This document shows, one piece after another, positions 1 through 64,000 of a stretch of DNA of 64,000 nucleotides (its first letter is position 1; each line of letters opens with the position of its first letter). The notes under the pieces are model-generated. The model saw nothing but the letters and a program-made list of their open reading frames with translations, was not told the DNA's origin and searched no databases. The stretch lies in NCBI RefSeq assembly GCF_000142905.1, contig NW_013657619.1, positions 131,173 through 195,172 of the forward strand, written 5' to 3'. Source of the stretch: Thecamonas trahens ATCC 50062 (taxonomy: Eukaryota > Protista > Apusomonadida). Position numbers and translations under genes: made by a program.

Positions 1-3000
1 GTTGCCGAGCTCGAGGCGCAGGCCTCGCTTCGCGATGCACGGACCCAGGAGCTCGAGGCGCAAGCCTTGGTCGCCCTTGAGACGTCTCGTGCCCGTATTT
101 CCGAACTCGAGGCGCTGACCCTCGAGACAAACGAGTTTAACGCAGCGCTTTCTGCAGAAGTTTCGGAGGCGCGCCATGCCGAGGCCGAGGCTATCTACGA
201 GCGCGACCAAGCGCTGGCGCAGCTTGAAGCCCTTCATGTGACCGCGCGGGCGAGGGCGGAACAGGCGGCGAAGCTCGATGAGCGGCTAGAGCTGCTTGAC
301 ACGTCGATCAACACCCAGCTCATGACCGGCGCTGAGCTCGAGGCGGTCATCGCCGAGCGTGACGGGGTGGCTACCGAGCGCGATGCCGCGCATGTCGCGC
401 TCCGCTCTGCCCGTGCAGAGGTGAACGCCGCTCAGGCCCGCGCCGCCGAGCTTGATGCGCGCGCGCAAGCAATGGAGAGCGCTCACATGGCCAGCTCGGC
501 TCGCGCTGATGAAATGCAGGCGCTTGCGGATGAAGCTGCTGCACTTAATGCCGCGCTTGCTGCTGAGCACAACGCCGCGGTCACAGCCCGTGCCGAGCTG
601 GAGCACGAGCAGGCTGAGCTTACCGCTCGCGTCGCGGCTCTCTCGTCGGAGCGAAGCGACCTCCATGCGCGGCTAGAGAAGGCTGCCTCCGAGCGCGAGG
701 CTCTTGTCGCGCAGCTCTCGGGCTCGCAGAGCCCTGTTCAGGCACTGAAGGCTGCAGAGGCTCAGATTGAGAAGCTCGAGAAGCAGCTCATTGCACCCGA
801 GCAAGCGCTCGCCGATGCCCATGTGCTCTTGGCCGAGCAAGCGCAACGGCTGTGCACGCGTGATGAAGAGCTTGCTACCGCGCACATGCGCGTCGGGGAG
901 CTCGAGAGCCTACTTGCCGGTGCCAACACGCGTGTGACAGAGCTCCAGAGCGCACTAGAGTCATCCACGCGACCCGAAAGACATAACCTCGACGACAATT
1001 CACTTGTTGTCGAGATGGAGAACACGCTGACAGGTGCACATGCCCGCATTGCTGAACTTCTGGCTGAGCGCGACGGCCTGACAGCTGCGTTGGCGAGACA
1101 CGAGGCTCGGGCGCGCGAGCTTGAGTCGAAGGTTGCCAACCTCGACTCGTCGCTACACGAGGTCGCTGAGAATGCCGAGGACAAGGCGCGATCTGAGCTT
1201 GCTGACCTCAAGGCAGAGCGCGATGCTGCGGTTGCCGAGCTCGAATCTGTGCGCGCCCAGCTGGAGCGAGAGCATGCGCTCGGGGAGGAGAAGGTGCGGT
1301 CTGCAACAGTCGAAGTCGAGACGCTGCGAGCCGAGCTGGACGAAGCGTCGACGCTCAATGGGGCACTTGCGGTGGAAAACGCTCGGCTGGCTACGCTCGA
1401 AGCCGAGCGCGATAGCCTCGCGCAAGAGAACCAAGCGCTGTGTGAGCGTGTTGGCAAGCTCGCTGCGCTGCGCGACGATTCTGCCGCAGACGCGCGGAGC
1501 CACAAGTCGGAGGCTCTGGAGGCCTCCGCAGTTGCCATCGCTCGTCTCGAGGAGCGGCTTGCAGCCGAGCAGCAGAGCCGCGAGGTTGTCGAGCGCGAGC
1601 GGGCGTCGCTGATAGAGGCCATGGCCCAGACGCGCGAGGCCATGGCAACCGCCATGACCTCCATGGAGCGTGAGCGTGAGGCTCACGTCCAGGCGCATGC
1701 AGCAGAACTTCGTGAGGCGCTCGCTCAAATGGATGCGCTGGAGTCTGCTAACGTGTCATTGTCGAACGAGGCCGAACGGGCGCGCCTTGATGCTTCGGCC
1801 ATACATGAGCGCAGCGATCGCGAGTCTGAGACCCGGGTGGAGTTTCTTGAGGCCGAGGTTGTCCGCCTTCTCGGTGAGGTGGCTAGCGCGCGTTCTGACG
1901 CCGCTGCAGCTGCTGCCGATACGACGCCCGCTGCTGATCCCACTCTAGACGGTGCTACCGTAGAGGAACTTCAGGCCCGCCTTGCCCACCACCAGGCGAG
2001 TGCTGAGCAGTACCAGGCTCGTGTCCTGAGTGTTCTTCGCGGTGCCGAAGCGCTTGTGGACGGCCCTATCAACTCGATCGCTGACGTCCTGCGTGCAATG
2101 TCTGCGCTAGAGCTCGAGCGCGACATGGCACGTGACTCGCTGGCTTCGCTTCGCGAGCACGCTGCTAGCTCAGACGCCGAGTTGGCCCGGACCAAAGCTC
2201 AGGCAGCGGTCCTTGGTGACAAGCTCGAGGTTGCGCTCGCAGAAAATGCCACGCTCCAACATCTTGTGACTCGGCTCCAGTCCGCGCTGGCTGAGGAAAC
2301 CGCGCGGTGGAGCGAGGCTGCCTCTCGCGAGCGCTTTGCGCGCGCTTCAGCCGACTCTTCATGGATCTCGCGCCTCGACGATATGGGCGAGCAGCTCGAT
2401 GCTTCGCTCGCCGCCAACTCGACCCTCTCGCACGAAGAACACATGCTGCGAGGGCAAGTCGACGATCTTCAGGCCGTCGTCCGTGGAGCCCATGGCTCTC
2501 TAGACGCACACCTTGAGACCTTGCAGCAGATGCGGGCGTTGGCTTGTGAGTTTGTGGCGCCTGCGGAGCCTGGCGATGTTTCGCAGGACATTGCCGATCA
2601 GGCTCGCGAAGTGGAGGCCGGTATGGCAGAGCTCGAGGCCGCGCTGCTGGAGGCCCGCCACTTTTCGCTCTCGTCATCGTCTGTGGCCACACTCTCGGAT
2701 GCCTCGTTGGTGAGTCATGAGTCGCACATTGGCGTGGCTGCTAGCGACGATCGGGCTACCCAGCTGGAGGTCGAGCTTGCCGAGCGCAATCGCCTCATTG
2801 CTGATGTTGTGGCCGAGGTGCGTGGCACACTCGGACTCCGCCAGGTCGAGGTCGCCCGGGTTGTCCGCGCTGCTGTCGAGCTCATCGACGCGCGCGCACC
2901 TGACGCTGGGATCCGGGCTGAGGTCGTTGAGCTCCGTGGCATGCTTGAAGCCGAATCCATGCGGTTTGAGACCGCTCGGGCTCGTGCTGTAGACGCAGTG

Positions 3001-6000
3001 TTTGCGGGCAAAGAGGCTGAGCTAGAGGAGACTCTGGCCGAGGTTTCTGCCCAGCTTTCGGCGCGCGATGCTGAGCTTGCTGCTACGGTGTCCTCGATGC
3101 GTGCTCAGGCTGCACGAGTGACCGAAGCTGCCAATGTCGCAAGAGCACTGGTTGATGCCGGTATGCCTGACGAGGGCCTTCGGACTGAAGTCCTTCGACT
3201 CTCCGAAGCACTCGAGGTAGCACAGGCGGAGGCTATCGATGCGCTGCTTGTTCAGGACGATGCCGACTCGTCAGCAGATAGTGCAATCTCGTGTTCAGGA
3301 AGTGCGGTGTCAGACATTGCCCCGCCTCTTCCTCTTGAAGGGCTCGCCTCTGACACTCCCGAGTCTGACGGTGCTCGGCGCGATGCTGACCGCGAGCTTG
3401 ATGCTCTTTGTATCGAGCTGGCAGCTGCGCGTGGTGCCGAGGCCAGTGCGCGGGCTCGTTTGGAGGCTGTTTGTGGAATGTTGCGGATGCACTTGGATAG
3501 CCTCGCGGCTATCGCGGTCGCAGGTGGGGAGCTTGTGGAGGCTGGGGCTGCCGGCGAATTGCTTCGAGATGAGGTTGTCCGGCTGGCGGATGCGCTGGAA
3601 GCAGCTCGTGCCCAGGCAGTCAACGAGGTCTTTGCGAACGGCCAAGATGGCGACGAGGCTCGGGATGAGCTTAATGCCGAGTTGGCACTCTCGCGAAAGC
3701 GAGAAGAGGTTCTGGAGAACCGGCTAGAGGCGATGGGTCTCGAGCTGGCCGAGTCGACAGCCAAGGTTGCTGCGCTTGAGGCCAGCGTCGACGAGCTGGT
3801 CGTGGAGGCTGATGAGCTCAAGAGGCGCGAGACCGAGGCTGCCGATGCAGCTGGAACTATGGCCCACGAATTGGACGAAGCTGAGGCTTCTGTGGCGATT
3901 CTGCAAAATGAGCTGTCGGTCTCGCGCAAGCGGGAAGAGGTGCTCGAGACCCGGCTGGAAGAGACGTGCCTTCAGCTGGCTACGCTGAGTGACGACACAG
4001 TCGTGATGCGTGACAGTGTGGTCGACACGCTGCGGGCACGGCTGGCGGTGCTGGCCGAAGCCGCCGCGGCTGCAGATGGTCTCATTGTCGCAGGGGGCGA
4101 ACCGGTTGATGCGCTTCGGGATGAAGTTGTCCGACTGGCGGATGCGCTGGAAGCAGCTCGTGCCCAGGCAGTCAACGAGGTCTTTGCGAATGGCCAAGAC
4201 GGCGACGAGGCTCGGGATGAGCTTGATGCTGAGTTGGCACTCTCGCGAAAGCGAGAAGAGGTTCTGGAGAACCGGCTAGAGGCGATGGGTCTCGAGCTGG
4301 CCGAGTCGACAGCCAAGGTTGCTGCGCTCGAGGCCAACGTCGACGAGCTGGTCGTGAAGGTTGATGAGCTCGAGAAGCAAAAGGCTGAAATGGCGAAGCG
4401 TTTGGCTGCCCTGCAAGACGAGCTGGGCGAGGCTCGCGAACACAAACGTCTCCTCGAGGCGCGGCTGACGAAGTCTGGTGTAGAGCAAGCTGCGCTGGGA
4501 AAGGACTTGGTCGGTACTCTGCGGGCAAGACTTACAGTTGTGGCTGAAGCGGCCAATGCGGCAGGCGATCTTGTCGCGGCCGGCATTGTCGATGAGTTGC
4601 TTCGTGGCGAAGTTGATCGGCTGACCGTAGCGCTGGAGGCTGCGCGCGCCCAGGCTGTCAACGAGGTGTTTGCGGGTGAAAAGCCCAGTGATGAGACTGA
4701 TCCGGAGCTTGAAGCTGAACTGCTTCTCTTGCGGGAGCGAGAGGCGGAACTGGAGAACAAGCTAGAGGTGGCTGATCGTGAGCTGGCTGAGTCGACCGCC
4801 GAGGTTGCTCGGCTTGAGGCCGAGATTGGCGAGGCCAAGGCGCGCGAGGCCGCGGTCACCGCAGATTTGGCCGCGACGAATGCCGAGCTAGTGGAAGCCC
4901 GCTCAGCGCTGGGTTCAGTGGTTGTCGTTGACGATACGACAGTAAGTGCACGGCTGGATGACTTTAATGTGAGCAGCGATGATGATGGTGACGATAATAA
5001 CGAGCTGGAGCCTGGCGAGTCGATGCTGGACGTGAGCGAACTTCGGGAGACACTCGGAGATGCATGTGAGGATGCCGAGGACCGGCTGGTCCAAATCCGC
5101 CGGATCATGCGCGTGGCCGGCGAGCTGGTCGAGTCATGGGCAATGCCTAACGAGCGGCTGCGCAACGAGATCGCCGAGCTGCGTGAGGAGCTGGCGGTGC
5201 GTGCACAGCGGGAGCACCTCTCGCTTGATGAGTTCAACCTGAGTGACGAAGAGCCCGGGTTTGACGTCAGCGATTCGTCCTCGGTCTCGTCGCTTGAGTG
5301 TTCGATTGCGGACACGCCGGTCGTCCGCCGGGCTGCGGTCGCTCTCGCACATGCGTCGCCGCAATCGCCAACCGTTGCACTTCCTGCCGCCGGCAGTGCC
5401 TCTGAGTTGGATGTGTTGCGGGTGCAACACGCGCGCCTTTCCGATTTGCTTGCAGCGCTGATGGCGACCGAGGGCAGTGAGGCAGGGGCTGCAGCGGTGG
5501 CACAAATGGAGGAGCTCGCAGCCGAGAATGCACGCCTCCGCCATGACAGAGGACTCTTGTCGGACGCTGAAGCTGGATTCCGAGCACGCGACGCTGGAAG
5601 CGAAGCTGAGCTAGCCAAGGCAGCGGCCAAAATTCGGATGCTGGAGGACACGCTGAAGGAGGCGAAGACCGAGGCCGATGCCGAGCGGACCTTGATGACA
5701 CGACGTGGTATCGCCATGGCGGAAAAGTTCGAGTCCGCCCAGAAGCTTCTCCGCCAGTACCTCGAGTCCGAGCAGGCCGGTGAGGCGTCAACGACGCGGC
5801 TTGTTGAGCAGCTGACTGAGGACAAGCTTGCGCTTGAAGGCCAGCTGGAAGATGCCAAGGCCAAGTCAAGGCAAGCCATAGGTTTGGAGCGCAAGCTGGC
5901 TGAGGCACAGATGGAGCTCCAGGTGAATGCACGCAAGTACGAGGCGCGTCTTGTGGCGCTGGAGGCCAAGCACTTGCGGGTGAAGAGCATGCTAGAGACC

Positions 6001-9000
6001 GTGCTGGAGCGCGAGGACGGGACCGCAAACAACGTGCTGGTGGCAAACGTCGAGTCGCTGCTGGACGAAATCGCCGAGCTGCGCGGCCAGAACGATGCGC
6101 TTTCGCGCAGCATTCTGAACACGCCGTCTGGACCACCAGACGCGATTCTTATGCCGATGCGGTCGGCAATGTCGTCGGAAGCGTCACGTGAGCATCTGCG
6201 GGAGCGGTACGAGGTTGTCTCGGAAGAGAAAGCGCGCTTGGAGGGCGAGGTGACGCGACTTGGCGAGGCACTTTCTGCACACGAGGCTGCGCTCTGCGCG
6301 TTGGCTGAGGAGCACAAGGCGGCGCAGGCGGCGCGTGGCGACGTAGACACGGAGACGATGCGGCTCCAAGAGGCCAATTCGCGGCTCCGTGACCAGCTTG
6401 GGAGGCTCAATGCCGACCTTGCCGAGGCGCACGGCGCAGTAGATGAGGCGCAGGCCAAAGCCAACGAGGCGCTGCGGCAGGCCGCGGCCGCCGAGGCTGA
6501 CCTTGCTGCCGAGCGCGAAGCCGGTGAGCTACGTGAAGAGCGGCTTGCGGCGCGGCTCAATGCGCTGATGGAGAAGTTTTATGTGGTCCAGAGCGCGCTG
6601 GCGTCGTATGCAGACGACGAAGAGTCTGGAGCGGAGAAGCTGAGCGCACAACTGGTGCGGCTATCGTCGGAAAAGTCGCAGTTGGAAGAGGAGCTTGCGG
6701 CAGCCGAGGCGCAGGCGCAGCAGGGCATTCTTTTGGAGCAGAGGCTGCAAGAACGCGAGCGTGAGGTCGAGGCCCGTGACGGGCGGTATGAGGCCAAGAT
6801 CTCGGCGCTAGAAAACCGACTTAGCCAGTTGATGAGTCTTGTGGCGCAGGCACTGGAGGGTGAGGACGCGGCCGGGTCGATTGTGGAGCGGGTTGGGTTC
6901 CTTGCGGAGGAGAACGAGGCGCTGCGCCACGAGAACGAGCAGCTGCTGGGCGTGGTTCGCCTACAGGACATGTCCGGGCGGACGTCGTCGGATCACGAGG
7001 CGCTGGACCGGCTGGCCATGGACGAGCAGTTGTCGCGGGCGCGGGCACGGATTGCGATTGCCGAGAGTGCCAAGGTGGAAGCTGAAGTGCGCGCCGAACA
7101 GGCGCGAGCGCGCGCACTTGCCCTGGAAGAGGCTGCCACCGGACGATTTGAGGACTCGGGGCTAGCCGATGAGTTAGAGCGGCTACAAGTGATGTGGCGC
7201 GAGAGCGAGGCGAGCAAGACAGAGCTCGAGGTCGAGGTGGCCAAGATGGAGGCGCGAATCCGGGCCAGTGCAGCAGACACAGCTGCGCTATCGCGTGTCC
7301 GGACCCGGCTGGAGGTGGCAGAGGGCGAGTTGGTCGAGTCACGTCAGCGACGCAAGAATGCCGAGGTCCGGGCTGCAGAGCTCGAGGTTATGCTCGAGCG
7401 CGCAAATGACCACATCACGCGCCTCGAGCGAGCCGTCGGGTCTGGGGATGATGCTGCGGAAGCCGATGCTGCCTCCGTTTCGGTGCTCGAAGCCATGCTG
7501 GAGGCCAAGGAGGGCGCGCTCGCAGATGCCGAGGCTGCGCACAAGCAAGTGGTGGACGCGCTCGAGAGCGCGCTTGCGGATCAGGGCCGGGTGTTGTCAC
7601 GGTCGAACGCGGCCCGCGCCGAGCTTCAAGTCCATGTGGGTGAGCTTGAGGCGCGGCTAGCCGAGCTGAGCGGCGCACCAAAGGTAGTGCTGACTCCCGA
7701 GGATAGCGTGGAGGTCCGGCAAGAGGATGTGGATGTCGGCAAGATGACTGCGCTCAAGGCGTCGCTGCTCGAGAAAGAGGCAATCATCAAGTCGCTGCGA
7801 GCTGAGGCCGAGCGGCAAGCAAGCACCGCAGCGGAGCGGATTGCTTTTCTGGAGAATGTAGGTGCCGCCGCCGAGCCGTGTGCTGTCGCCGACAACAAGG
7901 AGCCCGATGCCATAGTTGTGGAGTTGGAGGCTTTGCTGGCGACAAAGGTGGAAGAAGTCGATGCCGCTGTCGCCAAGAACGGTGAGCTGGAGGCCAAGAT
8001 CAAGAACTTGGAGTCCAGAGTCGAAGAGCAGAGTATGACTGTCGGTGAGGTCGAGTCTGTCCTGCGCGACGAGCTTACGTTAGAAAAGGCAAGGTTGGAG
8101 ACATTGAGGCTGTGGTGATCAGTCTCGAGGCCTCGCTTGCAGAGAAGACTTCTGCGATCACAACTTTGGAGGCCGAGGTCAAGAAGATGGAGGCCGCCGT
8201 CGCCGCACACGAGGTCATGCTGGAGGATGAACGGAGCGCTTCGGCTTCCAAGATCGAGGAGCTCGAGACTGTGGTGACTGGGCTTGAGGCCTCACTGGCG
8301 GAGAGGACCAGCTCAATCGCCACACTCGAGGCCGAGGCCGAGAGGATGGAGGCCGCCGTCGCCGCACACGAGGCCACGCTGGAGGATGAACGGAGCACTT
8401 CGGCGTCCAAGATCGAGGAGCTCGAGACTGTGGTGTCTGGACTCGAGGCCTCACTGGCGGAGAAGACCAGCTCAATCTCCGCACTCGAGGCCACGCTGGA
8501 AGATGAACGGAGCATTTCGGCGTCCAAGATCGAGGAGCTCGAGACTGTGGTGACTGGACTCGAGGCCTCACTGGCGGAGAAGACCAACTCAATCGGCACA
8601 CTTGAGGCCTCGTTGGAGGATGAACGGAGCGCTTCAGCGTCCAAGATCGAGGAGCTCGAGACTGTGGTGACTGGACTCGAGGCCTCACTGGCGGAGAGGA
8701 CCAGCTCAATCGCCACACTCGAGGCCGAGGCCGAGAGGATGGAGGCCGCCGTCGCCGCACATGAGGCCACGCCGGAGGATGAACGGAGCACTTCGGCGTC
8801 CAAGATCGAGGAGCTCGAGACTGTGGTGACTGGACTCGAGGCCTCACTGGCGGAGAAGACCAACTCAATCGCCACACTCGAGGCCAAGGCCGAGAGGATG
8901 GAGGCCGCCGTCGCCGCACACGAGGCCTCGTTGGAGGATGAACGAAGCGCCTCAGCGTCCAAGATCGAGGAGCTCGAGACTGTGGTGACTGGACTCGAGG

Positions 9001-12000
9001 CCTCACTGGCGGAGAAGACCAACTCAATCTCCGCGCTTGAGGCCTCGTTGGAGGATGAACGGAGCGCCTCAACGTCCAAGATCGAGGAGCTCGAGACTGT
9101 GGTGACTGGACTCGAGGCCTCACTGGCGGAGAAGACCAACTCAATCGCCACACTCGAGGCCGAGGCCGAGAGGATGGAGGCCGCCGTCGCCGCACACGAG
9201 GCCACGCTGGAGGATGAACGGAGCGCTTCAGCGTCCAAAATCGAGGAGCTCGAGACTGTGGTGTCTGGACTCGAGGCCTCACTGGCGGAGAAGACCAACT
9301 CAATCGCCATACTCGAGGCCGAGGCCGAGAGGATGGAGGCCGCCGTCGCCGCACACGAGGCCTCGTTGAAGGATGAGCGGAGCGCCTCAGCGTCCAGGAT
9401 CGAGGAGCTCGAGACTGTGGTGTCTGGACTCGAGGCCTCACTGGCGGAGAAGACCAACTCAATCGCCACACTCGAGGCCGAGGCCGAGAGGATGGAGGCC
9501 GCCGTCGCCGCACACGAGGCCTCGTTGAAGGATGAGCGGAGCGCCTCAGCGTCCAAGATCGAGGAGCTCGAGACTGTGGCGAGTGGACTCGAGGCCACGC
9601 TGGTGATGAAGACTACTTCGATCGAAACCATGTCGCGAACGATCCAGCAAGTTGAGCACGAGCGCGATGATACCGTGGCCCAAGCCGAGCGGCTTGAGGC
9701 CGAGCTGCGGAGGGCAATTGCAGCCCGCGACGCCCGTGACGCTGACCTTCTTGCTCTGGAGGACGAGCTGACGACGGTGCGAAACTCGCTCCGTGACGCC
9801 CGCTCGCAGGCGGCAGCCGCACAGACTGCATGTGACGATGCTGTATTTGAAGCCGAGTCGCTCACCTCGCGGCTCGAGGCTGAGCAGGCGCGGCTAGCAA
9901 AGACCCAAGACGAGCTGGCTGCCACCACTGAGCGTGCCGATGAGGCCGACCGCATTCTAGAGCGGTCGGCAGCTGCCATGGCTGAAGTTGACGACCTGCG
10001 GACGAGCAACACGGCGCTACTTGCCGAGATTGCGCAGCTCTCGGCTGAGGCCGAGGACCGTGTCGCCGCTGCCGTCGCTTGCCAGACCGAGCATCTCGAG
10101 GCCGAGCGCGACTCGCTGGCGTCGGCAAACGCTGCTCTGCAGAGCCAGACCGAGTCGCTACGGCTCGACCATGAAGCCTCGCTGCAAGTCTCGTCGTCAA
10201 CTATTCTCGAGCTGGAGGACGCCAAGACTGAGCTGGAGGCCAAGCTGGATGCTGCCCGCGGCGAGCGCGATGCGGCGCTAGCACTGCAGGACGAGCTGAA
10301 GGAGGCACAAGCCGGGATCGAAGCCGACCTCCGCAAGCTCGCCGAAGAGCAAGCAACCAAGGTTGACGAGCTGCAGACGCAGCTAGCGCTCGCTGAGGAG
10401 ACCGTCATGGTCCATGCAGCCGTGCTCACCGCCCGCGACCGCGACCTTGCCGACGCCCGCGCACAGCTCGAGGCAGCTCATGCCGACCTGGAGCAGATGG
10501 CGGTGCTCGGCAAGGAACTCAGCGCCAAGGCTGCCGCTGCCCAGCGCGCGGAGGCGGCGGCTGTGCAGCGCGCCGAGCGCGCCAAGGCTGCCGCCCAGGA
10601 CGCGCAGCTGCAGGCCGAGGCCATCACCTCATCGCGGAGCTCGCTGCTGGCAGATCTCCACGCGGCTCAAGCGTCACTGGAAGACTCGCGTACCGAGGTG
10701 GCCAAGCTGCGGGTAGAGGTTCAGCGCTTTGACGCCGAGCTGGCCACCGTGCGTGCCCAGAATGCCTCGCTCACCTCAGAGCTCGATGCCGAAATGATCC
10801 ACGGGGCCAAGCTTCAAGAGCAAGTCAACGCCATGCACGGACTGCGGACCCAGTCGCTCAACGCCGAAGCAACCGCCGAGGATCTACGCCGGACGCTCGA
10901 AGCCGAGACACTCGCGCGCGAGGCCGCCCAGGACGACGCGGTCGCACTCCGTGACCGTCTTGCTGCCGCCACCCGCGAGCTCACTCAGTCGCGGGCAAGC
11001 TGTGCCGATGCAATTCGCGACCGCGACGCGCTTCAGGCACGGCTGGACGCTGCACTTACACTGCAGTCGACGGTTGAGGCTCGATGCACCCGTCTTGCGA
11101 CCGAGGCCGATGCCGTGCCGCAGCTCCGCAAGGAGCTGCGCATGTTGCAGCGAAGCGTTGATGCGGCCCAGGCCGAGAATCGCGAACTCGAGCGTGCCGT
11201 CGAGGCTCAGCGCGAGCGAGTCCAGGCCGAGCGCGCGTCGGCTGCAAGCGCCGTATCCGAGCGGACAGCGGCGCTAGCAGAGGCCGAGCGAATGCGGATC
11301 GAGCTGCAGACGGCCGAGGCTGCTCTTGCCGCCGCTCAGGCGGCAGCTGCTGACGCCCGCGCCGCCGCCGACGAGGTTACTGTCGCGCTTGTCGTGCGCG
11401 ACGGCGACCACGCGTCGGCGGTCACAGCTGTCGAGACTCAAATTGCGGCCGCCCGCGCTGAGGCGCAGGCCGCGCTCGAGGCCGCGGACGCAGCCGAAGG
11501 CCGAGCCGCTCAGAGCGCCGCCCGAGTCGCTGCCGTCCAAGCCGAGCTCGCTGCCAAGGACTCTGGTCTTGCCGAGCTCCGAGCCTCGCTCACTGCTGCC
11601 CGCAACGAGCTTTCGGCAACGCGGGTTGCGCTCTCGGGGGCACAGGCCGAGGCCGAGCGCGATGCCGCTGCCGCGGCTGCTTCTGCTTCGCAGCTGGAGC
11701 AGACCAAGGTGCAGCTGGACGAGCAGATGCAACTTCTAGAGGCTGCAGATGAGCGAGCTGCACGGGCCGAACGGGCGCAGGGAGTGGCTCGCGCCGAAGC
11801 CGAGTCGGCGCGAGCCAAGGCAGTGTCTGCCGCCTCTGATGCCGCCCGTCTACGCGACGAGCTCGACACTGCGCGTCAGGCCGCCGCTGAGGCCCGGGTC
11901 GAGTTTGAGCTTGCTGACGCAGCCCGCGAGGAGGCTGTGACTTCTGCCGACGCGCTTGTGTCGCGGGTGCAAGTCCTGGGCACACAGTTGAAAGAGGCCC

Positions 12001-13631
12001 GCGTCCAGCTGCAGGCTGCGTACGACGAGGCAGCGGTGGCCAAGAGCGCGGCGGCGGAGCGCGAGCAGGATCTCCGCAACGAGTCCCAGTCGGAGATCCG
12101 CCGCCTCGAAGCCGCGCTCGAGCGCGCGCAGGCAGCAGCTGTGCAGGCAGCCGACACCGCTGCAGCCCAGACGCAGTCGGACATGCAAAGCCAATGCTCC
12201 GAGGCCGACGTCGACGCGGTGCGTGAGCGGATGAAGGACCAGTACGAGAGCCTGCTGAGCCAGGTCAAGGGCGCGCACAAAGCGGCTGCCGCCAGATCTG
12301 CACAACGAATTGCCGACTTGGAGGCGCGGCTGGAGGACGTTGAGCGAGCGGCCGACGAGGCCCGCATGGCCGCGCGCGCCGCACAGGAACGAGGCTCGGG
12401 GGCGCCGCACAGCTTGCGCCTCTCGGCCGCAGAGCTGGAGGAGATCCGGCAGGCGCTGGCAGCCGCGCTTGCCGACACCGAGCTCTCGGCTGAGATTTGT
12501 GTGCATGTCGAGGCGCTGGAAAGCAGCCTTGTGCCGCTGCAGCGGCTGCTTGAGCAGGCCGGAGCCGGGCGCGAGACTGGCGAGCTTGACGCTGACCTAG
12601 TGGTGGCAAGCGCCGCCGAGGGCCGCGGCCCAAGCCCAGCGTTTGTGGTCGAGATCGACGCCGAAGGCGATGAACCAGCAGCGCTGGTGCGGATGCTGGC
12701 CGCGCAAATGGAGGCCGAGGCGGCGTTTCTGGCAGGCGAGTCGAGCCGACTGGCCAAGGCCGGCATGGGCGTGTCGGACGAGTTGGTCTCGACGCTTCAC
12801 AGCTTGCTTGCCGAGAATGCGCAACTGCGTGCTGCAGTTGCAGCGAAAACCCGGGCGCTGGAGGATGCGGCGGAAGTCGGCGGTCGTGCGGCTGAGACGA
12901 GGATTGCTCAGCTGTTGGAGGAGCGCAGCGCGCTTGCGGTCAAGCTTGCCGAGGCGCAGAGCGCAGTGCAGGCGTCCGACCGTGCCACACAGGGCGCGGT
13001 ACGCAAGGCGCTCGTGGCTCAGGCCGAGCAGGCCGAGCGCGAGCGGGCCCGCGCGCTAGCCAAGGTCGACGACGCGGCGATGGCGCACATTGCGCGTAAT
13101 GCTGAGGCGATGGCATTAGTGCAGGCACTGGCAGCCGGAAGCCAGCCGGGTGGGTTGTCGCGGGCAGCGCGTCTGGTGGCCGACGAGGTGGCGCCTGCGG
13201 TCGATTCGCGCGAGGCCGATGCCGCGCGGAAGTGGAGCCAGGCCGAGGCGCGATACTCTGCCCACGTCGGCCAACTTGAGACCGAGCTGGCACGGCTGCA
13301 GGCCAAGCTGACTGGCACAGCTGCGCCTGACGTTGCCGATCTTCTCTCCCAGCTTCACCTGGAGCAGCAGGCGCGGGTCCACGCGCAGGCCGAGGCTACG
13401 GCGCAGCAGGCCGCCGGCGCTCGGCTCAAGACCGACATGCTTCGCGAGATCTCGCGTCTCCGCGTCAAGCTGCAGCAAGTCCAAGTCCGATTCCTCGAGC
13501 TCGAAAACGAATCCCAAGCCGAGACACTTGCCCTCAGGGTCAAGCTCCATCATGTCCTTGACGACTCTGACATCGACGCCCGCGTGATCTCCAGCCCTTC
13601 TGCGGTGACCAGCGCGCTTCATCTACGGTAA
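1..13631 (+). CDS. Giant coiled-coil protein (>4500 aa, 5' end outside window), interrupted by an apparent 1-nt deletion near 8084-8091
   Basis: ORFs 67..8118 and 8112..13631 are both Glu/Ala/Leu-rich heptad sequence, and the frame is open from base 1. The repeat register LEDERSASAS-KIEELE matches LRDELTLEK(A)-KVGDIE across the junction, but ctg-to-aag is 29 nt instead of 30, so the two ORFs are one gene. Confidence 0.85.
3570..4360 (+). repeat. Internal duplication within the coiled-coil gene (two ~230-bp near-identical copies, 552 bp apart)
   Basis: gatgcgctggaagcagctcgtgcccagg at 3589 and 4141; peptide EVVRLADALEAARAQAVNEVFANGQDGDEARDEL is repeated. Confidence 0.9.
8102..9600 (+). repeat. 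Coding tandem repeat of near-identical 159-bp (53 aa) and 117-bp (39 aa) units
   Basis: Anchor gctcgagact recurs at 8261, 8420, 8537, 8654, 8813, 8972, 9089, 9248, 9407 and 9566 (spacings 159 or 117). Confidence 0.95.
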
Positions 13632-13858
13632 CCAACGTAGCCAACTCAATCCAAACAGCAGACAGAGCCCATCATTGATCCCTCCCTCTCCTTCCCCCTC
13701 CCCCTCCCCCCCTCCCCCCCCCCCCCCCCCCGCCCCGACCCGCGACCGCCAGTCGGTGACCCGCTCCGGCCGGCCAGTGAGCCGCTGTCGGCCAGCAAGC
13801 CAGCCAGTTCCGCAGCAAACAGCAAGCCAGCACTTGACGTCCTCCCCTCTCCAGCCGG

Positions 13859-14422
13859 ATGCTCAACGTTGTGCGTTCTGCAGCCAGTCTGCAGCGAGTG
13901 AGCGGAGGAGTTGCAGGTGTCATGCGCATGGGTATGGGTATGGGTAGCCGTGGCTATGGGCGTGTGGCGGGAGTGTGTGGTGGTGAGGGAGTGGCGGAGG
14001 CTGTCGATGACGGACCATCCGTCGAGTGCGAGGAGGGTCTGGCCGCGGCAGGGATGGACACGGGAGATGGCCTGATGACGTATGAGGAACGTGGTGGGGC
14101 TGGTGTTTATGCTGTGTTTGCGGCTGGTGGCAAGCAGTACAAGGTCCAGGTCGATGATGTGGTGGCTATGGATGCCCTCAAGGGTACCTCCCTCGGTGAC
14201 GCGGTCGCCTTTGACTCGGTCCTGGCCATCGGATCGCCAGCAGAGACTCTCGTCGGCACTCCGTACTTGCCCAACACAAAGGTTGTGGCTCAGGTCATCG
14301 AGGTCACTCGCTCTGCAAAGGCGACAGTCTTCAAGAAGAAGCGCCGCAAGGGCTACACCCGTACCGCCACCCATCGCGCCCCCATCACCGTCCTCCGCAT
14401 CGACTCCATCGTTGCTCTCTGA
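13859..14422 (+). CDS. MRPL21: Mitochondrial ribosomal protein bL21m
   Basis: YAVFAAGGKQYKV...LVGTPYL...VFKKKRRKGY...HRAPITVLRI is the bL21 signature, preceded by a transit-peptide-like N-terminus (MLNVVRSAASLQR). Confidence 0.93.
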   Translation: MLNVVRSAASLQRVSGGVAGVMRMGMGMGSRGYGRVAGVCGGEGVAEAVDDGPSVECEEGLAAAGMDTGDGLMTYEERGGAGVYAVFAAGGKQYKVQVDDVVAMDALKGTSLGDAVAFDSVLAIGSPAETLVGTPYLPNTKVVAQVIEVTRSAKATVFKKKRRKGYTRTATHRAPITVLRIDSIVAL

Positions 14423-15082
14423 TCGAAGGAGCACTCAAGGAACATCTCGCTGGCAAAGACAGCACTCGGCCACGCTGCCACGATGTCGCGCTATCACACT
14501 GCCATGCTGCCACGCCGTCACGCTGTCACGCTGTCGTCTGATCCCATGCTGGTCCTCGCTTTGGTGCCCGCGCGCCGCAGACTCGGCCCTCTCCATCCTG
14601 TTGACCTCTGCCGTCATGCCGCCAGATCAACCCCCCTCCACCCCCCCTCTCCACCCGTTCAGCATCTACCCCTCTGCCATCCGCACTACTGCGGTCATTG
14701 TCGGCTCTGTTCGCCGCACACGCACACTGATGCGTAAACACCCTCACCACACGCACAGCACACCCGCACAACACACACATGGCCACATCCTCGACCCGAC
14801 GTGCCTTAATCATCATCAGTAGCAGTAGCAACAGCACCATCACCATCACCCTCATCATCGTCATCATCATCATCATCATCATCGCCTTCACCTTCACCTT
14901 CCCCCCATCATCACACCCATCATCACACCCATCACACATACCGCACCCATCACACCCATCACACCCATCACACCCATCACACCCATCATCACACACAGTG
15001 GTGGGCGAGATGGAGTACGCTGAGGTCAATCCCCTTGCTCGTTCGGCGGGCACCACTCGTCTGCCTGCGCGCCACACTCAAC

Positions 15083-16051
15083 ATGGACGACATTGGCGCC
15101 ATGGCCGACTCGGTGACTCGCCAGCTCGCAGAGGCCACTTCGACAGCCAGCATCTACCTCCGTCTTGCTGGCAACCGACTGCTTTCCCCTGTTGCACTCA
15201 AGCTCACCGATGCCCTCTCCCCAGCTCAGGGCGTCCTCGTCACCATGGTCCTCTTCTCCGCCCGTACGCCCACCCAAACCAGCCCATGCCACCCGACCCG
15301 GCGCTCCCTGCCAACGCCTCCTTGCCTCTGCTTGCGCTCTCTCGCTCTCTGTCCCTGTCCAGACGGCTCACTTTTTTTTTGGTCGCAGTCGATATTTTTG
15401 GCGCCCCTTTGCTCCCCGTCTCATCGCCATGATGCATCTGGCTCTTCTCCTCAGCACTAACTCACATGTGATGCTGTTTTCAATGGTTGATCTTTGTTTC
15501 CCTCGCCGCTTGTCGTTTCTATGCACCCCACCGCTTGTTGATGTATGTATGCGTCCGTCGCCGCACTGTGGCGTGGCTTGTTTCGTTGTGCGCAATCGCG
15601 TCGGACAGTGCTCACGCTGGCCTATGTTTCGCTTGACTTGGTCCTTGCCTCGATGATGCCGTCGCTCATTCGGGCTATCCGTCGGACCAACGATGTACTC
15701 GTCTGGCGCATCGAGCTGCTCATTGCCGTGGTGATGGTGGTCTCGGTCTCTGCGGCCGACGCCGCCAGCCCGACGGCGGCCATCGACGACCTGGCCATGG
15801 TCTTTCTCCTTGTTGCTCTTACTGCCGCCGGACTCAACTTTCTGATCGGTGCCGCTTCGCTCGGCCGCCGGGTTGTTCAACTCCTGCACATTGTCCGCAT
15901 CCTCGTCCTCATCGCCCTCCTCGCCCGCGCCTTTGTCGTCCCCGGCACCGCAGTCAACCCGTCGGACCTGGCTGTGGACTCGTCGATCGTCGCCGAGCCG
16001 GTGCCCGACCCCATCAAGGCCGCCGACCCGAGCCTGCGCCCCGAGTTGTAG
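15083..16051 (+). CDS. Hypothetical multi-pass membrane protein, 2 exons (15083-15263, 15609-16051)
   Basis: GTACGC donor at 15264 and CAG acceptor ending 15608 join the two ORFs in phase 1; the product has about four hydrophobic segments. Confidence 0.6.
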
Positions 16052-16097
16052 CCACCCATCCCCTGGCATGAAAAGCATGTAACTACCCTGGTCCGAG

Positions 16098-16976
16098 TCA
16101 CTCTTCCGCCACGCGCTTGACGACGCCGGCCTCGTCGATGGAGGCCGCCAGCCGTGGGACCCGGCGGCGATCCCGCGGTACAGCAACGACGAGGACCGAA
16201 TTGAGCTCCTGGTCGACCTCGCTACCCTTTGTGGTGCAGCTGGCAGCGTTGACCGAGAGCCGCTTGCGGGTGGCGGCCACGCCGGCGCCGGAATGGATGT
16301 GGCCAAAGACATGGAGCCGCGGCTTGAGCGCCCGCACTCGCTTGGCCAAGTCGGCACAGCCAAACGGCTTGCCTGCCGTCCGTGGGTCGTAGCTCGACGA
16401 GTCGAGCACGCCATGCGGCGGAGTGTGGGTGACCAGCACATCCGCCCCGGGCTCCAGGCGACCGAGCTCATGCCGGAGACCAGGCGAGCCTCGTGGGAAG
16501 CCAAAGGCCATCTGCGGGCGCGACTTGGGCTGCCGCGGCATGGCAGCGAGGCCGGCGACCGTCAGTCCCCCAGCAATCTCAATCTGCTCGCCGTGGACAA
16601 GGACGTGGAGCCCTGCACCTGCCGCATCCGCCGCCGCCAGCACCTCGACAAGATCGGTGGCCACCTGTTCAGGCGCCTCGTGCTCGGCCACCCAGCTCTC
16701 CCAGTTGGCCTCATACGCCGCAGCGTCCATGCATAGATCATGGTTGCCCGGCACATAGATCATGTCATCAAAAGGGAGTCGCGCGAGCCAGCCGAGGAAC
16801 GGCTTGATCTCGCTCGCCCACTCACCACGCACAGCCGCATCACCAGCATGGATCACCGTGGTGCATCCATCCAATTCTGCCGCCGCCGCCAGCGCTGCCT
16901 CCAATCGCTCGTGATGTCCGTGGGTGTCCGAAATGCACGCAATCAGCCACGCTCCGTCGTCTTCTGTCGCAGCCAT
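16098..16976 (-). CDS. Calcineurin-like metallophosphoesterase (MPPED1/239FB-like)
   Basis: Motifs ISDTHGHH, IHAGD, PGNHD, THTPPHG and HVFGHIH. Confidence 0.9.
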   Translation of the reverse strand: MAATEDDGAWLIACISDTHGHHERLEAALAAAAELDGCTTVIHAGDAAVRGEWASEIKPFLGWLARLPFDDMIYVPGNHDLCMDAAAYEANWESWVAEHEAPEQVATDLVEVLAAADAAGAGLHVLVHGEQIEIAGGLTVAGLAAMPRQPKSRPQMAFGFPRGSPGLRHELGRLEPGADVLVTHTPPHGVLDSSSYDPRTAGKPFGCADLAKRVRALKPRLHVFGHIHSGAGVAATRKRLSVNAASCTTKGSEVDQELNSVLVVAVPRDRRRVPRLAASIDEAGVVKRVAEE

Positions 16977-17148
16977 TGCCAATCGCCGATCGCTCGCAGG
17001 CGTAGGTACTCCGAGCGACAAGTGATGGCCAATCAGGGGGGGGGGGGGGGGGGGGGGGGCATATAACGCCGCCTAGAGGCCACACATAAACACATAAACA
17101 CACAAACACACACAAATTGCACAACATGTTTTCATTCGCCAGCATCCG

Positions 17149-20100
17149 CTAGAGATCAAGATCGGCGGCAAACTCGGGCTCGACCATCTCCCACACCTCG
17201 TTGTCGTCGCAGAGGAGACCGACCCTGGAGAAGACGTCCTCCCACATGCTCTGGACAGCAAGATCGAGCTCTTCGCGGTACTCGGCCTCGGCAGCGGCCT
17301 CGACAGGCGTCCACGATGCCGGATCAGCGGCGGCGATGGATGCTGCCCGCTCGGCAAGCACGGTCCGCACGTCCTCGTCGAGCGGGTCGCGCTTGGAGCG
17401 CGAGGCCGACCGGCGCGTGCCACGCTTGCCAGACTCATCGTGCGAGGCAGCGAGGTTGGCGCCGGTTGCGACTGAGCGCTTGGAGCGGTTGCGACCGAGG
17501 CGGGCATCTTCGGATGCATCACGGTCGCCGCGGATACCACGCTTCGGCGGAAGCGTCGCGCTCTCATCGCGGGCCTCGAGCTCGGCCAGCGGGTTGCCCG
17601 ACGGCAGGAGCGAATGGAGGGCGGCAACAACGGCCGGGTCGGCAAGGTCCAGGCTGCCGCCGGTCGAATCGGCTTTGAGTGCGGCCGAGACGTTGGCCGG
17701 CAGCGGGCGGACAAACGGCCGCGGCTCGAGCCCGTTACGGTCGCGGAGGAGGTCGGCCCGGACCGGCAGCTCGTCGAGCATCTCGACCAGCAGACCGTAA
17801 ACAATGGAGTAGTTGGTGTTGACCGGCGCAGAGACTGGCGCAAACGACGCAGCGTCGATGAGAGCATTGAGCTGCGCAGCGTGCTCTGCGCAAGCATCCT
17901 TGAACGGAATTGCTGCCACCAGCGTGTGAAGCTCATTGAGCGAGCCGGACCACACAAAGTGGGCGTTGCTGGCCGCGATCGCAGCCGCCGACGCAGCACG
18001 CGAGAGCACAAACGACGTCGTCTTTGCGCGGTCATGGACCCGCAGCTCGTAGCCCGACGCAGACTCACCGGCGTACTCGTCGTAGCCGTCGGCCTCGGAG
18101 AGGCCCGAGACCGACGCATGCGAGAGCGACGCCCGCGAGAGCGACGCCCGCGAGAGGCCTGGCTCGACCTCGTTGCCGCCAGCGGGGCTTGCCGCGCGCG
18201 ACGCAGAGTCGCCGCCGCCGGAGCCGTGAACAGAGCCTTCAGACGAGGTGCCTGCCTGGGCCGGGTCGGTTGCCGACGGCAGTCCGAGGACGTACGCCGA
18301 GTACGCGAGATCCTCGAGCGACTCGAACCATGTGGGTGAGTACGCGAGCTGGGTTCCCGGGTTGGCGGCAAAGAACCGGCGGCCGGCGTCATGCTCGTCG
18401 GGCGACTCGACCTCGGGCTTGGTCGCCGACGAGTCGAGAATGGATGAGATGACCTCGTCGAGGATCTCCGAGGCCGCCATGCGGATGACCGCTACCTCGA
18501 GCCGGTACTCGAGAGCCTCGCGGACTTCGCGCTTGTGGTCAAAGCCGACGGCCATGGCCCGGAGCGTGACCTCAAACGGCGAGCCGCGGGTGACCGGCGA
18601 CGTCGTCAGACGCCAGACCTGCTTGAAGTGGCCGGCGTTGGGCGTGGTAAAGACAAAGGCGAAATCGTGCGCCGCGCCTGGGAGGATCGAGCCGGTCAGG
18701 TCGTGAAAGTAGAACCGCTGCTGCGAGTCGCGGGTCACGCCGAGCTCGTTTGGCAGCGGAACAAGCTCCCACTTGTAGTGGAGCACCGTTGTGCCGTTGT
18801 TAAAGGTGTGGAGCGTCTTGCGCGCCGCAACCTCGACGTTTGTCTCGAAAAAGAGCGACGACGATGAGACACGCAGCGACGGCCCGGCCACGCTGCCGAC
18901 CGACGATGTCCGCGACTCGGCCCGCGACGCCGGAAAGACGGCGGCCGCTGCAAGCGCGTCCGCTCCGACCCCACGCTGCCCGAGCATCGGCAGCTCGTTC
19001 TGCAGGTCACCGTCATACTCAAACTGGTCGATGCCGTCCATGCCCGACCCCCGTGAGACAACCGACCGCCGTCCGTCACCGTCGCCGTCGTCGCCGTCGC
19101 CGCCGCCCGCCACACCGCCCGCCGCCAGGTAGTACCCGCTTTCCTCGGCAGGAGCATTCCCGCTGGCAAACGGCGACTCGCCGACAATGGCCAGCGCGGC
19201 AAAGTCCGGCTCGGGCGGCTGAACTGCTGCAATGTACCGTGCCAGCTGCCGCTTGCGCTGGCGGAGGTACTGCGATGGCTTCACGAGGCCGGTGTTGCCG
19301 CGCGCCAGCGACGCGCCACCCTGGCCGGGCTGAGGGTTGAGGATGGCGTCGGCGTCGAGCTGGTCGAGCGGGACAACCCGAATCCGCTCGACAGGCTCGT
19401 TGGAGACCGGCGGGATGGTGGCGGTGAGGCCGGTGATGTCGTTGCCAATGCGGATGTGCTCTGGCCAGAACGAACCGCCGGCAGACTTGCCCGATGTCTC
19501 GTACATGGGGATGGCCTTGTCGATAATGGCACGCTCCTCGACAAGCGCCCGGAACGCCGAGGCCTTGGTAAAAACCAACTCGTTCGGCGCCTTGCCCACC
19601 CGCGCCGCCAGTCGCTCCTGCTCGCGCCGCCACACCGCACGCTGCCGCTCCCACCGGGCGAGGGCCCGCTCCTGTCGGCCCTCAGCGATCCGCTCGTGCA
19701 TCAGCATCATCGCCTGCCGCTCGGCCTCCTTGGCCTCGTCGCGCGCAGCCGCCTCGGCCAGGTAAGCGCCGAGCGCCGAGTTGGAGCGCAGCGGCGGGAG
19801 CGGGCGGCGGGCTGAGAGCTCCGACGAGTCTGAGGGCTCCGACTCGCCGCTGCCGCCGCCGAGTGGCAGGGCTTGCAGCCGTGGCCGTGCCCCGTGGCGC
19901 AGCGCATGCATGGTCTCGAACTCGTTCGGCTTGCCTAGCACCGCATACGGCTTGAGCTCGCCGGTTGCCGGCTCGCGCGGCAGCAGCTCGACCACATCGA
20001 CGCCCTGCGCCCGCATCGCTGCCGACACTGCTGAGCTCAGCGGAGTGCCGGGCTTGCCTGGCGAGCCGCGCTTGCCTCCAGCCGTCGACGTCTTGAGCCG

Positions 20101-20692
20101 CACCGCCGTCTCGCCCGAGCCGAGGACCAGGGTCTCGCCTTCGCGCAGCCGCCTCGCCACCGCCACTCGCCGCACCGGCAGCTGCGGCAGGGCAGCAGCG
20201 CTTCCGCCACCATCGCCACCGACCCGCGGCGGACGGCCCGAGCCCGGCACACCGCCGACACCGGCTCCATCCAGCCGACCATTCGCCCGCGCCGGCGGAC
20301 CAGCATGATCTCCCCCCGGCAGGCTCTCTGGCGGGACCGGAGCATACGACTGGCTCCCACGCGACCTTGAACGCCTCACCAGCACTCTCCGCCTCTTGCC
20401 CAAGGGCGCGATGGAGCGAGTGCTCGCCGCCATCTCCAAGCTCACATCGACATCATCACCAACGCCGCCACCAGCATGATCAGCATAACCATCACCGTCG
20501 CCGCCAGCATTGGCAACACCAGAAGCAGAATATCGAGCCTTTGCACCACCTTGACGAGCAGGCGGCGGAAAGGGAGCACCACCGCCACCACCACCATGTC
20601 GAGTCCGTGGAGAGGATGTCATTGCAGAAGCTGAAGGAGGTCTGCTTGGCCTTGCCCCACCACCACCACCTCTTCCGCTGTCACCTCTGTGT

Positions 20693-20736
<44 letters not shown>

Positions 20737-20874
20737 GCCATGCCCATGCCCATACTGCTGCTGCTGTTGCTGTTGCTGCTGCTGCTGGCCTCCGCCTCCT
20801 TCGCTTCGGTGCTGGCTGCCTCTTCCCCGCCCTCCACTACGTCCGCCATACTTCCGTGTGTTGCCTCCTTCCAT
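17149..20874 (-). CDS. MYCBPAP: MYCBP-associated protein-like (ciliary, ASH/Ig-like domain); an alternative upstream ATG lies at 21033
   Basis: Segment NNGTTVLHYKWE...QRFYFHDLTGSILPG...FAFVFTTPNAGHFKQVWRLTTSP and an upstream ERALARWE...W...FR...EER...ID helix resemble the MYCBPAP family; polyQ/Gly-rich N-terminus. Confidence 0.7.
20688..20787 (-). repeat. (CAG/CAA)n polyglutamine-coding microsatellites
   Basis: Two (ctg/ttg)n runs on the + strand encode the Q tracts of the MYCBPAP-like ORF. Confidence 0.9.
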
Positions 20875-21379
20875 TGCTTTTGGAGCGTGGAGGGGTGGTG
20901 GTCTTGGTGGTAGGGGGGGGGACGGGGGGGGGGGAAGCCGGCGGTGGCATGGCGGGTCGGCGCCATTGGCCGGTTGTCCGCCCAACAACGGTCGAGTTGG
21001 ACTGGGCTGGCGCCGATTGAGCTGGACTGCCATTTAGCAAGGGGGGGGAGGGGGGAAGCGGGGGAAGGAGGAGGGAGGGCTTAAGAGTGTGGTTGGGAGG
21101 AGGGAGGGAGGGAGGGAGGGGGGGGGGGATGGCGGTGGTGATCGTCATCGTGGTGATGATGATGATGATGATGATGATGAGGGAGGGGCATGATGGCGAT
21201 CGAGAATAGCCCGAGATCGGGCATAGAGTGTCACTAGCACCTCACATACTACACCTTTCATCTCGATCAACGCTCTCCACCACCTGATCTCCTCCGTTTA
21301 CCACCACCCATCAACAGCTCAACCCATCGATACGCTCTGTTGCCCCCCTTGCGCCGATGACATTCCATCATCACTCATG

Positions 21380-21590
21380 CCGTTTCGTTACCCGTTCGTT
21401 CAATTCCTTCAATTCGTTCAATTCCTTCAATTCGTTCGTTTCGTTGAATCGATTCGTTTCGTTGAATCGATTCGTTTTGTTTGTTCCGTTTGTTCCGTTT
21501 GTTCCGCTCGATTCGTTCGTTTCGTTCGTTTCGTTCGTTTCGTTCAATCGATTCGTTCGTTTCGTTCGTTTCGTTCAATCGATTCGTTCG
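21380..21590. repeat. Low-complexity (TTCG/TTTCG)n array with AATCGATT palindromes in the divergent MYCBPAP/RPL14 intergenic region
   Basis: Directly visible ttcgttcgtttcg and aatcgattcg units. Confidence 0.85.
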
Positions 21591-21682
21591 GAAAGTGGCG
21601 GTCTGAAATTGAGCTCGCGCAAATGGCCCTGGCTATGGACACTGTTTTTCACTTCCAATACCACTCTCACTTCAGACCCAAA

Positions 21683-22856
21683 ATGGTATGTCGACTGCCC
21701 TACCATGCCATTCTTGCAGAGGCTAGAGGGCCACAGAACTGCATACAGGACTGGAGAAGCAGCTAAGGGGGTGTACCTGGTGACGGTACATAGTGTGAGG
21801 TTGTTGGTATGACCATGTTCTCCATCCCTACCTCGCTATGGCCCTTGGTCACTCCCCTTACCACTGCCTCTGTCTCCCTCCGATGGGTTTTTGTCTGTTC
21901 ACCCGCCCATCCACCACTCGGCCCTCCCCTCCTCCACATTCTCCAACCATTCCCTGTCCATTGCCTTCCCGCCACTCTCCCCTTCACGCCCTGCTCTTTC
22001 CTCTGCTCCTTCCTCTCCTCCTCCATCTCCTCCATCTCCCCTCCACGCCTTGTGCTGGTCCTCGGAGAACGACCATGTGATGAGTTTTTTGTCGGCTTTG
22101 CCTCTCGGCCGCCCTCCCCCTCCCCNNNNNNNNNNNNNNNNNNNNNNNNNNNNNNNNNNNNNNNNNNNNNNNNNNNNNNNNNNNNNNNNNNNNNNNNNNN
22201 NNNNNNNNNNNNNNNNNNNNNNNNNCCCTTCCGGACTCCTCCACACACACACGCGCAACGATTGTCTTTGTTCATGTGTTGTCCATGTAGTCCCTCCTGT
22301 TTGGCCTGTCTGGTCCCCCCCCCCCTCGCCTTGTGGCTCGAGCAGTCGGACAGCGGACAGAGGAGGCCATCCACCCGCAGTCAGACACCCTCCTCCCTCT
22401 CACCCCTCACCCCTTTACTCACTGCGTATTGTATGGTCTCTCTGTTTGTAGGTGTTCACTCGCTTTGTGGAGCTCGGCCGCGTGGTGCTCATCACATACG
22501 GCCCCCTCGAGGGCAAGCTTGCCGTCATTGTCAACATCATTGACCAGAACAAGGCCCTCATCGATGGCCCGTCGACCGTCAACGGTGTCGAGCGCCAGGC
22601 GATCTCCTTCAAGCGCATTGCGCTCACCGACATTGTCCTGCCGGGTGTCACGCCGGGCATGAACGTCAAGTCGCTCACCAAGAAGTGGGAGAAGGCTGAC
22701 GCTCAGGCCAAGTGGGACGCGTCGTCCTGGGCCAAGCGCCGCGCTGTCCGCGCTGCCCGCGCCAAGCTCAACGACTTTGATCGCTTCAAGCTCCGCAAGG
22801 CGCGCCGGAAGGTTGCCCACGCCCGGCACATTGCCCTCAAGGCTGCCAAGGCTTAA
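21683..22856 (+). CDS. RPL14: 60S ribosomal protein eL14; exon 1 is the ATG only (21683-21685), exon 2 is 22452-22856
   Basis: aaATG|GTATGT donor, tttgtag acceptor at 22451; protein MVFTRFVELGRVVLITYGP..GKLAVIVNIIDQNKALIDGP...LNDFDRFK. Confidence 0.95.
22126..22225. other. Assembly gap (others at 25582-25751, 37340-37439, 43028-43340, 54669-55506)
   Basis: Runs of N, mostly flanked by G- or C-rich homopolymer-type tracts. Confidence 1.
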
Positions 22857-23139
22857 ACCCAACGAAATCCCTGTTCCCCCGCACACAGTCGCTCGGATAG
22901 AGCCGCCGCTGTTAGCACAGCTGCAATCGCTGCAGCTGCCGCACCAGTTGCCGCTACACCCGCACTCCCCCCCCCCTCCCCCCATCCCCTCCTTCCCCGA
23001 TCCCATCCATTGTCCACCCCACCGACCAGACCGCTGTCAGCCTGAGCCGCGGTCGAAGCACCCAACGCCCACCCCACCACCCCCACAAAGACACACACAT
23101 ACACACACATACACACATATACATACACACACCTCCACC

Positions 23140-25472
23140 ATGTCTGTAGCAGGACCGCAAACGCAGAGCAAGGGTGGTGAACAAGTACTCGTCCCGCGTA
23201 TTCTCCATACCACCGGCCCGCTTCAAGCTAACAGCCTCGTCCTCCTTCCTCCGTCCAAGAAGTCTGCATCAAAGGTGGTAGCTGGTGATGGAGGTGGCGA
23301 AGTGGCGGCCTTTCGTGTGACGGCCAAGGGCATCGATATGGTGTTCAAGGCAAACCTTCCAGATGCTTCCTTTCGTGTCCTCGTTCGTGGTGGCAAGCGT
23401 GGTGCTGGTGATAAGATCTTTGCCGCAACGGGCTCAAAGGTCATCGGTCTCTCGCGCAAGGGCAAGCCGTTCTTTGAGCTGGAGACCAATCTGACCGAGC
23501 CTGTTGATGCTCTCTTTGTCGAGGACAATGTCATGCTCACAGTCTCGGAGCATACCCTCTCCTGGTTTACCGCTGATGCTGGCTCGGCCACTTACGACTC
23601 GTCAGAGTCACTGCTGGCCGTCGCTGGTGCCGTCCTCGCTTCGGGCATGCACGCCATCGCGGGCTGTGCCGATGCCTCGCTGCTGCTCTTCCAACGCCCG
23701 CCCCTGGCAAGCCGACGCTTGTTTCTTCTGCCCGCCTCGCCCTCCCTGCAGTGCCATGCGCGCTAATTGCGGCGTCACCGCCACGGCCCGGCGCGCTCGA
23801 CTCGCGGCTCCTGGTTGGGTGCACCGACGGCACGCTGTGCGCCGTCGATCTGGCCCCAGAGAGCATGACGCTGGCGTGGGTGGTGGCGCCGGGCGAGGAG
23901 ACCGGGGCGCCGGCGTCTGCAGCACGGTCGCTCTCCTCGTACGACCTGCTCAACGTGCCCGGCTCGCGGCAGCTTGTGGTCGGCTCGGCCGACGGGCACA
24001 TTGTGGTGTACACCATGCTGGCGGCGGCGCCCAACACGCCGCCGACGCGAGTTCTCGGCACTGTCCTTGACGAGTCGGTCTCTGCCGTTGTCGGCGGAGT
24101 GGTCGACACGGAAGAGTTTGTGCCGACCATTGTGGCGGCCACGTTTTCGGGCAAGATCATGTCGCTGACGCCTGCCGCGGCGGCGCCCGGCTTGAGGCTG
24201 CTTGCGCAGTCGGGGCCGGGCCGGCCGTCGACGCCGACGGCGCTCGGTTCCACCAGCTTTGCTGCCGTCGAGCCGTCGGTTGTCTCGGGCTCGCTCTCGG
24301 CGGCGCACAAGGCCAAGCTCATCGATGGGCTGGAGAAGGAGCTGGTGGCGCTGCGCTTCCGCGCCCGCGAGGCCCACATTAAGTACGTCAAGATGGCCGG
24401 CACCGAGCTGCCAGTCGTCCGCCCCGCTCTCTCGTCGGTCAACACCTCACTGCAACTCGACACCTCACACGCTGCGTACGTGCTCACTGTCGAGTCGGCA
24501 GCCATCCTCGACTCGGTCCTTATCCAGTCCGACGTTCCGCTCGAGATCTCGCACCTGGCTCTGCCCGGTCGGTCCGGTGCGCCGGCGCCGGTCATCTCCC
24601 GCACCTCGCCGCCGCCAGGTGGCGCCGCCAAAGTTCTCGTCACCTTTGACCTCAAGCACACCGAGCGGCGGCTCTCTGCTCTTGTCCGCTCCATCGAGGG
24701 TCAGTCCGGCACTCTCAAGGTCTACGCCGTCATGGCCTCCGAGGTCAAGTCCGCCATCCTCACTCGCCTTCCCATCAAGCCGCTCTCGCTCCACGCCCGC
24801 GTCCCCTCGCTTCCGGTCCCGCTAGACCCGACCATTGCCTCGTCGCTGGCGCTCTCTGGCGACGTGGCGCTCTCGCAGCTCTTTGCCTGGGTCTCGCTCG
24901 CCCTCCCCAACATGCCCGACCGGATGGGCTCGGTCGCTGACGGCTCGCTCACGTACTACTTCAAGTCGGTCTACCTCGGGACGGCGCTAGTGGTCGAAAT
25001 GGGCCCGCGACCCTCGACCTGGGCCCGCTTCACCTCAGAGTCGCCGTCGACCATCTCCATCCTCAGGGAGGTTATCGCCCGCGAGGCCAACACCCGCTCG
25101 CTTCAGCTCTCGATGCAGGTGGAGATGGGTGCCTCGGCCGTCTCGCACGTCCTCAACATCATCCGCCCGCGCCTCGAGCATGTCCTCGCCCTCTCGCACA
25201 AGATCGCCATGCTCGAGGGCCTCAAGGAGCTGGCCGAGGCGCCCGACCCCAAGCTTGAGCCCGAGCTCGCCGCCACTGCCGCAAATGCCGACGCTCTCCG
25301 CACAGAGTGGAAGGACCAGGCTTCGACCGCAGATTTTCTCCTCGGCGTCCTCACCGACCTCTACATCGACCAGGCCAAGTTCCGGGGCATCGACGGCCGC
25401 GAGTCGGTCAAGGCTGTAGTTGCCGCCGCCACCGAGGGACGCTGGGATGATGTCTATGCCGCTTGTCCGTAG
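23140..25472 (+). CDS. BBS7: Bardet-Biedl syndrome 7 protein (BBSome), apparent 1-nt deletion near 23730-23750
   Basis: KVVAGDGGGEV...VFK...DKIFAA..S.V.G.SRKGKPFFELETNLTE matches the BBS7 N-terminus; RSIEGQSGTLKVY, IKPLSLHAR and LTDLYID..KFRG match its C-terminus. The N- and C-terminal parts are in different frames. Confidence 0.9.
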
Positions 25473-25863
25473 ACTTGTCCCTCTGCTACATCCCCCCCCC
25501 CTTGTAATGACCATCATCATGCCCCCATCTCCATCACCATCCCATCCCCCCATCATCCCCATCTCCATCCCCCACTCATCCNNNNNNNNNNNNNNNNNNN
25601 NNNNNNNNNNNNNNNNNNNNNNNNNNNNNNNNNNNNNNNNNNNNNNNNNNNNNNNNNNNNNNNNNNNNNNNNNNNNNNNNNNNNNNNNNNNNNNNNNNNN
25701 NNNNNNNNNNNNNNNNNNNNNNNNNNNNNNNNNNNNNNNNNNNNNNNNNNNACGTTCCCCCGCCCCGCCTTTTCCGAGCCACACACCTTGTGCGACTCAA
25801 CACGTGTCCCCACCCCACCCACCCCCCCCCCTCCACACTATCACACCCCAACCACCTGCAGCC

Positions 25864-27138
25864 ATGGAAGTAGCACTTGCTCGAGAGGGCGAAGAGTATA
25901 TGGTACTCAAGGTGCGGCATGAGAAAGAGTGTCGAGCACTTGCCATTAGCAGCAGAGGGATAGGCGTGCAAGAGCTGGTGGCCGTTCTCGAGGAGATGTT
26001 CCCCTCAACGGTCAAGGACGGCAAGTCATCATCACCATCATCATCATCATCATCACCATCACCATCACCATCATCATCATCACCTTCATCATCATTATTG
26101 CCATCGTCGTTGTCAGGCTCATGGCTGGGTGTGGTGGATGGCGATCAAGTGGAAATCGATGAGGAGAGTTGGGAGTGTATCATGGCTCTGGCAGAGCCCT
26201 TGCAAACCATCGTCATCGAGTATCATCGTCCCAATCCGCCCGTTGTCCCGCCGCCTGCTCTCCCGCCAAATGCTGCTGCCGCTGCTGGTGGCCTTACTGG
26301 GCATGCGGCTGGCCCTGCTGCTTCCTTCTTCCGTCATCAGCATCATCATCAACATCATCAGCAGCAGCAGCACGGCACTCGCCACCATCAGCAACATCAA
26401 AGCGTCCGCCACTATCAGCAACATCCGTCGCATGCTGGCTCCGCGCACTTTGGCTCGGTCGCCCACTCGCAGCCGGTCGCAAGCTTTGGTGGAGGCTACG
26501 GGCATGGATCGGTGACTGCAGGAGGTGGCCATGCACAACAAGCTGGCGGCTTCGGCCAGCCAACGCACCCGCATGTCGGGGCAGGGCATGGGCACGCGTC
26601 GGTTGCTGCTTATCCGGCGAGTGGCGCCGCCATGGGCACCTCGCGCGGCCATCCGCATCAAAGCTCGGCCCAGAGCAAGACGACCAAGCGGCTCTCGTAT
26701 CCGTTGCAAGGATCAGTGCCGGCTGTGTCCATGCCGCTCTCGCCGGAGACCTGGCATGCGTCGTCGGGTCCGGTGTGGCCATCGGTTGGTGCGCCCTCGG
26801 TCCCGCCGCAGCCGTCCGGCAGCGACATCTCGTCGGCCACGCCCTCACACCCACTCGCCGGCTACCCGTGGTTCCATCCGTCGATCACCTCGCGCGCCGC
26901 CACCGAAGCCGCCCTCCTCCGCCACCCCGTTGGCACCTTCCTTGTCCGTGAGTCGTCGTCGGAGCCGGGCTCGTACGTCGTCGGCGTTGTAACGGCCCGG
27001 GGTGTTGTCCAGTACAAGCTTTCGTACGACCCAAGATCTGGCCACTTTGTCCAGGAAGGCATCCCCGGCTCCTTCCCATCCATCCCAGATCTCATCAACG
27101 CCTACAAGGAGAGCCTCTGCATCCCGTACTGCCCGTGA
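25864..27138 (+). CDS. SH2-domain protein with N-terminal PB1-like domain and His/Gln/Gly-rich linker
   Basis: C-terminal WFHPSITSRAATEAALLRHPVGTFLVRESSSEPGSYVVGV...FPSIPDLINAY is an SH2 domain. N-terminal VLKVRHEKECRAL...VDGDQVEIDEESW resembles the PB1 basic Lys plus acidic OPCA motif. Confidence 0.85.
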   Translation: MEVALAREGEEYMVLKVRHEKECRALAISSRGIGVQELVAVLEEMFPSTVKDGKSSSPSSSSSSPSPSPSSSSPSSSLLPSSLSGSWLGVVDGDQVEIDEESWECIMALAEPLQTIVIEYHRPNPPVVPPPALPPNAAAAAGGLTGHAAGPAASFFRHQHHHQHHQQQQHGTRHHQQHQSVRHYQQHPSHAGSAHFGSVAHSQPVASFGGGYGHGSVTAGGGHAQQAGGFGQPTHPHVGAGHGHASVAAYPASGAAMGTSRGHPHQSSAQSKTTKRLSYPLQGSVPAVSMPLSPETWHASSGPVWPSVGAPSVPPQPSGSDISSATPSHPLAGYPWFHPSITSRAATEAALLRHPVGTFLVRESSSEPGSYVVGVVTARGVVQYKLSYDPRSGHFVQEGIPGSFPSIPDLINAYKESLCIPYCP

Positions 27139-27403
27139 TGCACTGCCCTCGACCTTTTGTCCGCCGCATTGCAGGGCATCTACACTTCCTGCTGCTCATC
27201 GCACCCGAGGCTCCATCTCTCCCATCTAAAAAGAAAAGTGCCATCCTCAGCAGTTCCCATCACCATCCCCATCGCCGACAATCAGGTCATGACGCGCCAG
27301 CCAAAGTGCCAAAGCGAGGCCATCCCACCACCCCTCCCCCCCCCCTCCCCTACCGCCACCTCTAACACACGGTAGACGTCAGACACTCGAGTCTAATTCA
27401 GCC

Positions 27404-30400
27404 ATGCTGGGGAGAGTGTGGACAACACTACACCAGCCGACGTGCGAGGCTGTAGCTGTTGCTCTGTCCACAAGAGCAGCTTGGACGTGGGCATGTCACT
27501 CGAGCAGCTATCGGCCAAGTAGTCGGCGAGTCGGACTTGGTGCACAAACGGCAGGGCCACTCGCGGCGGCCTTGGTGGCAGCACGGACGGCTGACTCGGG
27601 ATGGGGGTCCTGCGGGAGAGCCACTGGTTTGCGATTTGCGGCATCGCATGCATTTTCGGATTCACTCAATTTGCCGGTCACTGATTTCCCCATGCGGGCC
27701 GATGCGGCGGTGCGCGAGAAGGAGAAGATGGAGACCACAACGACACAGCTGTACCAGTGGAGTCATGATCAGCGGACTGCTGGTGCCCGCCCGCCGTTTG
27801 TCCTTCACGATGGCCCGCCCTTTGCCAACGGCCGCCTTCACATGGGCCACGCCCTCAACAAGATCCTCAAGGACGTCATCAATCGCCATGCCCTCCTCTC
27901 GGGCTCCGCCGTCCACTACGTCCCGGGCTGGGACACTCACGGCTTGCCCATCGAGCTGAAGGCGCTTGATGCTGCCCGCAAGGACTCGGCCAAGGCCATC
28001 AAGAAGATCAAGAAGGAGCTCAAGCGCGCCATCAAGGCGGAGGCTGGCGACGAGGTCGCTCGGCTGGAAGCCCAGCTTGCCGCCGCCCAAAGCGCCGCCG
28101 CCGGCCGCGAGCCAACCAAGATCCGCAAGCTCGCCGCAGAGTTTGCTGCCTCGGCCGCCACCGAGCAAAAGGACGCCCTGCTCCGCTGGGGTGTGATGGG
28201 CGATTATGACAACGCGTACTACACCATGGCGCCGGCCTACGAGGCTGCCCAGCTCGAGCTGTGGTCCTCGCTCTACCATCGCGGCCTGTTCTCGCGGCGG
28301 CTCAAGCCGGTCTACTGGTCGCCGTCGACCCAGACAGCGCTCGCCGAGGCCGAGCTCGAGTACAAGCCGCACACTTCGACTGCCGTCCACGTCGCCTTTC
28401 GCGCCCGCGCGTCCGATCAGCTCCTCGCTGCGCTTGGCGTCGATCTTGCGCCGCGCCCCATCGACGCCGTCGCGTGGACCACCACCCCGTGGACCCTCGT
28501 CGCCAACCAGGGCCTCGCCTTTGGCCCTGCCCTTGATTACGCGCTTGTCGAGAGCGGCGCCGCCGCCGATGCGCCGCTCGTCCTGGTTGCCTCTGCACGT
28601 ATCGGCGCTCTCGTCGACGCTGGCGTCCTGCCTTCGTCCCCGCGGGTGGTGGCGGATGGCCTCTCAGCCGAGGCTATAGCCGGCACCGTCTTTAGCAACC
28701 CGGTGGTGGCTGAGCGCGACTCGGTGGCGCTGATGGGTGACCACGTGACTGATGATGCCGGCACCGGTGTTGTCCACACCGCGCCGGGCCACGGCGCCGA
28801 GGACTACACCGCCATGGCGCGGGCCGGCCTGCTCAACACCGACGATCCGCTCTTCTGTCCCGTCGACGGCGCCGGCAAGTACACAGATGCGCTGGCGAGC
28901 GTCGGCCTTGGTCAGCTGGTGGGCCAGCCGGTCCTCGACGCCGGGACCAAGTCTGTGGTGGAACTGCTGCATGCAGCGGAGAACGCGCCGCTACTGGCAG
29001 CGGCACCGCTAGAGCACTCGTATCCGTACGACTGGCGAACGGCCAAGCCGATCATCTTCCGTGCCACCATGCAGTGGTTCATGGACCTGAGCGCAGTCAA
29101 GGGCGCGGCACTCAATGCGCTCGACGACGTGACAATGGTGCCGCCCGAGGGCGCAGCGCGGCTGGCCGGCATGATTGGGACCCGCGACGAGTGGTGCATC
29201 TCGCGGCAGCGGGTTTGGGGCGTGCCCATCCCGGTCTTCTACCACAGGGAGACCGGCGAGGTGTTGGCCACCCGCGAGAGCCTCAGCCACGTGGTCGAGC
29301 TTGTCGCCCGCCACGGCACCAACGCCTGGTTTGATCGCCCCGTCTCGGAGCTCCTCCCGGCGAGCCTGGCAGACGAGGCGCACAAGTATGTCAAGTCAGT
29401 CGACACCATGGACGTCTGGTTCGACTCGGGCTCGTCGTGGTACGCCGTCCTTGCCAAGAGCCTCGGCTCGCCGGTCCAGGCCGACGTCTACCTCGAGGGA
29501 TCGGACCAGCATCGTGGCTGGTTCCAGTCCTCGCTCATCACCTCGAGCGCCCTGCAGGACCCGCCGCGAGCCCCGTACAAGACCCTCATCACCAACGGCT
29601 TTGTCCTCGACGGCGCCGGCAACAAGATGGCCAAGTCGCTGGGCAACGTCGTGGATCCGGACCAGGTTGTCCACGGCGGCGCTAACGCCAAGAAGGAGCC
29701 GCCCTACGGCGCAGATGTCCTCCGCCTTTGGGTCGCTGCCCAGGAGTACACCCGCGATGTCCGGCTCGGCCCACAGGGCCTCTCCTCCGCCGCCGACACG
29801 TACCGAAAGCTGCGCAACACAGCCAAGTTTGTGCTCGGCAACATTGCCGACGCGCCCGCAGAGCTGCTGATGGCGGCGGGTGCACCGGCGGCGGCATCGC
29901 CGCTCGATCGTCTTGTCCTATCCTCGCTTCACGAGCTCAACACCAAGGTCCAGGCTGCGTACTCGTCGTACGCCTTCCACGCCGGCCTCTTTGCCCTCCT
30001 CAACTACGTCAACACCTTCCTCTCGGCGTTTTACCTCGACTCGGCCAAGGACACGCTCTACGCCGAGGCCGCCGATGATTCGGCCCGACGCGCCGTCCAG
30101 TACGTCCTCTACCGAGCGCTCGACGTGGTGACCCGTGCGGCAGCACCCATCGCCCCGTTCCTCGCCGAGGAGGTGTGGGGCCACATGCCGCTCGACACCC
30201 GGCGTGACGACCACTTTTCGCTCTTCCAGTCGGGCTACGCAGAGACTGGCCCGCTGCGCGATCCGGCGAGCGACGCGCTCCGCGACGCGCTCCTCGACCT
30301 CCGCGGCGAGGCCAACAAGGCGCTCGAGGGCCTGCGGCAGGCCAAGGCCATCGGCGGCTCCCTGGAGGCTCAGGTCGTGGTGGCTGCTGATGTGTTGCCG

Positions 30401-30631
30401 GAGTCCCTCGCGGCATGGCTCGCCACCCTCTCGCCCGGCGATCTCGCCAACGTCTTTGGCGTCTCTTCTGCGCAGCTTGAGTCGTCGGCGGCCACCGGCG
30501 GAGCAACCGTGTTGGCGGCGCCGGCGAGCGGCAGCAAGTGCGATCGGTGCTGGAAGGTAACGCCCGACGTGAGCGGCGGAGGCCTGTGCGGCCGATGCGC
30601 TGCGGTGGTGGGCGGAGAAGCGGCGATGTGA
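27404..30631 (+). CDS. IARS2: Isoleucyl-tRNA synthetase, mitochondrial (bacterial type 1)
   Basis: LHDGPPFANGRLHMGHALNKILKD, WTTTPWT, GTGVVHTAPGHG, WCISRQRVWGVPIP, LEGSDQHRGWFQS, KMAKS and a C-terminal CxxC...CxxC zinc finger; N-terminal targeting extension. Confidence 0.95.
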   Translation: MLGRVWTTLHQPTCEAVAVALSTRAAWTWACHSSSYRPSSRRVGLGAQTAGPLAAALVAARTADSGWGSCGRATGLRFAASHAFSDSLNLPVTDFPMRADAAVREKEKMETTTTQLYQWSHDQRTAGARPPFVLHDGPPFANGRLHMGHALNKILKDVINRHALLSGSAVHYVPGWDTHGLPIELKALDAARKDSAKAIKKIKKELKRAIKAEAGDEVARLEAQLAAAQSAAAGREPTKIRKLAAEFAASAATEQKDALLRWGVMGDYDNAYYTMAPAYEAAQLELWSSLYHRGLFSRRLKPVYWSPSTQTALAEAELEYKPHTSTAVHVAFRARASDQLLAALGVDLAPRPIDAVAWTTTPWTLVANQGLAFGPALDYALVESGAAADAPLVLVASARIGALVDAGVLPSSPRVVADGLSAEAIAGTVFSNPVVAERDSVALMGDHVTDDAGTGVVHTAPGHGAEDYTAMARAGLLNTDDPLFCPVDGAGKYTDALASVGLGQLVGQPVLDAGTKSVVELLHAAENAPLLAAAPLEHSYPYDWRTAKPIIFRATMQWFMDLSAVKGAALNALDDVTMVPPEGAARLAGMIGTRDEWCISRQRVWGVPIPVFYHRETGEVLATRESLSHVVELVARHGTNAWFDRPVSELLPASLADEAHKYVKSVDTMDVWFDSGSSWYAVLAKSLGSPVQADVYLEGSDQHRGWFQSSLITSSALQDPPRAPYKTLITNGFVLDGAGNKMAKSLGNVVDPDQVVHGGANAKKEPPYGADVLRLWVAAQEYTRDVRLGPQGLSSAADTYRKLRNTAKFVLGNIADAPAELLMAAGAPAAASPLDRLVLSSLHELNTKVQAAYSSYAFHAGLFALLNYVNTFLSAFYLDSAKDTLYAEAADDSARRAVQYVLYRALDVVTRAAAPIAPFLAEEVWGHMPLDTRRDDHFSLFQSGYAETGPLRDPASDALRDALLDLRGEANKALEGLRQAKAIGGSLEAQVVVAADVLPESLAAWLATLSPGDLANVFGVSSAQLESSAATGGATVLAAPASGSKCDRCWKVTPDVSGGGLCGRCAAVVGGEAAM

Positions 30632-30667
30632 AAAAGAGAGTAAAGTCAGTTGCGCAAGCCGCGTGGT

Positions 30668-33417
30668 TCATTGCAGTGAGACGCCGTCGGCGAGGCGGGT
30701 GACGAGCAGCTCGATGTTGGTCCGGATGCCGTCGAGCGAGGTGAGCGGGGCGAGCGAGATGGTTCCCTGCTGGGCCTGCGCGAGCGATGAGGCGAGCGAG
30801 GTCGAGACAAAGTGGCGGAGGCCGGCGTCGAGCATCTCCTCCCACTCGATGTTGGACTCGAGGGCGGCGACGCCCTCGGTGGGCGGCGGGACGAGGAGCG
30901 AGACAAGGCGCTGGTGCTGGTCGGCCGGGAGGGAGCACGAGTAGCGGAGGAGGAGGATGAGGAGGCGCATGAGGGCGGCGACTGAGGCGGTGGCCAGCCG
31001 GAGCGCCCGGGCAAGGTTCTCGACCTGGCTCCCAGTCTCAAGAACCTGCTGGTAGGCAGCGTCAAAGAGAGTGTCGAGCGAGTTGAGCGGCTCCGGGTTG
31101 CGGGCAGTGAATCTTGTGAGGAGTCGCTTCTGGATGCCACGGAGCTGCTCCGACTGGGAGGCGAGCGAGGCGCGGAGGTCCTGCAGGGCCTTGCGGGTGG
31201 CAAAGCGGGTGTCGAGGGCCTTGAACAGCGGCGCAAGCGGCATCTTGCCCCTGTAGACCAACTGCGGTGGGGCGGGTCCACCAAGCGCAGTGTGCAGGGC
31301 GTCCGGCAGCGATTCGAGAACCAGGCCCAGCAGCGGAGGTTGTTGGCCACAAGCCGGTACTTGCCCTCCTTGTTGGAGACCAAGATGGTGACAAACGACT
31401 CGTCGGCCGAGAGCGTCGACGCCGACGAGGCCCACAGCTGAAAGGTGAGAACACCGGCGGCTGGAGAGCCGTACTCGGGCATCTCCAGCTCGGCGAGCTC
31501 ATAGAGGAGCGGGTAGAGGCGGCCGACGTCGAGCGGGTCGGCGTCGGGCGTTGCGAGCGTGTACTTGTGCAGCGAGGCCTGGATGGGCGCGACAGCGCGG
31601 CCCAGGAGCGCCAACGGGAGCGCAAACGAGCTGACCGCCGACCGCGGCTCGGCCCGCTTGCCGACCACATACGAGATGGCGACCTGGACCCGCATGGACG
31701 ACGGCAGCAGGCCGTGGTCGGCCTCCACCACCAGCGAGTAGGTGTAGGTCTCGCCCGGCGCGAGGACCGGAAGCGAAAACGCGGTGTGCGAGGCGCGGAA
31801 CGGCGGCGGATACGTGAGCCGCACGTCGATGTCGCGGGCCTTTTTGCGGGCGTTGCGCGGCGTCAGCGTGAGCTCAACAACGGCCGACGACGAGCCCTCA
31901 GCCGACGCCGACGCGGGAAGGAGCTTGAAGGCTGCAGAGACAGCGATGGTGGGGAGCGCGGCCGTCGCCACCGGCTCGCTCCCGGTCGAGACACCGTCGG
32001 TGGCCGGCGCCGACGCCGCCAGTGCCACCGAGGCTTTGGAGACGGTCGCGTTGAGCTTGCGCATCTCCCGCTCCATGGCGGCAAAGTCGGCGTCCTTGGG
32101 CAGCGACGCGCCTGGAATGACCGAGAGCGACGGGTCGGTGCCAAGGTACGAGAGAGTGAGCGCACCGTCGGCGGAGAGGGTGACAATAAGCCCGCGGAGG
32201 CCGCCAAAGGTGCCGACCGCCAGAGCCACCGCAGGCTCGAGCACCTTGGTCGCCCACACCACCGACTCGCCCGAGAGCACAGTAAGCATGCCTGAAGCCG
32301 ACGCAAGGAGCAGGTTGTGCTTCTCCGGACCAACTGGGTACGGATACATGCACAGCGGCTGGAGCGGGAGCCGCCGCTCCGATCGCAACTCGCCGCGCTC
32401 CGAGACACAGAACAGCGAGCTGACGCCGAGGACCAGCACATCTGACTGGGCCGCAGAGAGCGAGGGTGAAAAGCGAGCGAGTGCCAGCTGTACCGCAGGC
32501 TGGCCAAGGTTAAGGGTCCATGACGGGACGAGCCGCTTGCCGCGGGCGGCGTCGAGGTCGTCGCCGTCGTCGCCGCCACTGGCGCCATCACCGCCGCCGC
32601 CGGCGCTGGTGCCGTCGTCGCCGGCAGGCTTGCTCCCGGGCTGCTGCGAGGCTGACTTTGTGGCCAGTGAGGCGTAGGTGTAGGCTTCAAGCGAGAACTC
32701 GGACGTGCCGACAACAAGCGTGTCTGTCAGCGAGATGTACAACAGCGGGCCTGGGAGGAGGAAGCGCGGGAGAAAGGCGGCAAAGGCAAAGGCGTCCTGA
32801 TCAAAGAACGCCAGCTGGCCATCGAGGGTGAGGACCACAATCGAATCCTTACCGCGAGCGCCACCAAACGGACCGTAGGTCATGGCAGCAGCAGGACGAC
32901 CCAGATCATGGGCGTAGACCTCGTCCAGAGAGTAGTAGGCATCGAGGTCTGATGATCCGTGACGAGAGAGAGCGTAGATGACGAGCGACTTTGGATGAAG
33001 AACAGCAAGCACGAGAGCATGTGAGCCTCTCACAAACCTCCCAGCCTCGATAGCCAGCACCGGAGCGTGCAGGGCCTTCTCCAGCAGCAGATGTCCCGAC
33101 GAGTACTCGCGCGACTTTGGCCCATACACCCGTAGCATGCCACTCAGTGATCCGGTGACCACTTTGAGCGGAAAAGTCCCCATGCCACCACTGACCGAGC
33201 CCGTTCCAGCACCACCAGCACCACCTCCTCCTCCTCCTCCTCCTCCGCCAGTGACTCCTCCGCCTCCTCTGCCACCTTCGCCTGTGCTTTGCGGGTAGCC
33301 CTGTCCACCCTGGCCCTCGTTGAGTGCTGCCACGCAGAGGGCGTCAAAGCTGAACTCTTCCCCCTCGTGGGACGCCTGCTCCACACGCCACCACTCACGG
33401 GCTTGGAAGAGCGACAT
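30668..33417 (-). CDS. BBS9: PTHB1/BBS9 (BBSome), apparent 1-nt deletion near 31333-31340
   Basis: MSLFQAREWW, LAVLHPKSL, MTYGPFGG, FLLPGPL.Y, SYLGTDP; the C-terminal QLRGIQKRLLTRF...PEPLNSLDTLFDAAY and IEWEE lie in the adjacent frame (30668..31435). Confidence 0.93.
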
Positions 33418-33469
33418 GGGAGTGGGGGTGGGGGTGGGGGGGTGGGGGGTGAGGTGCTTGGTGGTGGTG

Positions 33470-33980
33470 ATCGTTGGGGGAATGGTGGCATTAATCGTTG
33501 GGGGAATGGTGGTATTAATCGTTGGGGGAATGGTGGCATTAATCGTTGGGGGAATGGTGGCATTAATCGTTGGGGGAATGGTGGCATTAATCGTTGGGGG
33601 AATGGTGGCATTAATCGTTGGGGGAATGGTGGCATTAATCGTTGGGGGAATGGTGGCATTAATCGTTGGGGGAATGGTGGCATTAATCGTTGGGGGAATG
33701 GTGGCATTAATCGTTGGGGGAATGGTGGCATTAATCGTTGGGGGAATGGTGGCATTAATCGTTAGGGGAATGGTGGCATTAATCGTTGGGGGAATGGTGG
33801 CATTAATCGTTGGGGGAATGGTGGCATTAATCGTTGGGGGAATGGTGGCATTAATCGTTGGGGGAATGGTGGCATTAATCGTTGGGGGAATGGTGGCATT
33901 AATCGTTGGGGGAATGGTGGCATTAATCGTTGGGGGAATGGTGGCATTAATCGTTGGGGGAATGGTCGTGCTGATCGTTG
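33470..33980. repeat. Minisatellite of 21 copies of 24-bp ATCGTTGGGGGAATGGTGGCATTA
   Basis: Units start every 24 bp from 33470 to 33973, with only isolated substitutions and no unique spacers. Confidence 0.97.
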
Positions 33981-34448
33981 GCGGAAAACGGTGCATAAAA
34001 CGACAGATGAAGAGATAGTGGATGGACAGATATAATGGGTGAGTGTAAGAGTGGTCGATAGTATCATTTAGAGCCAGCCATCCTCAAATCACAGACCCAT
34101 CAGCTGATGGAGATCGGCAAAGCCGCTGGCGACTAATGCCATGATCCACTCGATCTCTTTTCTGCGCCCCGGACCCAAGATAAAATCGCCCCCCCACACG
34201 CAGCCGACACCTCGTTTCCGTCATCTCGTCCCCGCATCGCTTCTCATACTCGTCAAACATCCCATCTTTGTGGCTGATGTTCTCATCGCCCCACTTCTTC
34301 TCCCTACAGCGTCCCGAGACCAGCAGTCTGCGAGAAGGCAGGATCGCCTCTCATCTCACGCGACAGCTGCCAGTTGAGTAGGGAGGCCGAGAGGGGGCAA
34401 CTCTCTCTGGCTAGACAAGCGATTAACGACGAGTGAGAGGACGAGGTG

Positions 34449-35639
34449 ATGAGTGGTGGCTTGCGGAAGCTGCTTGGTAGGCGGTTCACGTCGTCGCTGC
34501 GTATCGGACTCGTTGGCCTGCCAAACGTGGGCAAGTCCGCTCTCTACAATCTGGTGACAGCCGAAGGCGCCGGAGTTGCCTCGGAGAACTATCCCTTCTG
34601 CACCATCGATCCGTCGACGGCAGCGGCAGTTGTGGGCGATGAGGTGCTGGATGGCTTGCAGACGGTGGCGCCTGGGGCAAAGATGGTGCCTGCTCTGCTG
34701 AATGTTACCGATATCGCCGGTCTGGTTGCCGGCGCTGCCGAGGGTGAGGGCCTCGGCAACAAGTTCCTGGCCGAGATTCGCGAGGCCGACGCCATCGCCC
34801 ACATCGTGCGCTGCTTTGACGATGGCAGGACGACGCATGTGGTCTCGGGCCTGGATCGTCCGTCGCCGGCCGACGATGTGGCCACCATCGAGACCGAGCT
34901 CGCGCTGGCCGACGTGGAGACGACCGGGCGGGCGCTGGCGAGGGCCAAGGGCAAGGGCGCGCTGGCGACCGGCGCGCGGGCGGTCGTCGGCGCTGTCCAC
35001 GATCACTTGCAGGGCGGAGGCGGAATGGTAGCTAGCATGGGCGAGGGCCTCCGCAATCTGCTAGATGAGCACCCCGAGGGCGCGCAGGCGCTGCGGGCGC
35101 TGCAGCTGCTCACCGCGAAACCGGTTGTCTACGTCGCCAACGTCGGCGATGACTGGCTCACCGACGGCTCAGGCTCGGGCGCCATGCTTGCTGAACTGAC
35201 GGCGGCAGTCGGTGGCGATAGCGCGGTGGTGCCAGTCCCGGTTGCTCTCGAGGCCGAGCTCGCCGATCTCGACGCGGCTGACGCGGACGAATACCTCGTC
35301 GAGCTCGGGCTGCCGGCGAGCGCGGCAAGTGCCGGCTCGCAGAAGCTCATCCACACCGCGTACAGTGACTGTCTCGATCTTGGCTCGTTTTACACCTGTG
35401 GCGAGACCGAGGTCCGTGCGTGGACGATCCAGAAGGGCATGACGGCGCGCGAGGCGGCCAAGGTCATCCACGCCGACTTTTACGATGCTTTTGTCAAGAT
35501 GGAAGCCGTCTCGGCGACAGCGCTGATTGAGTCCGGCGGGTGGAGCGCGGCACGCGGGCGCGGGCTGGTGCGGATCGAGGGCAAGGAGTATGTCATGGGC
35601 GATGACGACGTCGTCGTCTTTCACCACACCCGCAAGTGA
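34449..35639 (+). CDS. ychF: YchF/OLA1-family Obg-like ATPase, bacterial/organellar type
   Basis: GLVGLPNVGKS, ENYPFCTIDP, DIAGLV.GA.EGEGLGNKFL, EVRAWTI, EGKEYVM; short transit-like N-terminus. Confidence 0.92.
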   Translation: MSGGLRKLLGRRFTSSLRIGLVGLPNVGKSALYNLVTAEGAGVASENYPFCTIDPSTAAAVVGDEVLDGLQTVAPGAKMVPALLNVTDIAGLVAGAAEGEGLGNKFLAEIREADAIAHIVRCFDDGRTTHVVSGLDRPSPADDVATIETELALADVETTGRALARAKGKGALATGARAVVGAVHDHLQGGGGMVASMGEGLRNLLDEHPEGAQALRALQLLTAKPVVYVANVGDDWLTDGSGSGAMLAELTAAVGGDSAVVPVPVALEAELADLDAADADEYLVELGLPASAASAGSQKLIHTAYSDCLDLGSFYTCGETEVRAWTIQKGMTAREAAKVIHADFYDAFVKMEAVSATALIESGGWSAARGRGLVRIEGKEYVMGDDDVVVFHHTRK

Positions 35640-35646
35640 GCCGAGC

Positions 35647-36537
35647 TCAACGCGAAGCGATCTTGGCCTCGGCCGCGGCGAGCAGGCTGTCGAGGCGATC
35701 CTTGACCCCGCCAGCCTCGTAGTACTCGTGATCAAGGATGCGGAACCAGGCTGTGTCGCGCGAGCGGTCCTTGATGATAAAGTGGCAGTCCTGAACGCCT
35801 TCAGCAACAAAGCCGAGGCGACAGGCGGCGCGCTGTGAGCGGCGGTTGCGGGCATCGCACTTCCACTCGAAGCGGCGAAAGTGCCAAACCTCAAAGACAA
35901 GGTCCGCGAGGAGAACCATGAGCTCGGTGTTGACGATGCTCTTCTGCGCCAGTGGCGAGAGCCACAGCGAACCGATCTCGACCTTGAGATGGTCGGGCGC
36001 GCAGTTCATGAGGTTGACAATGCCAAGCGGCTCGCTCGAGGTCTTGTCCACCACGGCCCACGGCGTCCCGTTGGGCGCATCGACCTGTCGCTGCAGGTAT
36101 CTGCCAAGATCGTCGGCACTCTCAAACGGCCCGCCAAACATGTACCGCCATACCACGGCCTCGGCATCGTACTCGGACACCGATCGCAGTTCTCCGGCGA
36201 CCGAGCCGGTGCAGGCAGCGCCCGATGAGCGGAGATGGAGCAGATCAAGATGATGATCCGGCGAGTACGGGACAAGCTCTATGTGCTTGCCCGACAGAAC
36301 AACAGCGTCAGGCTTGACTGCCCTTCGTCGAGCAGCCAGCACCTCGTCTGGGAGGCAGGCAGGCGGAGGCAGGTTGGCCTCTGGCCCGCTCGGCACCGAT
36401 GACGACGACGGCGATGACGACAACAATGACGATGACGATGATGCCAAGAGTGCCCGTGCTCCGAGGAGAGCAGCCACAGCGCCAAGAGTGGCAGCCGAAC
36501 CGAGTGCAAGGCCAGAGACAAACGGCGAGTTGTTCAT
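35647..36537 (-). CDS. GNAT acetyltransferase (RimJ/RimL-like) with N-terminal hydrophobic anchor
   Basis: VEIGSLWLSP, RRFEWKCDARNRRSQRAACRLGFVAEG and RDTAWF motifs. Confidence 0.88.
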   Translation of the reverse strand: MNNSPFVSGLALGSAATLGAVAALLGARALLASSSSSLLSSSPSSSSVPSGPEANLPPPACLPDEVLAARRRAVKPDAVVLSGKHIELVPYSPDHHLDLLHLRSSGAACTGSVAGELRSVSEYDAEAVVWRYMFGGPFESADDLGRYLQRQVDAPNGTPWAVVDKTSSEPLGIVNLMNCAPDHLKVEIGSLWLSPLAQKSIVNTELMVLLADLVFEVWHFRRFEWKCDARNRRSQRAACRLGFVAEGVQDCHFIIKDRSRDTAWFRILDHEYYEAGGVKDRLDSLLAAAEAKIASR

Positions 36538-36671
36538 GATGGAAAAGAGGGTGAGGTGAGGGCATGAGCACAGGTAGGGGGTCCGGGTCGGTCACGAGGT
36601 GATTGGCAGGTTGGGCACGGACCCGGCACAGCTCGCTGGCCAAGCCACGCCCAGCCCAGGGACACACATAG

Positions 36672-36931
36672 TGGTATTGCTCCATCACGAGCACTCCCAT
36701 CGAGGGAGCTGTCGCATCAGATCGGATGCGTACTCACCCGACTCATCGTCCTTGTGGGGCTCATCTCGCCGTGCATGTCGGCCCCAGGCAACACATCGAT
36801 CAACGGCACTCCCACCGCAATACCATACATAATGCCTCTCTTCCATGAGCAGCGCTTCCCATCAAGGGACTTTGTCGCATCAGATTGGATGCGTACTCAC
36901 CCGACTCATCGTCCTGGCATTGCTGTGGAAG
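36672..36931. repeat. Duplicated 43-bp hairpin-containing element (36710-36752, 36873-36915); candidate structured ncRNA or regulatory element
   Basis: tgtcgcatcagat(c/t)ggatgcgtactcacccgactcatcgtcct occurs twice, 163 bp apart, with one mismatch; each copy is enclosed by its own inverted repeat. Confidence 0.6.
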
Positions 36932-37153
36932 GATCGAACGAACGAACGAACGGAGGGACGGAACCAAAGGACGGACCGAGGGGAGCGAGGGACGGACTGA
37001 GGGACAGCGAGAGTCAACTCGGCACGAATCGCCACAACCACTGATTACACATCGTTATCTCTCTCTCCCTTTCTCTCTCTTTCTCTTTCTCTCTCTCTCT
37101 CTTGCACGGATTGATTGAGTGAGTGAGTGAGACACAAACAAGGCTACCACATC

Positions 37154-39342
37154 ATGCGGTTCTTTACGCAGATACCGACGGGCCACTCTGATGTCATCCA
37201 TGATACCGCCTTTGACTTCCATGGCAAGCGACTGGCTACCTGCTCCTCCGACCAGGTCGTCGAGGTGTGGGACCAGTCAGAGGGCGGGGAGTGGTCACTG
37301 ACTGGAAGGTGGAAGGTAAGGATGGAGGGGGGTGGGGGGNNNNNNNNNNNNNNNNNNNNNNNNNNNNNNNNNNNNNNNNNNNNNNNNNNNNNNNNNNNNN
37401 NNNNNNNNNNNNNNNNNNNNNNNNNNNNNNNNNNNNNNNATCTCGTTCCAGAATCATTAGCATTTGGTTGACGTGGGATCTCGGAGGGAACTCATGGCGA
37501 CGGGCGCTGCCCTCGAGTTTTGACGTGTCAGATGTCGAGACCAAGGTGTTTGCATCCGAGTGCGCTCGACCTCCATCCTCGTCAATGATGCAGTCTCAGT
37601 CCGCCTCGGACCATCTTTCGCCCATTGCCTTGACCAGTCTGGCGGCTACGGCGAGGGTCCTTTCGCCGCCGGGCGTGCTCACAGGGGCGGGGAAGCACTC
37701 TCGACTTGTGCGCTCGTTACGCGTATGATCTTCAGGAATGCACCGGTGCTGTACATCCCGATGGCACGAGCGACGCTGGTGGTGGTCGACAACACGAGGC
37801 TGCCATCGGAGGGGGCCATGCTGGAAGCAGCCCCGGGCGTGGCATGCTTTAACAGCAAGTGCTGGCAAGGGGTGGGGGGGCGGAGCCCGCAACTCTGTCG
37901 GCGTGATGCTCTGCGACTTGGGGATGGGGGGAAGGGGGATGGGGATGGGGGGAGGGGGGGGGGAAGGGGGGAGGGGGGAGGTATGCTGGTTATGGTGGTA
38001 GTCGTCATGGTGGTCGTATTGGTGGTCATGGTCGTATGGTGGTCGTCATGGCGGTCATGGTCGTGGTCGTCATGGCGGTCATGGTCGTGGTCGTCATGGC
38101 GGTCATGGTCGTGGTCGTCATGGTGGTCATGGTCGTGGTCGTCATGGGCGATGGTCGTCATCGTCACCATGCTCATTATCGTCGGTATTGCCATCATGCG
38201 TATTGTCGCACTGACAGTCATCATCGTCTTTGCAACTACCGCTGACGCTACCCCGGCTACTACACCACCACGCGCAATCTCACTGTATCTCTCTCTCTCT
38301 TGCTGGCGCACCACGCTCACTTACTCAATCTTCATCTCTCTCTCTCTCTCTCTCCCCCCCCCCCACCCACACACACACACACGCACACGCACAGGCGCAC
38401 GCAGCTTCGATCTGGAAAGTGGCATGGGCGCATCCGGAGTTTGGCCAGGTCCTCGCTACCTGCTCCTTTGATCACCATGTCATCATCTGGGGCGAGCCTG
38501 AACGCCGGCTGGCTCCGTCGTCGCCGCGCGATCCGGCGTCAGCGTCGCGCTCGTCGGATCGCGGCTCGGCTGGCGAGGCTGGTGCGAGCAGTGAGGCGGG
38601 CAACGAGGGCGGTGCGGGCAAGAGCCGGTCGGCCGGTGGAGTCGGCGACGACGACGGGCCGGGCGGGTGGAACAAGTACGCGTCGCTTGTCGACGCTCGC
38701 GAGTCGGTCAACGACATCGAGTTTGCGCCACGCCACCACGGCCTGCGGCTGGCGGCTACGTCGGCAAAGGGCATCGTCCGCATCTACGAGGCGTCGGATG
38801 TGACAAACCTTAACTCGTGGTCGGTCGCAGAGACCATCGACGACGCTGGCGACGGCGCAGGCAACGCCCTTGCGTGGAACCCGTCGCGCTTTGCCTCGCC
38901 GTCGATGGTGACCGGTGGCAATGGGTCGGCTCCGCTCATCTACCAGTTCTCGGACTCTTCCAACCGGTGGGTCTGTGTCGAGCGCCTTGAGGGCCACGAG
39001 GACGCCATCCACGACGTCGCCTGGGCGCCCAACATGGGCCGCCGCTTCGAGCTCATTGCATCGGGCTCCAAGGACGGCTCCGTCCGCCTCTGGCGTCTCG
39101 AGCAGGGCTCCTTTGCCTCTTCGCCCATCGCCACCTTTGACCAGCACCACTCGCAGGTCTGGCGCGTCAAGTGGAACATCACTGGCACCGTTCTCGCCTC
39201 GTCCGGCGACGACGGCCTCGTCCGCCTCTGGAAGCGGGACTTTATGGACGAGTGGCGCCTTCTCTCGGAAATCTCCGGCGACAAGGGCGAGGCCATTCCG
39301 CAGAGCAGCGCCGTCGCCGCCGCCACCTCGTCTGCCCAATGA
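37154..39342 (+). CDS. SEH1: Nucleoporin/GATOR2 WD40 subunit Seh1; exons 37154-37315 and 38395-39342
   Basis: [22 protein letters not shown]...WK|[26 protein letters not shown]...[19 protein letters not shown]...[15 protein letters not shown]; phase-0 GTAAGG...CAG intron. Confidence 0.95.
37990..38175. repeat. Intronic low-complexity (GGT/CGT/CAT) repeat with a 24-bp period
   Basis: ggtcgtcatggcggtcatggtcgt is repeated inside the SEH1 intron. Confidence 0.8.
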
Positions 39343-39426
39343 TCATCTACCGCCGTCGTCACGAGTTGCGCCGCCTCACAGTGAACACGAGCCACCCTTG
39401 TCGGTCTTTCTTTACAGCTGTTTCAC

Positions 39427-42400
39427 TCACTTGCTCTTGCCTTTGCCCTTGGCCTTGGCCTTGGCCTTGGTCTTGGCCTTGGCCTTGGCCTTGGACTTAC
39501 TCTTGGCAGCAGCCAGCGACGCAGCCGCAAGAGCCTCGCCATCGTGCATGAGCTTGGCGCGCTTGGCCGGCGTCTCGTCGTCGGCCACGGCGGCACCGCC
39601 CTTGTTCTGCGACAAGTCGGCATCGCGAACGCGGCGCTTTGAGCCCGAGGTGGGAGCTTTGGCAGCCTCGGATGACTTTGTCGCCTCGTCGCCGTCGTCG
39701 TCGTCGTCGCGGCCGAGAGCGAGCACGTCGTCGAGCGAGTACTTGTCCGATCCGGCGACGTCCATAGGGGCGGGACCGGCGGCGGGCTCGTCGTTGTCGA
39801 CTCCGAGCAAGCTCGCCAGCGACGGCTCCACCAGCTCGACGTTGAGGTAGCGGCGGAGGTTGGCGTTGGTCTTGACCGAGATGCGGACGCGGACAGGCTG
39901 GAACATGGCGAGGACAAGGTCGCCGGTCTCGGGATGGCGCAGAGTCTGGGTCTTGGCGTCATAGTCGAGCGGCGACGGCTCATCGGCACGCGAAAAGGTG
40001 ACGTGGCCCTGGACGCCAAACTTGGGCACGAGGACAACGATGCCGTTGAGTTTTGTGGCGAGGACGTAGGCGTCCTCGACGACGACCTTGTCCTTGAAGA
40101 AGATGAGGGTGTGGAGGTCGACCGAGGATCGGGCGGCAAACTGGGCGTTGCGGTGGCGGAGATTGAGGTTGTCGACAATGGCCGAGAGCAGGTTGCGGTT
40201 GACGAGCGAGGGGTGCGACTCGTGCGTCTTGGAGAGCGAGGCGTAGAGCTGGCGATGGACAATGACGTCCGAGTAGCGGCGGATGGGCGAGGTGAAGTGG
40301 GTGTAGAGCGGTGCGGCGAGGCCAAAGTGCTCGTACGAGTCCTCGTTGCCCGAGCAAAAGTAGGCTGCCGGCTGCATGCAACGGGTGGTGAGGATGCGGA
40401 GCAGGGTGTTGAGGTACGGGTTGGCCGTCGAGGTGGCGGCATCGAGCGAGGTCGCCAGCGAGCGGTTCGATGAGACGTCAAAGGTGAGCTCGTCGCCGGC
40501 GTCAAAGAGGTGCGACGAGGCGCGGATGGCGGTGATGAGCGCCTCAAAGCGCTCCGGGTTCGGCGCAGGGTGCCGGCGAAGCATGGCCGATGACGGGAAG
40601 GCTCCAAGGATCTGCTTGGCCACGGTGGTGTTGGCGAGGAGCATAAACTCCTCCACCAGCGAGTTCGTCTCGCGCAGCTCGTAGATCGAGGTCGAGAGCG
40701 GGTCAGACGTCTCCGAGTCGAGCTCAAAGTGGACGGCGGGCGAGGAGAGGGTGAGCGCGCCTGCGGCCTTGCGCCGGGCGAGAAGCTTGCGCGAGAGGGC
40801 GAGGAGGTCGCGGAGGTTGCGCGCCACCACGTCGTCGTCGTCCGAATCGATCTTGGCCTGGGCCTCACCGTACGAAAAAGCGTGGACCGAGCGGATGATT
40901 GACTTGTGGAAGGCGACCGAGACGGTCTCGGCCTCGGGCGTCAGCTCCCACACGACCGAAAAGGCGAGGCGGTCGACGCGCGGCTTGAGCGAGCAGAGGT
41001 CGGTTCCGAGGTACGACGGGAGCATGTCGATGCGACGGTCGACAAGGTAGACGGTGGTGCCGCGGGCGGCAGCCTCGGCGTCGATGGCGGTCCCGGGCTT
41101 GACGTAGTGTGAGACGTCGGCGATGTGGACGCCGACCTCAAAGTTGCCGTTGGCCAGCCGCTGGACGTGGAGCGCGTCGTCAATGTCTGTGCAGCCCGGC
41201 GGGTCGATGGAGCACACCACGCGGGACTCGCGGAGGTCGACGCGATTGGCAATCTCCTTCGGCGAGATGACGTACGGGCACGGCGGGAGGCAGTCGAGGA
41301 CGGCCTGTGAGAACGGCTCGTACGAAATGTCGTGCTCCAGGAGCAGGAGCTCGTTCTCGGTCTCTTTGTCGCCCACATCGCCGAGGACCCGGACGTAGTG
41401 GCCCGACGGGTACTTGGAGTAGCGGTCCCATCCATCGACGGCGACCATGATCCGCTTGCCAAGCAGCGACGCCGGCTGGGTGGTGTGGATGCGGATGCGC
41501 GGGAGGTGGCGGACGTTGGCCACAAAGAGGTACTTGCCCGGCGAGGGGCGGCCCGGGCGGTCCGACTTGCGCGGCAGCAGATGACCGCAGTACCGGCGCC
41601 AGTTGCGCTTAACAATGCCGACAACCTTGCCGCGCGGGCGGATCTCGCCCGCGCTCTGGGCCGCGTCCTTGGACGCCGCCTCGAGGGAGAGCGTGTCGCC
41701 GTCCGGGTCGCCGTCGTCGTTGGCCGCGGCGGCGTCACCGTCGACGAGCAGATCCGACTCGGCGGCCCACTCGGACTCGGGATAGAGCTCGACGGCGACA
41801 ACGTCGCCGTCAAACGCGCGGTTGATGTCGACCACGCCCGAGATGAGGACTGGGACGCCGACCTCGCCGCGAGTCACCGAGCCCTGCAGCACGTTGCGGA
41901 CGTCCTGGTAGAACTTGCCCTGCACGTACTTGCCGGCGCGGACACCAGCGAGAACCTCGGACTCGTCGAGGTGCTTAGGGAAGATCGGCTCGCGGCCACT
42001 GGAGAACTCACGGCCGCCAGCGCCGGCCTTGGGCTTGGCCACCAGGTCGAGGAGCTTCGGCTCGTGCGGGAGGTAGGCCGCGAGGTAGTCGGCAATGCCG
42101 TAAGCCTCGAGGCCGTCCTCTCGGGCAGCGGCGCAGTTGGCCACATCGTCCGAAATGAGGATGACCTTACGGGCCTTGCCATCGCCATCGGCCATGCTGC
42201 GGACGAGGCTGGCCGGAGCGGTGGCAGCGGCGGCCTTGGTCATCTTTGCCTTGGCGAGCTGCAACTCGGCGAGCTGGTCGCGGGTGAGCGGGACGGATGC
42301 CAGGTGGTCATGATACCACTTTGCAGCAACACGGATGGCGCGATCGTTGCGATCGTTGGGCGACTCGCCCTTGACGCGCTCGATGTAGGTCTTGCGGTGG

Positions 42401-42912
42401 TGCTCGTTGGAGAAGACGTAGACACAGCGGGCCGAGTCCGAGGTCAGAGCCCTCAGGCGGGAGTAGAGCTGCGCCGAGCGAGCCGAGACTTCACCGAGAA
42501 CTGTCTGGAGGACAACAATGTTGACAAGGGCATCGGCCCTCTCCAGCAGATCGATCTGATGGAGAGCAATGTTGGTATCGATGACGAGGACTGGCGCAGC
42601 GGCCGCAAAACCCTCTGCCGCCGCCAGCGGGCGAAAGGCAGCCGCAGCAGCAGAGGCCGAGGCCGAAGCAATGGAGGAAGTACGGGACTCTGTCGCCGAT
42701 CGCCTGCTAGCAGCAGCCGATGACGATGACGATGACGATGCCTCTGCGGCACGGCGGGCAGAGAGAGCGAGGAGCGAAGGCGGAGGCACAGCCGGGCAGA
42801 TGTGGCAGGACGACATGCCACAGTAGAGGTCGTCACGGAGGTAGTGCTCCCGGGAGACCTTCAGCACATTCCCCCGACGTGTTCTCCGGAAGTGCGACCG
42901 GGAACGGAGCAT
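39427..42912 (-). CDS. DIS3: Exosome catalytic subunit DIS3/Rrp44
   Basis: CR3 (EHYLRDDLYCG..SC.IC), PIN (VIDTNIALHQIDLLE, ESPNDRNDRAIR), RNB (SIDPPGCTDIDDALH, YTHFTSPIRRYSD) and S1 domains. Confidence 0.97.
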   Translation of the reverse strand: MLRSRSHFRRTRRGNVLKVSREHYLRDDLYCGMSSCHICPAVPPPSLLALSARRAAEASSSSSSSAAASRRSATESRTSSIASASASAAAAAFRPLAAAEGFAAAAPVLVIDTNIALHQIDLLERADALVNIVVLQTVLGEVSARSAQLYSRLRALTSDSARCVYVFSNEHHRKTYIERVKGESPNDRNDRAIRVAAKWYHDHLASVPLTRDQLAELQLAKAKMTKAAAATAPASLVRSMADGDGKARKVILISDDVANCAAAREDGLEAYGIADYLAAYLPHEPKLLDLVAKPKAGAGGREFSSGREPIFPKHLDESEVLAGVRAGKYVQGKFYQDVRNVLQGSVTRGEVGVPVLISGVVDINRAFDGDVVAVELYPESEWAAESDLLVDGDAAAANDDGDPDGDTLSLEAASKDAAQSAGEIRPRGKVVGIVKRNWRRYCGHLLPRKSDRPGRPSPGKYLFVANVRHLPRIRIHTTQPASLLGKRIMVAVDGWDRYSKYPSGHYVRVLGDVGDKETENELLLLEHDISYEPFSQAVLDCLPPCPYVISPKEIANRVDLRESRVVCSIDPPGCTDIDDALHVQRLANGNFEVGVHIADVSHYVKPGTAIDAEAAARGTTVYLVDRRIDMLPSYLGTDLCSLKPRVDRLAFSVVWELTPEAETVSVAFHKSIIRSVHAFSYGEAQAKIDSDDDDVVARNLRDLLALSRKLLARRKAAGALTLSSPAVHFELDSETSDPLSTSIYELRETNSLVEEFMLLANTTVAKQILGAFPSSAMLRRHPAPNPERFEALITAIRASSHLFDAGDELTFDVSSNRSLATSLDAATSTANPYLNTLLRILTTRCMQPAAYFCSGNEDSYEHFGLAAPLYTHFTSPIRRYSDVIVHRQLYASLSKTHESHPSLVNRNLLSAIVDNLNLRHRNAQFAARSSVDLHTLIFFKDKVVVEDAYVLATKLNGIVVLVPKFGVQGHVTFSRADEPSPLDYDAKTQTLRHPETGDLVLAMFQPVRVRISVKTNANLRRYLNVELVEPSLASLLGVDNDEPAAGPAPMDVAGSDKYSLDDVLALGRDDDDDGDEATKSSEAAKAPTSGSKRRVRDADLSQNKGGAAVADDETPAKRAKLMHDGEALAAASLAAAKSKSKAKAKAKTKAKAKAKGKGKSK

Positions 42913-43617
42913 GGTGGTGGGGATGGGATGTGGTGAGGGGGGGGGTGGGATGAGGGGGGGGGGAGTGGGGTGGGGGAGGGAGGAGGGGAGTGATGGCTCT
43001 GATGGATGGATGAGTCTGAGGGCACCCNNNNNNNNNNNNNNNNNNNNNNNNNNNNNNNNNNNNNNNNNNNNNNNNNNNNNNNNNNNNNNNNNNNNNNNNN
43101 NNNNNNNNNNNNNNNNNNNNNNNNNNNNNNNNNNNNNNNNNNNNNNNNNNNNNNNNNNNNNNNNNNNNNNNNNNNNNNNNNNNNNNNNNNNNNNNNNNNN
43201 NNNNNNNNNNNNNNNNNNNNNNNNNNNNNNNNNNNNNNNNNNNNNNNNNNNNNNNNNNNNNNNNNNNNNNNNNNNNNNNNNNNNNNNNNNNNNNNNNNNN
43301 NNNNNNNNNNNNNNNNNNNNNNNNNNNNNNNNNNNNNNNNGGGGGGGGGGGGGGTGGATGGGGGATTGTCAATCCAAGTTGGGGGATGGGGATGGGGGTG
43401 GGGTGGGGTGGGGTGGGGTGGGGAGGGGAGGGGATCGAGGTGGAGGTGGGTGGAGGGGGCTGATGGCTGATGGTTGTTGGCTGATGGTTGTTGGCTGATG
43501 GCTATGGATGGAGTCGGGGGGGAGGAGGGGGAGGATTGGGTGATGCGGGAGGGGAGAGGGGAGGGGATCGAGGAGGTGGAGGTGAGTCGGGCAGGGGGGG
43601 GATGAGGAGGAGGAGGT

Positions 43618-44341
43618 TTAGTGGTCAAGGTCGGGCGCGGTGAGACGGAACAGATCGTAGACGGCAGCGACTGCATGCGGCGGCATCGTCTGCGTGCCGA
43701 TGCCGGCAAACCGCAAGCCGGGTGTGTCAAGCGGTGACGGCGGCAGATCGGCCATCGCCTCCCAGACCTGATCCACCTGCCGCCATCGCCGCCACTCGCG
43801 CGAGTTGACCTCGTACAGGTAGAGTTGGCACTCGTCGGCAGGCTCGCTGCCGATCGGGGCAAACCGGTCGATATACGCCTGCAGAGCCCACTTGGTTCCG
43901 CCGCCGACCTCGATTGGGTAGCGCGCCTTGGGATCACTCCAAGTCACCGCGTACACAGCATCGGCCCAGAGGACCTGGAAGACGTTGCGGCGGAAGAACT
44001 TGAGAGCGCGGCTCGTCTTCCGAGGCACCCGCTGGCCGAGGCCGGATGCCGCGATCTGCAGTCGCGCATCGCCCACAGCGCCCGCAAGCTCGTCCCAAAT
44101 CTCGACGCGGCCGGCAGGGTCGGCTGCGTATTCCCTCCTGTGCTCCGCGAACGACCAATGGATGCAAACGCTGGTATCAGGCAACGCACACCGCACCACC
44201 TCGTCAAACACGGCATCCGCACCAGGTGCTCCGCCCGACAGGAGCACGCACTCTGCATCGTCGGGAATCGCGGCAAAGCCAATCATCTCCAGCGTGCTCT
44301 CCAAGCTGGTCGGCGCTGTTGCGGCCCCCAGATCTCCGCTT

Positions 44342-44378
<37 letters not shown>

Positions 44379-44505
44379 TCCGGCCCTGATCCACGCTCGT
44401 CGATGTTGTCTGCGAACTTGTCGGGGGAGCGCCTTGGTTTGAGCTACCGCCGCCGCTTCGGCTTCGGGGCTTGCGTGGCTGCGACTTGTTCTTCTTGTGC
44501 TTCAT
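43618..44505 (-). CDS. SLOG-superfamily (Smf/DprA-LOG) protein, circularly permuted YpsA-like, with basic/RG-rich N-terminus
   Basis: SGGAPGAD glycine loop, RRNVFQV..ADAVYA, GGGTKWA, and a C-terminal FAGIGT strand (the strand that normally starts the fold). Confidence 0.62.
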
Positions 44506-44769
44506 TGATAAATCAAAGTCGCTGCGAGACGTCCGTGTGACTTCCTCTTAAGGCAATACCTGCTGCAGGTTGTCTGATGCCATCAGTGCTGAGCTGCTTT
44601 GAGCGTCAAGTCGGCGCGGTTTTGTCACGGCATGGCTCTGCTTGAACCGGATGGAATAATGAGTCTGAATGGAACAACCTGTGTCACCCAACTCCGCCAA
44701 GTTTGTCCCCTGGACGACTTCGATGCGCTTCCATTCGAAGCTCCCGATCGGCGTCAGTTGTTCAATCAG

Positions 44770-45675
44770 CTACACGCCGCCGGTGTTGACCAGATAGCGG
44801 AGCGCAGGAATGACATCGGTTCCGTTGAGGCCGAGCTGAGAGGCGACAAAGGCAAATGCTGCTGCCCGCTCCTCGAGCTTGGCCCGCTCGGCCGCAGCCT
44901 TCTGGTCGGCCTGGACCTTGATCAGCACCGCGTTCTGCGACGCCGTGATGGCTGCGGCCTGGGCGTCGGCCTCGGCCGAGATCAGCGAAATCTCCTTGTC
45001 CTGTAGCGCCGTCTTGTAGTCGGTGTCGGCCTGGATGAGCACCTGGGCCCGCGCGTTCTCGGCGTTGACCACCGACTGCACCGCGTCTTCCTTCTCCTCG
45101 ATGGCGTCCGAGAGCGCCTGCGGGAGGTGCACGTTCTGCAGCTGCAGCGCACCGACGTCGAGATTGCCTGAGAACTCCTCCATGTCAGAGGCTACCTTGT
45201 TCCGCATTGCCGTCTCAATCGTCCCGCGGGTGGTGTAGAACTGGTCGTAGGTGTACAGGGCACAGACGTCGCGGATCGAGTCGCGTGTCAGGATGTAAAT
45301 GAACCCGTTGAGCTGGCTGAACTCGCCGTAGCGGAACAGCATCTCCACCAGCGAGTTCTTGGCGATCGAGTACTGGAACGAGAGCGTGAGATCGAGATTG
45401 ACCCGATCCGAGGTGAAGCACTCGAGCGACGTGTGGTCGATGGTCACCGCCGTCGACGGGAACGTGATGAACTCGTCCTCAGGCGAGAGCCAGTACTTGG
45501 CGTTCTTGTTGTAGATCTTAGAGTACACCTTGTTGTTGTACCCACCGTACCGCAAGCCGTACAAGTTCGGCCCGAGCTCCACGTGCGATTTGGCCAGCAG
45601 CACGGCCGTGAGAATAATAGCAAACAGAACAAAGCAGCAGCAGCCCGAGGAGAGCACAATCCTCTTCATCGTCAT
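44770..45675 (-). CDS. SPFH/band-7 (prohibitin-like) membrane protein A
   Basis: N-terminal TM, then ECFTSDRVNLDLTLSFQY, IRDVCALYTYDQFYTTRGTIE, LQLQNVHLPQALSDAIEEKE and an Ala/Glu/Gln-rich coiled coil. Confidence 0.85.
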   Translation of the reverse strand: MTMKRIVLSSGCCCFVLFAIILTAVLLAKSHVELGPNLYGLRYGGYNNKVYSKIYNKNAKYWLSPEDEFITFPSTAVTIDHTSLECFTSDRVNLDLTLSFQYSIAKNSLVEMLFRYGEFSQLNGFIYILTRDSIRDVCALYTYDQFYTTRGTIETAMRNKVASDMEEFSGNLDVGALQLQNVHLPQALSDAIEEKEDAVQSVVNAENARAQVLIQADTDYKTALQDKEISLISAEADAQAAAITASQNAVLIKVQADQKAAAERAKLEERAAAFAFVASQLGLNGTDVIPALRYLVNTGGV

Positions 45676-46100
45676 GATGTCAACGTGTACAGAGGCCACG
45701 GAGGTCAAGTCCAGAACTTCTTGCGTCGAGTGGTATGAGCGTGTGTATGTGTGAGAGGTGTTGTCTCGAGGTCGGGCGCCTGCTTGGAGTATGTTGCGAG
45801 CGAGTCGGGCCGAGCGTTGTGAAAAAAGGCGCGCCTTTTTGTCGCCATCGGGCTGATTCTCAGAATACCGTTCTATTTTTGGAGGCCCACGACAAAACGA
45901 GCGCCAACTTTTTGCGAGCCACAGCATACGCCACTATCCACATCACACCTCGCTACTACAGGCTTTCCTCGTTCTGAACCTACTCGGAGGACAGAGCTAC
46001 TTGGGTTTGACATTGACTCGTCTTGTGCACTCCCAGCACACCTGCTTGCGCGCTCTCGAGACCTTTTCTCGGCGGCGTCACCTGAATTGTCTGCCGTTGC

Positions 46101-47411
46101 ATGTCATCCGGCGCAAACTCTGACTACTCCACATACCTCTACTCGGACTCAGAGTCGTCGTCGTCGTCGTCGCAGCAACAGGGTTCGATCGGTGGAGACT
46201 CAGTCCAGCTCGGCATCTTCCCTGCGTCGCAGACCGCGGAGCACTCGTCGTCGTACTCGACCGTCGCCCCGCCCAGCTACAAGAACGCGTCAGCCGTTCC
46301 CGGCGCTGCTTCCGTAGCGCAAATGGAGACTGGCGGAACGACTAGCGCCGTCGCGCGCAAGGAGCGGGCATGGTATGCATCGTGGCGCGGATGGGCCGCC
46401 TGTGGGTGCGTCCTTTTTGCCCTCATCGTCCTCATCCTCATCGCCACCATTCCCAACGGCTTCCAGTACGTTGAGTGGAACGAGTACGTCCTCATGCGCG
46501 GCGTTCATCCGCACAACGCCGGCGTCAAGACCAACAAGGTCTACTCCAACGGCCGCTACTGGACTGGAACCGGGTACGACCAGCTCAAGTACCCGCGGAC
46601 CTTCAACACCATCGTGTACAAGGAGGGCTCGCCATCAGGCACCATTCTGGCCTTTACCGACTCGGGCATCGAGTTTTCCATCGAGTGCTCGTACCTGTAC
46701 TGGATCATTCCGGAGCAGATCCCGCTGCTGTACTCGCTCTATCCGACCTCGTACCACTCGCGCATCGCCGCCCTCGGCCTGCGCGCTCTCAAGAACGTGG
46801 CGCCGAACTACTCGCTCCGTCAGTACGTGACCAACCGCGATGAGATCCAGCTCGCCATGTACAACTCGCTCGCTTCCGAGCTTGCTTCTCTCTGTGGCAA
46901 TGTGCCGTGCGTCGAGATCCGCGGCCGCAGGCACTTTCAGCTCCGTCGCGCGGTTGTCCCGTCGCAGATTCGCTCGACCTGGCTCAACGCCGCCGTTCAG
47001 AACCAGGTCAACATCAAGCAGGAGGCCGAGCAGGTCCGTGTCCTTGTCGTCAAGGAGACCGATCGCCTCCGCGCCGAGATCTCGGCAAACATCACCCTCG
47101 TCAACACCTCGGCAGCCGCAGAGGCCCACCGCATCCGCACCTCGGCTGTCGCCGAGGCCGATCGCATCCGCGCAGAGGCCAACGCAGAGGCCTTCCGCAT
47201 CCGCGAGCAGGCCAAGGGCTCCGGCATCCAGTCTGTTCTCACCGCCCTCAACATCTCTGACTCGGAGGGCACCCGCGAGCTCCTCTCACTCCTCACCGTC
47301 ATGGACTCGACCAACACCGACGTCAAGAGCCTCTACCAGTCGACCTCCGTCTTCTCAGATCCATCCACTCGCGTCATTCTCGGCGCCAGCAATGCCGTGG
47401 TATCCGTATGA
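46101..47411 (+). CDS. SPFH/band-7 (prohibitin-like) membrane protein B
   Basis: Ser-rich N-terminus, one TM, AFTDSGIEFSIECSYLY, LKNVAPNYSLRQYVTNRDEI, FQLRRAVVP and AEA.RIR coiled-coil repeats. Confidence 0.85.
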   Translation: MSSGANSDYSTYLYSDSESSSSSSQQQGSIGGDSVQLGIFPASQTAEHSSSYSTVAPPSYKNASAVPGAASVAQMETGGTTSAVARKERAWYASWRGWAACGCVLFALIVLILIATIPNGFQYVEWNEYVLMRGVHPHNAGVKTNKVYSNGRYWTGTGYDQLKYPRTFNTIVYKEGSPSGTILAFTDSGIEFSIECSYLYWIIPEQIPLLYSLYPTSYHSRIAALGLRALKNVAPNYSLRQYVTNRDEIQLAMYNSLASELASLCGNVPCVEIRGRRHFQLRRAVVPSQIRSTWLNAAVQNQVNIKQEAEQVRVLVVKETDRLRAEISANITLVNTSAAAEAHRIRTSAVAEADRIRAEANAEAFRIREQAKGSGIQSVLTALNISDSEGTRELLSLLTVMDSTNTDVKSLYQSTSVFSDPSTRVILGASNAVVSV

Positions 47412-47753
47412 GTTCTGCCGTCAATCCAGCTTGCTGCCAGCGCGCAATGGCGGCGACCGATGATGGCATCGGGCTGACGCCAAGCTGGATAAGTTTGGGC
47501 CACCCGCTTGCTCACCTTAAAACTGCCGCGTCTGACCGACTATGTACCGTTTCTGTGCATACCACACCGTCTTTGATTCCGAGTCGAACCCACAGTACGC
47601 TACCTTATGCCTCGCACTAGTACACGCCTACTGTGTGTGGAGGGAGTGGGATGGCTGCAGTGCGCTGGGGCGGGCGTGGAAGACTCACGGGATGAGGGAG
47701 GGCGCACGGCGGGGGGGGGGGGGGGAAATAACCACGTGAGAGGGGGGACAGAC

Positions 47754-48668
47754 ATGGAGTTTCTGCTGCAGGGGAACAGCAGGTCGATGGACCTGAATGA
47801 CGCGTTTGCAGCGACGACCGATACCAACCGGCCGATCTTTACAAAGGTGTTTGGCGATACGACGACGTGGCAGACCAAGGTGGGGACCATTACCTTTTCG
47901 TTTGTCTTTGATCCCAAGGCAAACTACGAAAAGTCAGCCATCATGGCGTCGGCGTGGAGCGATCCTGTGGAAGAGTTCAAGAAGGAGCTGCAGCGGCATC
48001 TACTGAGCGACGAGGACTTTGCGCCCATGGCGTCGGAGCAAGAGGTGGTGTGGGAGTACATCAAGGCCAACGTGCCGGCCGAGCTGCTTGTCAAGCACGT
48101 GGCGTCGATCGACGAGTACATGACCATGCTCGAGGCCCGCGCCAAGAAGGAGTACCACGAGCTCGTCGCCTTTACCGACGCCCTCAAGACCCGTGCCTTT
48201 GACTTTGCTGTCCAAGTCGCCATCGACGCGTACCCGGTGCCCAAGGAGAAGCGCCGCGGCTCGGGCCGCAAGTCGCCGGCTGTCGAGGAGAACGGCGGCC
48301 CGCGTGGCGTCTGCATTCTGCACGTCCAGCACGAGCTCCGCGACGAGAGCGAGGCGGCGTCTAGAGGCGGCCCGTCGGCCATGACCCTCGCTCCGCCGTC
48401 GGCGGCTGCCGGCGACGAGACATCATCGCCACGCCTCCGTGAGCGCTCGCTCTCCAACGCCTCGCAGGAATCGGCAGACTTTGCATCGACCAACCTCGGC
48501 GCATCGCTCGAGCTCGGCGACGCCGTCGCCCTGCGGACCGCCAAAAAGTTCCCGCGCGACGCCGCAGACTTCTTTGCCCAGGTCGAGGCTTGGCTGCAGG
48601 CGACTATCAAGAAGCGCACCCAGGAGCTTGTCGAGGCTGCGTCCATGTCGTCGACACTGTACAACTGA
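47754..48668 (+). CDS. Hypothetical protein (~304 aa)
   Basis: Long ORF with codon bias like neighbouring genes (GC3-rich); no recognised motif. Start uncertain (in-frame ATG also at 47607). Confidence 0.65.
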   Translation: MEFLLQGNSRSMDLNDAFAATTDTNRPIFTKVFGDTTTWQTKVGTITFSFVFDPKANYEKSAIMASAWSDPVEEFKKELQRHLLSDEDFAPMASEQEVVWEYIKANVPAELLVKHVASIDEYMTMLEARAKKEYHELVAFTDALKTRAFDFAVQVAIDAYPVPKEKRRGSGRKSPAVEENGGPRGVCILHVQHELRDESEAASRGGPSAMTLAPPSAAAGDETSSPRLRERSLSNASQESADFASTNLGASLELGDAVALRTAKKFPRDAADFFAQVEAWLQATIKKRTQELVEAASMSSTLYN

Positions 48669-48685
48669 ATCCTGCCTAAACTTCC

Positions 48686-49740
48686 TTAGCACACCACATA
48701 CGCATACATGCGGGTCATCTCGGCTTCGTCATCGTCGTCGTCACCGTCGCTGCCGTTAATAACCCCGACCGGCCGAACCCACTCAGCGAGCCGCTCCGGG
48801 CTCCATCCCAGCTCGCCAAGGACCAGCTCGAGCGATGGGTGCGAGAGGACAAGCGTGCCAGGCTTGAGCGCGCTCGACACCGTCTCCCACACCTCTGGCT
48901 GGTCGTCGCGCGGGACAAAGAACTGAAAGACGTTGTTGAAGACCGCAATCGACGCGCTGCTTAGCTCAGCCAGCCCAGCCTCGGACTCGGCCCGCGCCTC
49001 CACAAACCGCGCTGCGTCGGCGAGCCCATACCGCGCCGCCGTCCGGCCAGCCAGCCCGGCAAAGTACGCATTGGCCTCGACACCGATGCCCTCGATGCCG
49101 CGATGGCTCAACCCGCGGACGGCGCCCAGAACAACGGCGCCGAACCGCGAACCAACGTCGACGAGGTGAGCGCCAGAGTCCGGAAGGCCGAGCGCCGCCC
49201 ACTGCCCGTCGAGCCAGGCCACGATGGAGGTGATCTCGGCCGGCGAGAGGCTGTGGGAGATGATGTGAACCGCGCGGACGCCGTCTGCCCTGCGGCAGTG
49301 AGCGCAGACGTACTCGTAGTACGCCGCCTGCGAGGCGTCAAACAGATCGTCGGCCGAGTCGACGCCCACCCCGCCGCCGCCGGCGGAACAACCGCCAAGG
49401 CATCGGCCGGATCCGGGAAGAGCAGCGCATCGATGTGGACCGAGTTTCCGGCATCGCACTCGCCAAACAGCCCCATGCTTTGATGAAGGACCGTCTCGCC
49501 GGGTGCCAGTCCGCGCGCAGCCTCTCCGCCGTCCGCCGCCAGCTCCTCCCGAACGTATCCGCCAATGACCTCCAGCCACGCCTCGAGCGCTCCGTCGCCC
49601 ACCGCTCCCACCGCTCCCACCGCCAAAGGCTCTTCCGTCTCGGCCTCCCGTCGCCGGGTGTCTTCGGCATACACCGCCTCGAGGAACTCGTACCACTCGT
49701 CGGCAGACACGAGCGGAATCTGGCTTGTAAGCGAGGTCAT
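48686..49740 (-). CDS. Uncharacterised class I SAM-dependent methyltransferase, apparent 1-nt deletion near 49369-49372
   Basis: C-terminal frame has CxxC, ISHS, LVDVGSRFGAV, GIGVEAN and NNVFQFF; the N-terminal frame (49108..49740) has VHIDALLF. One extra G in a GGGG run joins them. Confidence 0.75.
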
Positions 49741-50103
49741 GGAGAGAGGGCGGGGGTGAAGTGGGAGGGGACGAATGAAGGAGAATTAATCGTTGGTTGG
49801 GTGGTGGCGGGGCGGGAGGGGGAGAGACGATTAACTGAAGGAGAATTAATCGTAAGGTCAAAGGTCAAAGTCACCTCAATCACTCTCCCCACCCCGCCCC
49901 CTCCCCCCTCCTACACCCACACACATTGGGATCATTGCTGTATTGAGCGCATGCGTCACCGTCATCTTGCAACACACCACATTGGAAGGAAAAATAGGAT
50001 GTACCCTCAATTGACGGAAAAAATCGCCTCCACAGCCTCCTGCGGGACGAGTCTCTCGCTACAGCTGGCATCACTGCTCTCAACAACATCCAACAACAAG
50101 ATC

Positions 50104-50349
50104 ATGCCCAAGCCCATGACTATTAAAGCTGCGTCGCGGATCTACAGGGCGGCTTGCCTCGCAAACAACGGATGTGTGTCCGCCGGCAGCTTTGCCGCCC
50201 GCGCTATGAGCGCCGCCATGCGAAACTCTCGGCAGGAACATGTCAGCCACGTCGATGACAACAGCACTTGCTTCAGCACAAGCATCTACATTTGTGCTGC
50301 CGTTGGTGCTGCCGTTGGTTCTCTCCTCCTGATCACCAACCTACTCTGA
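50104..50349 (+). CDS. Small SMP/LEA-like peptide with C-terminal hydrophobic tail (81 aa)
   Basis: MTIKAASRIYRA...NNGCVSAGSFAARAMSAAMRN is paralogous to the ORF at 50753; it ends in a TM-like segment. Confidence 0.65.
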   Translation: MPKPMTIKAASRIYRAACLANNGCVSAGSFAARAMSAAMRNSRQEHVSHVDDNSTCFSTSIYICAAVGAAVGSLLLITNLL

Positions 50350-50752
50350 CTGTAGCTTCGCTTTTTCGCAACGCAATCAGGCTGCTGCACCTACGAGCTC
50401 CGCACACGCTGTCGAGCAGTGTCGCACAGCAAGTTTTCGCATGCCATCGGCTTGCTCTCTATCTCCTCAGGCCTACAGCTCGATCAGCTTTAGGAGGGCA
50501 AGTCGGGAGGACAGTAAACATGCTAGAAAACGAGCGCAAGTTGTCGATGCCTCTCGCCACAGCATACCGATGCACAAGTGACAACAACAAGTGCCCTTTG
50601 TCCACACAGCTTCTGCCTTTGGCCCTCAGTTGAAAAAAAGGGTCTGCCCTCGGAATAGCCCGGCCGGACACCACAAAACCGGATTGAAATCTCGTGCGCT
50701 CCCACGCTACCGTTGCATCCATACCCACCCACTCCCACACCAGCAAAGCAAC

Positions 50753-50923
50753 ATGCCCAAGTCTACCGGATCATCTCGCTCGGCCATGACCCGCTCGGCC
50801 GCGTCGCGGATCCAGAGCGCCACCGCCCGCGCCAACGGCGGATCTGTGTCCAAGGGCAGCTTTGCCGCCCGCGCCCAGAGCGCTGCCGCCAGCAACAGCA
50901 GCGCATCGACCACCTCCAAGTAG
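50753..50923 (+). CDS. Small SMP/LEA-like peptide (56 aa)
   Basis: MTRSAASRIQSATARANGGSVSKGSFAARAQSAAASN matches the widespread short 'ASRIQS...FAARAQSAA' seed-maturation-protein-like motif; strong codon bias. Confidence 0.75.
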   Translation: MPKSTGSSRSAMTRSAASRIQSATARANGGSVSKGSFAARAQSAAASNSSASTTSK

Positions 50924-51133
50924 TAACCCCTCCGATACTCTCGTCTTCGCTTCCTTGCCGGCCGAGTAAACCCCTGCCTTTTGTACTCTGCCATCGTTTA
51001 GCCTTCGCGAACAATGGCCGTGAGAAAGACCGGCTCGCGAGCCGCAGACTCACCACCAATTTGTTCATTTGAGCGACCTCACTCTGCGGCTCGTCCCGTC
51101 CTCCCGCATCGCGAGCGTGTGGGCTGCCGCAGC

Positions 51134-52078
51134 ATGGATGCCCTTCCGAGCGAGATAGTCCACGAAATTGCGTACGGAGCGCGTGTGCTCGGTCCGCGCG
51201 ATGTCGTCGCCTTGGCTCGGGTGAGCAAGCGGACGCATGGCGTGCTGCTTGGCTCCGACTACGCCCGCGCTGCTGCCCACGCCACCGCCGGCCTCACCTT
51301 TTGTGCCGCCCGCGATCTGTTCCGCGCTGCGCTGCGCGCTCTCGAGTCGGACCACGCACTACCACCAACCTGCCTCGCCGCCCTCATCGACACGCTCGCC
51401 GCCAACAAGATGACCGCTGCCCGATCCAGCTTCTTCCCGCTGCTCGTACGCAAGCTGCTCGCCGTCCCGGCTGTTCTCGCTCCGCACAGCCGTGGCGTTG
51501 AGCCGTGTCCGCTGGTAGTCGCTGCTGAAGCCGGCCACGCGAGCATTGTCCCCGATTTGCTGGCTCACGAGGACGTCGATCCGGCTCACGGTTGCTACTT
51601 TGCGTTCCGCCAGGCGGCGGCGTTGGGCCACGCCGGTGTCGTCGCCGTACTTCTCGCAGACAAGCGGGTCGATCCCGAGGCTTGCGATGGCGAGCCGCTC
51701 GCAGCCGCCATTCGCTACGGCCACGCCCATATTGTGGAGCTCCTTCTCTCCGATGAGCGTGTGGACCCGGCCCGCAACAACAACGCCGCGATCTGCACTG
51801 CCGCCGAGCTCGGGCGCGCGTTGATCGTCGACACCCTCCTCGCCCATCCGGCGGTCGATCCGGGGGCATGTGACGACACGCCCATCCGCGCCGCTGCTGA
51901 GCATGGCCATGCGGCCGTCGTCGCCCGGCTGCTTGCCCACCCATGCGTCAACGCCCGCGCCTGCTTTGACTATCCGCTCCGCGCAGCGACCGACCGCGGC
52001 CACGCACCCGTCGTCGCTCTCCTCACTCACCACATCGCCGCCCAGTACGCCTTTGATTCCTTCGACGTGTATCATTAA
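51134..52078 (+). CDS. F-box-like plus ankyrin-repeat protein
   Basis: MDALPSEIVHEIA...DVVALARVSKR resembles an F-box; about six repeats of the form AA..GH..IV..LL.D.RVDP follow. Confidence 0.82.
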   Translation: MDALPSEIVHEIAYGARVLGPRDVVALARVSKRTHGVLLGSDYARAAAHATAGLTFCAARDLFRAALRALESDHALPPTCLAALIDTLAANKMTAARSSFFPLLVRKLLAVPAVLAPHSRGVEPCPLVVAAEAGHASIVPDLLAHEDVDPAHGCYFAFRQAAALGHAGVVAVLLADKRVDPEACDGEPLAAAIRYGHAHIVELLLSDERVDPARNNNAAICTAAELGRALIVDTLLAHPAVDPGACDDTPIRAAAEHGHAAVVARLLAHPCVNARACFDYPLRAATDRGHAPVVALLTHHIAAQYAFDSFDVYH

Positions 52079-52089
52079 CATCATCCACA

Positions 52090-53262
52090 TCACAGCTTGT
52101 GTGCAGTCCAGGGGCTGAGGTCGATAACCAGCTTGCCGCTCTGCCCGCCGGCGGCCATGGTCGCAAACGCCGAGTGCAGCTCGGTGACCGGCGTGACCGA
52201 GGAGACCGGCGGGACGATAGCGTGTTGGGCCACAAAGGCGAGCATGTCTGCAAACTCGGCGGACGAGCCCATGGTTGTCCCCCGGAGTTCGATCTGCTTG
52301 AGGAAGAGCCTGACCGTGTCCAGCGACCGCGGCCGGCCGGCAGTCGCGCCGTAGTGGACCAGCACTCCGCCGACGCCGAGGACGGTCCGGATGCAGTCAT
52401 TGAGGCCCTCACCACCGGCGCCATCGATGACCACATCAAAAGGCTTCCCACCCGCCGTCTCCACCAGCTCCGCTGCCCACTCGGGCTCGGTGTAGAGCAC
52501 GCCTCCGGCTGCCCCGAGCTCCGCCACCGCCGCATCGATTTTGGCCTGGCTCGACGACGAGACCCAGACCGAGTGCCCGGCGGCGACGGCAAAGAGAACC
52601 GCCATCTGGGCCACTCCGCCGCCTGCGCCGGTAACAAGGACCCGCTTGGCCTCGCCAGCCGGCGGCGACCAAGTCGCAGCCGAAGACCCGCCGGGCGGGA
52701 TAAGGCCGGCCTTGGTCGCCACCGCCCGCCACGCGGTCACGCCCGCCAGCGGAAGAGCAGCGGCAGCGGACATGGAGAGGTGCGGCGGGACAGGGTGGAG
52801 CATCCGCTGTGGCACGTACACCGTGCTGGCGAGCGTGCCCGGGAGCGGGAGCAGGCCGAGGATGCGGTACGGTCCATCGGTCGGCCCGGCTCGCGCCGAA
52901 GCCCACCCGGCGCCTGGCTCGATGACCACACGAGTAGACTCCGCCTCGCCGTCGGCGTTGGTCACAAGCCCGGCTCCGTCAGCGCCGAGGACTGAGCCAG
53001 GAACAATGCCAGGGTACATGCCGTCCATGATCCACACATCGCGGTGGTTGAGCGCAGCGTGGCTCATCGTCACCGCCACCAGATCAGACTCGGCCACCTC
53101 AAACGCCGCGGCCGCACTCGCCATCAGCTCGCTCGCCGCGACCATCGCCTCGGCTGGTGCAAACTTGCGCTCGAACGCCGCGCTGTCCCTCTCGCCTTTG
53201 CCGTCTTCCACTTTGCGCAGCACTATGCATCGCACGCTCTTGCTCGGTTTACATGCAGCCAT
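52090..53262 (-). CDS. Medium-chain dehydrogenase/reductase (quinone oxidoreductase/zeta-crystallin-like)
   Basis: AALNHRDVW...YPG...LGADGAG, AAALPLAGVTAWRA, VLVTGAGGGVA, YGATAG, LRGTTMGS and GKLVI. Confidence 0.9.
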   Translation of the reverse strand: MAACKPSKSVRCIVLRKVEDGKGERDSAAFERKFAPAEAMVAASELMASAAAAFEVAESDLVAVTMSHAALNHRDVWIMDGMYPGIVPGSVLGADGAGLVTNADGEAESTRVVIEPGAGWASARAGPTDGPYRILGLLPLPGTLASTVYVPQRMLHPVPPHLSMSAAAALPLAGVTAWRAVATKAGLIPPGGSSAATWSPPAGEAKRVLVTGAGGGVAQMAVLFAVAAGHSVWVSSSSQAKIDAAVAELGAAGGVLYTEPEWAAELVETAGGKPFDVVIDGAGGEGLNDCIRTVLGVGGVLVHYGATAGRPRSLDTVRLFLKQIELRGTTMGSSAEFADMLAFVAQHAIVPPVSSVTPVTELHSAFATMAAGGQSGKLVIDLSPWTAHKL

Positions 53263-53329
53263 CTGAAGGCTAGTGAGTGAGGTGGCACATGACACGTTGC
53301 GCAGATGCGGCTGAGGGCACGCGCCATCG

Positions 53330-54652
53330 TCATCGCCAGCGCGGCTTGGCGACATCGGCCGCAGACGCGGAGACGGCTGACGGTAGATTGCCGGCTGGGC
53401 GCGGCGCTGACCGCCGGAGCTGGACTCGCCGCTCGGCAAGGGAGAGCGGGCGTGAGCGGCCAGTGGCAATGGGCGCGGGTAGGACCCCGGGTGCACTCGC
53501 AGAATCGGCAAAGATCAACGAGCTGTCAAGGGTGGGCGGGTGCTGGGTGCCGGCGCGTGGGTTAAAGTACTTGGAGACCTTGCCGATATCACCAATCTCG
53601 TACTCACCAGGGCCTGGTGTGACGCCTGCACGGGCAGCGGCGGCGGCGGCAGCCGGCGACGAGTAGCGGACCCGGGTGTCGTGGAGGAAGTGCGGCTTGA
53701 GCGACGAGCCGGGAACAGGCTTGGCCACAGGAGCAGCAAGGGCGTGGCTGCCGACAAGCCGGACAGCGTGAGCACGGGCATCACGAGCAGCCGCAGTGTC
53801 CTCGGGATACGGGTCGTACGAGCCCGGGCCGGGCGGCGGCGGCGACGCCGACTGCAACGCGCCAGCAGTTGACAACGAAGCAGCGGCTGAGGGCGCAGCA
53901 GTCGCGGGCGAGCGGGTCGTGGCCGAGGCAAAGGCGGCCGATGGCAACGGCTTGCGCGGAGCCTGATGCGGAGCCTCTGGCTTGTACGCGCCTGGGCCCG
54001 GGACCTCGAACCCAGACGGAGTGAGCCGCTGGCCCACCGGGCGGGAAAAGGCTGCGCTTGTCTTCTTCTTGTACCGCGGCTCGGGAAGGTCCACCGAGTA
54101 CGCGCCCGGCCCTGGCTGCGGTGATCTGCGAGCGCGCAGCTCGTCGGTCCGCAAGACGGCCAGGCGTGGAGCAAAAGCGGCCGAGGCCGGGCTCCCGCGC
54201 TTTGCGGCCAGCCTCCGAGCCGCGCCATCCACATCGTAGGCACCGGGCCCGGGGGCAAGAGTCCGGCCGGAAAAGTCGCGGCCAAAGCGACGAGTCCGCG
54301 AGACAAAGCCGCCGGTGTAGCCCTTTGCGCCGATGGAAGGCGAAGCCGACTCGAGCGAGGCGTGGGCCGAGTAGGCCAAGGTCGGCGGGCCATCTGTGGC
54401 CAGTTCAGCAAAGCGCAACGAGCGCGAGTTGAACCCATCCGCCTCCCGTGCTCCATCCAGCAGCAGTGTCTCATACTTGGAAGGAATCGATGCCGCAGCC
54501 CCATCACGTGTTCGATCGTACCCGGTCCGGGTCGGGCCTGTGGGCGGGGAGGAGGGCAGTTAGTTGGGTGGGTGAGGTGTGAGGGGGGGGAAGGGGGAGG
54601 GGGGGTGGGGAGGCTTACCTTTGAGAAGTCCCCTGTTGTGGACACCAGCCAT
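53330..54652 (-). CDS. Sperm-tail PG-rich (SHIPPO) repeat protein, STPG1-like; exons 54652-54619 and 54537-53330
   Basis: Five PGPG(A/S/E)Y repeats; SIPSKYET...GFNSRSLRF resembles the STPG1 N-terminus; phase-1 GTAAGC...CAG intron 54618-54538. The gene may extend into the gap. Confidence 0.75.
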
Positions 54653-55594
54653 GCCCGTGCGGGGGGGANNNNNNNNNNNNNNNNNNNNNNNNNNNNNNNN
54701 NNNNNNNNNNNNNNNNNNNNNNNNNNNNNNNNNNNNNNNNNNNNNNNNNNNNNNNNNNNNNNNNNNNNNNNNNNNNNNNNNNNNNNNNNNNNNNNNNNNN
54801 NNNNNNNNNNNNNNNNNNNNNNNNNNNNNNNNNNNNNNNNNNNNNNNNNNNNNNNNNNNNNNNNNNNNNNNNNNNNNNNNNNNNNNNNNNNNNNNNNNNN
54901 NNNNNNNNNNNNNNNNNNNNNNNNNNNNNNNNNNNNNNNNNNNNNNNNNNNNNNNNNNNNNNNNNNNNNNNNNNNNNNNNNNNNNNNNNNNNNNNNNNNN
55001 NNNNNNNNNNNNNNNNNNNNNNNNNNNNNNNNNNNNNNNNNNNNNNNNNNNNNNNNNNNNNNNNNNNNNNNNNNNNNNNNNNNNNNNNNNNNNNNNNNNN
55101 NNNNNNNNNNNNNNNNNNNNNNNNNNNNNNNNNNNNNNNNNNNNNNNNNNNNNNNNNNNNNNNNNNNNNNNNNNNNNNNNNNNNNNNNNNNNNNNNNNNN
55201 NNNNNNNNNNNNNNNNNNNNNNNNNNNNNNNNNNNNNNNNNNNNNNNNNNNNNNNNNNNNNNNNNNNNNNNNNNNNNNNNNNNNNNNNNNNNNNNNNNNN
55301 NNNNNNNNNNNNNNNNNNNNNNNNNNNNNNNNNNNNNNNNNNNNNNNNNNNNNNNNNNNNNNNNNNNNNNNNNNNNNNNNNNNNNNNNNNNNNNNNNNNN
55401 NNNNNNNNNNNNNNNNNNNNNNNNNNNNNNNNNNNNNNNNNNNNNNNNNNNNNNNNNNNNNNNNNNNNNNNNNNNNNNNNNNNNNNNNNNNNNNNNNNNN
55501 NNNNNNTGGGGGAAAAAAAATGGCCCCCAAAGGGGGGGGTGACATCGTAGCTGGGTATGGGCAGGGGAGGAGGAGAGGGGAGAGTGATGATTGT

Positions 55595-55855
55595 GCATCG
55601 CATCGATTGTGTCGATGGTATCGAGGGATTGTATCGATCGCCTCGATTAGTTGTGGTTGATAAATTGTATCGAGGGATTGTGTCGATCGCCTCGATTAAT
55701 CGCCTCGATCAATCGTATCGATCAATCGTTTCGATTAATTGTGTCGATCGCCTCGATTAAGCGTATCGATCAATCGTATCGATCAATCGTATCGATTAAT
55801 CGTACCGATCAATCGCCTCGATCAATCGTATCGATCAATCGTATCAATCGCATCG
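55595..55855. repeat. ATCGAT/ATTAAT/CAATCG low-complexity array in a divergent intergenic region
   Basis: Repeated gatcaatcgtatc and cgcctcgattaa units. Confidence 0.85.
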
Positions 55856-56070
55856 TCGGCTATCAGCAGTGGTGGCCGGCAGATGGCAGATGGCAGGAGC
55901 TGGTCCAATGCCCCAGCCCAAATCAAGCTCAAGCTCCCGCCCGGCAACCGGATGGCAAGCACGACATCGAGGGCTTGCCGATAAACAGCTGCCCACGAGC
56001 CGTCGCCGGCGAGCAGCAATCTAGGAATAGCGCCGGACAAGGGCCAGACTCCTCTCCTCCCCGACTGACC

Positions 56071-56839
56071 ATGGCTCGATACGAGGCGACGTACGGCGAC
56101 GGGTCGTTCCAGGTCTCCGGCAGCTTGCATCGGATGCTCTCGCAGGCCACGCCCCTGTACGAGTACCTCACAGGCCGCAAGGCGCCTGCGGTGGTGGTAC
56201 GTTCCCCAAACCCTGTCGGCTTGACCATGCCATGGCCTCGCTGTGGCTGGGAGTGAGTCCGTTGGCAGCCGTTTGGCAACCAACGGTCTTTTGGCCGACG
56301 CACGCGTGGCGAGCTCGACGCAGCCGAGCAGCACCACTGGCCGGGTGTGTGGCTGTTGGTGGATTCGGCAGGAGTGGCTCACAGAGAGTGTTGCCGTGGA
56401 GATGGTGTAGGTGCCGGCAGAGATGGATCCGCGCGATGTGGTGGCCTCGAGGCGGTCACACGGCCTCTTTGCCCACTCGGTCCGCATGCCCTCGCGCCAC
56501 GGCGAGACCGAGGGTCGCTATCCGTGGACCCTCCCGCGCGAGGTCGAGGAGGAGTTGGAGCGATCGGCATCGGGGCTGCTGGAGATAGCCGACGATAATG
56601 GCGAGTATGACGAGGATAACGACGAGTGTGGATCGGGGTATGATGCAGCTGACGGTGCCGATGAGACCCGTCAGGCCGGCGCAGATGCCGATGCAAGCGC
56701 AGACAAGGCTGAGAGCGAGTTTGCCAACACTCGCAAGCCCGCATGGGCTGCACGCTCGCAGTTCCGCCCAGCCTCGCAGATCACCTTTACCAACCGCGGC
56801 CCGTACGGCAACACCTACGACATTTCTATGTACATGTAG
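56071..56839 (+). CDS. Hypothetical acidic protein, 2 exons (56071-56196, 56411-56839)
   Basis: accATGg start; GTACGT donor at 56197 and TAG acceptor at 56410 join the two ORFs in phase 0. Confidence 0.6.
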
Positions 56840-56986
56840 CCGATCAACACCCGCCGCCCCGCCGCACACAGATACCATCGTCAGGCGCAGGTATTGCCAC
56901 CGTTGCAGATGGCAACAGCTGCTGAAAGAGCTGATAAATACGCCAAGACCGAGCATTGAGCCCGTTCTCGCTTGCTTTGCCAAATC

Positions 56987-58065
56987 TCAAAGAAGTGTCA
57001 TGAGCAGCTCGAGCTCGTTGAACGTGCCGAGGATGATGGCAATGTGCCAAAGCTGGTGCGAGGCACCCCAGATGTCAAACAAGCCCGTGGGGATCCACCG
57101 CTCCGGCACCTTGTAGAGGAATGGCACCATACCGATGGCGTACCACTTTTGCACGTCCCACATGGCCTGGGCCGCTTGCGCAGCAACCGGCGCGTCGACC
57201 GCGTACAGCCGCCAAATAAGGGCCCACGAGAGCGCGGTAAGGAGCACCATGCCGACGTAGATGCGGTACTTGCGGTGCGGCTGGAGCACAAGCATGCTGA
57301 TAGTCCACACCAAGACTACCGTAACCACGCAGCCAAACGCCGCCACAAACATCAGATTCTCGGCCGAGACCAGGGTGGCAGCTGGAACAAGATCGCGCCC
57401 ACGATCCGCAGCGCCGAGCCAGGCCGGTGGCACAAAGAGACCGACGAGGGCAACAAGCTCCAGGCCGCCGATGTGGAAGAGCACGCCGATGTAGTCCCAC
57501 TGGCGGAAACGGAAGCACACGTCCGCTGAGTGGCACATAACCGCATGATACGCCGCCGAGAGGAGGAACTGCGAGGCAAAGGCAAAGATAAAGACGCCGA
57601 CCAGCGCGGCGTCCAGCCACGACAACGGGCCAACGTCACGGATGTGCGCCGCCAGTCGCAGTGCCAGCATCACTGCCACCACCACCGTCCCACCAGCATG
57701 CGTCCACACATTCATCGTCTGATTGTGGAGGTACCATACCGATCGCATGCACTGCGCCATGCTCGCGCACCCGAGCCGGTAGCCCGAGATCACAAACGGA
57801 TTAACCCTCACCCACAGCGGCGACTCGTCGTACGAGCCCAGCTCCACGCCGTCGAACAGCACCGTCCGTCCCGCCGAGTCCTTGTCTCCGCCAGCATCTG
57901 CAACTTCTCCCACAGACCCCCCCCCGTCCCCGATCCCGCCGCCGCTCCCCGCCGCCGATGCCGCACACCCGTCGCTCCGCTCGCCACGCCACAGCCTGTC
58001 GGACCCATCGCCCCCGCTCCGCCGGCCGTCGCCATGCCGCTCGCCGACTCGTCACCGGCCACCAT
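56987..58065 (-). CDS. PAQR/adiponectin-receptor-like (HlyIII family) 7TM protein; the N-terminus probably needs one extra base in the C9 run at 57917-57925
   Basis: NPFVISGYR, LHNQTMNVWTH, SAAYH..MCHS, DYIGV, KVPERWIP.GLFDIWGASHQLWHI; the nearest suitable ATGs (MVAGDES...) are in the adjacent frame. Confidence 0.88.
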
Positions 58066-59005
58066 GTCGGACAAGAAGGAGGTTGCCCCACGTCCTCGCC
58101 GCTCTTGTTCGGTGACAGAGTGAGGTGCCGGCATTAGACGGTGGAGCTGTAGACGCGTGCTTCCATGGCTGCGCCACGGCCAGACAATCGTGCGTCAGTC
58201 GCTGATCAGACCGATCGATTTGAGCCAACAACAGCTGCGTTGCGCCACTACATAGCCATCGATGCTGAGAGCCTCATCTCGTGGTGATGCCAAAGCGGGT
58301 GCACTTGATATGCAGAGGCTGTGGAAGAGGCTGTGTAATGCAAACTGATCGGATGTGATGGCGCCTGGGACGATGGAGAGGTTAGGGCGATGACAAGGTG
58401 AGGCGACGTGGCTAAGGGGATGAGGCAGCTGGCGAGCAGTGGCCGGGTGATGGAGACAAGGACAGCGAGCAATGTGACCTGGCCACGATCTCTGCATCAA
58501 CCCGACTGTTGCTCTTCCCTCCATCACAGCTTCATCGCGCCGTGGTAGGCGTTGTCCCCTGCGACGGCATCGCCTGGCTGAATGGGCGTGCGTCAGGCAG
58601 AGTGAGTCACCCCATGTCGGCCGTGCCAGCAGAGCTGTGTCCGCAGCGCCGTGTGTCAGCAGCAGGCAGCGAGGCAGAGGGGGAGAGAGCGAGGCCACAG
58701 TCTGGGCAACGCCTGACTTGTGCCTGGTGACCAGCATGTCTGGCCGTGTCGTGGGAATGTTCTGCATGCCGGCGCCGTGTGGTCTCGACGCGCTCTCCGT
58801 CGCGCCATGGACGGTGGTCGACTCGGTCGATGTGGAGCCGCGAGGGCCGACTGGTCCCCGCTTTGGGGCGGTCTTTGCGGTGGCTGGGCCTGGCGAGGCT
58901 GATGTGGCTGGGCCTGGGGCTAGTGCCGCCGATGTGGCTGGAGCTGACGAGGCTGGCGCGATTCTGCCAGCAGCGGCATGCCCTCTCTCCCGGCAGGGCA
59001 ACAAG

Positions 59006-62000
59006 ATGATGGAGACGACGATGGAAGGTACGACGATGGAAGGCGTCGTCTGGCTGCGCGGCCGGAAGAGAGTGTGGGCGAGGCGATGGGCGGTGCTGCA
59101 GGCAGATGGCGTGCTGGTTGTTGGCCCGCCACGCGCCGAGTCGAGCGAGGAGTCGTGCCTGCATGCAGCAGCGGTCAACGCTGGATGTCCACGTTCGGAC
59201 GATGATGACGAGCATGTGCGACTAGATTTGGCGGGGACAAGGGCAACGGTGTCGGGAAGGCATATCCGTCGCGGTGTCGGGCTTAAGATTGAGGGTGATT
59301 TGCCATTTGTGCAGGGCGCGACTGGAATGAGCGCGTCCATTGCGCACCTGGTTGTGCCTGACGACGAGTCGCGACAGGCATGGATTGCAGCGCTTAATGC
59401 TGCGGCAGCCGTGGCCGCCACTCGTTCCTCTGCGCCGACTCGCCTCCGCATTGTGCTGACCTTTACTGGGCCGCCGCCGGAGCGCCACGAGCTTGAGCCT
59501 GTGATGGTGGTCGACGCGCCCGGTGCCGCCCGCCAAGGCGTCGAGCTCGCCTGGCAGTGGGTCGCCGCCAACTACCTCGCCACCGCCCGGGCTGTCGGCC
59601 TCACGCTCTCGCCCGCCGAGGTTCGCCGCATTGCACTGGTCTTTTTTGGCAATCTCGCGCTGGCGTCGCAGCATCCAGACTTTGCGCTGCATGTATTGGC
59701 CAGCCCGACACCGGCACCAGCTGACGACGAAAGACCGGGACCAGCCCCAAGCCTTGCTGCAGCGCTTGCGTCCATCAAGCCGAGCGCGCCGCCAGCGCTG
59801 GCGCCGTCACCGCCAGCCGAGGCACTCGACGCATCGCAGTACTTGTTTCAGGCCATTTCGCTGGTCGACACGCTCACAAGCGCAAGTCCGAGCCCGAGCC
59901 CTGTGCCGAGTGCAGACGATGGTGATGATGGCGAGGCGGGATCGAGCTCGGGCGAGGCTGGAACCAGCGGGCTTGCCATTCTCAACACCTCTTTTGTCGC
60001 CCGCGGCATCTTTCTTGTCTCGTCATTTGTGGCGCGGCTGGTCTCCGGCCCGTCGCTCAAGCTCGGGGTGCTGCAGATGATGGCGCGCGCGACGCGCGAG
60101 GCCGGCATTTCGCTGCAGCCGATGCAGAGCCGCGAGCCGCGCGGCCCCAAGACCCGATGGCTTGTCGGCAACATCCCGGACATTCTCCCCGCCAAGGGCG
60201 CGGTCCATGCCGCGGCGCTCCTCACCTATGAGTACGGCAAGCTGACCAAGCTCGCGCTAGGCAAGGAGAAGTTGTATGTGGTTGCCGACGCCAATTATGT
60301 GCACCGGATCATGGCATCAGCCGAAAAGCGGTTTCCCAAGCAGGAGGTCATGGCACGGTCGCTGTTCATGGCCGACGGCGAGACGTGGGCGTCGTCGCGG
60401 CGGACGCTCCTACCGGCTTTTGGCACGCGGTCGATGAAGCACTTTGTGCCGGCGTTCCACGAGGCGACACTCTGCCTTGCGGCGTCGATGCGAGCGCTTG
60501 CGGTGGAGAGCCCCGGAACGGCGTTCAATTGCTTCGATGCGTTCAAGGAGCTCACGTTCCAGGTCATCTGTCGGTGCGGGTTCGACTACGACGCGTCGCG
60601 GGCCAACCCACATGCGGAGGCCTTTACCTCGGCGTTTGAGTTCATCATCCACCACCAGGTCACGCGCTCGTTCCAGTTCGGCTTTCTCAAGATCCTGCCG
60701 ACCTCGTCGAACCGGCGGTTTGCGGCAGCCAAGGCTTCGATTGAGACCGTCGTCGCCGACATCATGGCCCAGCGACTGGCGGAGCGTCCGGCCGGCGTTG
60801 CTCGCGGCGAGCTGCCGCCGTCGGCGTCGGAGCACGCCGACTTTCTGGCGTTTATGATGGATAACGCCGACCCAGAGACGGGTGACTTTATCTCGCACGA
60901 CATCATGCAGGAGCAGGTCATGGTCTTTCTTGCCGCCGGTCATGTCACCACCACGCTCCTCACCTCGTGGGCGCTCTTCTGTATCGCGCAGCATCCCGAG
61001 GTCGAAGCCAAGATCCTGGCCGAGCTGGCCGGGGTGCTTGGGCCGGACCCGGCGGCGCTGCCGTCGTTTGCGCAAATTGGCGAGATGCACTACCTGCTCA
61101 TGGTGCTGAAGGAGACGCTGCGGTTGTACCCGGCGGCTCAGTCGGTCATCCGCTACCACCCGGAGCCGTTTGTGGTTGGTGGCTACCGAGTTGCTGGCGG
61201 GAGCCACTCGATGACCGTTCCGTGGGTCATCCACCGCGACCCGGAGCTGTGGAGCCAGCCTGAGGCGTTCATCCCGGAGCGATTTGCGCCCGAGCGCGAG
61301 ACTCGCCGGCACCCGTTTGCGTGGATGCCGTTTGGCGGCGGCGACCGTGTGTGCATTGGCTCGCGCTTTGCGCTTCTCGAGGTCCGTGCCGTCGTTGCCG
61401 TTCTCCTCCGCAACTTTCACTTTGAGGTTCCCCCGGGTTTTGAAGTTGCAGCGTCGCGAAATCCGGTGGAGCCCGACGGCGGGCTGCTCCTGGTTCCGTC
61501 GCTCCGCGATTCGGCGGCAGCCGCGAGCCAGGGTGCGGCTCTGTACGACTCGCTTGCCAGTTTTGCTACCCACGATCCGGATGCGCTTGCCGATCACATT
61601 CCCAAGCACCTCGAGGTGGTGGCTAACGTCTGCGGTATGTCTGGTGAACAGCTGGCGGCGGCAGCGGCGGCGGCGCAGGAGAGCGTTGCAGCGGCAGCGG
61701 CGAGCCCAGAGCTAAGCGATGAGGTGATCCGGCTGGCGCCGAGCCTCAATGGTGTCGAGGGTGGCCTCGAACTGGTAATTGGTTACGGGTCGAACATGGG
61801 CACCTCGCGCGGCTTTGCGCAGACGATTGAGGCCGACGCAAGGCGACGGTACGGCAGCGCGCTGAGCAGGGTAGTGATCTCGCCGCTCGATGAGGTGCTG
61901 AGCTCTGGCGCGCTGGTGAGCAGCGAGCCCGACGCGACGAGCGTGCTGGTTGTTGTCACGTCGTCGTACAACGGTGAGCCGCCGGACAACGCGCGCGACT

Positions 62001-63619
62001 TTGTGGCGTGGCTCAGCGAGGCCAGTCCCGAGTCTGCCGGCCTCGGCTCGTGGTACACGGCAGTGTTTGGCTGCGGCAACACCCAGTGGGGCCATCGGTT
62101 CCAGGCTGTGCCAAAGAAGGTTGCCCACGAGCTGGAGCGGTTAGGAGTGAGCGCGATCTGCGAGCGTGGGGCTGGCGATGACGACACCTCGCTGGACATG
62201 GACTTTGAGGCGTGGTACACACTTTTTGTGCCGGCGCTCGACATGGCGTACGGCGTGGAGGCGGTTCCTTTGGTGTCCGCCGACGGTGCCGATGACATCG
62301 AGTCTGGCGACGAGCTTCCAGCGCTGGTTCTCGAGGCGGCTGGGCCACACGCCGAGGCGCTCTCGCTCGAGGCGCTGCACTCGTCCGACGGCGGGCGTCG
62401 GATGCGAGTGGTGGTCAACGACGAACTGCTCTCACCCGAGTATGTGCGCAAGACCGGGTTTTCGACCCGGCACATCGAAGTGATGATGAACAGCGGCGAG
62501 AATGACAAGTACGCGCCGGGCGACCACATCGGCGTGTTTCCGGCGAATCCCGAAGCTGCGGTGGTGCGGTTTGCGGTCCTCGCCGGGCTCTACGATGAGC
62601 TCGACGAGTTGGTGGTGGTGGGCGACGGTGGCTCGTCGTGGGACGTCCTGCAGCCGGGGACGGCGACTACAGCGAGGTTTGTGCTCACCCACGTGGTGGA
62701 TGTGTGTGGCGCGCCGCCGCGGATGCTGCTTCGCAAGCTCGCGCAGTTCTGCTCGGTAGCGAGCGAGCGGGCGACGCTGGAGATGCTCGGCTCGTCAACG
62801 GCCGAAGGCATGGCGGCGTACGATGAGCTTGTCCTCGGACGGCGGCTGACGGTGAGCGATGTACTGCGGCAGTTTCCAAGCGTGGCGGTGGCTGGCGCCA
62901 GCGTCTGGTTCTGCGGCCTGCTGCCCAAGCTCAAGCCGCGGCTGTACTCGATCTCGTCGGCACCGCAGGGCGGTCTTAACGAGGTTGTCTCACTCACAGT
63001 CGGGGTGGTCCGCGAGACAGCACCTGCCTTTGGCGGGTTGGCGTCCAACTATCTGGCGGAGCTTGCACCGGGGACCGAGCTGTGGGCCTTTACGCGTTCG
63101 TGCGATCCGCACTTTCGGGTTCCGGCTGCCGGAGAAGGCGGGTCGACAGACGGGGTGGCGATGGCGCTGGTTGGACCGGGCACCGGCTTTGCGCCGTTCC
63201 GCGGTTTCCTGCACGAAGTTGCGCGGCGGCCAGGGCCGCACACGCAGCACATGGTGTTCATCGGATGTCGCCAGGCCGGCGGTGACGAGCTGTACGCTGA
63301 CGAGCTGGACGGCTTTGAGGCTGCGGGCGTTGTGGGCACCGTTTCGCGGGCATACTCGCGCGAGCAGACGACAGTCTCGGGCTCGCGGATGTATGTGCAG
63401 GACCGAATGGCAGAAGCCGCGCGTCCGCTGTGGGAGAAGATTCTGTCTCCAGTAGCCGGCGGGCGTGTCTTTGTCTGCGGCGATGGGCGGCGGATGGCTA
63501 AGGACGTCCGGCGGGTTGTTGCCCGCATTGCCGAGGACGAGGGCGGTGTCACCGATGGCGTCGCATGGCTCGCCGACATGCAGGCCAGCGGGCGATATGT
63601 CGAGGATGTGTGGGGATAG
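59006..63619 (+). CDS. Self-sufficient cytochrome P450-NADPH:P450 reductase fusion (CYP102/CYP505-like) with N-terminal PH-like domain
   Basis: P450: AAGHVTT, ETLR, PERF, FGGGDRVCIG. FMN domain: YGSNMGTS, TSSYNGEPPDNA, VFGCGN.QW. FAD/NADPH domain: RLYSISS, GPGTGFAPFRGF, YVQD, VCGDG, RYVEDVWG. PH: EGVVWLRGRKRVWARRWAVL...ESRQAWIAALN. Confidence 0.92.
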   Translation: MMETTMEGTTMEGVVWLRGRKRVWARRWAVLQADGVLVVGPPRAESSEESCLHAAAVNAGCPRSDDDDEHVRLDLAGTRATVSGRHIRRGVGLKIEGDLPFVQGATGMSASIAHLVVPDDESRQAWIAALNAAAAVAATRSSAPTRLRIVLTFTGPPPERHELEPVMVVDAPGAARQGVELAWQWVAANYLATARAVGLTLSPAEVRRIALVFFGNLALASQHPDFALHVLASPTPAPADDERPGPAPSLAAALASIKPSAPPALAPSPPAEALDASQYLFQAISLVDTLTSASPSPSPVPSADDGDDGEAGSSSGEAGTSGLAILNTSFVARGIFLVSSFVARLVSGPSLKLGVLQMMARATREAGISLQPMQSREPRGPKTRWLVGNIPDILPAKGAVHAAALLTYEYGKLTKLALGKEKLYVVADANYVHRIMASAEKRFPKQEVMARSLFMADGETWASSRRTLLPAFGTRSMKHFVPAFHEATLCLAASMRALAVESPGTAFNCFDAFKELTFQVICRCGFDYDASRANPHAEAFTSAFEFIIHHQVTRSFQFGFLKILPTSSNRRFAAAKASIETVVADIMAQRLAERPAGVARGELPPSASEHADFLAFMMDNADPETGDFISHDIMQEQVMVFLAAGHVTTTLLTSWALFCIAQHPEVEAKILAELAGVLGPDPAALPSFAQIGEMHYLLMVLKETLRLYPAAQSVIRYHPEPFVVGGYRVAGGSHSMTVPWVIHRDPELWSQPEAFIPERFAPERETRRHPFAWMPFGGGDRVCIGSRFALLEVRAVVAVLLRNFHFEVPPGFEVAASRNPVEPDGGLLLVPSLRDSAAAASQGAALYDSLASFATHDPDALADHIPKHLEVVANVCGMSGEQLAAAAAAAQESVAAAAASPELSDEVIRLAPSLNGVEGGLELVIGYGSNMGTSRGFAQTIEADARRRYGSALSRVVISPLDEVLSSGALVSSEPDATSVLVVVTSSYNGEPPDNARDFVAWLSEASPESAGLGSWYTAVFGCGNTQWGHRFQAVPKKVAHELERLGVSAICERGAGDDDTSLDMDFEAWYTLFVPALDMAYGVEAVPLVSADGADDIESGDELPALVLEAAGPHAEALSLEALHSSDGGRRMRVVVNDELLSPEYVRKTGFSTRHIEVMMNSGENDKYAPGDHIGVFPANPEAAVVRFAVLAGLYDELDELVVVGDGGSSWDVLQPGTATTARFVLTHVVDVCGAPPRMLLRKLAQFCSVASERATLEMLGSSTAEGMAAYDELVLGRRLTVSDVLRQFPSVAVAGASVWFCGLLPKLKPRLYSISSAPQGGLNEVVSLTVGVVRETAPAFGGLASNYLAELAPGTELWAFTRSCDPHFRVPAAGEGGSTDGVAMALVGPGTGFAPFRGFLHEVARRPGPHTQHMVFIGCRQAGGDELYADELDGFEAAGVVGTVSRAYSREQTTVSGSRMYVQDRMAEAARPLWEKILSPVAGGRVFVCGDGRRMAKDVRRVVARIAEDEGGVTDGVAWLADMQASGRYVEDVWG

Positions 63620-64000
63620 GGCAGTGTAACACAGATCCCGGAGCGGGGATTCGCGTAGAGCAGGTGGCGGAGCAGGCGAGTGGGAGCGAGTCAGTTTGCC
63701 AGTCGGTCGCCGAGCCGCGGCAGCCACGTGGTGCGACGACGGCAACGGCACTTGACACCAACGACGACGACAGCAAGCATGGCAGCTGCACCCCAGGACG
63801 ATAACTTTGTGCGCGGGCTCGACTCGGACCTCCGCGAGAAGATGGCCGGGCGGTAGGTGGAGCAGGGGAAGGGGGGAGGGGGGGGGGGGGAGGAGGGGGG
63901 GAGGAGGGGGGGGAGGGGGGTGGTGGTGGACGGTTTTCTGGCGAAGGCCAGGCGCAGGTGGTGGGTGCGGGGATGGGTGTGTATGTGTGTGTGTGGGGGT

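What the first reader, a model, noticed from the sequence alone, without database searches (positions are those of the whole stretch)
59006..63619. PH domain fused to a self-sufficient P450-reductase: a possible membrane-recruited, signal-responsive oxygenase
Seen: one uninterrupted ORF carries a PH-like module (~59036-59410; basic beta1-beta2 region WLRGRKRVWARRWAVL and terminal helix SRQAWIAALN). It continues into a ~90-aa unassigned globular segment, a Pro/Ser linker, a full P450 and a full FMN/FAD/NADPH reductase. Known: CYP102A1 (BM3) and fungal CYP505 are P450-CPR fusion fatty-acid hydroxylases without targeting domains, and PH domains with basic beta1-beta2 loops often bind phosphoinositides. 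Inference: this may be a one-polypeptide lipid oxygenase recruited to specific membranes. I do not recognise this architecture as described.
Basis: partly seen in the sequence, partly recalled or inferred. Interest (0 to 1): 0.82.

Follow-up and report, generated by a model that had tools for sequence, protein, structure and literature searches.

The report
PH-like domain on P450-reductase fusion
A gene of the flagellate Thecamonas trahens encodes a self-contained oxygenase (P450 plus its own reductase) that carries an extra, very divergent PH-like domain at its front end, seen in only one other sequence so far; the public gene model hides this domain by cutting part of it out as an intron.

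Summary
Window 58637-63619 (+) is one stop-free frame. From ATG 59006 it encodes 1537 aa with strong Pfam hits to p450, Flavodoxin_1, FAD_binding_1 and NAD_binding_1. The window is Thecamonas trahens ATCC 50062, and the protein is already in NCBI as 'NADPH-cytochrome P450 reductase'.

The catalytic 1172 aa align colinearly (32% identity, E 3e-145) with a fungal P450-reductase fusion. So the core is a known kind, at an identity too low for CYP102 or CYP505 family membership.

The first about 140 aa are PH-like. They score below Pfam's cut-off (18-19 bits against 25.1) but clearly above controls:
- 16.8 bits against a profile of 30 Thecamonas PH domains, where 200 shuffles reached at most 3.5.
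- hhalign probability 89%, where shuffles reached at most 14%.
- Protein-language-model neighbours are PH clusters.

The only relative of the N-terminal region is a marine metagenome contig. It keeps the PH C-terminal half, the middle module and the P450-reductase in one frame.

The NCBI model removes 59028-59105 as an intron, and that stretch encodes PH strands beta1-beta2. Six verified Thecamonas introns look different, so I think this intron call is probably wrong, but only RNA data can settle it. Membrane recruitment and signal response remain inference.

Verdict: a new variant of a known kind, of moderate interest.

The parts
59006..63619 (+). Coding sequence as read here (ATG 59006 to stop 63617-63619), 1537 aa. 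The open frame reaches up to 58637, and the NCBI model starts at ATG 58736.
59030..59428 (+). PH-like domain, aa 9-141: seven predicted strands plus a C-terminal helix carrying the invariant Trp (W126).
   Evidence: Pfam PH 18-19 bits, below the cut-off. Own-genome PH profile 16.8 bits against at most 3.5 in shuffles. hhalign 89%. ESM feature neighbours are PH clusters. MSA-guided AF2 model with pLDDT 75, whose best PDB matches are AKT PH domains.
59028..59105 (+). 78-nt in-frame GT..AG stretch that the NCBI model removes as an intron. It encodes PH beta1-beta2 (GTTMEGVVWLRGRKRVWARRWAVLQA).
   Evidence: It adds about 10.6 bits of PH signal, and 0 of 4000 shuffles reach the real score. It is unlike six verified introns. 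Its codon usage is not coding-like.
59015..59044 (+). 15-nt tandem duplication (the TTMEG peptide twice). Its junction creates the GTACG donor-like site.
   Evidence: read directly
59438..59710 (+). Conserved middle module of unknown fold, aa ~145-235. Its core is LAWQ..NYL..AVGLTL..VFFGNLALA..HPDFALHVL.
   Evidence: Strongly conserved in L001. No hit in Pfam, PDB, the 1.84-billion-protein search or the ESM Atlas.
59711..59965 (+). Pro/Ser/Ala/acidic low-complexity linker, aa ~236-320.
   Evidence: It is variable between the two homologues but in frame in both.
59966..60091 (+). Conserved hydrophobic or amphipathic segment, aa ~321-362, just upstream of the P450 Pro-rich hinge (PRGPKTRWLVGN).
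   Evidence: Kyte-Doolittle 1.56 over 19 residues. It has the highest helical hydrophobic moment of the first 400 aa, 0.50. Conserved in L001.
60137..61450 (+). Cytochrome P450 domain, aa 378-815. I-helix AGHVTT at 60935-60952. Heme-ligand Cys783 at 61352-61354.
61451..61777 (+). Unusually long P450-to-FMN linker (about 110 aa) with a roughly 40-aa block conserved in L001. The fungal homologue lacks most of it.
61778..62215 (+). FMN-binding flavodoxin domain, aa 925-1070.
62402..63052 (+). FAD-binding domain, aa 1133-1349.
63167..63511 (+). NADPH-binding domain, aa 1388-1502.
56990..57913 (-). Divergently oriented neighbour: a HlyIII/PAQR family membrane protein. This is context only; no functional link is shown.
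   Evidence: PF03006, E 1.9e-26

Best explanation
This is a single Thecamonas trahens gene for a self-sufficient (class VIII type) cytochrome P450 fused to an FMN/FAD/NADPH diflavin reductase. The catalytic part is homologous over its whole length to fungal CYP505-like and bacterial CYP102-like fusions.

It carries a lineage-restricted N-terminal extension of about 370 aa. In order, the extension holds a very divergent PH-like domain at the extreme N-terminus, a conserved module of about 90 aa with unknown fold, a low-complexity linker, and a conserved amphipathic helix where microsomal P450s carry their membrane anchor.

Shown here: the frame, the domains, the catalytic motifs, conservation of the whole order in a second organism, and a PH signal above chance.

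Inferred, step 1: the 78-nt stretch that the public model removes as an intron is really coding, so the mature protein has a complete PH domain.

Inferred, step 2: the enzyme takes electrons from NADPH through FAD and FMN to the heme and oxygenates a fatty-acyl or other lipid substrate, by analogy with CYP102 and CYP505.

Inferred, step 3: the PH-like domain and the amphipathic helix place or regulate the enzyme at a membrane surface.
For: - Frame and domains: one stop-free frame with four strong catalytic Pfam domains.
- Homology of the core: colinear 32% identity over 1172 aa with the Sorochytrium P450-reductase fusion, E 3e-145, with the same C-terminal end. PDB hits to CYP102-type fusions and to CPR.
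- PH signal from sequence: Pfam 18-19 bits spanning profile positions 2-103. Own-genome PH profile 16.8 bits against at most 3.5 in 200 shuffles. hhalign 89% over q7-137 and t2-102, against at most 14% for shuffles. The helix Trp W126 is conserved.
- PH signal from other methods: ESM feature neighbours are PH clusters at 0.90. The MSA-guided AF2 model has PH topology, pLDDT 75, and matches AKT PH domains.
- Second organism: the frame of contig L001 runs from its cut 5' end through the PH C-terminal half, the middle module, the linker, the P450 and the reductase.
- Annotated intron, PH content: the 78 nt carry about 10.6 bits of PH signal, and 0 of 4000 shuffles reach the real score.
- Annotated intron, comparison with real introns: six verified introns are 83-370 nt with GTACGT/C or GTATGT donors. 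Five of the six have a CTNAC-like motif and a C/T-rich 3' part. The candidate is GTACGA, G-rich and has none of these.
- Donor site frequency: GTACG occurs 113 times in the window.
Against: - The PH match is below Pfam's curated cut-off, and no single PH protein reaches significance in PDB or in the large search.
- An unbiased AF2 run with a two-sequence alignment failed, pLDDT 31.6. The good model was guided by a PH alignment.
- The public model does splice out beta1-beta2. The donor GTACG fits the reported Thecamonas preference for C at intron position +4 (bioRxiv 10.1101/2022.06.08.495308). A position about 20 nt after the ATG is typical for intron-poor genomes.
- The 26 codons have non-coding-like usage, -0.24 bits per codon.
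- L001 is cut before beta1-beta4, so conservation of that part is untested.
- The canonical beta1 lysine is a leucine. Most PH domains do not bind phosphoinositides specifically (established knowledge).
- The substrate is unknown. The I-helix acid is replaced by valine (AGHVTT), which in CYP102A1 is a proton-delivery residue.
Confidence: 0.6

Rival explanations
1. The NCBI model is right. The 78 nt are a constitutively spliced intron, the mature protein lacks PH strands beta1-beta2, and the N-terminal region is a decayed remnant or a non-PH extension without lipid-binding function.
For: - GT..AG borders with donor GTACG, matching the reported +4 C preference (bioRxiv 10.1101/2022.06.08.495308).
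- A 5'-proximal position like the verified actin and tubulin introns.
- Non-coding-like codon usage of the 26 codons.
Against: - The stretch is in frame, stop-free and encodes the PH beta1-beta2 signature far beyond shuffles.
- The remaining PH half is conserved in L001, which is hard to explain for a fragment that cannot fold.
- The candidate lacks the +6 T/C, the branch-like motif and the C/T-rich 3' part seen in verified introns.
- The donor arises from a 15-nt tandem duplication.
Confidence: 0.22
2. The stretch is a facultative, in-frame retained intron. Two isoforms exist, one with a complete PH domain and one without, so that splicing switches targeting or regulation.
For: The length is a multiple of three with no stop. 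Both coding features and splice-site features are present.
Against: There are no transcript data. Thecamonas is intron-poor with strong signals, and the candidate fits these only at the donor.
Confidence: 0.08
3. The N-terminal similarity to PH domains is chance or convergent. The region adopts another fold or is disordered.
For: It is below the Pfam cut-off. There is no significant single-sequence hit. The unbiased AF2 run failed. ESM feature scores of 0.90 occur for 4-10% of shuffled proteins.
Against: - Three largely independent profile or embedding methods agree over the full domain length.
- The invariant Trp and the WxRRWxVL strand sit in register.
- Even the part outside the annotated intron scores above all shuffles (hhalign score 26.4 against at most 21.5).
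Confidence: 0.1
4. These are two separate genes, a small PH protein and a P450-reductase, that share one open frame only by chance in a GC-rich genome.
For: Stop-free stretches are common at 65% GC. Many spurious long ORFs overlap this locus.
Against: The same frame continuity through a variable linker is kept in L001 at about 51% identity. Codon usage is coding-like throughout 59441-60145. There is no internal gap in conservation at the amphipathic segment.
Confidence: 0.04

Closest known systems
Fungal class VIII P450-CPR fusions (CYP505 type, e.g. P450foxy/CYP505A1). The closest sequence found is the Sorochytrium milnesiophthora protein P0007.
   Same: Same order P450-FMN-FAD-NADPH in one chain. 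Colinear alignment over 1172 aa at 32% identity, E 3e-145, with an identical C-terminal GRYVEDVWG. Eukaryotic. The class is reported to hydroxylate fatty acids subterminally (PMC4950769).
   Different: Identity is below the 40% used for CYP family membership. It has an N-terminal extension of about 370 aa with a PH-like domain and an unknown module. The P450-FMN linker is about 90 aa longer. The I-helix reads AGHVTT where P0007 has AGHETT.
CYP102A1 (P450 BM3) and actinobacterial CYP102-like fusions
   Same: Self-sufficient P450-diflavin reductase. PDB heme-domain hits around E 1e-39, and whole-fusion structures 9wuk and 9wuc hit the reductase part at E 1e-71. About 30-32% identity to Streptomyces fusions.
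   Different: Those are bacterial, soluble and have no N-terminal extension. CYP4B1 and CYP3A score as well as or better than CYP102 against this heme domain.
PH-domain-targeted lipid enzymes and lipid-transfer proteins (AKT, ORP8, CERT, PLEKHA7 PH domains)
   Same: An N-terminal PH-type module precedes a catalytic or lipid-handling body. The guided model superposes on AKT PH at TM 0.72-0.77 by target length. The beta1-beta2 loop is basic and the key beta2 arginine is kept.
   Different: Sequence identity is 14-22%. The canonical beta1 lysine is replaced by leucine. There are long inserts in the beta3-beta4 and beta6-beta7 loops. The partner is a P450 oxygenase, a pairing I did not find described.

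Membership tests
Cytochrome P450 (PF00067) | Profile match over the whole domain above the curated cut-off | tested here: met
   269.7 bits against a cut-off of 22.8, aa 378-815
Cytochrome P450 (PF00067) | Heme-thiolate loop FxxGxRxCxG, ExxR and PERF motifs | tested here: met
   FGGGDRVCIG, ETLR and PERF are read and conserved in L001
Cytochrome P450 (PF00067) | I-helix acid-alcohol pair (A/G)Gx(D/E)T(T/S) | tested here: not met
   It reads AGHVTT. The threonines are kept and the acid is replaced by Val in both homologues. P0007 has AGHETT.
Class VIII self-sufficient P450-CPR fusion | P450, FMN, FAD and NADPH domains colinear in one polypeptide | tested here: met
CYP102 / CYP505 families (P450 nomenclature) | More than 40% amino-acid identity to family members | tested here: not met
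   27-35% identity to the nearest fused relatives. Authenticated CYP505A1 and CYP102A1 sequences were not compared residue by residue.
CYP102 / CYP505 families (P450 nomenclature) | NADPH-dependent subterminal fatty-acid hydroxylation | not testable with these tools
   Needs an enzyme assay
PH domain (PF00169) | Profile score above the curated cut-off of 25.1 bits | tested here: not met
   13.7-18.9 bits
PH domain (PF00169) | Full-length profile similarity above chance | tested here: met
   16.8 bits against at most 3.5 in 200 shuffles. hhalign 89%, E 2e-6, over 99 columns, against at most 14% for shuffles.
PH domain (PF00169) | Seven-stranded beta-sandwich capped by a C-terminal helix with the invariant Trp | tested here: inconclusive
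   W126 aligns with the invariant Trp. The AF2 model guided by PH domains shows the topology at pLDDT 75. AF2 without that guidance failed.
PH domain (PF00169) | Phosphoinositide-binding basic motif (beta1 Lys, beta2 Arg) and lipid binding | tested here: inconclusive
   The beta2 Arg (R27) is kept. The beta1 Lys aligns with L17, with R18, R20, K21 and R22 nearby. Binding itself is not testable here.

The most novel reading that the evidence does not exclude
The PH-like domain is intact in the mature protein and binds a specific phosphoinositide or another membrane cue. A self-sufficient NADPH-driven lipid oxygenase is then recruited to, or released from autoinhibition at, a defined membrane. 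Signal-dependent lipid oxygenation would be achieved in one polypeptide, an arrangement not described for any P450.
Probability: 0.15. Interest if true: 0.75.

Novelty: new variant of a known kind. Interest (0 to 1): 0.48.

Why it matters
Self-sufficient P450-reductase fusions are workhorses of biocatalysis and are usually treated as free-standing enzymes. A natural version with a built-in PH-type module would be the first case of such an enzyme wired to a membrane or signalling cue. It would be directly testable by expressing the domain and the full protein.

It also comes from apusomonads, a sparsely studied sister lineage of animals and fungi. The whole-length homology to fungal fusions bears on how old this fusion is in eukaryotes.

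On the practical side, the public gene model appears to delete part of a domain. Domain databases therefore miss the architecture, which is a small example of how annotation hides novelty.

Tried and rejected
- Word-index protein search with the N-terminal 380 aa as a stand-alone query: no hit.
- The same region within the full-length protein: only P0001 and P0002.
- Full HMMER search of 1.84 billion representatives: only P0002.
- Two scans of JGI metagenome contigs, one with the N-terminal alignment A2 and one with the P450 alignment A4: no relatives.
- Own genome: single copy.
- PDB sequence search with the N-terminal 380 aa: nothing significant. The best PH hit was RAPH1 at E 0.6.
- AF2 on aa 1-250 with a two-sequence alignment: pLDDT 31.6, unusable.
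- ESM Atlas on the middle module: no usable hit.
- Literature searches for Thecamonas P450s and for PH-P450 fusions: nothing relevant.
- Antisense ORF 58198-59571 and ORF 56598-57113: no Pfam family. I treat them as GC-rich artefacts.
- A classical transmembrane anchor at aa 323-345: rejected in favour of an amphipathic helix. The hydropathy is marginal, arginines are spaced every 11 residues, and the hydrophobic moment is 0.50.
- Codon usage could not decide the start codon between 58736 and 59006.
- The joined (spliced) model was scored only inside local scripts from files in /data. It was not sent to any database tool. NCBI's own spliced product was used by its id, P0001.
Full report
**What is there.** The window is GC-rich (about 65%) and holds many long stop-free frames. 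The frame 58637-63619 (+) is uninterrupted.

A word search identified it as 100% identical to an NCBI protein of Thecamonas trahens ATCC 50062 named 'NADPH-cytochrome P450 reductase' (P0001, 1601 aa). The window is therefore nuclear DNA of an apusomonad. In the assembly it is contig C61:131173-195172.

From ATG 59006 the product is 1537 aa. Pfam gives these hits:
- p450: aa 378-815, E 5.8e-80.
- Flavodoxin_1: aa 925-1070.
- FAD_binding_1: aa 1133-1349.
- NAD_binding_1: aa 1388-1502.

The heme-thiolate loop, ExxR, PERF, the FAD motif RLYSISS, the NADPH motif GPGTGFAPFRGF and the C-terminal DVWG are all present. The catalytic machinery looks intact.

**The catalytic core is a known kind.** The 1172 C-terminal residues align colinearly with a P450-reductase fusion of the fungus Sorochytrium milnesiophthora (P0007). 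Identity is 32%, E is 3e-145, and the alignment runs to an identical C-terminal end.

Other near relatives are fusions from Calcarisporiella and Streptomyces at about 30-32%. Against solved structures, the heme domain hits CYP4B1 (1e-47), CYP3A (1e-40) and CYP102A1 (1e-39) about equally. The reductase part hits whole CYP102-type fusions (1e-71) and microsomal CPR (3e-69).

This is a class VIII type self-sufficient P450. Its identity to the nearest fusions is below the 40% family threshold, so it is not a CYP102 or CYP505 member by nomenclature.

Two deviations are conserved in both homologues:
- The I-helix reads AGHVTT, where P0007 has AGHETT.
- The P450-FMN linker is about 110 aa long with a conserved block of about 40 aa that the fungal protein lacks.

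**The N-terminal extension.** About 370 aa precede the P450 hinge. They have one relative only. Neither the word search, nor the full HMMER pass over 1.84 billion representatives, nor two metagenome scans, nor the organism's own genome gave anything except P0002.

P0002 is a 1403-aa call on a 4713-bp Tara Oceans contig, L001. Reading that contig shows its frame is open to the very 5' end. Upstream of the called start it encodes a stretch that aligns with the second half of the Thecamonas PH-like region: GLGIRIE against GVGLKIE, and VVPSDERPSWILALN against VVPDDESRQAWIAALN. After that come the strongly conserved middle module, a variable Pro/Ser linker, the conserved hydrophobic segment, the P450 and the reductase.

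So the order PH-half, module, linker, P450, reductase is kept in one frame in two organisms that are about 51% identical in this region. That argues against two separate genes. L001 is cut before strands beta1-beta4, so that part has no comparative support.

**Is it a PH domain?**
- Pfam's PH model matches aa 10-133 to profile positions 2-103. The score is only 13.7-18.9 bits against a cut-off of 25.1.
- I built a profile from 30 of the at least 150 PH domains of the same genome. The N-terminus scores 16.8 bits, against at most 3.5 for 200 shuffles.
- hhalign against that profile gives 89% probability and E 2e-6 over 99 columns, from beta1 to the C-terminal helix. Controls gave 0.9% for the reversed sequence and at most 14% for 100 shuffles.
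- In the MAFFT alignment, W126 falls on the one nearly invariant PH residue. VWARRWAVL falls on the WKRRWFVL strand.
- Protein-language-model neighbours are PH clusters at 0.90. On its own this is only a lead.
- AF2 with the two-sequence alignment failed at pLDDT 31.6.
- AF2 with the alignment of own-genome PH domains gave pLDDT 75 and pTM 0.69. The model has seven strands and a C-terminal helix, and its best PDB matches are AKT PH domains. Because the alignment was made of PH domains, this shows compatibility and is not independent proof.

I conclude that the region is a divergent PH-like domain, with a probability of about 0.8-0.85. It has long inserts in the beta3-beta4 and beta6-beta7 loops.

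The key beta2 arginine (R27) is kept. The canonical beta1 lysine aligns with L17, inside a very basic loop (R18, R20, K21, R22). Lipid specificity cannot be read from this.

**The annotated intron.** P0001 differs from the open frame in two ways. It starts at ATG 58736, and it lacks 26 residues, which correspond to an in-frame GT..AG stretch at 59028-59105. Those residues are exactly PH beta1-beta2.

Points in favour of a real intron:
- The donor is G|GTACG, and T. trahens is reported to be intron-poor with a preference for C at intron position +4 (bioRxiv 10.1101/2022.06.08.495308).
- Verified introns here also sit near the 5' ends of genes.
- The 26 codons score -0.24 bits per codon. The rest of the PH region scores +0.25 and the P450 +0.61.

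Points against:
- The stretch is a multiple of three and has no stop.
- It raises the PH profile score from 6.2 to 16.8 bits and the hhalign probability from 52% to 89%. None of 2000 nucleotide shuffles (maximum 9.6 bits) or 2000 residue shuffles (maximum 16.3 bits) reaches the real score.
- GTACG is common: 113 copies in the window, several of them inside this same ORF and one inside actin exon 2.
- The donor arises at the junction of a 15-nt tandem duplication.
- Six introns that I verified in actin, tubulin and Arp genes look different. They have GTACGT (four), GTACGC or GTATGT donors and are 83-370 nt long. Five of the six have a CTNAC-like motif and a C/T-rich 3' part. The candidate is GTACGA, 78 nt, G-rich, and has no such motif.
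- The PH half downstream is conserved in L001, which would make little sense for a fragment that cannot fold.

I put about 0.65-0.7 on the stretch being coding in the main transcript, about 0.2 on constitutive splicing and about 0.1 on both isoforms existing. Only transcript data can decide.

**Other parts.** The middle module (aa ~145-235) is the best conserved piece of the extension and matches nothing.

The segment aa 321-362 lies just before the Pro-rich hinge, where microsomal P450s have their anchor. Its hydropathy is marginal for a transmembrane helix, 1.56. It has the largest helical hydrophobic moment of the first 400 residues, with arginines 11 residues apart. I read it as an in-plane amphipathic membrane helix. 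This is inference.

**Mechanism proposed.** NADPH reduces FAD, then FMN, then the heme, within one chain. The P450 oxygenates a lipid-like substrate, by homology to CYP102 and CYP505, whose class is reported to hydroxylate fatty acids subterminally (PMC4950769). The amphipathic helix and the PH-like domain hold or regulate the enzyme at a membrane.

The catalytic part of this proposal is well supported by homology. The substrate and the targeting are inferred.

**Neighbourhood.** The divergent upstream gene at 56990-57913 (-) is a HlyIII/PAQR protein. I confirmed only the family assignment, and head-to-head position in a eukaryote is weak evidence.

**Novelty and verdict.** The protein is public, and its core is a known enzyme class. 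What is new is the N-terminal architecture, which the public model and domain databases do not show and which I found in only two sequences. It is a new variant of a known kind. Interest is moderate, limited by the sub-threshold PH score, the unresolved intron and the absence of any functional data.

Noticed in passing
window 60935-60952: The P450 I-helix reads AGHVTT. The conserved acidic residue of the acid-alcohol pair is Val in both Thecamonas and the metagenome homologue, while the nearest fungal fusion has AGHETT. This may affect proton delivery or coupling.
   Followed up: partly
window 61451-61777: The linker between the P450 and FMN domains is about 110 aa, much longer than in the fungal fusion. 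It holds a block of about 40 aa (LYDSLASFATHDPDAL...) conserved in L001, of unknown role.
   Followed up: partly
window 56990-57913 (-): A HlyIII/PAQR family membrane protein lies head-to-head with the P450 fusion gene, about 0.8-1.1 kb between the starts.
   Followed up: partly
window 48972-49060 (-): ARAGORN calls an 89-nt tRNA-His with anticodon ATG instead of the usual GTG. It could hold an intron or be a miscall.
   Followed up: no
window ~54600-55700 and 55700-55810: A run of N (an assembly gap or withheld stretch; GC reads 0 at 55000-55499) is flanked by a short-unit satellite of the ATCGATACGATTG type.
   Followed up: no
window 36733 and 36896 (-): Two copies of an element beginning GGGTGAGTACGCATCC lie about 160 nt apart. 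Another first-stage note flagged this place as a possible structured RNA.
   Followed up: no
L033, L034, L035, L036, L037 (own genome: actin, tubulin, Arp genes): Six verified Thecamonas introns have donors GTACGT (four), GTACGC and GTATGT, and lengths of 83-370 nt. Several are placed about 30 codons after the start. Five of the six have CTNAC-like motifs (CTAAC, CTCAC) and C/T- or CA-rich 3' parts. This is a useful yardstick for checking gene models in this genome.
   Followed up: yes
own genome: At least 150 PH domains are detectable in six-frame translation of this 28.7-Mb genome, nearly all in single uninterrupted frames.
   Followed up: no
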